From the sequence record SRR2962707_2131: a DNA stretch of 44,239 nucleotides; one strand, 5' to 3'. Under the pieces are notes generated by a model. The model was not told the origin of the DNA and ran no database searches. It was given only the letters and a program-made list of their open reading frames with translations. This document shows positions 1 through 44,239 of the stretch, piece after piece (the stretch's first letter is position 1; the number at the start of each line of letters is the position of its first letter). The translations under genes and the position numbers were made by a program.

Positions 1-1
1 C

Positions 2-766
2 CAGGCCTGGCTGGAGAACCAGTTTGGTGCGTCCTTCCATGATTTCGCCGGCTCCGTTGTGGTGCATGCTGTCGGTGGCTGGATTGCTCTCGCTGCGGTG
101 CTGCTGCTCGGCGCCCGCACCGGTCGCTATCGCAACGGTCGGGTCGTGGCCTTTGCCCCTTCCAACATTCCGTTTCTCGCCCTCGGCGCCTGGATTCTGA
201 CCGTGGGCTGGTTCGGCTTTAACGTCATGTCGGCCCAGACTCTGGACGGCATCAGTGGCCTGGTCGCGGTCAACAGCCTGATGGCCATGGTGGGGGGTAT
301 TCTGGTTTCCATGCTGCTCGGCCGCAAAGACCCTGGCTTCATTCACAACGGTCCGCTGGCCGGACTGGTGGCGGTGTGCGCCGGCTCAGACCTGATGCAC
401 CCCGTTGGCGCCCTGATTACCGGGGGCGTGGCCGGCGCCATCTTTGTCTACCTGTTCGAGTGGGCACAGGCGAAAATCGAGCGGCTGGATGATGTTCTGG
501 GTGTTTGGCCCTTGCATGGCGTATGCGGTGTCTGGGGCGCCATTGCCTGCGGTATCTTCGGCCAGGAAGCGCTCGGGGGCCTGGGTGGCGTCAGCCTGAT
601 GTCGCAGATTATTGGCTCGGTGGCCGGTGTGATCGTGGCCTTTGCCGGCGGGCTCATCGTTTACGGTGCCATCAAAACCATTAGCGGCCTGAGACTGACA
701 GAGGAAGAAGAGTTCAACGGTGCCGACCTCAGCATTCACCGTATCGGTGCCAATGCCGTTGAGTGA
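2..766 (+). CDS. amt: Ammonium transporter (Amt family), 5'-truncated by the window edge
   Basis: Frame is open from base 2. Amt motifs HDFAGSVVVHAVGG, LGAWILTVGWFGFN, DDVLGVWPLHG and C-terminal GLRLTEEEEFNGAD. Confidence 0.93.
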   Translation, partial: QAWLENQFGASFHDFAGSVVVHAVGGWIALAAVLLLGARTGRYRNGRVVAFAPSNIPFLALGAWILTVGWFGFNVMSAQTLDGISGLVAVNSLMAMVGGILVSMLLGRKDPGFIHNGPLAGLVAVCAGSDLMHPVGALITGGVAGAIFVYLFEWAQAKIERLDDVLGVWPLHGVCGVWGAIACGIFGQEALGGLGGVSLMSQIIGSVAGVIVAFAGGLIVYGAIKTISGLRLTEEEEFNGADLSIHRIGANAVE

Positions 767-777
767 GTTTCCGGGCC

Positions 778-1860
778 TTATTGTGCCTGGTAACCGGTAA
801 GCTCCATGTAACCCACGCCGGAATGGCTTCCGGTGACGGAAACCGGGCTCTCCCAATACGGATAGAGCCCGGAATTCCGGTAATCCCCTGCCGGCGCGGA
901 GACCTCAAGGTTCACGTCGAAAGCCGGAAGGGTTATCTGCCAACGGCGCGGATAACCGGCTGGCTGGCCCACAGAGGTCAGCCCGATCTGTTCCGGCCCC
1001 AGCGCCACCGGCTCGCCCGTGGCTGGAATCCAGGTACCCGAGCGGAATGCCTGTTGTGTTTCCCGCAACTGGAACAGCATCAGCTTGTCCCCCGAATCCA
1101 GATGCAGGGCAAACCAGTCCCAGCCCTGCTGTCCGGCTTTGAGAAACTGGCTGCTCCACTCCCGGTCGAACCACCCGGTACCCGCCACCCTCAACGTGTC
1201 ACCCTCAAGGGTAACCGTTCCCTCAATTTTCAGATCTACCAGGCTGAAGTACATGGAGCCTTCGCCACTGGCGGATTTGGCGCTGAAACCGTCGTCACCA
1301 TGAGCCACAGGATCACCTTGCGGCTGCAACAACAGATCGTAGGACCAGTGTTCTGTAGCGACCGACAGCCGCCAGCCAACGTGTCCGCTCGCTGGCCTCA
1401 GGTGCCAGTGATCCAGCCAGACTGAAAAGGGTTGGGCGGTGGCCCCGGCATGCCCGACGTCACCCCTGGCCAGCTTTTCGGCAAAGCGGTGCTGACCGCT
1501 GTAGCTCACCGCTGCGTGAGCCATCCAGGCAGCCTCCAGAGGCCAAAGTGCCGGCTTCGGCGGTTCGGATTCAACGGACCTCGGGGTCAAGGCCTGCCGG
1601 AACTGCGTCCATTGCAGACCCAGCGGCCCGCCGTTTTCGGTTTCCAGATTCGCGGTGAGATACCACCATTCAATGCGGTGCTGGGAATGAGGGCCGAAAT
1701 CGGCGGGGAAGGACAGCCGGTCTCCGGGCCCGGGCTGCAGGAACTGAATCTCATGCTCAGATTCCGCCACACCGGCAAGGCCTGCGAATCCGCTCGGCTG
1801 TTCTGCTCGATCACAGGCGGTGAGTAGCAGCGCCAGAAGTACGATAACGAAACGATTCAT
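778..1860 (-). CDS. AttH/CrtC-like (lipocalin-like, carotenoid 1,2-hydratase-like) lipoprotein
   Basis: Start reassigned to MNRFVIVLLALLLTAC (lipobox, ATGA overlap with the upstream stop). Motifs FPADFGPH, EWWYLTANL, WFDREWSS, GWDWF, YWESPV, GYMELTGY. Confidence 0.85.
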   Translation of the reverse strand: MNRFVIVLLALLLTACDRAEQPSGFAGLAGVAESEHEIQFLQPGPGDRLSFPADFGPHSQHRIEWWYLTANLETENGGPLGLQWTQFRQALTPRSVESEPPKPALWPLEAAWMAHAAVSYSGQHRFAEKLARGDVGHAGATAQPFSVWLDHWHLRPASGHVGWRLSVATEHWSYDLLLQPQGDPVAHGDDGFSAKSASGEGSMYFSLVDLKIEGTVTLEGDTLRVAGTGWFDREWSSQFLKAGQQGWDWFALHLDSGDKLMLFQLRETQQAFRSGTWIPATGEPVALGPEQIGLTSVGQPAGYPRRWQITLPAFDVNLEVSAPAGDYRNSGLYPYWESPVSVTGSHSGVGYMELTGYQAQ

Positions 1861-4118
1861 CGTTCCCCTCCCTGCAGCCCGTGTGCGGACTCCGGCGCCG
1901 AGGCCGGGCGACGCAGCTGCAGGCGCATCAGCAAGGCAATGCTGAGGCCGATGATCAGAGCCAACACGGCCAGCTCGATCCAGAACCCCGGGTACACCGC
2001 CATCGGCAGTGACCAGCCAAAAGCCAGCGGATTGATGCGCTGGACCAGAATCCAGGTGAGCCACACGCCAAGTGGCAGTGCACAAACCAATACCGCAAAA
2101 ATCAGAGCCAGGGAGACCCGGGTGAGCTGAGTCGCGGCCTGGCGTTGGGGCATACCCCAGACGATCAGCAGGCGAAAATACCAGGCGCGGGTAGAGAGAA
2201 AGACCCACACCATCAGCAACAACGCGGCGGCGGCCAGAATCAGCGTGAGGGTAGTCATGGCCCGGGTCAGCAGGAAGGTCTGGTCAAAAATATCAGTGGC
2301 CAGGGTCCGGATGGCCTGGTTATCCCTCACGGTCAGCTGAGGGGTATGCCAAAGCCGGGCCAGTTGCGCCTCAACCACTTTGATCTCTTCGATGCCCGCG
2401 CTTATCGACAGGCTTCGAAAGCGGGCTTCAAAGTCCTCGGGCAAGAGACTCGCCGGCACCAGCACCTCACCGGAGGGCCGCCCGTAATCCGGATAAACGG
2501 CCAGCACCGGAGCCTGTAACCGACGGGCGCCAAGCCTGACAATGAGACGGTCGCCTACTGCAAGCTGTTGCCTTCTGGCCAACTGCTCATTGACCATTAG
2601 CCCCTCACCCCGCGCCAACGCCTGCCAGGGCGTTTCTGTTTGCGCCAGCAGGCGCCAGTTTTGCACCAGGTGACTGACCGGCCCGAGCGCAAACACATCG
2701 ACAGGCACCGGCTCCCTGCCTGATGCTGCCTGCACGCTGGCCCGCCCACGAATCACCTGATGCCACAATTCCGGGCTCACCAGCTCCGGCTTTGCCGCCA
2801 GCCAGCTTACGGCAGCGGTGATATCCGCCCCTTGCGGTACTTCAATGTAGTAATCCGCTTCCAGCCGTTGCCCCAGCCACTGGTCAAAGGTGTCCTCGAA
2901 CGTGGTTACCAGGGCATGAACCGCCAGCACCAGTGCCAAGGCAAACTGCAGGGCCACTAGCGGTAACGCCAGCCGACGCACCAGGACTGCGACTTCCTGT
3001 AGACGCCAGCGAATCAGCGGATCCCCGATGTTACGGGCCAGCCAGCGGACAACCCCGGCAATCGCCAGCGGGGCCAGCCAACCGGCAGCGAGAAAAACCA
3101 GTGCCACCGCCAGGAACAGCCAGATCAGAGTTGGTGCCCACAGAGATACTGCCAGCCCCAGGGCCAGTAGCACCGCAAAAAATGCCGGTTGCACCCGAGT
3201 CAGGAGCGACCCCGACGAGTCCCGAACGCCCGCCAGGCAAGCGGCCACGATCACCGCCACCATGGTCAGGGTTGGCAGCCACCAGTCCTCCCCTCCACCG
3301 GCATAGAGCGGACGGTCGAACAGGCCTTCCAGGGCCTGCCCAAAGCCATCTGCCAGAACCAGTGACAGCGCCCGCCCCAACCAAACCCCGGGCAGTATGC
3401 ACACCAACGCCAGCAGCAGGTTTTCCACCAGCAACAGTCGGCTGAGCTGGCTCCTGTTCACGCCATAGCGATACAGCAAAGCCAGGCTTTCCCGGCGTTG
3501 AGCCAGGCCCAGCAGGAACACACTGCGCAACAACAACGAGGTAATCAGCAGGACCAGCACTCCGAGCGCATCCAGGTTGAGCAGAAAACTGTCACCCAGC
3601 TCTGCCGTGTCAGGCGCAACGGCGAATGCCTGATAGCGGTAGCCGGCCGGTGGTGGCGTCTGACCGTCGGCTTGCGACACCAGCAGAACCAGGGCCGATG
3701 CATCGGCTGAGGCCTGGGCGGCGGCTTCGCTGATATCGACGAAGGGCTTGCCATCGAGTTCGCCCTGCCAGGGTGCTGGCGTGTGTCCCGGCTCGGCAAA
3801 GCAATGGGCCGCCAGCGGATCAATGCCCACCAGCCGACCGCGCCCCGGTACCGGCACTTCCAGCCAAGGCATCACGCACAGGCCCTGGCGCCGAAGGTTA
3901 ACAAAGTCCTGTACCGAAACCGGATTACCGTCCTCTCGAACCACTTGCTGTCGCTCGGCGACAGCACGCTCGATCTGTTCAAGGCTGGTCCTGGCCTGGC
4001 TGGTGAGGTGATGTATCCCGGTCCAGAGCGCGCTGGCAAGCAGGATCATGGCAGCCAGCGCGGCCAGCTGCAGGGGGTGACGACGATAATGACTGAACAA
4101 TGCGATGCGGGGAGACAT
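1857..4118 (-). CDS. ABC transporter permease, FtsX/MacB-like (AttF/G-like)
   Basis: 753 aa with two periplasmic/TM repeats; N-terminal SHYRRHPLQ, YPDYGRP, C-terminal INPLAFGWSLP; lies between the ATPase and AttH-like genes. Confidence 0.85.
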   Translation of the reverse strand: MSPRIALFSHYRRHPLQLAALAAMILLASALWTGIHHLTSQARTSLEQIERAVAERQQVVREDGNPVSVQDFVNLRRQGLCVMPWLEVPVPGRGRLVGIDPLAAHCFAEPGHTPAPWQGELDGKPFVDISEAAAQASADASALVLLVSQADGQTPPPAGYRYQAFAVAPDTAELGDSFLLNLDALGVLVLLITSLLLRSVFLLGLAQRRESLALLYRYGVNRSQLSRLLLVENLLLALVCILPGVWLGRALSLVLADGFGQALEGLFDRPLYAGGGEDWWLPTLTMVAVIVAACLAGVRDSSGSLLTRVQPAFFAVLLALGLAVSLWAPTLIWLFLAVALVFLAAGWLAPLAIAGVVRWLARNIGDPLIRWRLQEVAVLVRRLALPLVALQFALALVLAVHALVTTFEDTFDQWLGQRLEADYYIEVPQGADITAAVSWLAAKPELVSPELWHQVIRGRASVQAASGREPVPVDVFALGPVSHLVQNWRLLAQTETPWQALARGEGLMVNEQLARRQQLAVGDRLIVRLGARRLQAPVLAVYPDYGRPSGEVLVPASLLPEDFEARFRSLSISAGIEEIKVVEAQLARLWHTPQLTVRDNQAIRTLATDIFDQTFLLTRAMTTLTLILAAAALLLMVWVFLSTRAWYFRLLIVWGMPQRQAATQLTRVSLALIFAVLVCALPLGVWLTWILVQRINPLAFGWSLPMAVYPGFWIELAVLALIIGLSIALLMRLQLRRPASAPESAHGLQGGER

Positions 4119-4124
4119 AGGTCT

Positions 4125-4808
4125 TCAGGGCCCGCCCTGGTGCCCGAGGTCCAACTGATGAAGGCAACGGGCTGCCAGGTCCGCATCGTGGGTAGCCAGC
4201 ACCAGCCCACAACCATGGCGGGCCTGAAGTTCGAACAACTCATCGGCGACAGTCTCAGCCGTCCTCCGGTCCAGGCTACCGGTCGGCTCATCCGCCAGAA
4301 TCAGTGCCGGCCGGGTAACAAATACCATGGCCAGCGCAGCCCGCTGGCGTTGGCCACCGGAAACCTGATCCGGATAACGCTGGCCCAGCTCACCAATGCC
4401 CAACCTCTGGAGCCAGTCGCCAGCGCTGGTGTCGTCCCGGCCAGCCAGGCGCGCTCGCAACCGGATATTATCCAGCAGGGACAGGGTCGGCATCAGGTTG
4501 GCATCCTGAAAGACCACGCCGAGTCGGCTCTGCCTCAATTCGCACCAGGCCCGCTCCAGGGCCTTGCCCGTTGGCGCGCCATCCCCGGCCAAAGGCTGTC
4601 CCAACATCGCCAGCCGACCGGAACCGGGAGACTCCAGACCACAAAGAACATTCAGCAGCGTGCTTTTCCCGGAACCGGACGGGCCGGTGAGCGCCAGCGA
4701 CTCGCCTCGCCCCAGATGCACACTCAGTTCCCGCAACACGGTCACATGCCGGTCGCCGCTCTCGAACTGTTTACTCAGACCGGTGACACTGATCAGGTTA
4801 TCGGCCAT
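4125..4808 (-). CDS. ABC transporter ATP-binding protein (LolD/AttE-like)
   Basis: Walker [10 protein letters not shown], signature VSGGQRQR, Walker [13 protein letters not shown]-loop ATHD. Confidence 0.95.
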
Positions 4809-4823
4809 GTTTTCTCCCGGTAT

Positions 4824-7800
4824 TCAGTCGGCAGCCCCCAGAGGTTCTGCCGCACCGTTCCTGCGTTGGGCACGCCATTCCCGGAATTGCTCGACCCAGG
4901 ACAACAGCGCTGGAATCACCAGCAGCACCAGGAAGGTGGACAGTCCCAAGCCAAAGGCAATCGACGTTGCCATGGGAATCAGGAACTGGGCCTGCAACGA
5001 CGTTTCGAACAGCAGCGGTGTCAGCCCCCCGATGGTCGTCAAGGACGTCAGCAGAACCGCGCGAACCCGCTGCACGGCGGCCTCATTCAGGGCATCCGTG
5101 ATGTCCAGCCCCTTCTGCCGTTGCTGATTGTAGAAAGCCACCAGAATAATGGCGTTATTCACCACGATACCGGACAGGCCGAACAACCCGAACAGCGACA
5201 GTATGGTGAGCTGCAGCCCCATGATCCAGTGGCCCAGCAGGGCACCGACCAGGGCAAAGGGAATAATCGCCATGACGATCAAGGGCAGACTCCAGGATGC
5301 AAACACCCAGGCCAGCACCACATACATCAGGGCCAGGCCGATAAGCAGCCCCGTTTGCATGTCCGCCATGGTTTCGCGTTGATCGGCCGAGCGGCCCTCA
5401 AAGCTGTAGCGCACACCGTGGCGACTGGCGATCTCCGGCAAAGGCCCGGACTGCAGGCTTTCAAGAATCTGGTCGGTGGTGGCAACCCGGGTATTCAGTG
5501 CCGAGGTGACCTCCACCGCGAGCTTGCCATCGGCATGGCGCAGGGCCTGGAACCCCTGGCGGTGATCCAGGTTCATCACCTGGGTCAGCGGTACGAAACG
5601 GCCATCAGGGATGCGGATGGTCATGCGCTCCAGGGTGGAGTATTGCTCCCGTTGCGCCCTCGGCAACTGCACCCGGACTTCCACCTCATCGCGACCATCC
5701 TGGTAGATCTGGGCGATCCGGCCATCAAATGCCGCCCGCAACTGTCGGCCCAGATCCACAGTGGTCAGCCCCAGAGCCTCACCATAAGGGCTGACCTGAT
5801 AGAGCAACTGTTCCCGGCCCCAGGGCATATCGTCTTCCACATCCAGCACGCCCGGCAGGGTATCCAGAGCCTGGGCCACTTCATCCGCTGCCCGCTTCAG
5901 GGCCTCTGCGTCATCACCGGTCAGTCGCACATTGACATCTCGCCCGGGCGGGCCGGCCTGGCGTTCGTTGATGTTCAGGGCATCGAGTCCGGCTGGCAGC
6001 GTCATTCGGCTGCGCCATTCCCGAATGAACTCGGCATTGCGCACGGAACGGCTGTCCGAAGGCACCAGCTCCACCAGCATGGAGCCGAGCTCATCATCGT
6101 TCCGGGAACTGCCCTCAGCTCCTTGAGTAGCGCCGTAGGTGGTCACGGCATGGCGTACGAGATCGCCACCCAGGGCCCCCTCCGTTTCAGTGAGTGAGCG
6201 CTGCATTTCCCGGATGAAGCGCGCCACCGTGTCCTTGTCCGTGCCCGCCACAAAGCTGGCATTGGCGTAGAACACCGATGGTTCCGGCGTCGGGAAGAAA
6301 TTGAACCCAAGCCGTCCACCGGCCAGCAGGCCGACGGTGACAATAGCCAACGCCAGTGCCGAGGCTACGGTCATGCCCCGGTGCTTCAGGCTGTAGCGGG
6401 AGAACCGGCGGAAAGGGCCGTCGCGGAAGGTATCGAACCGTTGCTCAAATCCCCGGCGCAAACGGGCCACGGCGTGAGGGCGTCGCTCTGGCTGATTCTC
6501 GGAAACCTTGCGAACAAAGGCATGGCGAAGATGGGCTGGCAAGACCACAAAACACTCCAGCAGAGAGGCAATCAACACGCAGATCATCACCACCGGAATA
6601 TCGCCCAGGATATTGCCTATTACACCTCCCACCACCAGCAGTGGCATGAACGCCGCCACCGTGGTCAGGGACGAGGCCAGTACTGGCCAGACCATACGCT
6701 TGGCAGCGCCTTCGGCGGCATAGATGGACTGCTCTCCCATACGGGCATGGGCGTCCGCGTCCTCCCCCACCACAATGGCATCGTCAACGATCACCCCCAG
6801 GGCCATGATCAGGGCAAACAGTGAAATCATGTTGATGGAGCCGCCGATCAGCCATAGCACGCCCAGGGCGGCGAGAAAGGCGGTGGGAATACCCACCGCC
6901 ACCCAGGCGGCGACCCGCCCGGGAAGAAACAGGTAGAGCAGCCCCACCACCAGCACCAGACCACCCAGGCCGTTATTCACCAGCAGGGAAATCCGGTCTT
7001 CAATCAGCTGCCAGGTTTCGTCGTACACCTTGATATTTACGGTGGCCGGCAAGGTCGGGCGGGTATCCGTCAGCCAGGACTCAAACACCCGCGCGGCGGT
7101 CAGGGAGTTGCCGTTTTCCGCCCGCTGAAGCTGCAGCTCTACGGCGGGCATGCCGTTGTTTTCCATGACCGTCTGGTTGTCCCGGGCTTCCTGGCGGATG
7201 ATGGCTATGTCACCCAGTTGCATGCGGATGCGATCACCGCTGAGTACCGGAATGGTCTCGAAGGCCTGGGGGCTGCGTCGCTGTTCCACCGCCCGCAGCT
7301 CTCGGGTGGCATCCTGCTGAGCCATCATCCCCGCCGGCAGGTCACGGGACAGCGACGCCACCCGATCGGCAATCTGTTCCAGCGACAGGCCCAGGGATTC
7401 CAGCCGCTCCACCGGCACATCAATACTGATCTGCTGCTCCGGCAGGCCCCGGAGCGTGACCCGGTCGATGCCCCGGTCCAGCAATTCATCTTCAAACCGG
7501 TACACCAGCTGGCGCAACTCGGCCCGGTCGACATCACCGTAAACCAGCAGCCGGGCCACCGGTTCGTACCGTTCAACCCTGGCCACCTGCGGTTCTTCGG
7601 CATCCGCCGGCAAGTTATTGAACTCGTCGACCTGCTGGCGCACGTCATCCACTGCCTGTATCGGGTCGGTGCCTTCATGGAATTCCAGGGTAATAGACGA
7701 CACCCCCTGCGCCGACGTGGAGGTCATCTTCTTGAGGCCGTCGACGCTGCGCAGACGCTGCTCCAGCGGATCGGTAATACCGCGCTCCACATCCTCGGCC

Positions 7801-7976
7801 GACGCACCACTCCACACCACCCGCACGCTGACCACATCCAGGGCGAAAGTAGGGAAGAACTGGATATTCATGCGAGTCAGGGCCATTACGCCACCGAGCA
7901 ACATCACCAGCATCACCAGATTGCCGGCCAACCGGTGATGGACAAAAAAGCCGATCACACCCTTTTTGCGACTCAT
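4824..7976 (-). CDS. RND efflux transporter permease (AcrB/AcrD/AcrF family)
   Basis: 1050 aa; GASAEDVE, TM4 proton-relay VIVDDAIVVGE, SSLTTVAAFMP, RVRAVLLTSLTT. Confidence 0.95.
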   Translation of the reverse strand: MSRKKGVIGFFVHHRLAGNLVMLVMLLGGVMALTRMNIQFFPTFALDVVSVRVVWSGASAEDVERGITDPLEQRLRSVDGLKKMTSTSAQGVSSITLEFHEGTDPIQAVDDVRQQVDEFNNLPADAEEPQVARVERYEPVARLLVYGDVDRAELRQLVYRFEDELLDRGIDRVTLRGLPEQQISIDVPVERLESLGLSLEQIADRVASLSRDLPAGMMAQQDATRELRAVEQRRSPQAFETIPVLSGDRIRMQLGDIAIIRQEARDNQTVMENNGMPAVELQLQRAENGNSLTAARVFESWLTDTRPTLPATVNIKVYDETWQLIEDRISLLVNNGLGGLVLVVGLLYLFLPGRVAAWVAVGIPTAFLAALGVLWLIGGSINMISLFALIMALGVIVDDAIVVGEDADAHARMGEQSIYAAEGAAKRMVWPVLASSLTTVAAFMPLLVVGGVIGNILGDIPVVMICVLIASLLECFVVLPAHLRHAFVRKVSENQPERRPHAVARLRRGFEQRFDTFRDGPFRRFSRYSLKHRGMTVASALALAIVTVGLLAGGRLGFNFFPTPEPSVFYANASFVAGTDKDTVARFIREMQRSLTETEGALGGDLVRHAVTTYGATQGAEGSSRNDDELGSMLVELVPSDSRSVRNAEFIREWRSRMTLPAGLDALNINERQAGPPGRDVNVRLTGDDAEALKRAADEVAQALDTLPGVLDVEDDMPWGREQLLYQVSPYGEALGLTTVDLGRQLRAAFDGRIAQIYQDGRDEVEVRVQLPRAQREQYSTLERMTIRIPDGRFVPLTQVMNLDHRQGFQALRHADGKLAVEVTSALNTRVATTDQILESLQSGPLPEIASRHGVRYSFEGRSADQRETMADMQTGLLIGLALMYVVLAWVFASWSLPLIVMAIIPFALVGALLGHWIMGLQLTILSLFGLFGLSGIVVNNAIILVAFYNQQRQKGLDITDALNEAAVQRVRAVLLTSLTTIGGLTPLLFETSLQAQFLIPMATSIAFGLGLSTFLVLLVIPALLSWVEQFREWRAQRRNGAAEPLGAAD

Positions 7977-9214
7977 GAGGCCGGTGCTCCCTTGCTATCC
8001 GCCAGCTTTACTTTCAGGCCGGTGATCGCATTGGGCAGGTGGGTGGTGATCAGGCGCATGCCCGGTTTCAGGTGTTCACTGGCGATCAACAACCGGCGCT
8101 CGCCATTCTCGCTGAGTGCCTCGCCAACCCGTTGCACCGTCACCCGCTGCATCCTGTTATCATCAGTCATGATGTAAACACTGTCGGCCCCGTACAGTGC
8201 ACTGAAGGGTATGGTAATCAGGTTGTCCCTTGCTGGCCGCTGCAGCAGCAGTGGCTGCAAGGCCCCGGGCCGCAAGGCTCCCGATTCCCCGTTCAGCTCC
8301 AGCACCGCCTCGGTACCGGCCGGATCAGACAGGCCAGCAAACCGGACCAGCTCAAAGCGCTGGCCGGAATCCTCGGTGGTAGCCGTTAGTGTTGCCCCCT
8401 TGGCCAGGGCATCCACCAACTCGCCGAGATACATCTTCGGCACCCGCGCCCGGACTTCCAGCCCCTGTATCGGATAGATGCTCAACAACGCCTGATTGCG
8501 GGATACCTGATCGCCAGCCGCCACTTGCAGGTTGGTGACCATACCGTCAAAAGGCGCTGTTGATACCGCCCGCTCACCGTCCAGTTCTGCCGTGCTCAGA
8601 CTGGCCCGGGCCTGCGACAACCGGGCTTCCAGGCTTTGCAGCCGGGCCGGATGCTCGGCTATGGCCCGCTCCCGGGTACGAACGGTCAACTCCGCCCTGG
8701 CCAGCGCATCGGTGGCAGCCTCAAGGTTCTCGCGGGAGGCCAGGTTGCGCTCAACCAGCGACTGAATGCGCTCAAACTGGCGACGGGCGTTATCCAGGAT
8801 GGCCTTTTCACTCTCCAGGGATCGCTGATCGTTGCGGTATCGCACCTGTTCGGACCGCACCTGCGCCTCCAGGTCGGCGACCTGGGCCCGAGCCTGGGCA
8901 AGTACCGGTTCAATATCGGCGGAATCCAGCGCGACCAGCAAGTCACCTTCGCTCACCTGCTGCCCTTCCCGTACCGGTAACCGGTCAATACGCCCGGCCA
9001 GAGTGGCGGTGATGGTCTGCAGATCCGGCGCCACCACCTCACCATACAGAGGCAACACCGGGGTCGCTCGAGTGGAATTGACCTTCTGCACCTGCACCAG
9101 CCAGCTACGCTCGGTGGCGGATACTTCCGCCGGTTCCGGCCGGGTTGCCTTCAAAAGCAGGAAGCCGGCAATACCCAGGGCGATCATCAACAGGGGAAGC
9201 AGTTTTCTGGACAT
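7973..9214 (-). CDS. RND periplasmic adaptor (membrane fusion protein)
   Basis: N-terminal TM, lipoyl half-motifs (VREGQQVSEGDLL, APFDGMV), long helical hairpin; ATGA overlap with the RND gene. Confidence 0.92.
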   Translation of the reverse strand: MSRKLLPLLMIALGIAGFLLLKATRPEPAEVSATERSWLVQVQKVNSTRATPVLPLYGEVVAPDLQTITATLAGRIDRLPVREGQQVSEGDLLVALDSADIEPVLAQARAQVADLEAQVRSEQVRYRNDQRSLESEKAILDNARRQFERIQSLVERNLASRENLEAATDALARAELTVRTRERAIAEHPARLQSLEARLSQARASLSTAELDGERAVSTAPFDGMVTNLQVAAGDQVSRNQALLSIYPIQGLEVRARVPKMYLGELVDALAKGATLTATTEDSGQRFELVRFAGLSDPAGTEAVLELNGESGALRPGALQPLLLQRPARDNLITIPFSALYGADSVYIMTDDNRMQRVTVQRVGEALSENGERRLLIASEHLKPGMRLITTHLPNAITGLKVKLADSKGAPAS

Positions 9215-9328
9215 GGACAGTAAATACTCTGATTAAATGAAAGTGCGCAAAGACAACGAATTTACTATACAATTTTCAACAGGTTCCGGATTACTCCGGC
9301 AGGTTTCCAGGCTTCAGGATCGACTCCG

Positions 9329-9775
9329 TTGGACGCCACCCACGACACTCTGCTCAACGTCATGCTGCTGAACATTCTTCTGGTGTGCGCTGTTGTAGCA
9401 ATTCATAACGAAGCCCTGATCCGTTTGAGTAGCCTCCTAGGGCGAATGCGGCAAAGCCACCACTTCCGCTTGATCGTCGCAGTGCTCGGCTGCCTTACCG
9501 CCCATGCTCTTCAGGTCTGGATATTTGCCACGGCCTTTTATTTCATGCACCACGCGGATGGCTGGGGCCAGTTGCTTGGCAATTTCAACGGCTCCATGCT
9601 GGACTGTACCTATTTTTCTTTCACAACCTTTACCACCCTCGGCTACGGCGATATTGAAGCCGTTGGCATGCTCCGTCATCTGACCGGCATCGAGGCCCTG
9701 ACAGGGCTGGTCCTGATTACCTGGAGCGCCTCCTTCCTGTTCCTCGAAATGCAGCGCTACTGGCCAACCCGATAG
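9329..9775 (+). CDS. Small potassium channel family protein (pore module only)
   Basis: Pore helix and filter YFSFTTFTTLGYGD flanked by TM helices. Start may be ATG 9362 rather than TTG 9329. Confidence 0.85.
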   Translation: MDATHDTLLNVMLLNILLVCAVVAIHNEALIRLSSLLGRMRQSHHFRLIVAVLGCLTAHALQVWIFATAFYFMHHADGWGQLLGNFNGSMLDCTYFSFTTFTTLGYGDIEAVGMLRHLTGIEALTGLVLITWSASFLFLEMQRYWPTR

Positions 9776-9789
9776 CAAATGACCTGGCG

Positions 9790-12700
9790 TCAAATCCACC
9801 GGCAACGCGCAAGTGTGTAGTACAGAAGCGGAACCACCAGAACGGTCAGCAAAGTGGACATGGCGAGGCCAAAGACCAACGATATCGCCAGGCCATTAAA
9901 AATCGGATCGTTCAGGATAAAGTAAGCACCCACCATCGCTGAAATGGCCGTCAGAGCAATCGGTTTGATGCGGACTGCACCTGCCAGTACCACCGCTTCG
10001 TCCAGTTCTACGCCCTCCTCGATTAACTGCCGGATAAATACCACCAGCAGAATGGAATTGCGCACAATGATGCCGGCCAGGGCAATCATGCCGATCATGC
10101 TGGTGGCGGTGAATTCCCGCCCCAACAGGGCATGGCCGGGCATGATACCGATCATCGTCAGGGGAATGGGCGCCATGATCACCAACGGCAAAATATAGGA
10201 GCGGAACTGGGCCACCAGCAACACGAAGATCATGAAAACCCCCACGCTGTAGGCGGCCCCCATATCCCGAAACGTTTCGTAGGTGATCTGCCATTCGCCG
10301 TCCCATTTCAGGGTGCCTTTTTCCGGCAATGGGGGCTGATCAATGAAATACTGCTCCGGCGCCCACTCCTGTTGGTCCAGACGTTCAACCATCGCAAACA
10401 TGCCATACAACGGTGAATCGATCTCGCCCGCCATATCCGCCGTCACGTAGGTCACCGGCAGCAAATCCTTGTGGTAGATCGCGCCCATCCAGTCGGCCTC
10501 GCGAACATCGGCAATACTCGCCAAAGGAACCAGGTTGCCATCACGACTGCGCACGTTCAGGGATAACAATGCCGCGGGCTGGGCCTTGTCGCCTTCGCTC
10601 AGAATCACACGAATCGGAACCGGGTACTTGGCGTGGTCATCGTGCAGGAAACTGACACTGGTGCCGCCCAGGGCCGTCTGGAGGGCACCGACCACCTGGG
10701 CCTGGGACACGCCAAGCCGTGCCGCGCGGTCCCGATCCACAACCACTTCCCACTGTCGAGTAGGCGCCTCAAGCGTGGTATCGATATCCACCAGACCATC
10801 CACCCGGGTCATGCCCTCGGCCACTTGCCGGGCCAGTTCCGCCCGACGGTTTTCATCCACCGCGTAGATCTCCGCCACCACCGGTGACAATACCGGCGGA
10901 CCGGGCGGCACCTCGACAATCTTGACGCTGGCGCCGTGCTGCTTACCGATCTCGGTCAACGGACCCCGGAGCGACTGGGCAATGGCATGAGACTGCCGTT
11001 CCCGGCGCTCCTCATGAATAAGATTGACCTGGATATCGCCGTGGTAAGGGTCGCCACGCAGGTAGTATTGCCTGACCAGACCGTTGAAATTGATCGGCGA
11101 CGCGGTACCGGCGTAGGTCTGCCAGTTGGCCACTTCATCCACCGTTTCCAGGTAGCGGCCCATTTCCATCAACACCCGCTGGGTCTGCTCCATGGGTGTG
11201 CGCTCCGGCATATCCACCACCACTTGCAGCTCGGACTTGTTGTCGAACGGCAGCATCTTCAGGATCACCGCCTGAAACACCGGTAGCGAGGTGGCGGCCA
11301 GGGTCAGGCCCACCACGCCCAGTGCCAGCACACGGCGCCGCCAGGGATGATCGCCCAGGAAGGGACCGAGCACCGTCCGGAAAATTCGCAGGGACACTGG
11401 ACTGACGCCATCCGCCGAGCTGGAAGCCTCCTCGGCTTCGGCGGCCTGCTCGCCCTTCTTGTGTTTTAGAAGCCTGAAAGCCAGCCAGGGCGCCACCACA
11501 AAGGCAACAATCTGGGACAGTACCATACCGGCCGAGGCGTTGATCGGAATCGGGCTCATGTAGGGCCCCATCAGGCCACTGACAAACGCCATTGGAATCA
11601 GCGCAGCCATGATGGTGAGGCTGGCCATAATGGTGGGGGTGCCCACCTCGTCTACCGCAACGGGAATAATGTCTTTCACCGCCCGCCGGGAGTTCTGGAT
11701 GCGTCGGTTGATGTTCTCGGTGATCACGATGCCATCGTCCACCAGGATGCCGATGGAGAAGATCAGCGCAAACAGGGAGACGCGGTTGAGGGTGAAGCCC
11801 CAGGCCCAGGAGAACACCAGGGTCAGCAGCAGGGTAATCAGCACCGCAATGCCGACAATCAGCGCCTGGCGCCAGCCCATGGCCGCCAGCACCAGCAACA
11901 CAACGCAGAGGGTGGCGGAGATCAAATCGGTTATCAGTTTGCGGGCTTTCTGGGAGGCAGTCACACCATAGTCCCGGGTCACCAGAACCTCCACGGATTG
12001 CGGCAGGGCCCGGTTGCGCAGCTGCGCCAGACGCTCTTCAATGGCCGTGGTGATGTTGATGGCGTTCTCGCCCGGCTTCTTGGCGATGGCCAGGGTGACC
12101 GCCGGGTAAACCTGACCGGGTCGGCCAGCCATGCCGTCCTCATGGGCCGGCCCGAATCCGGTCATCACACTCTGGTCAGCCACAGTGCCTCCGCGGCTAA
12201 CCTCGGCCACATCTTCCAGGTACACCGCAGCGCCGTTTTGCATACCGACCACCAGGCGCCGGACATCCTCCACCGTTTCCAGCAGCGTGCCGGCCTGGAC
12301 CGGTATCGACAGGTTGTCCCGGGTAATCCGGGCTTCCTGGCTGCTGGTGTTGGCCGCCGCCAGGGCGTTACGGATATCGTCGATGGTGAGGTTGAAGCCC
12401 GCCAGCAACGCCGGATCGAACCGGATATCCACCCGATCCGGAGTGCCGCCGGTGGTGTAGACATCCCGGGTACCCGGAACCCTTTTCAGGGCGACTTCCA
12501 GCATATGTGCCAGGCGGGTCAGTTCCTCACCGGTATGTCCGTTGGCCGGGTCGTAGAGGGTAAGCGTCATCACCGGCACATCATCAATGCCCTTGGGTTT
12601 GATCACCGGCTGGGTCGCACCCAGGTTGGCCGGCAGCCAGTCCTGATTGGAGTACACCTGGTTGTAAAGCCGCACCAGGGCTTCCTGCCGTGGGATGCCC

Positions 12701-13020
12701 ACCTCAAACTGCACCGTGATCACGGCCTGGCCCTGCCGCGATACCGAATAGACGTGTTCGACGCCCTGGATCTCACTCATCACCTGTTCGGCGGGCGTGG
12801 CAATCGCGCTTTCCACCTCCCGGGTACTGGCGCCGGGAAAGGCCACCATGATATCGGCCATGGTGACGTCAATCTGGGGCTCTTCCTCCTTGGGCGTGAC
12901 CACCACGGCCAGGATGCCCAGAATGATTGCCAGGATAGCCAGCAGTGGTGTCAGGTGGTTATTCTGAAAAACCCGGGCAATGGCACCGGATGGACCAACG
13001 GGCGGCAGATCACTGCTCAC
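9790..13020 (-). CDS. RND efflux transporter permease (AcrB family, second paralog)
   Basis: 1076 aa; TPKEEEPQIDV, FPGASTREVE, GILVDDGIVITENI, RIKPIALTA. Confidence 0.95.
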   Translation of the reverse strand: MSSDLPPVGPSGAIARVFQNNHLTPLLAILAIILGILAVVVTPKEEEPQIDVTMADIMVAFPGASTREVESAIATPAEQVMSEIQGVEHVYSVSRQGQAVITVQFEVGIPRQEALVRLYNQVYSNQDWLPANLGATQPVIKPKGIDDVPVMTLTLYDPANGHTGEELTRLAHMLEVALKRVPGTRDVYTTGGTPDRVDIRFDPALLAGFNLTIDDIRNALAAANTSSQEARITRDNLSIPVQAGTLLETVEDVRRLVVGMQNGAAVYLEDVAEVSRGGTVADQSVMTGFGPAHEDGMAGRPGQVYPAVTLAIAKKPGENAINITTAIEERLAQLRNRALPQSVEVLVTRDYGVTASQKARKLITDLISATLCVVLLVLAAMGWRQALIVGIAVLITLLLTLVFSWAWGFTLNRVSLFALIFSIGILVDDGIVITENINRRIQNSRRAVKDIIPVAVDEVGTPTIMASLTIMAALIPMAFVSGLMGPYMSPIPINASAGMVLSQIVAFVVAPWLAFRLLKHKKGEQAAEAEEASSSADGVSPVSLRIFRTVLGPFLGDHPWRRRVLALGVVGLTLAATSLPVFQAVILKMLPFDNKSELQVVVDMPERTPMEQTQRVLMEMGRYLETVDEVANWQTYAGTASPINFNGLVRQYYLRGDPYHGDIQVNLIHEERRERQSHAIAQSLRGPLTEIGKQHGASVKIVEVPPGPPVLSPVVAEIYAVDENRRAELARQVAEGMTRVDGLVDIDTTLEAPTRQWEVVVDRDRAARLGVSQAQVVGALQTALGGTSVSFLHDDHAKYPVPIRVILSEGDKAQPAALLSLNVRSRDGNLVPLASIADVREADWMGAIYHKDLLPVTYVTADMAGEIDSPLYGMFAMVERLDQQEWAPEQYFIDQPPLPEKGTLKWDGEWQITYETFRDMGAAYSVGVFMIFVLLVAQFRSYILPLVIMAPIPLTMIGIMPGHALLGREFTATSMIGMIALAGIIVRNSILLVVFIRQLIEEGVELDEAVVLAGAVRIKPIALTAISAMVGAYFILNDPIFNGLAISLVFGLAMSTLLTVLVVPLLYYTLARCRWI

Positions 13021-14078
13021 GGATTCGACTCCTCGCCCGAGTCTTCAACCGGATTCAGACGATCGCTGCCCACCAGTTCGGCAGGGTTCGACACCACACG
13101 CTCGCCTTCGCTGAGGCCGGCCAGGATCTCGAGCCTGCCGTTATCCCGCATCCCCGTGCGTACCTGGCGCAGGCGGGGCTGATCCTGATTGTCCAGTACA
13201 AAGACGGCCCTGAGTTCGCTGCGCTGAATCAGGCTGCTGGCCGGCACCCACAGTGCCTTCCGGCTGGCAACCGGCACACTGACTTTCACCAGCATGCCCG
13301 GAAACAGGGAACCATTGGGCTCACTCAGGCGCATCCGCAGGCGGAAGGTGTGGGTTTGCGGATTGGCATAGGGGTAGAAAGTCATCTCTCCGGTTTCCAG
13401 CACCCGGCCATCGGGCAGGGTCACGGTGGCCTGGCGCTGACTGCGTGCAACATCGGCGTATTTCTGGGGAAGGTCCACCACCACCCGCAGCTGTTCAAGG
13501 GACAGACCGCTGAGCAAAGGCTGGCCGGGGCTCACAGACTCACCAAGCTCGACATGCCGTTCGGTGAGAATGCCGCCATAGGGGGCGATAATACGAGTGT
13601 AGTCCAGCTGCTTGCGTGCTTCGGCCACGGTCGCTTCCGCCCTTTCCACCCTGGCCTGGGCAGCGCTCAGATTATTGCGAGCCTGGTCGAATTCCTGCCG
13701 CGACACCAGGCCCCGTTCATGAATGGCTTCGATTCTTTGATACTGCTGACGGGCATCCTCCAATCCGGAACGGGCTTCCTGCAGTCCGGCTTCGGCCTGG
13801 TTGAGCCGGGCCTGCTGTTCGCTGTCTTCCAGGCGCACGATCAGATCACCGGCGGCAACGGAATCATCCACATCAAAGGGCAGCTCCACCACCGTACCGC
13901 TGGTCTGGGCGGATACGGTACTCTGCTGAACCGCTTCAATAACACCATCAAGAAGGGCGGTTTCCTGCAGGGTGGCCCGCGTTACCGCCTGCGTTTCCAC
14001 GGTCTCAGCCGATAAAGCGGAACTGATCAGTATCAGAAGCAGCCCCCGGATCGCCTGAACACACTTACCCATCTTCAT
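13017..14078 (-). CDS. RND periplasmic adaptor (membrane fusion protein)
   Basis: VSAQTSGTV, IIAPYGGI, VELGESVSPGQPL, LFPGMLV, GLSEGERVV. SD spacing (AAGGA) favours the second ATG at 14072. Confidence 0.92.
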   Translation of the reverse strand: MKMGKCVQAIRGLLLILISSALSAETVETQAVTRATLQETALLDGVIEAVQQSTVSAQTSGTVVELPFDVDDSVAAGDLIVRLEDSEQQARLNQAEAGLQEARSGLEDARQQYQRIEAIHERGLVSRQEFDQARNNLSAAQARVERAEATVAEARKQLDYTRIIAPYGGILTERHVELGESVSPGQPLLSGLSLEQLRVVVDLPQKYADVARSQRQATVTLPDGRVLETGEMTFYPYANPQTHTFRLRMRLSEPNGSLFPGMLVKVSVPVASRKALWVPASSLIQRSELRAVFVLDNQDQPRLRQVRTGMRDNGRLEILAGLSEGERVVSNPAELVGSDRLNPVEDSGEESNP

Positions 14079-14175
14079 TATTCCTTTAAAGAATTACTTG
14101 ATAACCAAGTGTAGCATTACCCCTGACACCCTTCAGTCTAGTTGCTGTCCTTGCGAACCGGGTTTGATCAACGAC

Positions 14176-14210
14176 AAAAAAACCCCGGATGGAGTGACCT
14201 CCACCCGGGG
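14176..14210 (-). terminator. Intrinsic terminator downstream of the TonB-dependent receptor
   Basis: Minus strand reads CCCCGGGTGGAG-GTCA-CTCCATCCGGGG then T7: a 12-bp stem with one G-U pair. Confidence 0.88.
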
Positions 14211-14260
14211 TATAAATGTCACCCGCCGGCTATGAGAAGCGGGCAACCGCCATAATCCTT

Positions 14261-17907
<3,647 letters not shown>

Positions 17908-17914
17908 TCACGCC

Positions 17915-20503
17915 ATGACGCACCAGCAGCCTCAGCAGACCACAGGCCGGGTGTCCACCGGACTGCCCGGTCTGGATGAGGTGCTGGATGGCCTGCGAAT
18001 CGGCGACAATGTTGTCTGGCGGGTCTCCGATCTGGACGATTACCGCCGATTCGTTCTTCCCTTTCTGGATGCTGCCGCCAAAGCCGGCCGGCAGATCATC
18101 TATCTCCGCTTCGGCGAGCATCCGCCGATCATTGACCAGCACCCTGCGGTGCGCACCATCACCATTGATGCCCTCGGCGGCTTCGAGAGTTTTACCAGCC
18201 GGGTCTGGCACCTGATCGAACAGCATGGCCGCGGCGCCTTCTACGTTTGCGACAGCCTGAGTGAGCTACTCAACGCCTGGGCCACCGACGCCATGGTGGG
18301 CAACTTTTTCCGGGTCGTATGTCCCTTCCTGTTCGAACTGGATACCGTCGCCTGGTTCGCCCTGCACCCGGACCGACACTCCCGGATGACCCTGGACCGG
18401 ATTCGCCAGACCACCCAGGTGATGATTGATGTACACCGCCACGGCGACGATGTGCAGATTCATCCCATCAAAGCCTGGCGCCGGCAGTCACCGACCATGT
18501 TCCTGCCCCATCGGGAACAGGCTGGCCAGTTCCGACCGATTACCGACAGCAGCGATGCCACCCGCTTGCAGGCCTCGCTGGAATCCAGGCACCTGCATCG
18601 CCAGCCACTGCTGGATTACTGGGACAGACTGTTCCAGGAAGTCAGCCGGGCCGTTTTTGAGCAGGACCAGGCCTGCATGCCTGATCTGCAGGAGCAGGTT
18701 CTGCAGGTGATGATCAGCCGCGACCCCAAGATTCTGGAACTGGCCCGGCGCTACCTGACCCTGGAAGATCTGCTCACCATCCGCAGCCGTCTGGTTGGCA
18801 GCGGTTACATTGGCGGCAAGGCCACAGGCATGCTGATTGCCCGTAACATTCTGCTGAAAGATGACCCTGAACTCTGGCAGCCGAATCTGGAACCCCACGA
18901 TTCCAGCTACCTGGGCACCGACGCCTACTACGCATTTCTGGTCCACAACGGCCTGTGGCCGGCAATCATGCGACAACGCTCACCAGAAGGTTATCTCAGT
19001 GAAGCACCCTCTCTTCGCAAGGCCATCCTGACCGGGCAATTCCCGGCGGAAGTCCGTTCGGAGCTGGAACGCCTGCTTGACCATTACGGCCAGTATCCCA
19101 TCCTGGTACGCTCATCCAGCCTGCAGGAGGATGGTTTCGGCAACGCCTTTGCCGGCAAATACGACAGTGTCTTCCTGATCAACCAGGGGGCACCGGAACA
19201 GCGACTGGCGGAACTGGAAGATGCCATCCGACAGGTCTACGCCTCGTCCATGAGCGACGACGCTCTGGTGTACCGTAAACAACGAGGCCTGGATCAGCGC
19301 GAGGAACCCATGGCCCTGTTGATCCAGCGGGTAAATGGCCGTTTCCATGGCCGCTATTACCTGCCCGATGCCGCGGGCGTTGGCGTGTCCAGAAACACCT
19401 TTGCCTGGGACAGCACCATGAACCCGAAAGCGGGCATGGTCCGCCTGGTTATGGGGCTGGGCACCCGGGCCGTAGACCGGATTGAAGGCGACCACGCCTG
19501 CGTGATGGCGCTGGATCATCCCGGCCGGCAACCTTTCCGCAACCCGGACGAACACTATCGATTCTCCCAACATCTGGTGGACCTGCTCGACCTGCAGGAG
19601 GGCCATCTGGAAACCCGACCCCTGAGCCAGTTACTGGACACCGTTCAAGATCTGCCCATGGCCCAGATGGGCGAAATCGACCGGGCCGCCAGTACCCGGG
19701 CGGAACAGATTGGGCTGCCAGGGCCGGTCTGGCGACTGACCTTCCGGCCGCTGGTTCAGTTCAGCTCATTCATTCAGCGGCTGTCATCTCTGTTATCTAC
19801 CCTGGAGGCCGGCTATCAGCATCCCGTGGATGTCGAGTTCACCCTGCATATTGATGAACAGGGCGAACCCTCCTTCAATCTGGTTCAGTGCCGGCCACTG
19901 GCCACGATTGGTGAAACCGGTCCGGTCACACTGCCGGAACATCTGCCCGCGGAGCGAGAGATTTTCCGCACCCAGGGCCACTTCATGGGCGGCAACATCA
20001 ATCTGGCGATTACGCGGATTATCCGTATAGATGCGGCGATCTACGCCAACCTGAATATCAATCAGCGTTACGATGTGGCCCGACGTGTCGGCGAGGTGGT
20101 TCGGGAATCCAGCGCCAGCACCCTGCTGATCGGTCCCGGACGTTGGGGCACCAGCAGCCCGGAGCTGGGCGTTCCGGTCAGGTTTGCCGATATTGCCGGC
20201 GTCAGTGCCTTGGTGGAGGTATCGGAGAATGCCGGCGACATGGTGCCGGATCTGTCCTACGGTTCCCATTTCTTCCAGGATCTGGTGGAAACCGGTATTG
20301 CCTATGTGGCGCTGTTTCCTGAATCAGACCAGTGCCGCTACCGACCTGACCTTCTGCCCGGCGAAATCTCCCAGCCTGACAACGCCAGTGACATTGAGCG
20401 CGCCGTCCGGGTATATGTCACCGACCAGACACCCCTGCAACTGACCGGTGATGTGGTTCGGCAGGAACTGGTGTGCTACCGGCCGGTTGACCCGAAGCAA
20501 TAG
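17915..20503 (+). CDS. Uncharacterised PEP/pyruvate-binding (PPDK_N ATP-grasp) protein with an N-terminal KaiC/RecA-like domain
   Basis: N-terminus RVSTGLPGLDEVL. ATP-grasp motifs IGGKA, VRSSSLQEDGFGNAFAGKYDS, GLGTRAVD, PVDVEF, LVQCRPL. C-terminal GPGRWGT and SYGSHFFQ. Confidence 0.85.
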   Translation: MTHQQPQQTTGRVSTGLPGLDEVLDGLRIGDNVVWRVSDLDDYRRFVLPFLDAAAKAGRQIIYLRFGEHPPIIDQHPAVRTITIDALGGFESFTSRVWHLIEQHGRGAFYVCDSLSELLNAWATDAMVGNFFRVVCPFLFELDTVAWFALHPDRHSRMTLDRIRQTTQVMIDVHRHGDDVQIHPIKAWRRQSPTMFLPHREQAGQFRPITDSSDATRLQASLESRHLHRQPLLDYWDRLFQEVSRAVFEQDQACMPDLQEQVLQVMISRDPKILELARRYLTLEDLLTIRSRLVGSGYIGGKATGMLIARNILLKDDPELWQPNLEPHDSSYLGTDAYYAFLVHNGLWPAIMRQRSPEGYLSEAPSLRKAILTGQFPAEVRSELERLLDHYGQYPILVRSSSLQEDGFGNAFAGKYDSVFLINQGAPEQRLAELEDAIRQVYASSMSDDALVYRKQRGLDQREEPMALLIQRVNGRFHGRYYLPDAAGVGVSRNTFAWDSTMNPKAGMVRLVMGLGTRAVDRIEGDHACVMALDHPGRQPFRNPDEHYRFSQHLVDLLDLQEGHLETRPLSQLLDTVQDLPMAQMGEIDRAASTRAEQIGLPGPVWRLTFRPLVQFSSFIQRLSSLLSTLEAGYQHPVDVEFTLHIDEQGEPSFNLVQCRPLATIGETGPVTLPEHLPAEREIFRTQGHFMGGNINLAITRIIRIDAAIYANLNINQRYDVARRVGEVVRESSASTLLIGPGRWGTSSPELGVPVRFADIAGVSALVEVSENAGDMVPDLSYGSHFFQDLVETGIAYVALFPESDQCRYRPDLLPGEISQPDNASDIERAVRVYVTDQTPLQLTGDVVRQELVCYRPVDPKQ

Positions 20504-20537
20504 CCAGAGGTTTTTCGCCCCGGCACCGACAACACGC

Positions 20538-20552
20538 TGCTAGAATGCCCTC
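20538..20552 (+). promoter_or_regulatory. Extended -10 promoter, probably giving a leaderless regB mRNA
   Basis: TGcTAGAAT ends 6 nt before ATG 20553; no SD sequence. Confidence 0.5.
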
Positions 20553-21824
20553 ATGGAATGGCTGACACACTCACAGACCGGTTTTCGGCAGGCCGCCCGC
20601 TACCTTCTGGGCATGCGCCTGGCCATTATTGTCACCTTGCTGGTGGCGGTCGCGGTTGCCGAAACCACCATCACCCTTGCTCATCGGGCCGAGGCGCTGC
20701 TGCTGTGCCTGCTATACGGTGTACTGGCCACGCTCGGATGGTTATGGTTCAGCCGACGCCCGCCCGCCTCGGCGGTTTTTGTCAGCCTTACCCTGGCAGC
20801 CGATCTGGTACTGATCGGGTTCTGGCTTTACCTTACCGGAGGCTACACCAACCCTCTGGTCTCGCTCCTGCTGCTGCCGATTGCGGTCGCCATCATCCTG
20901 GTGCCTGGGCGCCACAGTATCGTCCTGACAGTATCCGGTGTTCTGGTGTATACCGCCCTGGTGCTCTGGCATACGCCCGCCATTGAACATCAGCATCACG
21001 GCGGCGACCTGGCCCAGCTACATCTGGTGGGTATGTGGGTGACCTTTGCCCTGACTGCCACCATCCTGCTCCTGGTAGTGGGCACTCTGGCCCGCCAGCT
21101 CAGAGCACAGCAATCCCAGCTTGGACAGTTCCGGGAAAACCGGCTTCGCGACGAACAGATTATTTCTCTGGGGCTGTCCGCCGCGGCCGTCGCCCATCGT
21201 CTCGGAACGCCCCTGAACACCATGACGTTACTGCTGGATGAAATTCGCTCTGCCACCTCTGATCAGGACGATAAGCATCTGGAGGATGATCTGAGCATGA
21301 TGCAACAGCAGCTGGCACTGTGCAGTGGCCATCTCCAGCAGCTGACCCAGGCGGCCGTCGAAGCCCGCAACGCAAAACTGGAAAACCTGCCGGTGTCCGC
21401 CTGGCTCAAACGGCTTCGGGAGTCTGCAACCTTGCTCTGGCCCGCCGGGCCGATACGCTGGGCAGACGATTGTCCCGAGGCCATGGTTGCGGTAGATGCC
21501 ACCCTCGATCAGGCGGTACTGAACCTGCTCGCCAACGCCCTGACCGCCAGCCCGCAATGGGTCGCCGTCAGTTGCCAGAGGGCCGACAATGCACGGGTCG
21601 AGATCATCGTCGAAGACCACGGCGATGGTCTGGAAAGTGCCTTTGCCGGTGCGCCGGGCGAAGACGTGGTGGATTCCCGCAACGGCCTGGGTGTGGGGCT
21701 GTTTCTGTCCAACGCCACCATACAGCGACTGGGCGGCCACCTTCGTGCCCGGGTGAGCGACCAGGGCACCACCATGGTGATCGACCTTCCGATGTCTGGC
21801 GCACCTTCTACGGGAGTTATCTGA
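20553..21824 (+). CDS. regB: RegB/PrrB/RoxS-family sensor histidine kinase
   Basis: Multi-TM N-terminus with TGGYTNPL (GGxxNPF-like); H-box AVAHRLGTPL; Cys in QLALC; NLLANA, DHGDG, GLGVGLFL. Confidence 0.85.
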   Translation: MEWLTHSQTGFRQAARYLLGMRLAIIVTLLVAVAVAETTITLAHRAEALLLCLLYGVLATLGWLWFSRRPPASAVFVSLTLAADLVLIGFWLYLTGGYTNPLVSLLLLPIAVAIILVPGRHSIVLTVSGVLVYTALVLWHTPAIEHQHHGGDLAQLHLVGMWVTFALTATILLLVVGTLARQLRAQQSQLGQFRENRLRDEQIISLGLSAAAVAHRLGTPLNTMTLLLDEIRSATSDQDDKHLEDDLSMMQQQLALCSGHLQQLTQAAVEARNAKLENLPVSAWLKRLRESATLLWPAGPIRWADDCPEAMVAVDATLDQAVLNLLANALTASPQWVAVSCQRADNARVEIIVEDHGDGLESAFAGAPGEDVVDSRNGLGVGLFLSNATIQRLGGHLRARVSDQGTTMVIDLPMSGAPSTGVI

Positions 21825-21826
21825 AC

Positions 21827-22360
21827 ATGACAGACGGCGAATGCTGGTTGCTGATTGATGACGATGAGAGCTTTCTGCAGGTACTAAGCCGCTCTCTTGC
21901 ACGACAGGGCGTGGAAAGCGCGACGGCCAGTAACCGGGCGGATGCGCTCCAGGCCCTTGGCGAGAAGCGTTTTAAACGCTGCGTGCTGGATCTGAATCTG
22001 GCGGGTGAGAGCGGCCTGCAATTACTGCCAGAACTGCTACAGGTTGATGACAATCTGGAGGTCCTGGTGTTGACCGGTTACGGCAGTATCGCCACGGCGG
22101 TTGAGGCTATGCGCCGTGGCGCCATGAACTACCTGTGCAAACCGGTCACCGTAAGCCAGCTGATTCACGGTTTTGAGCCCATTGAAGGCGCCCCTGAACT
22201 GCGCCAGGAACCGCCGTCGGTGGAGGAAATGGAGTGGGAGCATATCCAGCGGGTGTTAAATGAGCATGAAGGCAACATATCAGCAACCGCCCGGGCCCTG
22301 AACATGCACCGGCGTACACTCCAGCGCAAACTGCAGAAGCATTCCCGCTGGCGGCAATAG
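21827..22360 (+). CDS. regA: RegA/PrrA/RoxR-family response regulator
   Basis: Start reassigned to MTDGECWLLIDDD. LTGYGSIATAVEA, YLCKP, Fis-type HTH EWEHIQRVL...NISATARALNMHRRTLQRKL. Confidence 0.93.
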   Translation: MTDGECWLLIDDDESFLQVLSRSLARQGVESATASNRADALQALGEKRFKRCVLDLNLAGESGLQLLPELLQVDDNLEVLVLTGYGSIATAVEAMRRGAMNYLCKPVTVSQLIHGFEPIEGAPELRQEPPSVEEMEWEHIQRVLNEHEGNISATARALNMHRRTLQRKLQKHSRWRQ

Positions 22361-22396
22361 TGCCTCGATTGTCATCGAACCGTAAAAAGTTGTTAC

Positions 22397-22416
22397 GAAT
22401 TGACGATGATCAATTC
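22397..22416. promoter_or_regulatory. FNR/ANR-like box upstream of the GGDEF-EAL gene
   Basis: TTGAC-GATG-ATCAA (22400-22413), 9/10 match to TTGAT-N4-ATCAA, within the palindrome GAATTGA-N6-TCAATTC. Confidence 0.6.
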
Positions 22417-22607
22417 TCTGAAACCAAGGTCGAATGCCTTCCAGCCCCGGATGAGGTAGCATCCCCCGCACCTCTCATTGCAATATACGGATAACAAGTA
22501 CACGGAAAATGCGGAGGTTGCGGGTCGCCATCATAGCCATACCCGCGAACAGTTCTCACATGGAGAGGAGGAAGCCGAAAGCCACCGTTAACCGGAACAC
22601 CTGATCT

Positions 22608-24737
22608 ATGCCCAACACCCCGGACTCATCCCAGCCTGCTTCGGATATCGATCCGAAACGACTGGCCCTGGTCGCCACCGCCAGCCGTAACATGGCACTG
22701 ATACTGGATGCCGGCGGCTGCATCGAATGGGTCAACCAGGCGTTCGAGAAGCATACTGGCTACTCGCTGAGTGCAGTACGTGGAAAGCTGCCCAGCCAGG
22801 TTCTGGCCGGGCCGGACACAGATCCTGATACCGTAAGCCGGATATACCGCCACCTGTTCCGGGGCGAGGCTTTTGAAGAAGACATCCTGCACTATACCGC
22901 CAGCGGCGAACCCTACTGGGTACACACCTACTGCACACCGGTGGATGGCGAGGACGGCGTTGAACCCGGCTTCGTGGTGATCCAGACCAACATCTCTGAC
23001 CGGAAGAACAGTGAACGAGGCCTCCGCATCGCTGCCAGCGTCTTTGATCGCAGCCACGAGGCGATTGTCATCACCGATCACCTTAACCACATTATCGATG
23101 TAAACCCTGCGTTTTCACGGATTACCGGCTACAGCCGTCAGGAAGTACTCGGCCTCAACCCTTCCATTCTGAGTTCTGGCCGCCACTCCCGGGAATACTA
23201 CCGTTCCATGTGGCAGTCCATCGAAAAAACCGATCACTGGCGCGGAGAGGTGTGGAATCGCCGCAAAAACGGTGAGGAATATGTGGAACTGCTATCCATC
23301 AGCCGGGTGCACCTGGATGAACCCGGCAAACACTATTATGTGGCGGCGTTCTCCGATATCACTGCCCTGAAGAATCACGCCAAAGAGCTCGACCGGGCCG
23401 CGAATTACGACGACCTCACCGGCCTGCCCAACCGCCAGCTTCTGGAAGAGCGGTTGCGATCCGCCAGGGCGCACGCGGACCGGCAGAAACGCTCACTCGC
23501 CATCTGCTATCTTGACCTGGACGGATTCAAGGGCATCAACGATGAACTCGGCCACGATTTCGGCGACGAGGCCCTCCGCATGGTGGCGGAACGGCTCACC
23601 CGAAGTCTCCGCAGCGGAGATACCGTCGCCCGAATCGGCGGCGATGAATTTGTTCTGCTGATTCAGAGCGATCATTCAGAGCCGCTGTATCAGCGTATCC
23701 TGACCTCAGTCAGTGAGCCTTTCGACATGGCGGGTAAAGAGGTAAATCTGACCGCCAGCCTCGGCGTCACCCTGTACCCGGAGGATGATACCGACGCCGA
23801 AGGCCTGATCCGCCATGCCGACCAGGCCATGTATGCTGCCAAAGAGAAAGGCCGCAACCAGTTTCATATTTTCGATCCAGGCCAATATGCCTTCCGCAAG
23901 GAACGTCGGAACCTGCTGATGGAGATTTCCCGGGCCCTGGAGAACGAGGAATTCGAACTCTACTTCCAGCCACAACTGCGCATGGCCGACTGCCAGGTGA
24001 TTGCCTTCGAGGCCCTGATTCGCTGGAACCACCCCGAAAAAGGACTGATTACCCCCGGTGCCTTTCTTCCGGCGGTGGCCAACAGTCACCTGGAGATCCC
24101 CCTGGGCCAATGGGTGCTGAAAGAGGCGATTCACCAGATGAACCGATGGCGGGAAGCCGGCGAAGCCCTGGCTGTCAGCATCAATATCAGCGCGCCCCAC
24201 CTGATGGACCGGAAGTTTGCGGACTACCTGGAAGGCTATCTGCAAAGTCATCCGGAAGTGAGCCCCGGGCAAATCACCCTGGAAGTGCTGGAATCCACGG
24301 CGCTGGAAGACACCAAACGCGCCAGCAATGTGCTGGCGCGCTGCCAGTCTCTGGGGCTGCAGGTGGCGCTGGACGACTTTGGCACCGGATTTTCCTCGTT
24401 GACCTACCTGCGCACCCTGCCCGTGGATGTCATCAAGATTGACAAGAGTTTCGTCCGCAACATGCTTACCGACGCCAATGACCGTGCCATCGTCGAAAGC
24501 GTCATTTTCCTCGCACAGCGTTTTGACCACCCCGTACTGGCCGAAGGGGTGGAAACGCTGGAGCACGCCATCGCACTGCGGGACATGGGCTGCAACCTGG
24601 TTCAGGGCTATGGCATCGCCCGGCCCATGCCGTCAGCCGAAGTACTGGGCTGGCTGGACAACTGGCGTCGGAGAATCCACTCCAGCAGGGACATTCGTGA
24701 ACTGCAGACCGTTTCCGAGCAGGGTGACGGTATCTGA
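22608..24737 (+). CDS. PAS-PAS-GGDEF-EAL diguanylate cyclase/phosphodiesterase
   Basis: Two PAS/PAC repeats; DDLTGLPNR, RSGD I-site, GGDEF; FEALIRW, DDFGTGFSSL, EGVET. Confidence 0.95.
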   Translation: MPNTPDSSQPASDIDPKRLALVATASRNMALILDAGGCIEWVNQAFEKHTGYSLSAVRGKLPSQVLAGPDTDPDTVSRIYRHLFRGEAFEEDILHYTASGEPYWVHTYCTPVDGEDGVEPGFVVIQTNISDRKNSERGLRIAASVFDRSHEAIVITDHLNHIIDVNPAFSRITGYSRQEVLGLNPSILSSGRHSREYYRSMWQSIEKTDHWRGEVWNRRKNGEEYVELLSISRVHLDEPGKHYYVAAFSDITALKNHAKELDRAANYDDLTGLPNRQLLEERLRSARAHADRQKRSLAICYLDLDGFKGINDELGHDFGDEALRMVAERLTRSLRSGDTVARIGGDEFVLLIQSDHSEPLYQRILTSVSEPFDMAGKEVNLTASLGVTLYPEDDTDAEGLIRHADQAMYAAKEKGRNQFHIFDPGQYAFRKERRNLLMEISRALENEEFELYFQPQLRMADCQVIAFEALIRWNHPEKGLITPGAFLPAVANSHLEIPLGQWVLKEAIHQMNRWREAGEALAVSINISAPHLMDRKFADYLEGYLQSHPEVSPGQITLEVLESTALEDTKRASNVLARCQSLGLQVALDDFGTGFSSLTYLRTLPVDVIKIDKSFVRNMLTDANDRAIVESVIFLAQRFDHPVLAEGVETLEHAIALRDMGCNLVQGYGIARPMPSAEVLGWLDNWRRRIHSSRDIRELQTVSEQGDGI

Positions 24738-24745
24738 AAAGGGCC

Positions 24746-25405
24746 TTAACGGTACCGGCTCTGGTCCAGCGTACTGAGCCGGTCCGGATGGAAAACCATC
24801 AGGCCAGTGACAAAGGTGCCGTTGATGAAGCCCTCCGGAATCATGAACAGCGGCAGATACCTCAGATACTCATGCACCAGTTCATCAAAACTGTAGGTAC
24901 CGCTGCTCCACAGCATCAGGCACATCACCATACCGGCCGCGGCTACCGACAGACCGGCCCCGAAAAAACCACAGAAGAAGATATAAGCGAAGAAGTTACG
25001 GAAATTGCGCCGCCGTTCCCACAACATGATGCCATGGCTGACCAGTGCCGGGACCATCACCGTAATCAGACCGTTGGCGGCAAACATCAGTAACGGCTCT
25101 CGCCCGGTGATGACGGTGATCACCAGGGCAAGCAGGCCCGCCAGCACGGCCAGAGCCCAACCCAGCATCAGGGTAATCACCGTGATGCCAAAGATGTGAA
25201 TCGCCAATCCTGGTGAGATACCTGCCCGCAACTGCCAGACAAAACCCAGAATCACCGCAGCGCCAAAAAACGAATGCTGCAGGGCGTTATCCTTGCGCAA
25301 GGCGGACCAGTCGACAGAACGCACCGCGTTCAACAGGATCACCGCAAACAGCACGGCGGTGATCAGCCATTGACTGGTGGAGAGCAGGTTGTCGGTCATT
25401 CCCAT
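24746..25405 (-). CDS. ECF-type S-component-like membrane protein (CbiM-related)
   Basis: Hydrophobic 219 aa; WQLRAGISPGLAIHIFG, NFFAYIFFCGFFG, LPLFMIPEGFING. Confidence 0.7.
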   Translation of the reverse strand: MGMTDNLLSTSQWLITAVLFAVILLNAVRSVDWSALRKDNALQHSFFGAAVILGFVWQLRAGISPGLAIHIFGITVITLMLGWALAVLAGLLALVITVITGREPLLMFAANGLITVMVPALVSHGIMLWERRRNFRNFFAYIFFCGFFGAGLSVAAAGMVMCLMLWSSGTYSFDELVHEYLRYLPLFMIPEGFINGTFVTGLMVFHPDRLSTLDQSRYR

Positions 25406-25493
25406 GGCGTTTTACCAGTGCGGGTGCGATTGGAAATACGGGGCAGTGTCTACACATACCCCATACACCGTCAATGGGATCACACCGTTCAGG

Positions 25494-27218
25494 TCAAGCC
25501 GCCAACGCCGCCCGGTCCGTGAGCGCCTGCCAGGCTTCATAAGTGCTCAGGAAGATGCGTCCGCTCAGGTGTTCCAGCAACTCCGTGCCTTTGAGCCGGT
25601 CCATGACCGGGCCCTTGATTTCCGAGAAATGCAGACGCACCCCGGCATCGCGCAGCCGTTCGTTAATCGCTTCCAGGCTTTCCAGGGCTGAGGCGTCAAT
25701 CAGGTTCACCGCCGGACACACCAGCACCAGATCGGTCAGCTCAGGCTCCCGGGTAACCAGATCCATCACGGTTTCTTCAAGGAAACGGGCATTGGCGAAA
25801 TACAGGCTTTCGTCCACCCGCAGGAAGGTAACTTTGGGACAGAGTTCCACCTCATGGCGCAGCACGTTGCGGAAATGCTCGGTGCCCGGCACACGGCCCA
25901 CCACGGCGCTGTGGGGGCGACTGGTGCGGTACAGGAACAGGCCGATCGATAGCGCCACCCCGGCAATGATACCGGCTTCGACACTGTGACCGAGGGTAAG
26001 CAGGATGGTCGCCAGCATGGCCCCGAAATCGGTACGGGAATAACGGAAAGTGCGGCCTAGTGCCGGCAGATCAATCAGGGTGATCACCGCCACAATAATG
26101 GTCGCCGCCAGCGTCGCCTGGGGCAGCCAGGCTATGGCCGGAGTGAGGAACAGAGTGGCAAGGGCGATGCCCACCGCCGTGTAAGCGCCAGCCGCCGGTG
26201 TTTCTGCGCCGGCATCGAAGTTCACCACCGAACGGGAAAAGCCACCGGTAACCGGCATACCGCCCGACAGGCCGGACCCCAGGTTGGCGGTACCCAGACC
26301 AATCAGCTCCTGGTCCGGGTCAATGCGCTGGCGCCGTTTGGCCGCCAGGGTCTGACCCACGGAAACCGATTCCACGAAACCCACTACACTGATCAGCAAG
26401 GCGCTGACCGCCAGTTGGGACCACAGGCCAATATCCAGACTGGGCATGGTGAAGGTAGGCAATCCTGACGGTACCTCACCGACCAGTCGCACCCCCTGCT
26501 CATCAAGCCGCAATACCCAGGCAACCAGAGTCGTGATCAGCACCGCCAGAATGGGCGCGGTCTTGGTCAGGATGTCGGCCGCCCGGGGCGCCAGGCCAAA
26601 TCGATGCAGTACCGGTTTAAGGTACCGGCGAGACCACAGCAGAAACAGCAGGGCACCGACCCCGATCAACAGCGTGGGTAAGTTGGTATTGCCCAGGGAA
26701 ACCAGTAACGAATGACCAATCTCCAACAGGTTGTGGCCATTGGCCTGGATACCGAACAGGTGCTTGAGCTGGCTGGCGGCAATGACAATGCCCGAGGCGG
26801 TAATAAACCCGGATATCACCGGATGGCTCAGGAAATTGGCCAGGAATCCCAGCCGCAGCACCCCCATCAGGGTGAGCATCAGGCCAGACATCACCGCCAG
26901 CAAAATAGCTCCGGCCAGATACTCAGCAGTGCCCGCCTCGGCCAGTGGCGCCAAAGCAGCCGCCGTCATCAGCGAGGCCACCGCCACCGGGCCAACAGAG
27001 AGGGTGCGACTGGTTCCGAATACCGCATAGATCACCAGTGGCAGGATGCTGGCGTACAACCCGACCTGCGCCGGGAGGCCTGCCAGCAGAGCGTAGGCCA
27101 GGGACTGCGGAATGAGCATAACGGTGACAATAACCGCAGCCACCAGATCACTGGTGGCCTGGTCACGACCGTAGGATGGCGCCCATTGCAGAATGGGCAG
27201 ATAGCGTTTCAGATTCAT
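25494..27218 (-). CDS. sulP: SulP family anion transporter with STAS domain
   Basis: IPQSLAYALLAGLP, GPVAVASL, PVTGGFSRSVVN; STAS motifs RVDESLYFANA and NLIDASA. Confidence 0.95.
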   Translation of the reverse strand: MNLKRYLPILQWAPSYGRDQATSDLVAAVIVTVMLIPQSLAYALLAGLPAQVGLYASILPLVIYAVFGTSRTLSVGPVAVASLMTAAALAPLAEAGTAEYLAGAILLAVMSGLMLTLMGVLRLGFLANFLSHPVISGFITASGIVIAASQLKHLFGIQANGHNLLEIGHSLLVSLGNTNLPTLLIGVGALLFLLWSRRYLKPVLHRFGLAPRAADILTKTAPILAVLITTLVAWVLRLDEQGVRLVGEVPSGLPTFTMPSLDIGLWSQLAVSALLISVVGFVESVSVGQTLAAKRRQRIDPDQELIGLGTANLGSGLSGGMPVTGGFSRSVVNFDAGAETPAAGAYTAVGIALATLFLTPAIAWLPQATLAATIIVAVITLIDLPALGRTFRYSRTDFGAMLATILLTLGHSVEAGIIAGVALSIGLFLYRTSRPHSAVVGRVPGTEHFRNVLRHEVELCPKVTFLRVDESLYFANARFLEETVMDLVTREPELTDLVLVCPAVNLIDASALESLEAINERLRDAGVRLHFSEIKGPVMDRLKGTELLEHLSGRIFLSTYEAWQALTDRAALAA

Positions 27219-27225
27219 GCGCGGC

Positions 27226-28092
27226 TCAGAACAGGTTGACCGGTACCTTCAGGTACACCTGGCCGTTGTCTTCTGCAGGCGGCATATGGCCCGCCCGCAT
27301 ATTCACCTGCACCGACGGCAGGATAAGTCTCGGCATATCCAGCGTTGCGTCCCGCTCGGTGCGCATCTTCACGAACTCCTCTTCCGACACACCATCGTGC
27401 ACGTGCACATTGGCCCGGCGCTGCTCGGCCACGGTGGTCATGTGCTGGTATTCATCACGGTCAGGAGCCTTGTAATCATGGCACAGGAAGATTCGAGTCT
27501 CCGGCGGCAACGCCAGAACTTTCTGGATGGACTGATAGAGAACCCGGGCATCTCCGCCCGGAAAATCACAGCGGGCCGTGCCGTAATCCGGCATAAACAG
27601 GGTATCGCCCACAAAGGCGGCGTCGCCAATCACATAGGTGAGGCAGGCCGGTGTATGGCCGGGCGTATGCAGCACACGGCCTTCGAGGCTGCCGATCGCA
27701 AAGGTGTCGCCTTCCTCAAAAAGCCGGTCAAACTGACTGCCATCGCGGGCAAACTCGGTACCTGCGTTAAAGGCCTTACCGAAAATGTCCTGTACCTGAA
27801 TGATTTTTGCCCCGATACCGGTTTTACCTCCGAGCTTTTCATGCAGGTAGGGAGCTGCTGACAGGTGATCCGCATGTACGTGGGTTTCCAGAATCCATTC
27901 CACGGTCAGATCGTTCGCCTGGATGTACTGAATGATCTCTTCGGCCGAGCGCACATCGGTGCGGCCAGCGGCGTAATCGAAATCCAGCACCGAATCCAGA
28001 ATCGCACAAGCCTGGCTGTCGGGATCGCGCACTACATAACTGAAGGTGTTAGTGGGTTCGTCGAAAAAATGCTGAACGATGGGCTGAGTCAT
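27226..28092 (-). CDS. MBL-fold persulfide dioxygenase (ETHE1/SdoA/Blh-like)
   Basis: Start reassigned to MTQPIVQHFFD. ILETHVHADHLS, HTPGHTPAC, GDTLFMPDYGTARCDFPGG, CHDY, RDATLDMPRLILPSVQVN. Confidence 0.9.
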   Translation of the reverse strand: MTQPIVQHFFDEPTNTFSYVVRDPDSQACAILDSVLDFDYAAGRTDVRSAEEIIQYIQANDLTVEWILETHVHADHLSAAPYLHEKLGGKTGIGAKIIQVQDIFGKAFNAGTEFARDGSQFDRLFEEGDTFAIGSLEGRVLHTPGHTPACLTYVIGDAAFVGDTLFMPDYGTARCDFPGGDARVLYQSIQKVLALPPETRIFLCHDYKAPDRDEYQHMTTVAEQRRANVHVHDGVSEEEFVKMRTERDATLDMPRLILPSVQVNMRAGHMPPAEDNGQVYLKVPVNLF

Positions 28093-28174
28093 GGTGTTCA
28101 CCTTTGAAGTCGCCAGTTCTTTAATTTGATCTAAGGATATACTGAAACGATATATAAGGTGAAATTCTGTTTTC

Positions 28175-29689
28175 TTATATGCGCGATAATCCCGCTGCAT
28201 CGACCAGGCAATCCCGGCCACCTTCCTTGGCCTGGTAAAGCCGATAATCTGCCCTGGCAATCATTGCCTCCGGGGTGGCCGGCTCGTCGGTCAGCTCCGA
28301 CACACACACCGCCCCGGCACTGACCGTAATGCTTAATTCCTTGCCGTCGACCGACCATTCCTCCTCCCTTACTGCTTCCATGATTCGCATCACCAGGGTT
28401 TGCACATCCCTCTCGGTTACCCCGGTAAAAACCACCAGAAATTCCTCACCCCCGAAGCGGGACACCACATCGGTGGTTCTGGTATGGGCGAGCAGGAGGT
28501 CGGTAAATCGCATCAATACCTGATCGCCTGCCAGGTGGCCCAGGTTGTCGTTTATCCGTTTGAAGTGATCAATATCGAACATGGCGAGGCAGAAACGGTC
28601 ACCATGGCGATTGCTGCCAGCGAGGATCTCGTCCAGCCGGGGCATCAGGTAACGACGGTTATGCAGTCCAGTCAGCGGATCACGAATCGACTGGTTAAGC
28701 AGGTCCTCTTCCAGCCGGTTGCGTTCCAGCGCACCGGACAACAGGCCAGAGACAATAATCAACAGATCCGCCATATCCCGCCGCCAACTCCGCCGGGATA
28801 ACGAATCCACACCAAAGAAGCCCATCACCTGGCCACGGATCCGGACAGGGACGCAGAACATGGAACTGACACCCTGCTGCTCCAGCAATGCCCGCTCGTT
28901 TGCGGCCTCAGGCGGCAAATCCGCAGTATCCTCAATGAACACCACCTTGCTCTGGGCCTCCATCAGGCGGATCTGTTGCTGCCACCAGCGGAAGTCATCA
29001 ATCGGCACCGCCTGCTGATCCACCATCAACGATGGCACGCCCGGGGCACACCATTCGTGGGTATTGGTCATGGTGGCAAAGTCCGGCGAAAAGGCATAGA
29101 CGTAGGCGCGATCAACGCTGAAGAAGTCTCCGATGGATCTGAGCAACTCATCAATGCAATCATCGATGGAGCCAAATCCGAGATGAATGAACTCACTGGA
29201 AAGCCGGGCAATCAGCTTCTGGAAACCCGCCTGGAACGAGAATTCCGCTTCACTATCCCGAAGATGCTGCTCCAGCTCCTTGTAGTGCTGGATGTTGTGG
29301 AACTGGCCATACCAGAGGGTGCTGCCGTCCGGTTGCCGCTCCGGTACTGAATGGGCTTCGTACCATTGGTACTCCCCATTCTTCATCTTCAACCGGGCGC
29401 GGTAACACCAGGGTTGCAGCGTTCGCACCGAGAGCAGGATGCTTTCACCAACGCCAGCCGCATCGTCAGGATGAATGACCCGGAAAACCGAATCGGCATT
29501 TTCCCGGAGCTTTTGCGGCTCGACGCCGAACAGTTCTTTTACCTGGTCGCTGACGTAGGGATAGCGGTGTGACTGGTGATCGGCACTGAGCCAATAGGTA
29601 AACAGCACGCCCGGCACGCCAGATGCCAGCTTCTGAAAAAACCTGGCCGACAGGCTCTCTGGCTGCTCATCGTCGGGCTGGCTTGCCAT
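28175..29689 (-). CDS. PAS-GAF-GGDEF diguanylate cyclase
   Basis: PAS (IHPDD), GAF (THEWCAPGV, GFFGVD), RDPLTGLHNRR, RTTD I-site, GGEEF. Confidence 0.93.
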   Translation of the reverse strand: MASQPDDEQPESLSARFFQKLASGVPGVLFTYWLSADHQSHRYPYVSDQVKELFGVEPQKLRENADSVFRVIHPDDAAGVGESILLSVRTLQPWCYRARLKMKNGEYQWYEAHSVPERQPDGSTLWYGQFHNIQHYKELEQHLRDSEAEFSFQAGFQKLIARLSSEFIHLGFGSIDDCIDELLRSIGDFFSVDRAYVYAFSPDFATMTNTHEWCAPGVPSLMVDQQAVPIDDFRWWQQQIRLMEAQSKVVFIEDTADLPPEAANERALLEQQGVSSMFCVPVRIRGQVMGFFGVDSLSRRSWRRDMADLLIIVSGLLSGALERNRLEEDLLNQSIRDPLTGLHNRRYLMPRLDEILAGSNRHGDRFCLAMFDIDHFKRINDNLGHLAGDQVLMRFTDLLLAHTRTTDVVSRFGGEEFLVVFTGVTERDVQTLVMRIMEAVREEEWSVDGKELSITVSAGAVCVSELTDEPATPEAMIARADYRLYQAKEGGRDCLVDAAGLSRI

Positions 29690-29766
29690 AAATGGCCGGT
29701 CTCCCTGCTATTGTCTACACTGGTTTTTTTAGTGTAGTCCAGCCCGACAGTCGCGGCGAATGCGCT

Positions 29767-30387
29767 TCAAAGGCTATCCAGGCGGGCCTTTGCTTCCGCC
29801 CGACGGCCGGCATCCGCCACTTCCCGACCAGGTCTCGACGGGGCTGCCAACACTTTTTCAAGATAGACCCGGGCCCGTTGAGGCTCGTCCTGCTCCGCCA
29901 GAAAATCTCCAAAGAAGTAATTGGCATCAATACCTTCCGGGTTGATTGCCAGCGATTTCTGCAGGTACTTCCGGGCCATCTCATCATCCCCGAACCCCAA
30001 CGGCCAGCCCGGCACCTGATAATACAGGCTACCCAGCGAGGTATAGGCTGAGCCATCCAGCGCCTCCGGAGCGATCTTCAGGGCCGCTTCCAGGGAGGCG
30101 CGGGCCTCTTTCACCAGCCCCAGCGCACCCAGGCCGCCTTTGGCACCTGCGTAGGTGCTGAGCACAATACCCTGCCAGATCAGCGGTTCGGCACGGCCCG
30201 GATAATCAGCGACAAAGGTCTCGGCCTCTTTGGCCAGTGCCTCAAATGCCTTTTCCTTATCATCGTCTGGCAACTGATACTGGATCTGCGCCCAGCGTTG
30301 CTGGATTTGGGCCAGTTCCGCCTGCATGTCCTGAGCCCACAGGGGCATGGCCATGACCCCCGCCAACACCATTACGATCCACTTCAT
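29767..30387 (-). CDS. Exported TPR-repeat protein
   Basis: Signal peptide MKWIVMVLAGVMAMPLWA; TPR-like helices; AYTSLGSLYYQVPGWPLGFGD. Confidence 0.85.
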   Translation of the reverse strand: MKWIVMVLAGVMAMPLWAQDMQAELAQIQQRWAQIQYQLPDDDKEKAFEALAKEAETFVADYPGRAEPLIWQGIVLSTYAGAKGGLGALGLVKEARASLEAALKIAPEALDGSAYTSLGSLYYQVPGWPLGFGDDEMARKYLQKSLAINPEGIDANYFFGDFLAEQDEPQRARVYLEKVLAAPSRPGREVADAGRRAEAKARLDSL

Positions 30388-31166
30388 GACACCACTCCTG
30401 AATCCAGAAAGCGCCGGATCACCGGCAGTTGTTTTAACATGGCTTTATCCACAAGCTTCGGCAGGATGCCGTTGATCACCACAAACAGTTTTTCCGGCCA
30501 GCCGAGAAAACGTCGGCGTTCATCTTTTTCCATCGCCTGAAGAATCTGGGCTGCGACAGCTTCCGGTGCGTCCATGGCATTGCCCAGGGCACGGTTCAGC
30601 TCGTTCACCGGCGCCGGGTTCATAGCCGTGGCCGTGGCTCTGGGCGCTACGTACACCACCTGCACCGGGGTGTCCGCCAGCTCCCGACGCAGGGCTTCGC
30701 TGAAGCCGCGCAGGCCGAACTTGCTGGCGCAATAGGCGGTGTAGCCGGGAAACCCGATGCTGCCGAAGGTGGACCCCACCAACACCAGGGCGCCCACGCC
30801 GGCTTTACGGAAACGAGGCACAAAATGCCGGGCCACCAGCATAGCGGAACGCAGATTGACCATAAGCTGTGCATCCAGGTCGCTGACGGCCATGGCATCC
30901 AGCGCCGCAAACCGGTTCTGGCCGGCGCAATGAATTACACCATCAATATCGGGATACACCTCACTCAACTGTTGAAGCTGTCGATCCAGCTCCGGGCTGG
31001 CCAGCTCCAGGTGTACCGGAGAAACGCCGGCGCGCTTTTCCAGCCGCTCCGGATGTCGGGTCGCAACGATCATCCGGGCACCGCATTCCACCAGCGGCCC
31101 GATCAGGGCCTGGCCAATGCCACCGGTACCACCCAGCAGCAGGAAGGTACGGTCATGCAGCCTCAT
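30384..31166 (-). CDS. Short-chain dehydrogenase/reductase
   Basis: Start reassigned to MRLHDRT. Gly-rich GGTGGIG, HCAG, catalytic GS...YCASK. Confidence 0.92.
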   Translation of the reverse strand: MRLHDRTFLLLGGTGGIGQALIGPLVECGARMIVATRHPERLEKRAGVSPVHLELASPELDRQLQQLSEVYPDIDGVIHCAGQNRFAALDAMAVSDLDAQLMVNLRSAMLVARHFVPRFRKAGVGALVLVGSTFGSIGFPGYTAYCASKFGLRGFSEALRRELADTPVQVVYVAPRATATAMNPAPVNELNRALGNAMDAPEAVAAQILQAMEKDERRRFLGWPEKLFVVINGILPKLVDKAMLKQLPVIRRFLDSGVVS

Positions 31167-31836
31167 GACGTTGCTCCTTGCCATGGGCCCGCAGCGGAAT
31201 ACTGTGAAGCATATCGCCGTACAGGCGATACACCATGCGCGCGGCCTCGATGATGGCCTGCTGGTCCTCCGGATCGGTGATGTCGTTCATCAGGTTGCGG
31301 AAGAACTCAAAGTGGTCCTGATCCAGGGCGCCGTGAGAGTACAGATAACTGAACGCCTGATTGGGCAGGCCCAGCTGTTTCTGGATGGCTTCACCCAGGG
31401 GCGTGGCCAGCTCAATGGAGGTGCCCTCCAGCACCTGAACCATGCCAAAAAAAGCCGCCGGGTTACCCCGCTGGATGCGGTCATACAGGTAGGCCACCAT
31501 CAACTCGATGGAGGTATCGGGCTGGCCATGACGAATGGCTTCCTTGTCTTCGCCGCAGGCTTCAAGGTCGTTGAGAATCCACTCGTGGTGGCCGTATTCT
31601 TCCTCGATGTATTCCACCAGTGCCTTGCGCACGAATTCCAGCCGTTCGGGCAGCCGGCCACCACAGGCCATCATCAGTGGCACGGTGTGCTTCACGTGGT
31701 GATAGGCCTGGGTCAGGAACCAGGTGTAACCCTCAAGATCAAAGCGACCCTCGCGGATAGCCTGAATCACCGGGGCTCCGGTGACATGGGCCCGGGCCTG
31801 TTCAGTTTCGGATTGCAGTCGGTCAAAAAATGCCAT
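31153..31836 (-). CDS. Heme-oxygenase-like diiron oxidase (TenA/PqqC/CADD family); internal in-frame start within the fused ORF
   Basis: Own SD (CAGGAG-N8-ATG) before MAFFDRL; candidate ligands EEEYGH, VLEG and HGALDQDH (H-x3-D-x2-H). Confidence 0.75.
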   Translation of the reverse strand: MAFFDRLQSETEQARAHVTGAPVIQAIREGRFDLEGYTWFLTQAYHHVKHTVPLMMACGGRLPERLEFVRKALVEYIEEEYGHHEWILNDLEACGEDKEAIRHGQPDTSIELMVAYLYDRIQRGNPAAFFGMVQVLEGTSIELATPLGEAIQKQLGLPNQAFSYLYSHGALDQDHFEFFRNLMNDITDPEDQQAIIEAARMVYRLYGDMLHSIPLRAHGKEQRHEAA

Positions 31837-33345
31837 GTTTGAGTCTCCTGGCGTTGTCTGTCGGATAGAAGTGCCCGCAGGCACTGAGAGATTCATGAAT
31901 AAGGGAAAGGATTCGGCCATGAGCCTGGGCAGGTCCGCCTGAATCTGGTGCCGCACCGGGCGACCGTTGGCCGTGATGTGGCCCTCGGCCTGGGTCAGCC
32001 GTTGCCGGCGCAGGTACACGGCCTGCAAGCGGGCATAATCCGGCAAACCGGCATTCAGCAACGTCAGGGCCGCACGTATATCGTCAGGGCTTCGGTTATC
32101 CGTGATCACCACCAAAGCACCGGGTTGTGGCTCACCATCGCCAAATACCACAGCCTGAGCAGCCCCCAATGCCTGGACCAGTTCACTTTCCAGCCATTCC
32201 GGGCTGATGTTCCGACCAAAGCTGGTAATCAACAGGTTCTTTGCCCGACCGTTGATAGCCAGAAAGCCCTCTGTGTCCTGGTCGCCCAGATCGCCGGTAT
32301 CGAGCCAGTCATCGGCTTGCGGCTCATCACCGAGATATCCCAGATGGGTATTGCCCCGAACCAGAATCCGGTGTTCGTTATCCACCTTTACCTGCACATG
32401 CCCCAGGGGCCGGCCCACCGAGCCTTCTCGCTCGGCTCCGGGCACGTTCAGCGCCACCACCGAGCCACATTCAGACAAACCGTAGCCCTCGTACAGAGGC
32501 AACCCAATCGACCGTCCCCGGGCCAACAGGTCCGGCGATACCCGGCCGCCGCCGACCGCCAGGAAGCGAAACGAATCCGTTGTCAGCAATCCCTGCTCGC
32601 CGGCATTGACCAGCGCCATCGCCAGCTCAGGCACCAGAATCACGGAATGGGGGTGATGCCGGTTCAGGCCGGCCACCAGCTGGCCGAGATCGAGGCCACT
32701 GCTGCCGGTCATGCCCAGGGTCTGCAACGGGGCAACCGTCACCGTGGCGCCCATCAGCAGGGGCAGGTAAACCCCGGCAATGTTCTCCAGCAGGGTTGCC
32801 AGCGGCAGAATGCACAGGTGTTGCTCCAGCTCCACACCTTCCAGCCGCTGCTGCAGCGCACCGGCGGTCGCCGCCAGCTGCTGCGCCGACAGGCACACGC
32901 CCTTGGGGGTACCAGTACTGCCGGAGGTGAAGGTAATCTTGGCGGTGTGTTCCGGCATCCAGGAGGCAGCAGGGGACACCGGCAAATGTCTCAGCCAGAC
33001 GCCATGACCGATCATCTCCGCCTGTTCTGCTTCGCCACTGAATACCAGGGCATCCAGCCCGGCCCGCTGAATCAGGTGCTCGGTCTGGCTTCTGGAAAAA
33101 AACACCGGCACCGGTACACACACCACGTCCGCCATCAGACAAGCCAGGTCCGCAACCAACCAGGCCGGGGTGTTGTCGCCACACAGGCCTATGCGTTTCA
33201 CGCCCAGGCTCCGCAACTGCTCGGCCACCAACTGCGCCGCCCGCCATAGCTGCTGATAACTGAAACTGGCGTCTGGCCCCTGCAGTGCAATGCGCTCCGG
33301 ATGTTGCCGGACCCGCTGAGACAGGAGATCAGGCAAGGCGGCCAT
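31153..33345 (-). CDS. AMP-binding (acyl-CoA ligase-like) protein fused in frame to a TenA/CADD-like diiron domain
   Basis: Start MAALPD with GGAGG SD. ANL motifs FTSGSTGTPKG, YEGYGLSE, DTGDLG, GRAKN. No stop codon before the heme-oxygenase-fold domain. Confidence 0.85.
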   Translation of the reverse strand: MAALPDLLSQRVRQHPERIALQGPDASFSYQQLWRAAQLVAEQLRSLGVKRIGLCGDNTPAWLVADLACLMADVVCVPVPVFFSRSQTEHLIQRAGLDALVFSGEAEQAEMIGHGVWLRHLPVSPAASWMPEHTAKITFTSGSTGTPKGVCLSAQQLAATAGALQQRLEGVELEQHLCILPLATLLENIAGVYLPLLMGATVTVAPLQTLGMTGSSGLDLGQLVAGLNRHHPHSVILVPELAMALVNAGEQGLLTTDSFRFLAVGGGRVSPDLLARGRSIGLPLYEGYGLSECGSVVALNVPGAEREGSVGRPLGHVQVKVDNEHRILVRGNTHLGYLGDEPQADDWLDTGDLGDQDTEGFLAINGRAKNLLITSFGRNISPEWLESELVQALGAAQAVVFGDGEPQPGALVVITDNRSPDDIRAALTLLNAGLPDYARLQAVYLRRQRLTQAEGHITANGRPVRHQIQADLPRLMAESFPLFMNLSVPAGTSIRQTTPGDSNMAFFDRLQSETEQARAHVTGAPVIQAIREGRFDLEGYTWFLTQAYHHVKHTVPLMMACGGRLPERLEFVRKALVEYIEEEYGHHEWILNDLEACGEDKEAIRHGQPDTSIELMVAYLYDRIQRGNPAAFFGMVQVLEGTSIELATPLGEAIQKQLGLPNQAFSYLYSHGALDQDHFEFFRNLMNDITDPEDQQAIIEAARMVYRLYGDMLHSIPLRAHGKEQRHEAA

Positions 33346-34039
33346 AGGCACCTCCCAGGTCCGCCTGCGGTTTATCCTCGACCGCAACAACCGGCTGCAC
33401 CAGCTTCAGCAAGCCGGCGGCGCGCAAGGCCGCCATACCATCAGCGACCTTGATGGTCATCACCACCGGATGATGGTCGTAATAGCGACCCCAACCAGCG
33501 CCGCCATCCGGCAATTTTGAAGGGTCGGCATCCGCCAGCACCTGCGTGGCGATGCCGAGCCGATGGAAACTGTTGCGCAACTGGTCGGTACCGGTACACA
33601 CCACCCAGTCATAGCCGGCAGCATCCAACCACACTGAGAGCGAGGCGAACAGATAGCGGCTGACCCCGGCTTCCACCCCGGCCAGGTGGGCAATTTCGGC
33701 AATACCGCTGCGCCTTGTTCCCGGTTCCGGCATCAGGGTTTGCACCGGAACCGACAGATAGTCCTCCAGAAACAGGGTGTCAGTCGCAGCATTTCGGACA
33801 CCGACCGCGGCCATCAGGCTGCCCTGGGCCGTAGTCAAGGCGAGCAGGGAGGGGATACGCAGGTTCGGTTCGGCGCCGTAAGCTTGCTGAAAGCGGCGGC
33901 GAATGAAGGCCGCAACGCTCTCCGCCATCCCTGTACCAGGCACGATTTCACTGAACCACCGTCCGGCGCAACGAAGCAATGGTACGACATCTGGAGCGTC
34001 CGGCGGACAACAAGCAGAAATGGTCAGCGGATCAGTCAT
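33329..34039 (-). CDS. 'Thermostable hemolysin' (delta-VPH-like) family protein, predicted acyltransferase-like fold
   Basis: FIRRRFQQAYGA, AAVGVR, LFLEDYL, IAEIAHLA, WVVCTGT, WGRYYDHHP; first gene of the operon. Confidence 0.85.
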   Translation of the reverse strand: MTDPLTISACCPPDAPDVVPLLRCAGRWFSEIVPGTGMAESVAAFIRRRFQQAYGAEPNLRIPSLLALTTAQGSLMAAVGVRNAATDTLFLEDYLSVPVQTLMPEPGTRRSGIAEIAHLAGVEAGVSRYLFASLSVWLDAAGYDWVVCTGTDQLRNSFHRLGIATQVLADADPSKLPDGGAGWGRYYDHHPVVMTIKVADGMAALRAAGLLKLVQPVVAVEDKPQADLGGAYGRLA

Positions 34040-34089
34040 CAGGGTTCTCCAACAGCCAGGGCCAGGCTGGCCCTCTGGTCACGGCTGCC

Positions 34090-34122
34090 AGATTAGGTGG
34101 AGAGTCTTAACCCATCCTTAAG
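34090..34122 (-). promoter_or_regulatory. PmrA/QseB-type box promoter of the hemolysin operon
   Basis: Minus strand CTTAAG-GATGG-GTTAAG-N10-TAATCT. Confidence 0.75.
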
Positions 34123-34138
34123 GCAGTGTCGGAGATTT

Positions 34139-34171
34139 CTTAAGCCCGCGTTAAGCTTTCTGTGGCACACT
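34139..34171 (+). promoter_or_regulatory. PmrA/QseB-type box promoter (autoregulation of the two-component system)
   Basis: CTTAAG-CCCGC-GTTAAG-N10-CACACT. Confidence 0.72.
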
Positions 34172-34201
34172 CGCCAGGATCACATTTAGCAGGAACCATC
34201 C

Positions 34202-34888
34202 ATGCGCATACTGTTGGTGGAGGACGACCATCCACTTGCCCGCACAATGCTGGACATGCTCCGGCAGGACCAACATACGGTCGACTGGCTCGACGACGGC
34301 CAGCAGGCTTTGACGGCGCTGAAGCAAGACCATTTTGACCTGGTCATACTTGACCTGACTTTACCCCGGCTCGATGGCCTCGATGTTCTCCGGGGCGCAA
34401 GGCAGGCCGGGAACCACACACCCGTGATCATTCTGACCGCTCGCACCGAACTGGATGAAAAGCTCCTGGGCCTTGATGCCGGGGCGGACGACTACCTGAC
34501 CAAACCTTTCGCCATGGCCGAACTGAAAGCCCGGATGCGTGCAATAACCCGGCGCGGGGCTTCTACCAGCGGCGATGCCGAGCTTCAGGTGGGGCAAATA
34601 AAACTGAATACCGATACCGGCCAGCTTGTGGCAGGTGGCGAAACATCCGTACTGCCTCGCAGCGAGTTCCAGATTCTTCACTACCTGATGCGACACCCCG
34701 GACAGGTTGCCACGCGCCGGCGCCTGGAAGAACAGCTCTACGGTTGGGATTCGGGCGCTGAAAGCAACGCTCTGGAAGTACACATTCACCACCTTCGCCG
34801 CCGGATCGGCAAGCCCCTCATACGCACCATTCGTGGCGTCGGCTACGTTCTGGATCCCGAGGCGGCGGGGGCATCCGCATGTCGCTGA
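34202..34888 (+). CDS. OmpR-family response regulator (PmrA/QseB-like)
   Basis: MRILLVEDD, LDLTLP, GADDYLTKPF, SNALEVHIHHLRRRIG, IRTIRGVGY. Confidence 0.93.
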   Translation: MRILLVEDDHPLARTMLDMLRQDQHTVDWLDDGQQALTALKQDHFDLVILDLTLPRLDGLDVLRGARQAGNHTPVIILTARTELDEKLLGLDAGADDYLTKPFAMAELKARMRAITRRGASTSGDAELQVGQIKLNTDTGQLVAGGETSVLPRSEFQILHYLMRHPGQVATRRRLEEQLYGWDSGAESNALEVHIHHLRRRIGKPLIRTIRGVGYVLDPEAAGASACR

Positions 34889-36300
34889 CTCGCACGTTAA
34901 CGCTTCTGGTTACCTCGACAGTGCTCCTGATCGCACTGATCGCCTCCCTCTGGAGTTATATCGAGAGCAATCACGAGCTGGAGGAACTGTTCGATGCCGA
35001 GCTTGCCCAAAGCACACGCATTGTACAGGGGCTGGTTCGCCATCTGGTGGACACCCAGGCCATTGAGCAGTTGCCGGCAACCCTGAGCGAGACCCTGACG
35101 CTGCCACTTGATCCTGCGGTTGAACTTGACCTGGAAGCCGATGAAGACGAAATCCTGCCCGGCGGGGTTGGACACAAATATGAGAAGAAACTGGCGTTTG
35201 AAGTGTGGACGCCAGAAAGAGAACCCCTGCTGGACACCCTGAACTCGGATGACAATCTGGGACTGGCTCCCGGTTATTCCTGGGCAGAATCACGCGGCCA
35301 TCGCTGGCGCACCTTTACCCTGCAGGATCCGGAAACCGGATTCTGGATACGCACCGCACAACGGGAAGACATTCGAGGCGAACTCAGTCAGGAACTGGCA
35401 CTCGGGAACGTACTGCCATTAATTCTGGCGTTACCGCTGCTACTCGTGGCAGTGATCGTCGCCGTTCAACTCGGGTTCCGCCCCCTCGCCAGGCTGGAGA
35501 AACCCATCCGACATATGGCGCCGGAGCGTATACATCCGCTCGACGACCGACAGGCACCAAAGGAAGTCGCTGGCCTGGTTCAGGCGGTGAACACCTTGCT
35601 CCGACGCCTTGACCTGGCCCTCGAGCGCGAACGGCGGTTTTCCGCCGATGCGGCTCACGAGTTGCGCACCCCCCTCGCAGCCTTGCGTCTCAATCTGGAG
35701 CGGGCCTGTACGGAACATCCGGAATTGTCGCAGGACCTGATCCAATCCGTCGATCGCATGGTGCACCTGGTTGAGCAGATGCTGCTACTCAATCGCGTGG
35801 ACTCCGGCATTGACTTCGTCCCGACCCGGAACAACCTGTCGGCGATCCTTGAACAGAGCGTTGCCGACGTTGCCCCCCTGGCACTGAAGAAACAGATTGA
35901 CCCCGTACTGGAGGATAATACCGATCAGGCAATGGTTCAGTGCCATAGTGCCCTGATCAATACCCTGATGCGCTCCCTGCTCGCCAACGCCATACAGTAC
36001 AGTCCACGGAACACTGTCATCCTGACCCGCCTGGTCGCTGAGGGCGATGGCTACAGCATCTCTGTCTGCGATCAGGGCCCGGGCATTGGCGCTGGGGAAC
36101 GAGAGCGCGCCCTCAGTCGCTTTGTCCGTCTGGATCAACGCCAGGGAGGCGGCGCCGGGCTTGGACTTGCCATCGCTCGCCGGATTGCCGAACTGCATGG
36201 CGGTCATCTGGTTCTGTCAGACCGGCCAGACGGTGGTTCCGGCCTGTGCGTCCGGGTCTGGCTACCCACCAGTTACCGATGCGAGCAGCACCGGCGTTAA
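34879..36300 (+). CDS. Sensor histidine kinase (PmrB/QseC-like)
   Basis: TM1, HELEELFDAELAQ, TM2 plus HAMP, H-box ADAAHELRTPL, DQGPGI, GAGLGLAI. Confidence 0.92.
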   Translation: MSLTRTLTLLVTSTVLLIALIASLWSYIESNHELEELFDAELAQSTRIVQGLVRHLVDTQAIEQLPATLSETLTLPLDPAVELDLEADEDEILPGGVGHKYEKKLAFEVWTPEREPLLDTLNSDDNLGLAPGYSWAESRGHRWRTFTLQDPETGFWIRTAQREDIRGELSQELALGNVLPLILALPLLLVAVIVAVQLGFRPLARLEKPIRHMAPERIHPLDDRQAPKEVAGLVQAVNTLLRRLDLALERERRFSADAAHELRTPLAALRLNLERACTEHPELSQDLIQSVDRMVHLVEQMLLLNRVDSGIDFVPTRNNLSAILEQSVADVAPLALKKQIDPVLEDNTDQAMVQCHSALINTLMRSLLANAIQYSPRNTVILTRLVAEGDGYSISVCDQGPGIGAGERERALSRFVRLDQRQGGGAGLGLAIARRIAELHGGHLVLSDRPDGGSGLCVRVWLPTSYRCEQHRR

Positions 36301-36328
36301 GGTTTGATTAAGGTTGGAAGCTGATACT
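36296..36328 (+). promoter_or_regulatory. PmrA/QseB-type box promoter of the GT2-DedA-ArnT operon
   Basis: GTTAAG-GTTTG-ATTAAG-N10-GATACT, overlapping the kinase stop codon. Confidence 0.72.
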
Positions 36329-36384
36329 TGCTCCCATTACCAGGGCCCTGAGTCCCTGGATGCCACTTTCGGGAGAGCTTTCTG

Positions 36385-37152
36385 ATGCCACGGCAACCGA
36401 CCCTTTCACTGGTCATACCTGCAAAAGACGAACAGGACAACATCGCTGCGCTGCTGACGGAGGCGTTTACCGTCATGCGCGACTATCCAGAATTTGAAAT
36501 TGTGCTCGTCGATGATGGCAGCAACGACCGAACGCTGGAGACTGCCCGTCGCACAGCCGCAGTGCTCAACGGCAACCTGAACGCAGTTCGACATACCCAC
36601 AGCATTGGCCAGAGCGGAGCACTGGCCACGGGCATACGCCAAGCCCGAGGTCAATGGATCGCCACCATGGATGGCGACGGCCAGAACGACCCTGCCGACA
36701 TCCCGGCATTGTTGCAAAAAGCCAGCAGCGTGAACCAACAAGATTTCTGTATTGCCGGTTACCGTCGGAACCGGAAAGACACGCCATGGAAACGCTTTCA
36801 GTCACGACTTGCCAACCGCATTCGCAATGCGTTTCTACATGACGGAGTGCCAGACACGGGATGTGGTCTGAAACTGTTCCCTCGCGCCACTTTTCTCAAG
36901 CTGCCCTGGTTCGACCACGCCCACCGCTTCATTCCCGCACTGGTAAAGGGGCTGGGGGGCGACATTGCCGTTGTTGAAGTCAATCATCGGCCACGCACCG
37001 CAGGGGTATCAAAATACAATGCCTGGAACCGCGCCTGGGCCGGCATTGTCGATATGATCGGCGTTCTGTGGCTGCTTCACCGCACACGGGTGCCCCGGAT
37101 CGCGAGCGTCGCAGAAAACGCCGACGAACAACCCATCACCGATCATGCATGA
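36385..37152 (+). CDS. GT2 polyprenyl-phosphate glycosyltransferase (ArnC/DPM1-like)
   Basis: SLVIPAKDE, VDDGSND, GQSGAL, TMDGDGQNDPADIP, DTGCGLK, HRFIPAL, HRPRTAGVSKY. Confidence 0.92.
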   Translation: MPRQPTLSLVIPAKDEQDNIAALLTEAFTVMRDYPEFEIVLVDDGSNDRTLETARRTAAVLNGNLNAVRHTHSIGQSGALATGIRQARGQWIATMDGDGQNDPADIPALLQKASSVNQQDFCIAGYRRNRKDTPWKRFQSRLANRIRNAFLHDGVPDTGCGLKLFPRATFLKLPWFDHAHRFIPALVKGLGGDIAVVEVNHRPRTAGVSKYNAWNRAWAGIVDMIGVLWLLHRTRVPRIASVAENADEQPITDHA

Positions 37153-37822
37153 TATGACCACGGTTTTTCGCTGGCTGGTCCTTATCAGCCTGCTTGTTGC
37201 CGGCTATTTCGCCATCAACGGACACTGGCTCGGGCTCATCACCGACCAGGTAAGTGTCGCCAACTTCCTGCAAAGGTATGGATGGCCAGGAGTTGCCGCA
37301 ATCACCCTGCTCGGCGCACTGTTCACCGGATTTGGCGCCCCCCGGCAAGCACTCGCCTTTATCCTTGGTTTTGCCAGCGGCAGCGTGGAAGGTGCAGTCA
37401 TTTCGACGCTTGCCACCGCCCTTGGCGCAACTGGCTGCTTTTACGCCGCCCGGTGGCTACTCCGGGCACCACTCATACACCGTTTTGAACTTCGCATGCA
37501 GCGCTTCGACAGCCTGTTCACGGAAGGCACCCTGCTCAAAATCCTCATGATCAGGCTGTTGCCGGTAGGCAGCAATCTTGTCACCAACCTCCTCGCCGGG
37601 TGTTCCGGGATACGATTCGTCCCGTTTTTTTGGGGCAGCGTTCTTGGCTACCTGCCCCAGATGGTGATCTTTGCAATGGCCGGCGCAGGGATTGGCCAGG
37701 CCCGTCTTGACCAGCTTGTGGTAAGCGCGGTTCTGTTCGCGCTGGCAAGTGCCATTGGCGCTTACCTGTATCACAACCAGCGCAATCAGACCCTTGCTGA
37801 TTCCGTATCTGACTCCTCCTGA
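37145..37822 (+). CDS. TVP38/TMEM64 (VTT/DedA superfamily) membrane protein
   Basis: GAPRQALAF, IRLLPVGSNLVTNLLAG, FFWGSVLGYLPQ. Confidence 0.88.
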   Translation: MHDMTTVFRWLVLISLLVAGYFAINGHWLGLITDQVSVANFLQRYGWPGVAAITLLGALFTGFGAPRQALAFILGFASGSVEGAVISTLATALGATGCFYAARWLLRAPLIHRFELRMQRFDSLFTEGTLLKILMIRLLPVGSNLVTNLLAGCSGIRFVPFFWGSVLGYLPQMVIFAMAGAGIGQARLDQLVVSAVLFALASAIGAYLYHNQRNQTLADSVSDSS

Positions 37823-37831
37823 GTTGCAATT

Positions 37832-39580
37832 ATGACACTCGACTTCCGTCTTCGGCGTTTACCCGACACCTTATTCAATCTGCCGTACAATCAATTGTTA
37901 CTGGTGGTACTGGCCTTCGCGGCACTCATGATTCTGACCGGCATCGGGTTACGCTCTCCGTGGCCCGCCGACGAACCGCGATTCGCCGAAGTGGCCCGGG
38001 AAATGGTGACCTCCGGGCAATGGCTGCTGCCGATGCGGGGCGGCGAACTCTACCCGGACAAACCACCGGTGTTCATGTGGGCCATTGCCTTTTTCTACTG
38101 GCTGACCGGCAACCTGAAAATCGCGTTTCTACTGCCGAACGCCCTGTGCAGCGTGCTAACACTGGGCCTGGTGTTCGATCTTGGCACACGCTTGTGGAAT
38201 CAACGTACGGGCACCATCGCCGCATTGCTGCTGATGCTGACGCCCCAGTTCCTGATTCAGGCCCAGCGAGCCCAGATTGATGCCATGGTGGCCTGCTGGA
38301 TCATGGTGGCCTGTTACGGTCTGATCCGGCATTTTTTCGTGCAGCCGTCCTGGCGTTGGTATTTCGTGGCCTGGGCCTTTATGGGGCTTGGCATTATTAC
38401 CAAAGGGGTTGGCTTTCTGCCCGCCTTGCTGTTCATTCCGATACTGGCCCTGAAACTGCAGGACACTTCTCGGTTTCAGGGCACACTCCGCTGGCGCTGC
38501 GCCATCGGGCCCCTGGTCATGCTGGCCGTTGTGGCAGCCTGGCTGGTGCCGATGGTTCTGACCGTCAGTCACCTCGGCACCGACGAGGCCCTGGCCTATC
38601 GCGACAACATTCTGTTCAAACAGACCGGTGAGCGCTATGCCGATTCCTGGGGGCACATTCAGCCCTGGTATTACTACCTCGCCAGCGTGATTCCCTCGCT
38701 GTGGTTCCCTCTGCCGCTGCTATTCCTGGCACTGCTGCGGCCCATTCGTGAGATTCTCAAACACAGGCTGGACGTGGTGGTTCTGCTGGCATGGATCGTG
38801 TTGGTGGTGACGTTTTTCAGCCTGAGCCCGGGCAAACGCGGAGTCTATGTGCTCCCGGCTTTGCCGGCACTGGCCCTGAGCCTGGCCCCGGCATTGAGTG
38901 GACAAAACCCGGCACGCTGGTTCGGGGCGGTCATCAGTGTTCTGCATCTGCTGCTAGGTGCAGCCTTGGTCATCCTGGGCGTGCTAGCCTGGCATGACCA
39001 CCCTCGTCTGGTGGAAAAGGTCGCTGACTACACTCAGGATCCGGCTCGACTGCACGAAGCCGGCACCCTGTTGTTCACCCTTGGGGTTGTCTGGGTCGCA
39101 AGTCTCATGGCGCTCTGGCGCTGCCGGGCACTCGGGCGCTGGTTCATTGCCCTGATGGTGAGTTGGCTGGTGTTCACAACCTGGGGTTATCGGATTCTCG
39201 AGCCATTGCGCACACCCAGAAATGTGCTCGCCGCAGCCGAGCAGTTCGTACCTGCCGACGGGCAGATTGGCATGATCAATTTCCGGGAACAGTTCATTCT
39301 GTTTTCAAAGCGGGACTTTACCCATTTCAGTTACTTCAGCGACAGGGAACAGGAAAGCCGCAACGCATGGCTCTGGATGCGGGAGACACCGGATAGCTAT
39401 TTAATGGTGGCTGAAGACGGGGAGCTTGGCTGTTTCAATAAACAGGGGGCCCGACCGCTGGGCACCGCTCACCGGGATACCTACGTGCTGCTGAGCGACC
39501 AGGACATGAAGGACAGCTGTGCCCCCCCGGACGAGGTGACACGCTTTACCACCGACAACCCCGGGGAGTGGCTGGACTGA
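37832..39580 (+). CDS. ArnT/GT39-family glycosyltransferase
   Basis: PADEPRFAEVAREM, YPDKPPVFMW, QIDAM, ITKGVG, HIQPWYYY, GKRGVYVLP. Confidence 0.92.
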   Translation: MTLDFRLRRLPDTLFNLPYNQLLLVVLAFAALMILTGIGLRSPWPADEPRFAEVAREMVTSGQWLLPMRGGELYPDKPPVFMWAIAFFYWLTGNLKIAFLLPNALCSVLTLGLVFDLGTRLWNQRTGTIAALLLMLTPQFLIQAQRAQIDAMVACWIMVACYGLIRHFFVQPSWRWYFVAWAFMGLGIITKGVGFLPALLFIPILALKLQDTSRFQGTLRWRCAIGPLVMLAVVAAWLVPMVLTVSHLGTDEALAYRDNILFKQTGERYADSWGHIQPWYYYLASVIPSLWFPLPLLFLALLRPIREILKHRLDVVVLLAWIVLVVTFFSLSPGKRGVYVLPALPALALSLAPALSGQNPARWFGAVISVLHLLLGAALVILGVLAWHDHPRLVEKVADYTQDPARLHEAGTLLFTLGVVWVASLMALWRCRALGRWFIALMVSWLVFTTWGYRILEPLRTPRNVLAAAEQFVPADGQIGMINFREQFILFSKRDFTHFSYFSDREQESRNAWLWMRETPDSYLMVAEDGELGCFNKQGARPLGTAHRDTYVLLSDQDMKDSCAPPDEVTRFTTDNPGEWLD

Positions 39581-39655
39581 TGCTACTCTGAGAACGCCGC
39601 AAACTTTGCTGGTCTCACGTACAATGGGCGCTTTTGAATTCTCAAGGAGGCGCCC

Positions 39656-40417
39656 TTGCTCCCTCGCTCGCGGATTGCACAAGAATGGCAGGCTTTCTGG
39701 CTGGCACTGGGATTCCTGACTCGTATCCCCATGCTCGTCCGGATTGATTACTCCCAGCGCCTGATGAACCAGAGCAGCGTCTATTTTCCCCTGGTGGGCC
39801 TTATGCTCGGCCTTGGCTATTGCGCCGCCTTTTTTCTGTTCTCACTGGCGGCCAGCCCGCTGACGGCCATTATCCTGGTGGTTATTCTGCACCTCTTTAT
39901 CACCGGGGCCTTCCACGAAGATGGCCTGGCCGACAGTGTGGATGCTCTCGGCGGCGGCTATACCGTGGAAAAACGACTGGAGATCATGAAAGACAGCCGG
40001 ATCGGAACCTATGGCACGGTGGCACTGGTGATGGCCTTGCTGCTGAAAGTAGCTCTGCTGGCTGAGGCTGAATTAATCTGGCTTGCGTTGCTGGTGGCAC
40101 CTGCGGTTTCCCGGCTGACACCGCTGATATTGATGGCGTGCCTGCCGTACGTCACTGACCCCGACAAGAGTAAATCCAAGCCGGTGGCAGACGGTTTCTC
40201 CCGCAGCCGCTTGCTGGCGGCCGCGGGGTTTGTGTTGTTGCTGGCAGCCGGATTATCACTCTGGCAGCCGTTACTGATTCCGGCAACCATAACGGCCGTC
40301 CTGCTGGTTGCTGTGTTCTGGGGCAGCTATCTTCGTAGCCAGCTTGGCGGCTACACCGGCGACACCCTGGGCGCAGCTGTCGTGTTCAGTGAACTGGCGC
40401 TGTTGCTGTTTCTCTAA
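39656..40417 (+). CDS. cobS: Adenosylcobinamide-GDP ribazoletransferase
   Basis: FLTRIP, TGAFHEDGLADSVD, LEIMKDSRIGTYG, GGYTGDTLGA; TTG start with AAGGAGG SD. Confidence 0.95.
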   Translation: MLPRSRIAQEWQAFWLALGFLTRIPMLVRIDYSQRLMNQSSVYFPLVGLMLGLGYCAAFFLFSLAASPLTAIILVVILHLFITGAFHEDGLADSVDALGGGYTVEKRLEIMKDSRIGTYGTVALVMALLLKVALLAEAELIWLALLVAPAVSRLTPLILMACLPYVTDPDKSKSKPVADGFSRSRLLAAAGFVLLLAAGLSLWQPLLIPATITAVLLVAVFWGSYLRSQLGGYTGDTLGAAVVFSELALLLFL

Positions 40418-40430
40418 CGTGGGGGCATCG

Positions 40431-41099
40431 TCAGTTATCCACCGTGAAGGACACTATCCGGGACAGGTGGCTGATGGGCATTTCCGTCTCTTCGTGCCAA
40501 CGGTTGAACGCCTCCTGGGCCTGGCTCATGCCTTTCTTGCTGGCCGGTGAGGCATCCAGTATTCCGGCCCGGGTCAGGGCGGTAACCACATCGTGGGACA
40601 GGATAAAACCATCCCAACCCACCCGGCGCAGGAAGTACTGGGCTGAGTTCCCGCCCAGACGCTCACCGTTACGCTTCAGGTAGAGCAGCAGCCCCACCTG
40701 ATCGGTCGACGGCCACTGGGCCAGAAACTGACCAAAGCTGCCATGGTCTTTCGCCACATCCATGATCATCCGGGCATTTTCCGGCACGGTCCGGATCTTC
40801 TGCATGTTGCGAACGATACGCTCGTCTGTAGCCAGCTGCTCCAGTACTTCTGGCGGCACCTGCTGCCAGTAGGCGGGCACAAACCCTTCGAAGGCCGCCT
40901 CAAAATCCGGCCATTTGTTCTCGATTACCCGCCAGACAAAACCAGCCTTGAAAATGCATCGGGTGATCTCGGACAGGTAACGGTCGTCGCCGATCTCCGC
41001 CAAACGATGTTTTTCGGTGACCGGAGGCAACAGGGATTTCAGGGCCTGCTCGCCACCCTTCCGGGCCAAGGCCTGCTGGTAAAACACAGAAAAGTTCAT
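40431..41099 (-). CDS. DNA-3-methyladenine glycosylase I family protein
   Basis: IFKAGFVWRVIENKWPDFEAAFEGF and DERIVRNMQKIRTVPENA are Tag-like motifs. Confidence 0.8.
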   Translation of the reverse strand: MNFSVFYQQALARKGGEQALKSLLPPVTEKHRLAEIGDDRYLSEITRCIFKAGFVWRVIENKWPDFEAAFEGFVPAYWQQVPPEVLEQLATDERIVRNMQKIRTVPENARMIMDVAKDHGSFGQFLAQWPSTDQVGLLLYLKRNGERLGGNSAQYFLRRVGWDGFILSHDVVTALTRAGILDASPASKKGMSQAQEAFNRWHEETEMPISHLSRIVSFTVDN

Positions 41100-41111
41100 A
41101 GACCCTCCACA

Positions 41112-41195
41112 GAGATCCCCAAATTGGGACCCAAAGAGCCCAATATGGGATTGAAAATACCCAAATCAGGTACTAAAGTACCCATATTGAGATTC
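41112..41195. repeat. Four 21-bp-period imperfect palindromic units (CCC-N5-GGG core), probable operator array
   Basis: Units gagatCCCCAAATTGGGaccc, aaagagCCCAATATGGGattg, aaaataCCCAAATCAGGtact, aaagtaCCCATATTGAGattc; they contain TTGAAA-N17-TAAAGT. Confidence 0.8.
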
Positions 41196-41213
41196 ATGAG
41201 ATGCAACCTGACC

Positions 41214-41792
41214 ATGCCCGGAACCAGTATCGGTGACGCACTGTTTACCAAAACCCAACAGCGCCTGCTATCGCTTATCTATGGCCATCCAGACCAGAGC
41301 CTGTACCTGAATGAACTGGTACGGCTGGCAAATATAGGGCGCGGCACCGTTGTCCGCGAGCTGGCCAAACTGACCGATTCCGGTCTGGTCGTCATGACCC
41401 GACAAGGCAACCAGAACCACTACCAGGCCAACCCGGACAACCCGATCTTCGATGAGCTGAAACACATCGTCCAGAAAACCTTTGGTATTTCCGATGTGCT
41501 CCGGAATGCCCTGGCGCCACTGGCGGATACTCTCGAACAGGCCTTTATCTACGGTTCCGTGGCAAAAGGGGATGCCCATGCGGGCAGCGATGTCGATGTC
41601 ATGCTGATCGGCCACGATCTCAGTTACAGCGAGGTTATGGAACTGCTGGCCCCCGCCGAACAACAATTACAACGAACCATCAATCCCACGTTATACTCTC
41701 CCGCCGAGTTCGAGCAGCGTATCAAAGACAATCAGAGTTTTGTCACCCGGGTGCTGGACCAACCCCGCCTCGACCTCCGCTTCAGCCACTGA
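41214..41792 (+). CDS. HTH plus minimal nucleotidyltransferase (MNT) antitoxin
   Basis: Start reassigned to MPGTSIGDALF. wHTH (YLNELVRLANIGRGTVVRELAKL) and GS-x10-DxD (YGSVAKGDAHAGSDVD). Confidence 0.88.
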   Translation: MPGTSIGDALFTKTQQRLLSLIYGHPDQSLYLNELVRLANIGRGTVVRELAKLTDSGLVVMTRQGNQNHYQANPDNPIFDELKHIVQKTFGISDVLRNALAPLADTLEQAFIYGSVAKGDAHAGSDVDVMLIGHDLSYSEVMELLAPAEQQLQRTINPTLYSPAEFEQRIKDNQSFVTRVLDQPRLDLRFSH

Positions 41793-41807
41793 GACAGGAC
41801 ACATTGC

Positions 41808-42227
41808 ATGGAAGCACTCGATAATCTGGTCAGGATCCGGCGACTCAAGGCAGAACCACCTGATGCCCGGGAGTTCGAAGGCATGCTCAAGGCTGCCGAC
41901 ACCAAGCTCCGGGACGCCTGCATTGAGGGATTGTCTGAGGACAGCCAGTTCTCTCTGGCTTATGGCGCCGCCCACGCATTATCGCTCGCCGCCCTGAGAT
42001 GGCACGGGTATCGTTCCGAAAGCCGCTATATTGTGTTCCAGTGCCTGCAACACACCATTGGCTTACCCAATGCCAAATGGCGCGTGTTGGACAAGTGTCA
42101 TTCGGCCCGCAATCTGGCCGAATACGAGGGCCACATGGACGTGAACCCCCAATTGCTGAAGGAGCTGATTGCGATCACTCGCGAGCTGCAATCACTGGTG
42201 AGGGATCTGCCGCCAATAGGAAACTGA
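41808..42227 (+). CDS. HEPN-domain protein, putative toxin
   Basis: 139-aa helical protein directly after the MNT gene; LAYGAAH, GYRS and R-x4-Y motif RNLAEY. Confidence 0.75.
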   Translation: MEALDNLVRIRRLKAEPPDAREFEGMLKAADTKLRDACIEGLSEDSQFSLAYGAAHALSLAALRWHGYRSESRYIVFQCLQHTIGLPNAKWRVLDKCHSARNLAEYEGHMDVNPQLLKELIAITRELQSLVRDLPPIGN

Positions 42228-42241
42228 CGTCTACCGCGATG

Positions 42242-42943
42242 TCAGATCTGCTTTAACCGGGCCAGCAGGGACTCCTGATCAAGGGCGCCACCCCAGGTAT
42301 TACCATGTACCAGATCCTCCAGCGGCAGCCGGGAACGCCAGCCTTTGGACTGTAATTCCGGTTGCTCCAGGAATTCACTGACATAGCCCAGGCAGAGATA
42401 GGCCAGTGGGTATACATGATCCGGCAACTGCAGGATATTCGACAGCACATCCTGATCCAGGATGCTCACCCAGCCCACGCCAATACCCTCGGCCCGAGCC
42501 GCCAGCCAGAGATTCTGCACCGCCAGGCAGGCGCTGAACAGGTCCATTTCCATAATAGAGTTACGCCCCAGGACATTGGGGCCGCCGCGGGATCGATCAC
42601 AGGTGATGCAGAGGTTGATGGGGCTTTCCAGAATGCCCTGCAGTTTCAGGCTCTGATAGGTTTGCTGGCGCTCGCCGGTGTAGTTTTCCGAGGCCTTTGC
42701 GTTTTCCTCGTTAAAACTGTCCAGCACCTGCTCGCGCACCGCCAGGCTGTCGATCACGATGAAATCCCAGGGCTGCATGAAGCCGACCGACGGGGCGTGG
42801 TGGGCAGCTCTCAGGATGCGCGCCAGAACCTCCTCCGGAATGGCATCCGGCAGGAACTGGGAGCGCACATCCCGGCGCTCGAAGATGGCCCGGTACAAGC
42901 CTTCGCGCTGGGCATCGCTGAAGGGATCATTCGGGTTACTCAC
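42242..42943 (-). CDS. bluB: 5,6-dimethylbenzimidazole synthase
   Basis: GTG start overlapping the cobQ stop (GTGA). [49 protein letters not shown]. Confidence 0.95.
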
Positions 42944-44238
42944 AACTGCAAAAGTCTCCTTAACCGGTCTGTGTCCAGGCATTGATCCACCTGATCGGCC
43001 AGGCGATCAAGCTGCTGCAGACGGTGACGCTGGTAGTCCACCGACTGCTCGCCCTGTGTTTTAAGGCCTGCCCAGGCCAGAATGGCCTTGCAGGCGGCTG
43101 GCTCGTCGAAGACGCCGTGGATATAGGTACCCGCCACCTGGCCATCCGCACTGACGGCGCCATCCGGCCTGCCTTCCAGCTCTGCAAATGGGCGCACCAG
43201 CGCCGCGCCTTCCGTGACGCCGTTGTGCATTTCATAGCCTTTCAGGGCGCCTGTCACCGCCGTGCTGGCAATATGGGAGGTCAGCCCGCCATTTACCATT
43301 CGAAGCTGCTTGCCCGACACCATACGGGTAACCATCTCGAACAGGGCCAGGCCCTTCGTAGTGCCGACTTCACCTTCCAGCCCTTCCGGGTCTTCCACTT
43401 TAAGCCCCAGCATCTGGAAGCCGCCACAGACACCCAGTAGCTTGCCGCCATACCGCAGGTGTTTCTGGATGGCCTTCGGCCAGCCTTGTTGCTTCAGCCA
43501 CTGCAGGTCGTGCCGGGTGCTTTTGCTGCCGGGCAGGATAATAAGATCGGCTGGCGGAATGGGTTCATCCGGCCCCACGAAAACCAGGTCAACGCCCGGG
43601 TGGAGTCGCAACGGATCAAAATCGTTGTGGTTGCTGATCCGGGGCAATACCGGCACCACCACTTTCAGGGCGCCGGCCTCGCTGGTGCCGGCGGCACTGA
43701 CGCTGTCTTCGGAGTCGATCACTAACCCGTGCAGATATGGCAAAACGCCGAACACCGGCTTGCCCGTGTGTTCCGTCAGCCAGTCCAGCCCGGGCTCCAA
43801 CAGCGCAATATCACCCCGGAACCGGTTGATGACAAAACCCGCCGTCCTGTCCCGCTCACTGTCGGAAAGCAACGCCAGTGTGCCCACCAGCTGGGCGAAG
43901 ACACCGCCCTTGTCGATATCCCCTACCAGCAACACCGGACAATCGGCGGCTTCGGCAAAACCCATGTTGGCAATGTCGTTGGCCCGCAGGTTGATTTCCG
44001 CCGGGCTGCCGGCGCCCTCAGCGATGATCACGTCGTAGCGGGCACTCAGTGCCTGCCAACTCGCCATCACCGAGTTGATCGCCTCAGCTTTGTAAGCGTG
44101 GTAATCCAGGGCATCCATATTGCCATGGACCTTGCCCCGCAAGATCACCTGGGCGCCGCAATCGCTCTGGGGTTTCAACAACACCGGGTTCATGTCGCTG
44201 TGGGGTTCCAGGCCACAGGCCAGCGCCTGTAACGCCGT
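42940..44238 (-). CDS. cobQ: Cobyric acid synthase, 5'-truncated by the window edge
   Basis: [62 protein letters not shown]; frame is open to the window end. Confidence 0.96.
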
Positions 44239-44239
44239 G

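Follow-up and report, generated by a model that had tools for sequence, protein, structure and literature searches.

A Conserved "Thermostable Hemolysin" Operon of Marinobacter as a Candidate Self-regulated Acyl Transfer Pathway

Gene Content of the Locus

The window analyzed here is a 44-kb stretch (44,239 nucleotides) of a Marinobacter genome. As shown in Table 1, the ORF list of the window places exactly four ORFs in the minus-strand block 29767-34039, and neighboring ORFs overlap by 62, 32, and 4 nt. Together with Pfam and NCBIfam domain calls, this confirmed the four overlapping ORFs and five modules described in the initial annotation. Two start codons are possible for the ligase, TTG at 33390 and ATG at 33345; with the ATG, at codon 16, its overlap with the T_hemolysin gene is 17 nt.

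Table 1. Positions of the operon, the putative regulator boxes, and the neighboring genes in the window
Feature	Position	Strand	Remarks
Exported TPR protein, TatT/BstC-like	29767..30387	-	206 aa; TPR families (Pfam)
Classical short-chain dehydrogenase/reductase (SDR)	30384..31184	-	266 aa; adh_short, E 4.7e-31
Ligase-HDO fusion ORF	31153-33390	-	745 aa; AMP-binding + AMP-binding_C_3 + Haem_oxygenas_2
Heme-oxygenase-like diiron oxidase (HDO) domain	31153..31836	-	Fusion residues 519-745
Adenylate-forming (ANL) ligase domain	31891..33390	-	Residues ~1-500 of the 745-aa fusion
T_hemolysin-family protein	33329..34039	-	236 aa; PF12261, E 1.5e-52 (Pfam)
Regulator box 1, CTTAAG-N5-GTTAAG	34106..34122	-	Faces hemolysin operon, 67 nt upstream of ATG
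Regulator box 2, CTTAAG-N5-GTTAAG	34139..34155	+	Faces response-regulator gene, 47 nt upstream of ATG
OmpR-family response regulator, PmrA/QseB-like	34202..34888	+	Response_reg + Trans_reg_C; divergent from operon
Sensor histidine kinase, PmrB/QseC-like	34879..36300	+	HisKA, HATPase_c, 2CSK_N (Pfam)
ArnC-like GT2, DedA/VTT protein, ArnT-like PMT_2 glycosyltransferase	36385..39580	+	Downstream of kinase; Pfam, NCBIfam

Predicted Folds and Motifs of the Encoded Proteins

The AF2 model of the T_hemolysin protein (pLDDT 91.4) was compared with the PDB by Foldseek. The top matches were TofI, MesI, LasI, FeeM, EsaI, RpaI, and BjaI, and the siderophore transacylases SidF and NcdE acyltransferase domain were also among the matches. 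TofI matched with an E-value of 2.5e-7 and a target-normalized TM of 0.66-0.71, and FeeM, at rank 5, with a TM of 0.54 (query-normalized) or 0.68 (target-normalized); the likeness is moderate, with query-normalized TM of 0.44-0.55 and sequence identity of 10-16%. This LuxI/FeeM kind of acyltransferase fold agrees with the GNAT/acyl-HSL-synthase-like fold claimed in the initial annotation. A profile of 137 T_hemolysin sequences matched nothing relevant in the PDB, none of the 137 family members matched Pfam Autoind_synth at E up to 1, and one matched Pfam FeeM, weakly (E 0.12). Language-model neighbors of the protein include one cluster in which 12% of the members carry Pfam FeeM. Y94, E115, G184, Y186, and P191 are invariant in the 137 sequences, and E115 sits on strand 113-121 of the model; no signal peptide or membrane segment was visible by eye. 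The T_hemolysin protein is thus predicted to be a LuxI/FeeM-like GNAT-fold acyltransferase and is a candidate N-acyltransferase.

The AHL synthases among these matches are the best structural relatives of the protein. Three of them, RpaI, BjaI, and MesI, use ligase-made acyl-CoA, which the operon could supply; in contrast to the LuxI-type synthases, the T_hemolysin protein has no detectable membership in their sequence family, and the operon has no LuxR-type receptor. FeeM, an N-acyl amino acid synthase from soil eDNA, has the GNAT/LuxI-like fold in common with the T_hemolysin protein and works with an acyl carrier protein, whereas the operon encodes none. The module holds neither a carrier protein gene nor an exporter gene, which counts against an acyl transfer pathway.

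In the fusion protein, Pfam placed AMP-binding at residues 24-347 (E 4.4e-53) and AMP-binding_C_3 at residues 386-482. The nearest relatives of the ligase in PDB and NCBIfam are MenE and fatty-acyl-CoA ligases, with every score below the family cutoff. The core motif TSGSTGxPKG is conserved; in motif A10, read from the alignment by eye, an arginine apparently replaces the usual catalytic lysine, so the chemistry of the ligase may be atypical.

Haem_oxygenas_2 (PF14518) follows at residues 557-724 (E 1.1e-33). All three parts of the ligand pattern that had been claimed for this domain were present, with EEEYGH at 596-601, LEG at 654-656, and H-x3-D-x2-H at 686-693, and the metal ligands E598, H601, E655, H686, D690, and H693 were invariant in 31 of 31 aligned homologues. 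With the AF2 model of the domain (pLDDT 89.6), Foldseek gave CtCADD at TM 0.81-0.82, 3dde at 0.79, and UndA at 0.65-0.69; the HDO profile matched 3dde at 4e-22 and CADD at 6e-5 in the PDB. The seven-helix fold and the ExxH...E...HxxxDxxH ligands are common to the HDO domain, CADD, UndA, and Sden_3740 (PDB 3dde), an uncharacterized protein ~24% identical to the domain. However, CADD, the Chlamydia pABA synthase, sacrifices its own Tyr27, and this position is Ile, Val, Phe, Met, or Leu in the HDO homologues. The earlier "CADD-type" label therefore describes the fold and ligands but not the mechanism, as the substrate residue of CADD is absent. Fusion to an ANL ligase is a feature of the HDO of the operon that none of CADD, 3dde, and UndA has.

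The SDR scored 338 bits against NF006565 (NCBIfam; cutoff 238) and carries a glycine-rich motif and YCASK. Its closest solved relatives are FabG-type 3-oxoacyl reductases and one (3R)-hydroxyacyl-CoA dehydrogenase. The N terminus of the TPR protein, read by eye, has MKW, a hydrophobic stretch, and LWA|QD, suggesting an export signal; it is hydrophobic in all 22 aligned homologues, with a near-invariant A18, and the 22 sequences share 46 invariant columns. A profile search gave BstC (7t1s, E 1.3e-8) as the best natural PDB relative of the protein, which matched the NCBIfam BstC model weakly (E 4e-8, far under the cutoff), and its homologues matched Pfam TAtT weakly.

Conservation and Regulatory Context of the Gene Set

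Co-conservation was counted among the related loci with at least 3.9 kb of downstream sequence (n = 77). Ligase, HDO, and SDR lay downstream of the T_hemolysin gene in 77 of 77 loci, as the initial proposal of a joint pathway called for, and these loci span Gamma-, Beta-, and Zetaproteobacteria, including Pseudomonas, Thauera, Propionivibrio, Methylobacillus, and Sulfuriferula. A gene order recurring in every sufficiently long locus indicates that the arrangement is not due to chance. The TPR gene was found in 65 loci and was missing from 12. Fusion of ligase and HDO was seen in 50 of 60 Marinobacter/Salicola loci and in Novosphingobium; most other taxa encode the HDO in a gene of its own.

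Annotated plasmid records, with 10 annotated T_hemolysin contexts, provided an independent comparison. The identical five-gene set was present in six contexts, and a TauD/TfdA dioxygenase stood in place of the HDO in two. A T_hemolysin gene without an adjoining ligase, seen in 2 of the 10, counts against the pathway reading. The P. brassicacearum copy is a compact run of seven genes that begins with the hemolysin gene and continues through TPR to regulator and kinase; three of its junctions overlap, 11 nt separate the TPR and regulator genes, and the genes on both flanks are unrelated. Several genomic contexts of the gene set point to iron or redox.

Among NCBIfam models, the response regulator scored best with PmrA and QseB (217 and 212 bits, against cutoffs of 330 and 345) and the kinase with PmrB and QseC (219 and 207 bits, against cutoffs of 314 and 475). 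Because these scores lie below the equivalog cutoffs, the pair represents a system paralogous to PmrAB/QseBC. Hydrophobic segments at ~6-28 and 173-200 of the kinase flank a periplasmic domain of ~145 aa. The two-component system was linked to the operon in 66 of 80 loci; a strict match was absent from the other 14, some of which are cut by contig ends. In the window, the box pattern matched twice where no match was expected, 33 bp apart, and both matches fell within the 162-bp divergent intergenic region. The half-sites are conserved and the spacers variable in Marinobacter loci, and the relaxed pattern CTTAAG-N5-NTTAAG occurred in 74 of 77 upstream windows versus 2 of 224 control windows taken from inside the operons. 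This direct repeat resembles the PmrA box, YTTAAK-N5-YTTAAK. These data support the proposed sensor control of the operon, and the regulator probably acts through the CTTAAG boxes as its putative sites.

The system can be likened to those that control envelope remodeling in the manner of PmrAB/BasRS and QseBC, for example CarRS/VprAB with almEFG (V. cholerae). In P. aeruginosa, spermidine genes lie ahead of pmrAB. Unlike the targets of the PmrAB/QseBC envelope systems, the operon that it targets encodes soluble cytoplasmic enzymes and no lipid A transferase. A precedent for an adenylating enzyme and an acyltransferase under such a two-component system is AlmEFG, according to the accessible part of PMC4278540. 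The GT2, DedA, and ArnT-like genes were all present in 27 of 62 Marinobacter/Salicola loci, and one further locus (L017) had GT2 and DedA without the ArnT-like gene; outside this group, GT2 alone was found, in 1 of 18 loci. The three are probably co-regulated envelope glycosylation genes specific to the Marinobacter lineage, and these Marinobacter-only neighbors and the type of regulator suggest envelope stress as a possible signal.

A Proposed Pathway and Its Alternatives

Taken together, these results make it likely that the "thermostable hemolysin" is an enzyme within a biosynthetic pathway. The overall interpretation in the initial annotation was supported in part, namely by the fold, the HDO domain, the co-conservation, and the regulator link; the CADD-type label did not extend to the mechanism. 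We lean somewhat toward the view that the operon is a conserved self-regulated biosynthetic module, not the source of a protein toxin, in which an acyl group is activated, hydroxylated or oxidized, and passed on, yielding an amphiphilic amide. In such a module, a periplasmic signal, with iron or another envelope cue as the foremost candidate, would cause the kinase to phosphorylate the regulator, which would bind the boxes and induce the operon together with the regulator's own genes. The ligase would turn a carboxylic acid, probably a fatty acid, into an acyl-AMP or acyl-CoA; the HDO would hydroxylate or otherwise oxidize the acid or the acceptor, with the TauD-type dioxygenase standing in for it in some taxa, and the SDR would interconvert the hydroxyl or keto groups left by this step. 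The LuxI/FeeM-like enzyme would then move the acyl group onto an amine acceptor, and the resulting amphiphilic N-acyl compound would enter the membrane or periplasm, where the TatT/BstC-like TPR protein may bind it. Reading the product as a membrane-active N-acyl lipid, and not as a dedicated signal or a chelator, is tentative and slightly short of an even chance. A product that is surfactant-like and heat stable would account for the "thermostable hemolysin" phenotype described historically. Besides the missing carrier protein and exporter, the moderate fold likeness, the sequence profiles that stop short of LuxI and FeeM, the apparent A10 arginine, and the loci lacking the TPR gene or a strict two-component match count against the pathway.

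A closed signaling circuit would use the same genes differently. A diffusible signal would come from the LuxI-fold enzyme together with the tailoring enzymes, the periplasmic TPR protein would act as its receptor and present it to the QseC/PmrB-like kinase, and the regulator would activate the synthase operon via the boxes in a quorum-sensing-like positive feedback. The AHL synthases as best structural relatives, including the CoA-dependent RpaI, BjaI, and MesI, agree with this, as do the placement of the boxes, which suits autoregulation, the single seven-gene unit of synthase, TPR, regulator, and kinase genes in Pseudomonas, Salinivibrio, and several uncultured Gammaproteobacteria, and a TPR protein unusually conserved for a repeat scaffold. 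However, the enzymes are retained where the TPR gene is gone, Novosphingobium has an ECF sigma/FecR/TonB-receptor set instead of the regulator, two plasmid copies have no adjacent two-component system, and the LuxI sequence family was not matched, so we consider such a circuit unlikely. The same Novosphingobium genes, an ECF sigma factor, FecR, and a TonB-dependent receptor following the cluster, would fit a metallophore or a role in iron/redox homeostasis, in which the HDO creates a chelating group, the acyltransferase completes the metal-binding product much as IucB/SidF-type enzymes complete hydroxamates, and the sensor responds to iron. Fe3+ is a known stimulus of PmrB-type sensors, and SidF and NcdE are among the fold matches. 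A TonB-dependent siderophore receptor lies 3 kb from the cluster in Acinetobacter haemolyticus, a VIT-family iron transporter directly follows it in Pantoea, cytochrome b561-type genes adjoin it in 3 of 10 annotated contexts, and PMC6262041 reports a high-affinity iron transporter within the Pseudoalteromonas cluster. These neighbors are nevertheless anecdotal and vary between taxa, with none beside the operon in the Marinobacter window; the cluster lacks a conserved exporter or dedicated uptake system, exchange of the HDO for a TauD-type dioxygenase favors C-hydroxylation over N-oxygenation, and hydroxamate assembly offers no evident task for an SDR. A metallophore is quite unlikely on this evidence.

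Detoxification, with an incoming organic acid ligated to CoA and then conjugated to an amino acid by the GNAT-fold enzyme while oxidase and SDR serve as catabolic steps, appears very unlikely. A ligase with a GNAT-fold N-acyltransferase is the architecture of mammalian glycine conjugation in the excerpts available of PMC8003330 and PMC12509317, control by a two-component sensor would fit a response to an external compound, and amidase genes lie beside the cluster in Streptomyces and P. brassicacearum. The strict five-gene order across distant classes, the dedicated periplasmic TPR protein, and the lack of a conserved uptake transporter argue against it, and the Streptomyces version, among secondary-metabolite-like genes and beside a gamma-butyrolactone system, looks biosynthetic. 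Under the existing annotation, membranes would be damaged by the protein itself, as a heat-stable hemolysin or virulence factor, and its neighbors would be unrelated or accessory. Hemolysis by the cloned Vibrio genes is reported to have been described originally by Taniguchi in 1990 and by Fallarino in 2002, and it could be a real activity of the protein, contrary to the pathway reading. The family name derives from the cloned Vibrio hemolysins delta-VPH and Dth (accessible part of PMC6474259), and the Pseudoalteromonas cluster is termed a potential virulence cluster in the corresponding part of PMC6262041, whose source for "characterization," Jia 2010, concerns an unrelated thermolabile hemolysin, judging by its title. 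Against a true hemolysin stand the predicted fold, that of a compact GNAT-type enzyme of the cytoplasm whose catalytic strand carries an invariant acidic residue, the failure to find a signal peptide or amphipathic or pore-forming features in the T_hemolysin protein, the frequency of the family among nonpathogenic marine, soil, and iron-oxidizing bacteria, and the tie to ligase, HDO, and SDR in every long locus; we regard this explanation as extremely improbable.

For the biosynthetic module, ChoA and commendamide provide a precedent for hemolysis via a surfactant-like product. According to the available text of PMC5643525, ChoA is annotated as a hemolysin and modeled on LasI, its product commendamide lyses whereas the purified protein does not, and the enzyme cannot do without an acidic residue of its catalytic strand. 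ChoA/GlsB, the Bacteroidales N-acyl glycine synthase, thus has the "hemolysin" label and a LasI-like fold in common with the T_hemolysin protein, but that text places it in a separate sequence family with a COG3176-type ELGRSFV motif, using endogenous 3-hydroxyacyl donors and having no ligase, HDO, SDR, TPR, or two-component partners.

The closest known clusters are in Vibrio and Pseudoalteromonas. In the parts of PMC10469919, PMC12208996, PMC6474259, and PMC6262041 that could be consulted, the V. cholerae dth region pairs the hemolysin VCA1111 with the ligase DthC (VCA1110), and in the V. parahaemolyticus delta-VPH region VP1729-VP1735, VP1731 is an iron-containing redox enzyme and VP1735 a kinase of the QseC-like type; a thermostable hemolysin gene and an acyl-CoA-synthetase-like gene are part of the cluster, and the last of these sources reports the Pseudoalteromonas carrageenovora cluster PCAR9_p0005-p0014 as conserved in 24 genomes. 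The same parts treat the cluster as hemolysin/virulence or a STRING association and propose no acyltransferase fold, pathway, or product. Our literature searches found no reported product for the Vibrio (dth, delta-VPH) or Pseudoalteromonas cluster. These clusters evidently belong to the same family and gene cluster as the operon; compared with them, Marinobacter has ligase and oxidase fused and its two-component system transcribed divergently instead of lying downstream.

Organization and conservation of the operon

The initial annotation had placed four overlapping minus-strand ORFs, comprising five modules, in this region. The ORF listing gave exactly those coordinates, and all five modules were recovered by Pfam and NCBIfam (see table). 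Successive ORFs overlap by 62 nt (17 nt if the ligase begins at a later ATG), 32 nt and 4 nt, which fits a single operon. The window derives from a Marinobacter; its hemolysin-family protein shares 99% identity with the one in Marinobacter sp. S0848L and 98% with the one in M. nauticus DSM 50418. A promoter and terminator scan of 29400-34400 gave no signal exceeding shuffled background, and none within the intergenic region. Downstream of the TPR gene, after 77 bp, a diguanylate cyclase gene begins; many Marinobacter loci have it (e.g. L002), but it is missing from the closest relative, L001, in which the MBL-fold gene comes directly next.

Features of the operon region and of related loci (own coordinates of each record)
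Feature	Record	Position	Strand	Remarks
Hemolysin-family ORF	Window	33329-34039	-	236 aa; Pfam T_hemolysin
Ligase/diiron oxidase fusion ORF	Window	31153-33390	-	745 aa; AMP-binding + AMP-binding_C_3 + Haem_oxygenas_2
SDR ORF	Window	30384-31184	-	266 aa; adh_short, NF006565
TPR ORF	Window	29767-30387	-	206 aa; TPR repeats
Diguanylate cyclase gene	Window	28175-29689	-	PAS-GAF-GGDEF
Region with putative A10 motif of ligase	Window	31891-32100		C-terminal part of ligase
Response regulator	Window	34202-34888	+	divergent from operon; PmrA/QseB-like
Sensor kinase	Window	34879-36300	+	divergent from operon; PmrB/QseC-like
Box 1, CTTAAG-N5-GTTAAG	Window	34106-34122	-	faces hemolysin operon
Box 2, CTTAAG-N5-GTTAAG	Window	34139-34155	+	faces response-regulator operon
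TauD/TfdA dioxygenase	L082	10054-10983		Streptomyces
TauD/TfdA dioxygenase	L091	11460-12293		Acinetobacter haemolyticus
Cytochrome b561 or b/b6-domain gene	L084	7251-7799		V. parahaemolyticus
Cytochrome b561 or b/b6-domain gene	L085	7442-8026		Pantoea
Cytochrome b561 or b/b6-domain gene	L089	7294-7803		Salinivibrio
Cluster region on pLA3	L083	7519-14489		Novosphingobium pentaromativorans
Insertion of ~3 kb	L007	6860-9440		between regulator and hemolysin gene
Response regulator in two ORFs	L072	13558-14217		Thauera phenolivorans
Amidase-signature-family gene	L082	6328-7848		Streptomyces; same strand as hemolysin gene, overlapping
Amidase-signature-family gene	L069	7987-9738		P. brassicacearum; divergent from hemolysin gene

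GTDB species representatives were scanned with a 14-sequence hemolysin alignment, which yielded 323 confirmed relatives. The best 80 of these 323 loci were analyzed, and gene order was counted in the 77 of them that extend 3.9 kb or more downstream of the hemolysin gene. The operon genes, which the initial annotation had treated as one pathway, were indeed conserved together: among these best-scoring loci, the ligase, the heme-oxygenase-like diiron oxidase (HDO) and the SDR follow in the same order in 77/77, and the TPR gene as well in 65/77. The loci span Pseudomonas, Thauera, Propionivibrio, Methylobacillus, Sulfuriferula, a Burkholderiaceae MAG and Zetaproteobacteria. A ligase-HDO fusion is present in 50 of the 60 Marinobacter/Salicola loci versus 0 of the 17 others (best 80 of 323), and it is also found in Novosphingobium pentaromativorans. 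Its occurrence in Marinobacter/Salicola and again in Novosphingobium argues for direct functional coupling of the two activities.

Eleven plasmid records were examined, 10 of which provided annotated contexts. The same five genes are present in six of the 10 (Citrobacter, Pantoea, V. parahaemolyticus, Variovorax, Novosphingobium and Salinivibrio), and the hemolysin gene stands without an adjacent ligase in two (Methylosinus and Photobacterium damselae). In the remaining two, from Acinetobacter haemolyticus and Streptomyces, a TauD/TfdA Fe/2-oxoglutarate dioxygenase follows the hemolysin and ligase genes instead of the HDO, apparently as a non-orthologous substitute at the oxygenase step. The swap of one O2-dependent iron enzyme for another suggests that the HDO step is a hydroxylation-type oxidation.

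The plasmid clusters also differ in their neighbors. On pLA3 of N. pentaromativorans, the cluster is followed by a SAM methyltransferase gene and by genes for an ECF sigma factor, a FecR-domain protein and a TonB-dependent receptor, in place of a two-component system. A cytochrome b561 or b/b6-domain gene directly adjoins the hemolysin gene in 3/10 annotated plasmid contexts, and the Pantoea cluster has a VIT-family iron transporter after the TPR gene.

Predicted functions of the encoded proteins

The hemolysin protein matched Pfam T_hemolysin (PF12261) with 178.3 bits against a cutoff of 27 (E 1.5e-52), and 137/137 aligned relatives matched it too; the family comprises 1615 clusters at 50% identity (E <= 0.001). 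Residues Y94, E115, G184, Y186 and P191 are invariant in the 137-sequence alignment. With this alignment as input, AlphaFold2 gave a model with a pLDDT of 91.4 and a pTM of 0.87, for which the top Foldseek matches in the PDB were the AHL synthases TofI, MesI, LasI, EsaI, RpaI and BjaI and the N-acyl amino acid synthase FeeM, followed by further GNAT acyltransferases, among them the siderophore transacylases SidF and NcdE. There were 139 matches at E <= 0.001, and those listed were GNAT-type acyltransferases or GNAT-fold proteins throughout. TofI matched with E 2.5e-7 and TM scores of 0.53 (query) and 0.66 (target), and FeeM with 0.54 and 0.68; the TM scores are moderate (0.44-0.55 query-normalized, 0.52-0.71 target-normalized). 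E115 sits on the central strand 113-121 of the model, and we take the equivalent strand to be the one that bears the catalytic glutamate in LuxI, FeeM and ChoA, the commendamide synthase of Bacteroidales.

Single-sequence searching of the PDB with the hemolysin protein gave 0 matches, and the 137-sequence profile gave one irrelevant match (E 0.68). Pfam FeeM (PF21926) matched 1/137 members weakly (E 0.12), and a protein language model returned a weak neighbor (score 0.91) in whose cluster FeeM was assigned to 12%. By sequence, the protein falls outside the LuxI-type AHL synthase family: 0/137 members matched Autoind_synth at E up to 1 and the PDB profile search found no AHL synthase or other acyltransferase. 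A pore-forming or secreted hemolysin is unlikely; the protein is without an N-terminal hydrophobic segment, and its predicted fold is that of a globular GNAT enzyme. The AlphaFold2 model indicates that the "thermostable hemolysin" is, by predicted fold, a member of the GNAT superfamily in its LuxI/FeeM-like branch, in agreement with the acyltransferase fold proposed in the initial annotation. Because sequence methods fail to bridge the gap, we limit the claim to a LuxI/FeeM-like fold and extend it to membership of neither family.

The HDO domain forms the C-terminal 227 residues of the fusion protein, matches Haem_oxygenas_2 (PF14518, E 1.1e-33) and is highly conserved, with 49-96% identity across classes. 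Six ligands are invariant in 31/31 sequences: E598/H601 (ExxH), E655 and H686/D690/H693 (HxxxDxxH). The predicted model (pLDDT 89.6) superposed best on CADD, the pABA synthase of Chlamydia (TM 0.81-0.82, rmsd 2.4), followed by Sden_3740 (PDB 3dde; TM 0.79) and UndA (TM 0.65-0.69), and a profile search returned 3dde (4e-22) and CADD (6e-5). Sden_3740, which is among the best matches by both fold and profile, is an uncharacterized protein. By fold and ligand set, the C terminus of the fusion is thus a heme-oxygenase-like dimetal oxidase, with predicted metal content and O2 reactivity. The self-sacrificed residue of CADD is given as Tyr27, in the peptide HMLEHTFYVK (PMC9522330). In the HMMER alignment this residue pairs with position 24 of the HDO domain, where the aligned homologues carry I, V, F, M or L but in no case Tyr. 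With Tyr27 missing and no folate genes adjoining the operon in the window, we rejected a CADD-like pABA synthase. Thus, the "CADD-type" assignment of the initial annotation holds for fold and ligands and fails for the pABA-synthase mechanism.

The closest relatives of the ligase are MenE and fatty-acyl-CoA ligases, and no NCBIfam equivalog cutoff was reached. The motifs TSGSTGxPKG, EGYGLSE and an A8-like GRAKN...G.NI.P are present in 29/29 aligned ligases. Adenylating enzymes normally carry a catalytic lysine at A10. At the putative A10 position, 28 of the 29 ligases read T-x-N/T-G-R-x-x-R, with Arg rather than Lys, and the L073 ligase reads T-G-N-N-R; this equivalence was assigned by eye in ligases from loci within L003-L080, as the PDB ligase alignments end ahead of the motif.

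The SDR is of the classical type, with GGTGGIG and S...YCASK read in the sequence (adh_short, E 4.7e-31), and scored 338 bits against NCBIfam NF006565 (cutoff 238). Its closest solved structures are FabG-type 3-oxoacyl reductases and a hydroxyacyl-CoA dehydrogenase.

The N terminus of the TPR protein reads, by eye, as a Sec signal peptide. Its best natural relatives, both weak matches, are the sterol-binding protein BstC and the TRAP T-component TatT. BstC was its best natural PDB match (E 1.3e-8), and the TPR proteins matched BstC with E 4e-8 to 2e-11, yet with 33-44 bits against a cutoff of 350. Pfam TAtT scored 22.7-26.8 bits (cutoff 26.5) in three homologues and gave no match at E <= 0.01 on the window protein. 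A TPR gene after the SDR was undetected in 12/77 loci (L011, L014, L028, L029, L031, L036, L037, L040, L061, L066, L071 and L072); in the Marinobacter loci L011, L014, L040 and L061 it looks lost rather than diverged, because the next gene begins too early.

The linked two-component system and its putative DNA boxes

The response regulator scored 216.6 bits against the NCBIfam model for PmrA (cutoff 330) and 211.7 against QseB (cutoff 345), and the sensor kinase 218.9 against PmrB (cutoff 314) and 206.5 against QseC (cutoff 475). As all scores lie under the equivalog cutoffs, a PmrAB or QseBC orthologue was rejected; judged by sequence, the system is a paralogue for which PmrAB and QseBC are the nearest families. 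A close homologue of the system accompanies the operon in 66 loci among the best 80 of 323; it is transcribed divergently in Marinobacter and lies downstream in the same direction in eight others. In Pseudomonas brassicacearum, seven genes from the hemolysin gene through the kinase are tightly packed, with three overlapping junctions and an 11-nt gap between the TPR and regulator genes, and this unit has unrelated genes on both flanks; Salinivibrio has the same layout.

The two boxes lie 33 bp apart in the 162-bp intergenic region, are the sole matches in the 44 kb and did not occur in shuffled sequences. Presumably, they resemble the PmrA box. The half-sites are kept in Marinobacter loci with variable spacers, and the same 11-bp-periodic repeat precedes the hemolysin gene in other Gamma- and Betaproteobacteria, its form in Pseudomonas being CTTCAG-N5-STTMAG. 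A relaxed pattern was found in 74/77 upstream windows versus 2/224 equal-sized control windows within operons; the three upstream windows with no box by this pattern are L071, L076 and L080.

ArnC-like GT2, DedA and ArnT-like genes lie behind the kinase in Marinobacter, with all three present in 27/62 Marinobacter/Salicola loci. These genes, together with the regulator type, are the reason for describing the control as "envelope stress."

Several loci depart from this arrangement. An insertion of ~3 kb between the regulator and the hemolysin gene, carrying a further GT2 and a gene weakly resembling ArnT, is present in 21/62 Marinobacter/Salicola loci (e.g. L007, L009, L019, L047 and L062), and loci with it have three boxes upstream of the hemolysin gene, not two. 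In T. phenolivorans, the post-operon response regulator is split, which could reflect a frameshift or a sequencing error. The L067 locus and its upstream non-coding DNA are near-identical to those of P. brassicacearum (L069); the L067 record is titled Leclercia tamurae, 7.1-Mb "chromosome N4," and this organism label may be wrong for the contig.

Proposed pathway, its product and known counterparts

From the computed folds, ligand set, gene linkage and boxes, we infer each step of a pathway in which the ligase would activate a carboxylic acid, the HDO would oxidize that acid or the acceptor, the SDR would interconvert hydroxyl and keto groups, and the LuxI/FeeM-like enzyme would join the acyl group to an amine to form an amide. 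In the periplasm, the hydrophobic product may be taken up by the TPR protein, which may alternatively communicate with the kinase. Such a pathway would combine a LuxI/FeeM-fold enzyme with a diiron oxidase of the heme-oxygenase-like type, and the oxidase-ligase fusion in two distant lineages points to chemistry so far undescribed for the heme-oxygenase-like superfamily.

Our first choice for the product is a membrane lipid. It could instead be a metal-related compound, as iron-linked neighbors of the cluster recur, although these neighbors differ between taxa. In the boldest reading, the product could be a signal sensed by the linked kinase. Extended further, the seven-gene unit would be a new, widespread and self-contained circuit for chemical signaling or metal sensing in Proteobacteria including Vibrio, an outcome that we consider improbable: a LuxI-fold synthase would work with the ligase, diiron oxidase and SDR tailoring the acyl group, and a TatT/BstC-like periplasmic receptor, the QseC/PmrB-like kinase, the regulator and autoregulatory CTTAAG boxes would provide sensing. 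If this were true, "thermostable hemolysin" genes would encode autoinducer-like synthases, and the HDO would catalyze a new reaction whose substrate, an acyl-CoA or acyl-adenylate, is passed on inside the fused enzyme. Induction and a search for the metabolite can be approached directly, because the module brings its own sensor, regulator and recognizable DNA boxes. It is found in Proteobacteria from the environment and from hosts, among them Marinobacter, Pseudomonas, Vibrio, Pantoea, Citrobacter and iron oxidizers.

The dth/delta-VPH region of Vibrio is evidently the same cluster as the Marinobacter operon. For V. parahaemolyticus, STRING links are reported between VP1729 (the hemolysin), VP1731 (an iron-containing redox enzyme) and VP1735 (a QseC-like kinase) (PMC10469919). 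In V. cholerae, dth is VCA1111 (PMC6474259) and the adjoining ligase, VCA1110, has been named DthC (PMC12208996). A "potential virulence cluster" of QseBC, iron-transporter, acyl-CoA-synthetase and hemolysin genes, conserved in 24 genomes, was described in Pseudoalteromonas carrageenovora (PMC6262041). The same paper states that the V. alginolyticus thermostable hemolysin was characterized and is toxic to zebrafish, citing a reference (B35) that is by its title a study of the thermolabile hemolysin TLH, a different, unrelated protein. Vibrio surveys also count the dth/delta-vph gene as a marker of virulence (PMC6474259). Our literature search, outside whose scope stood Taniguchi 1990 and Fallarino 2002, found no acyltransferase fold, pathway or product assigned to the T_hemolysin family.

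A close precedent for a "hemolysin"-labeled enzyme with a hemolytic product is ChoA, which was annotated as a hemolysin, was modeled on LasI and makes N-acyl-3-hydroxypalmitoyl-glycine (PMC5643525). Its hemolysis is ascribed there to the product and not to the purified protein. If the T_hemolysin protein is an acyltransferase and its product likewise causes lysis, "thermostable hemolysin" annotations and the virulence inferences drawn from them need revision.

In both Streptomyces and P. brassicacearum, the hemolysin gene has an amidase-signature-family gene as its neighbor, an arrangement that would fit metabolism of an amide product.
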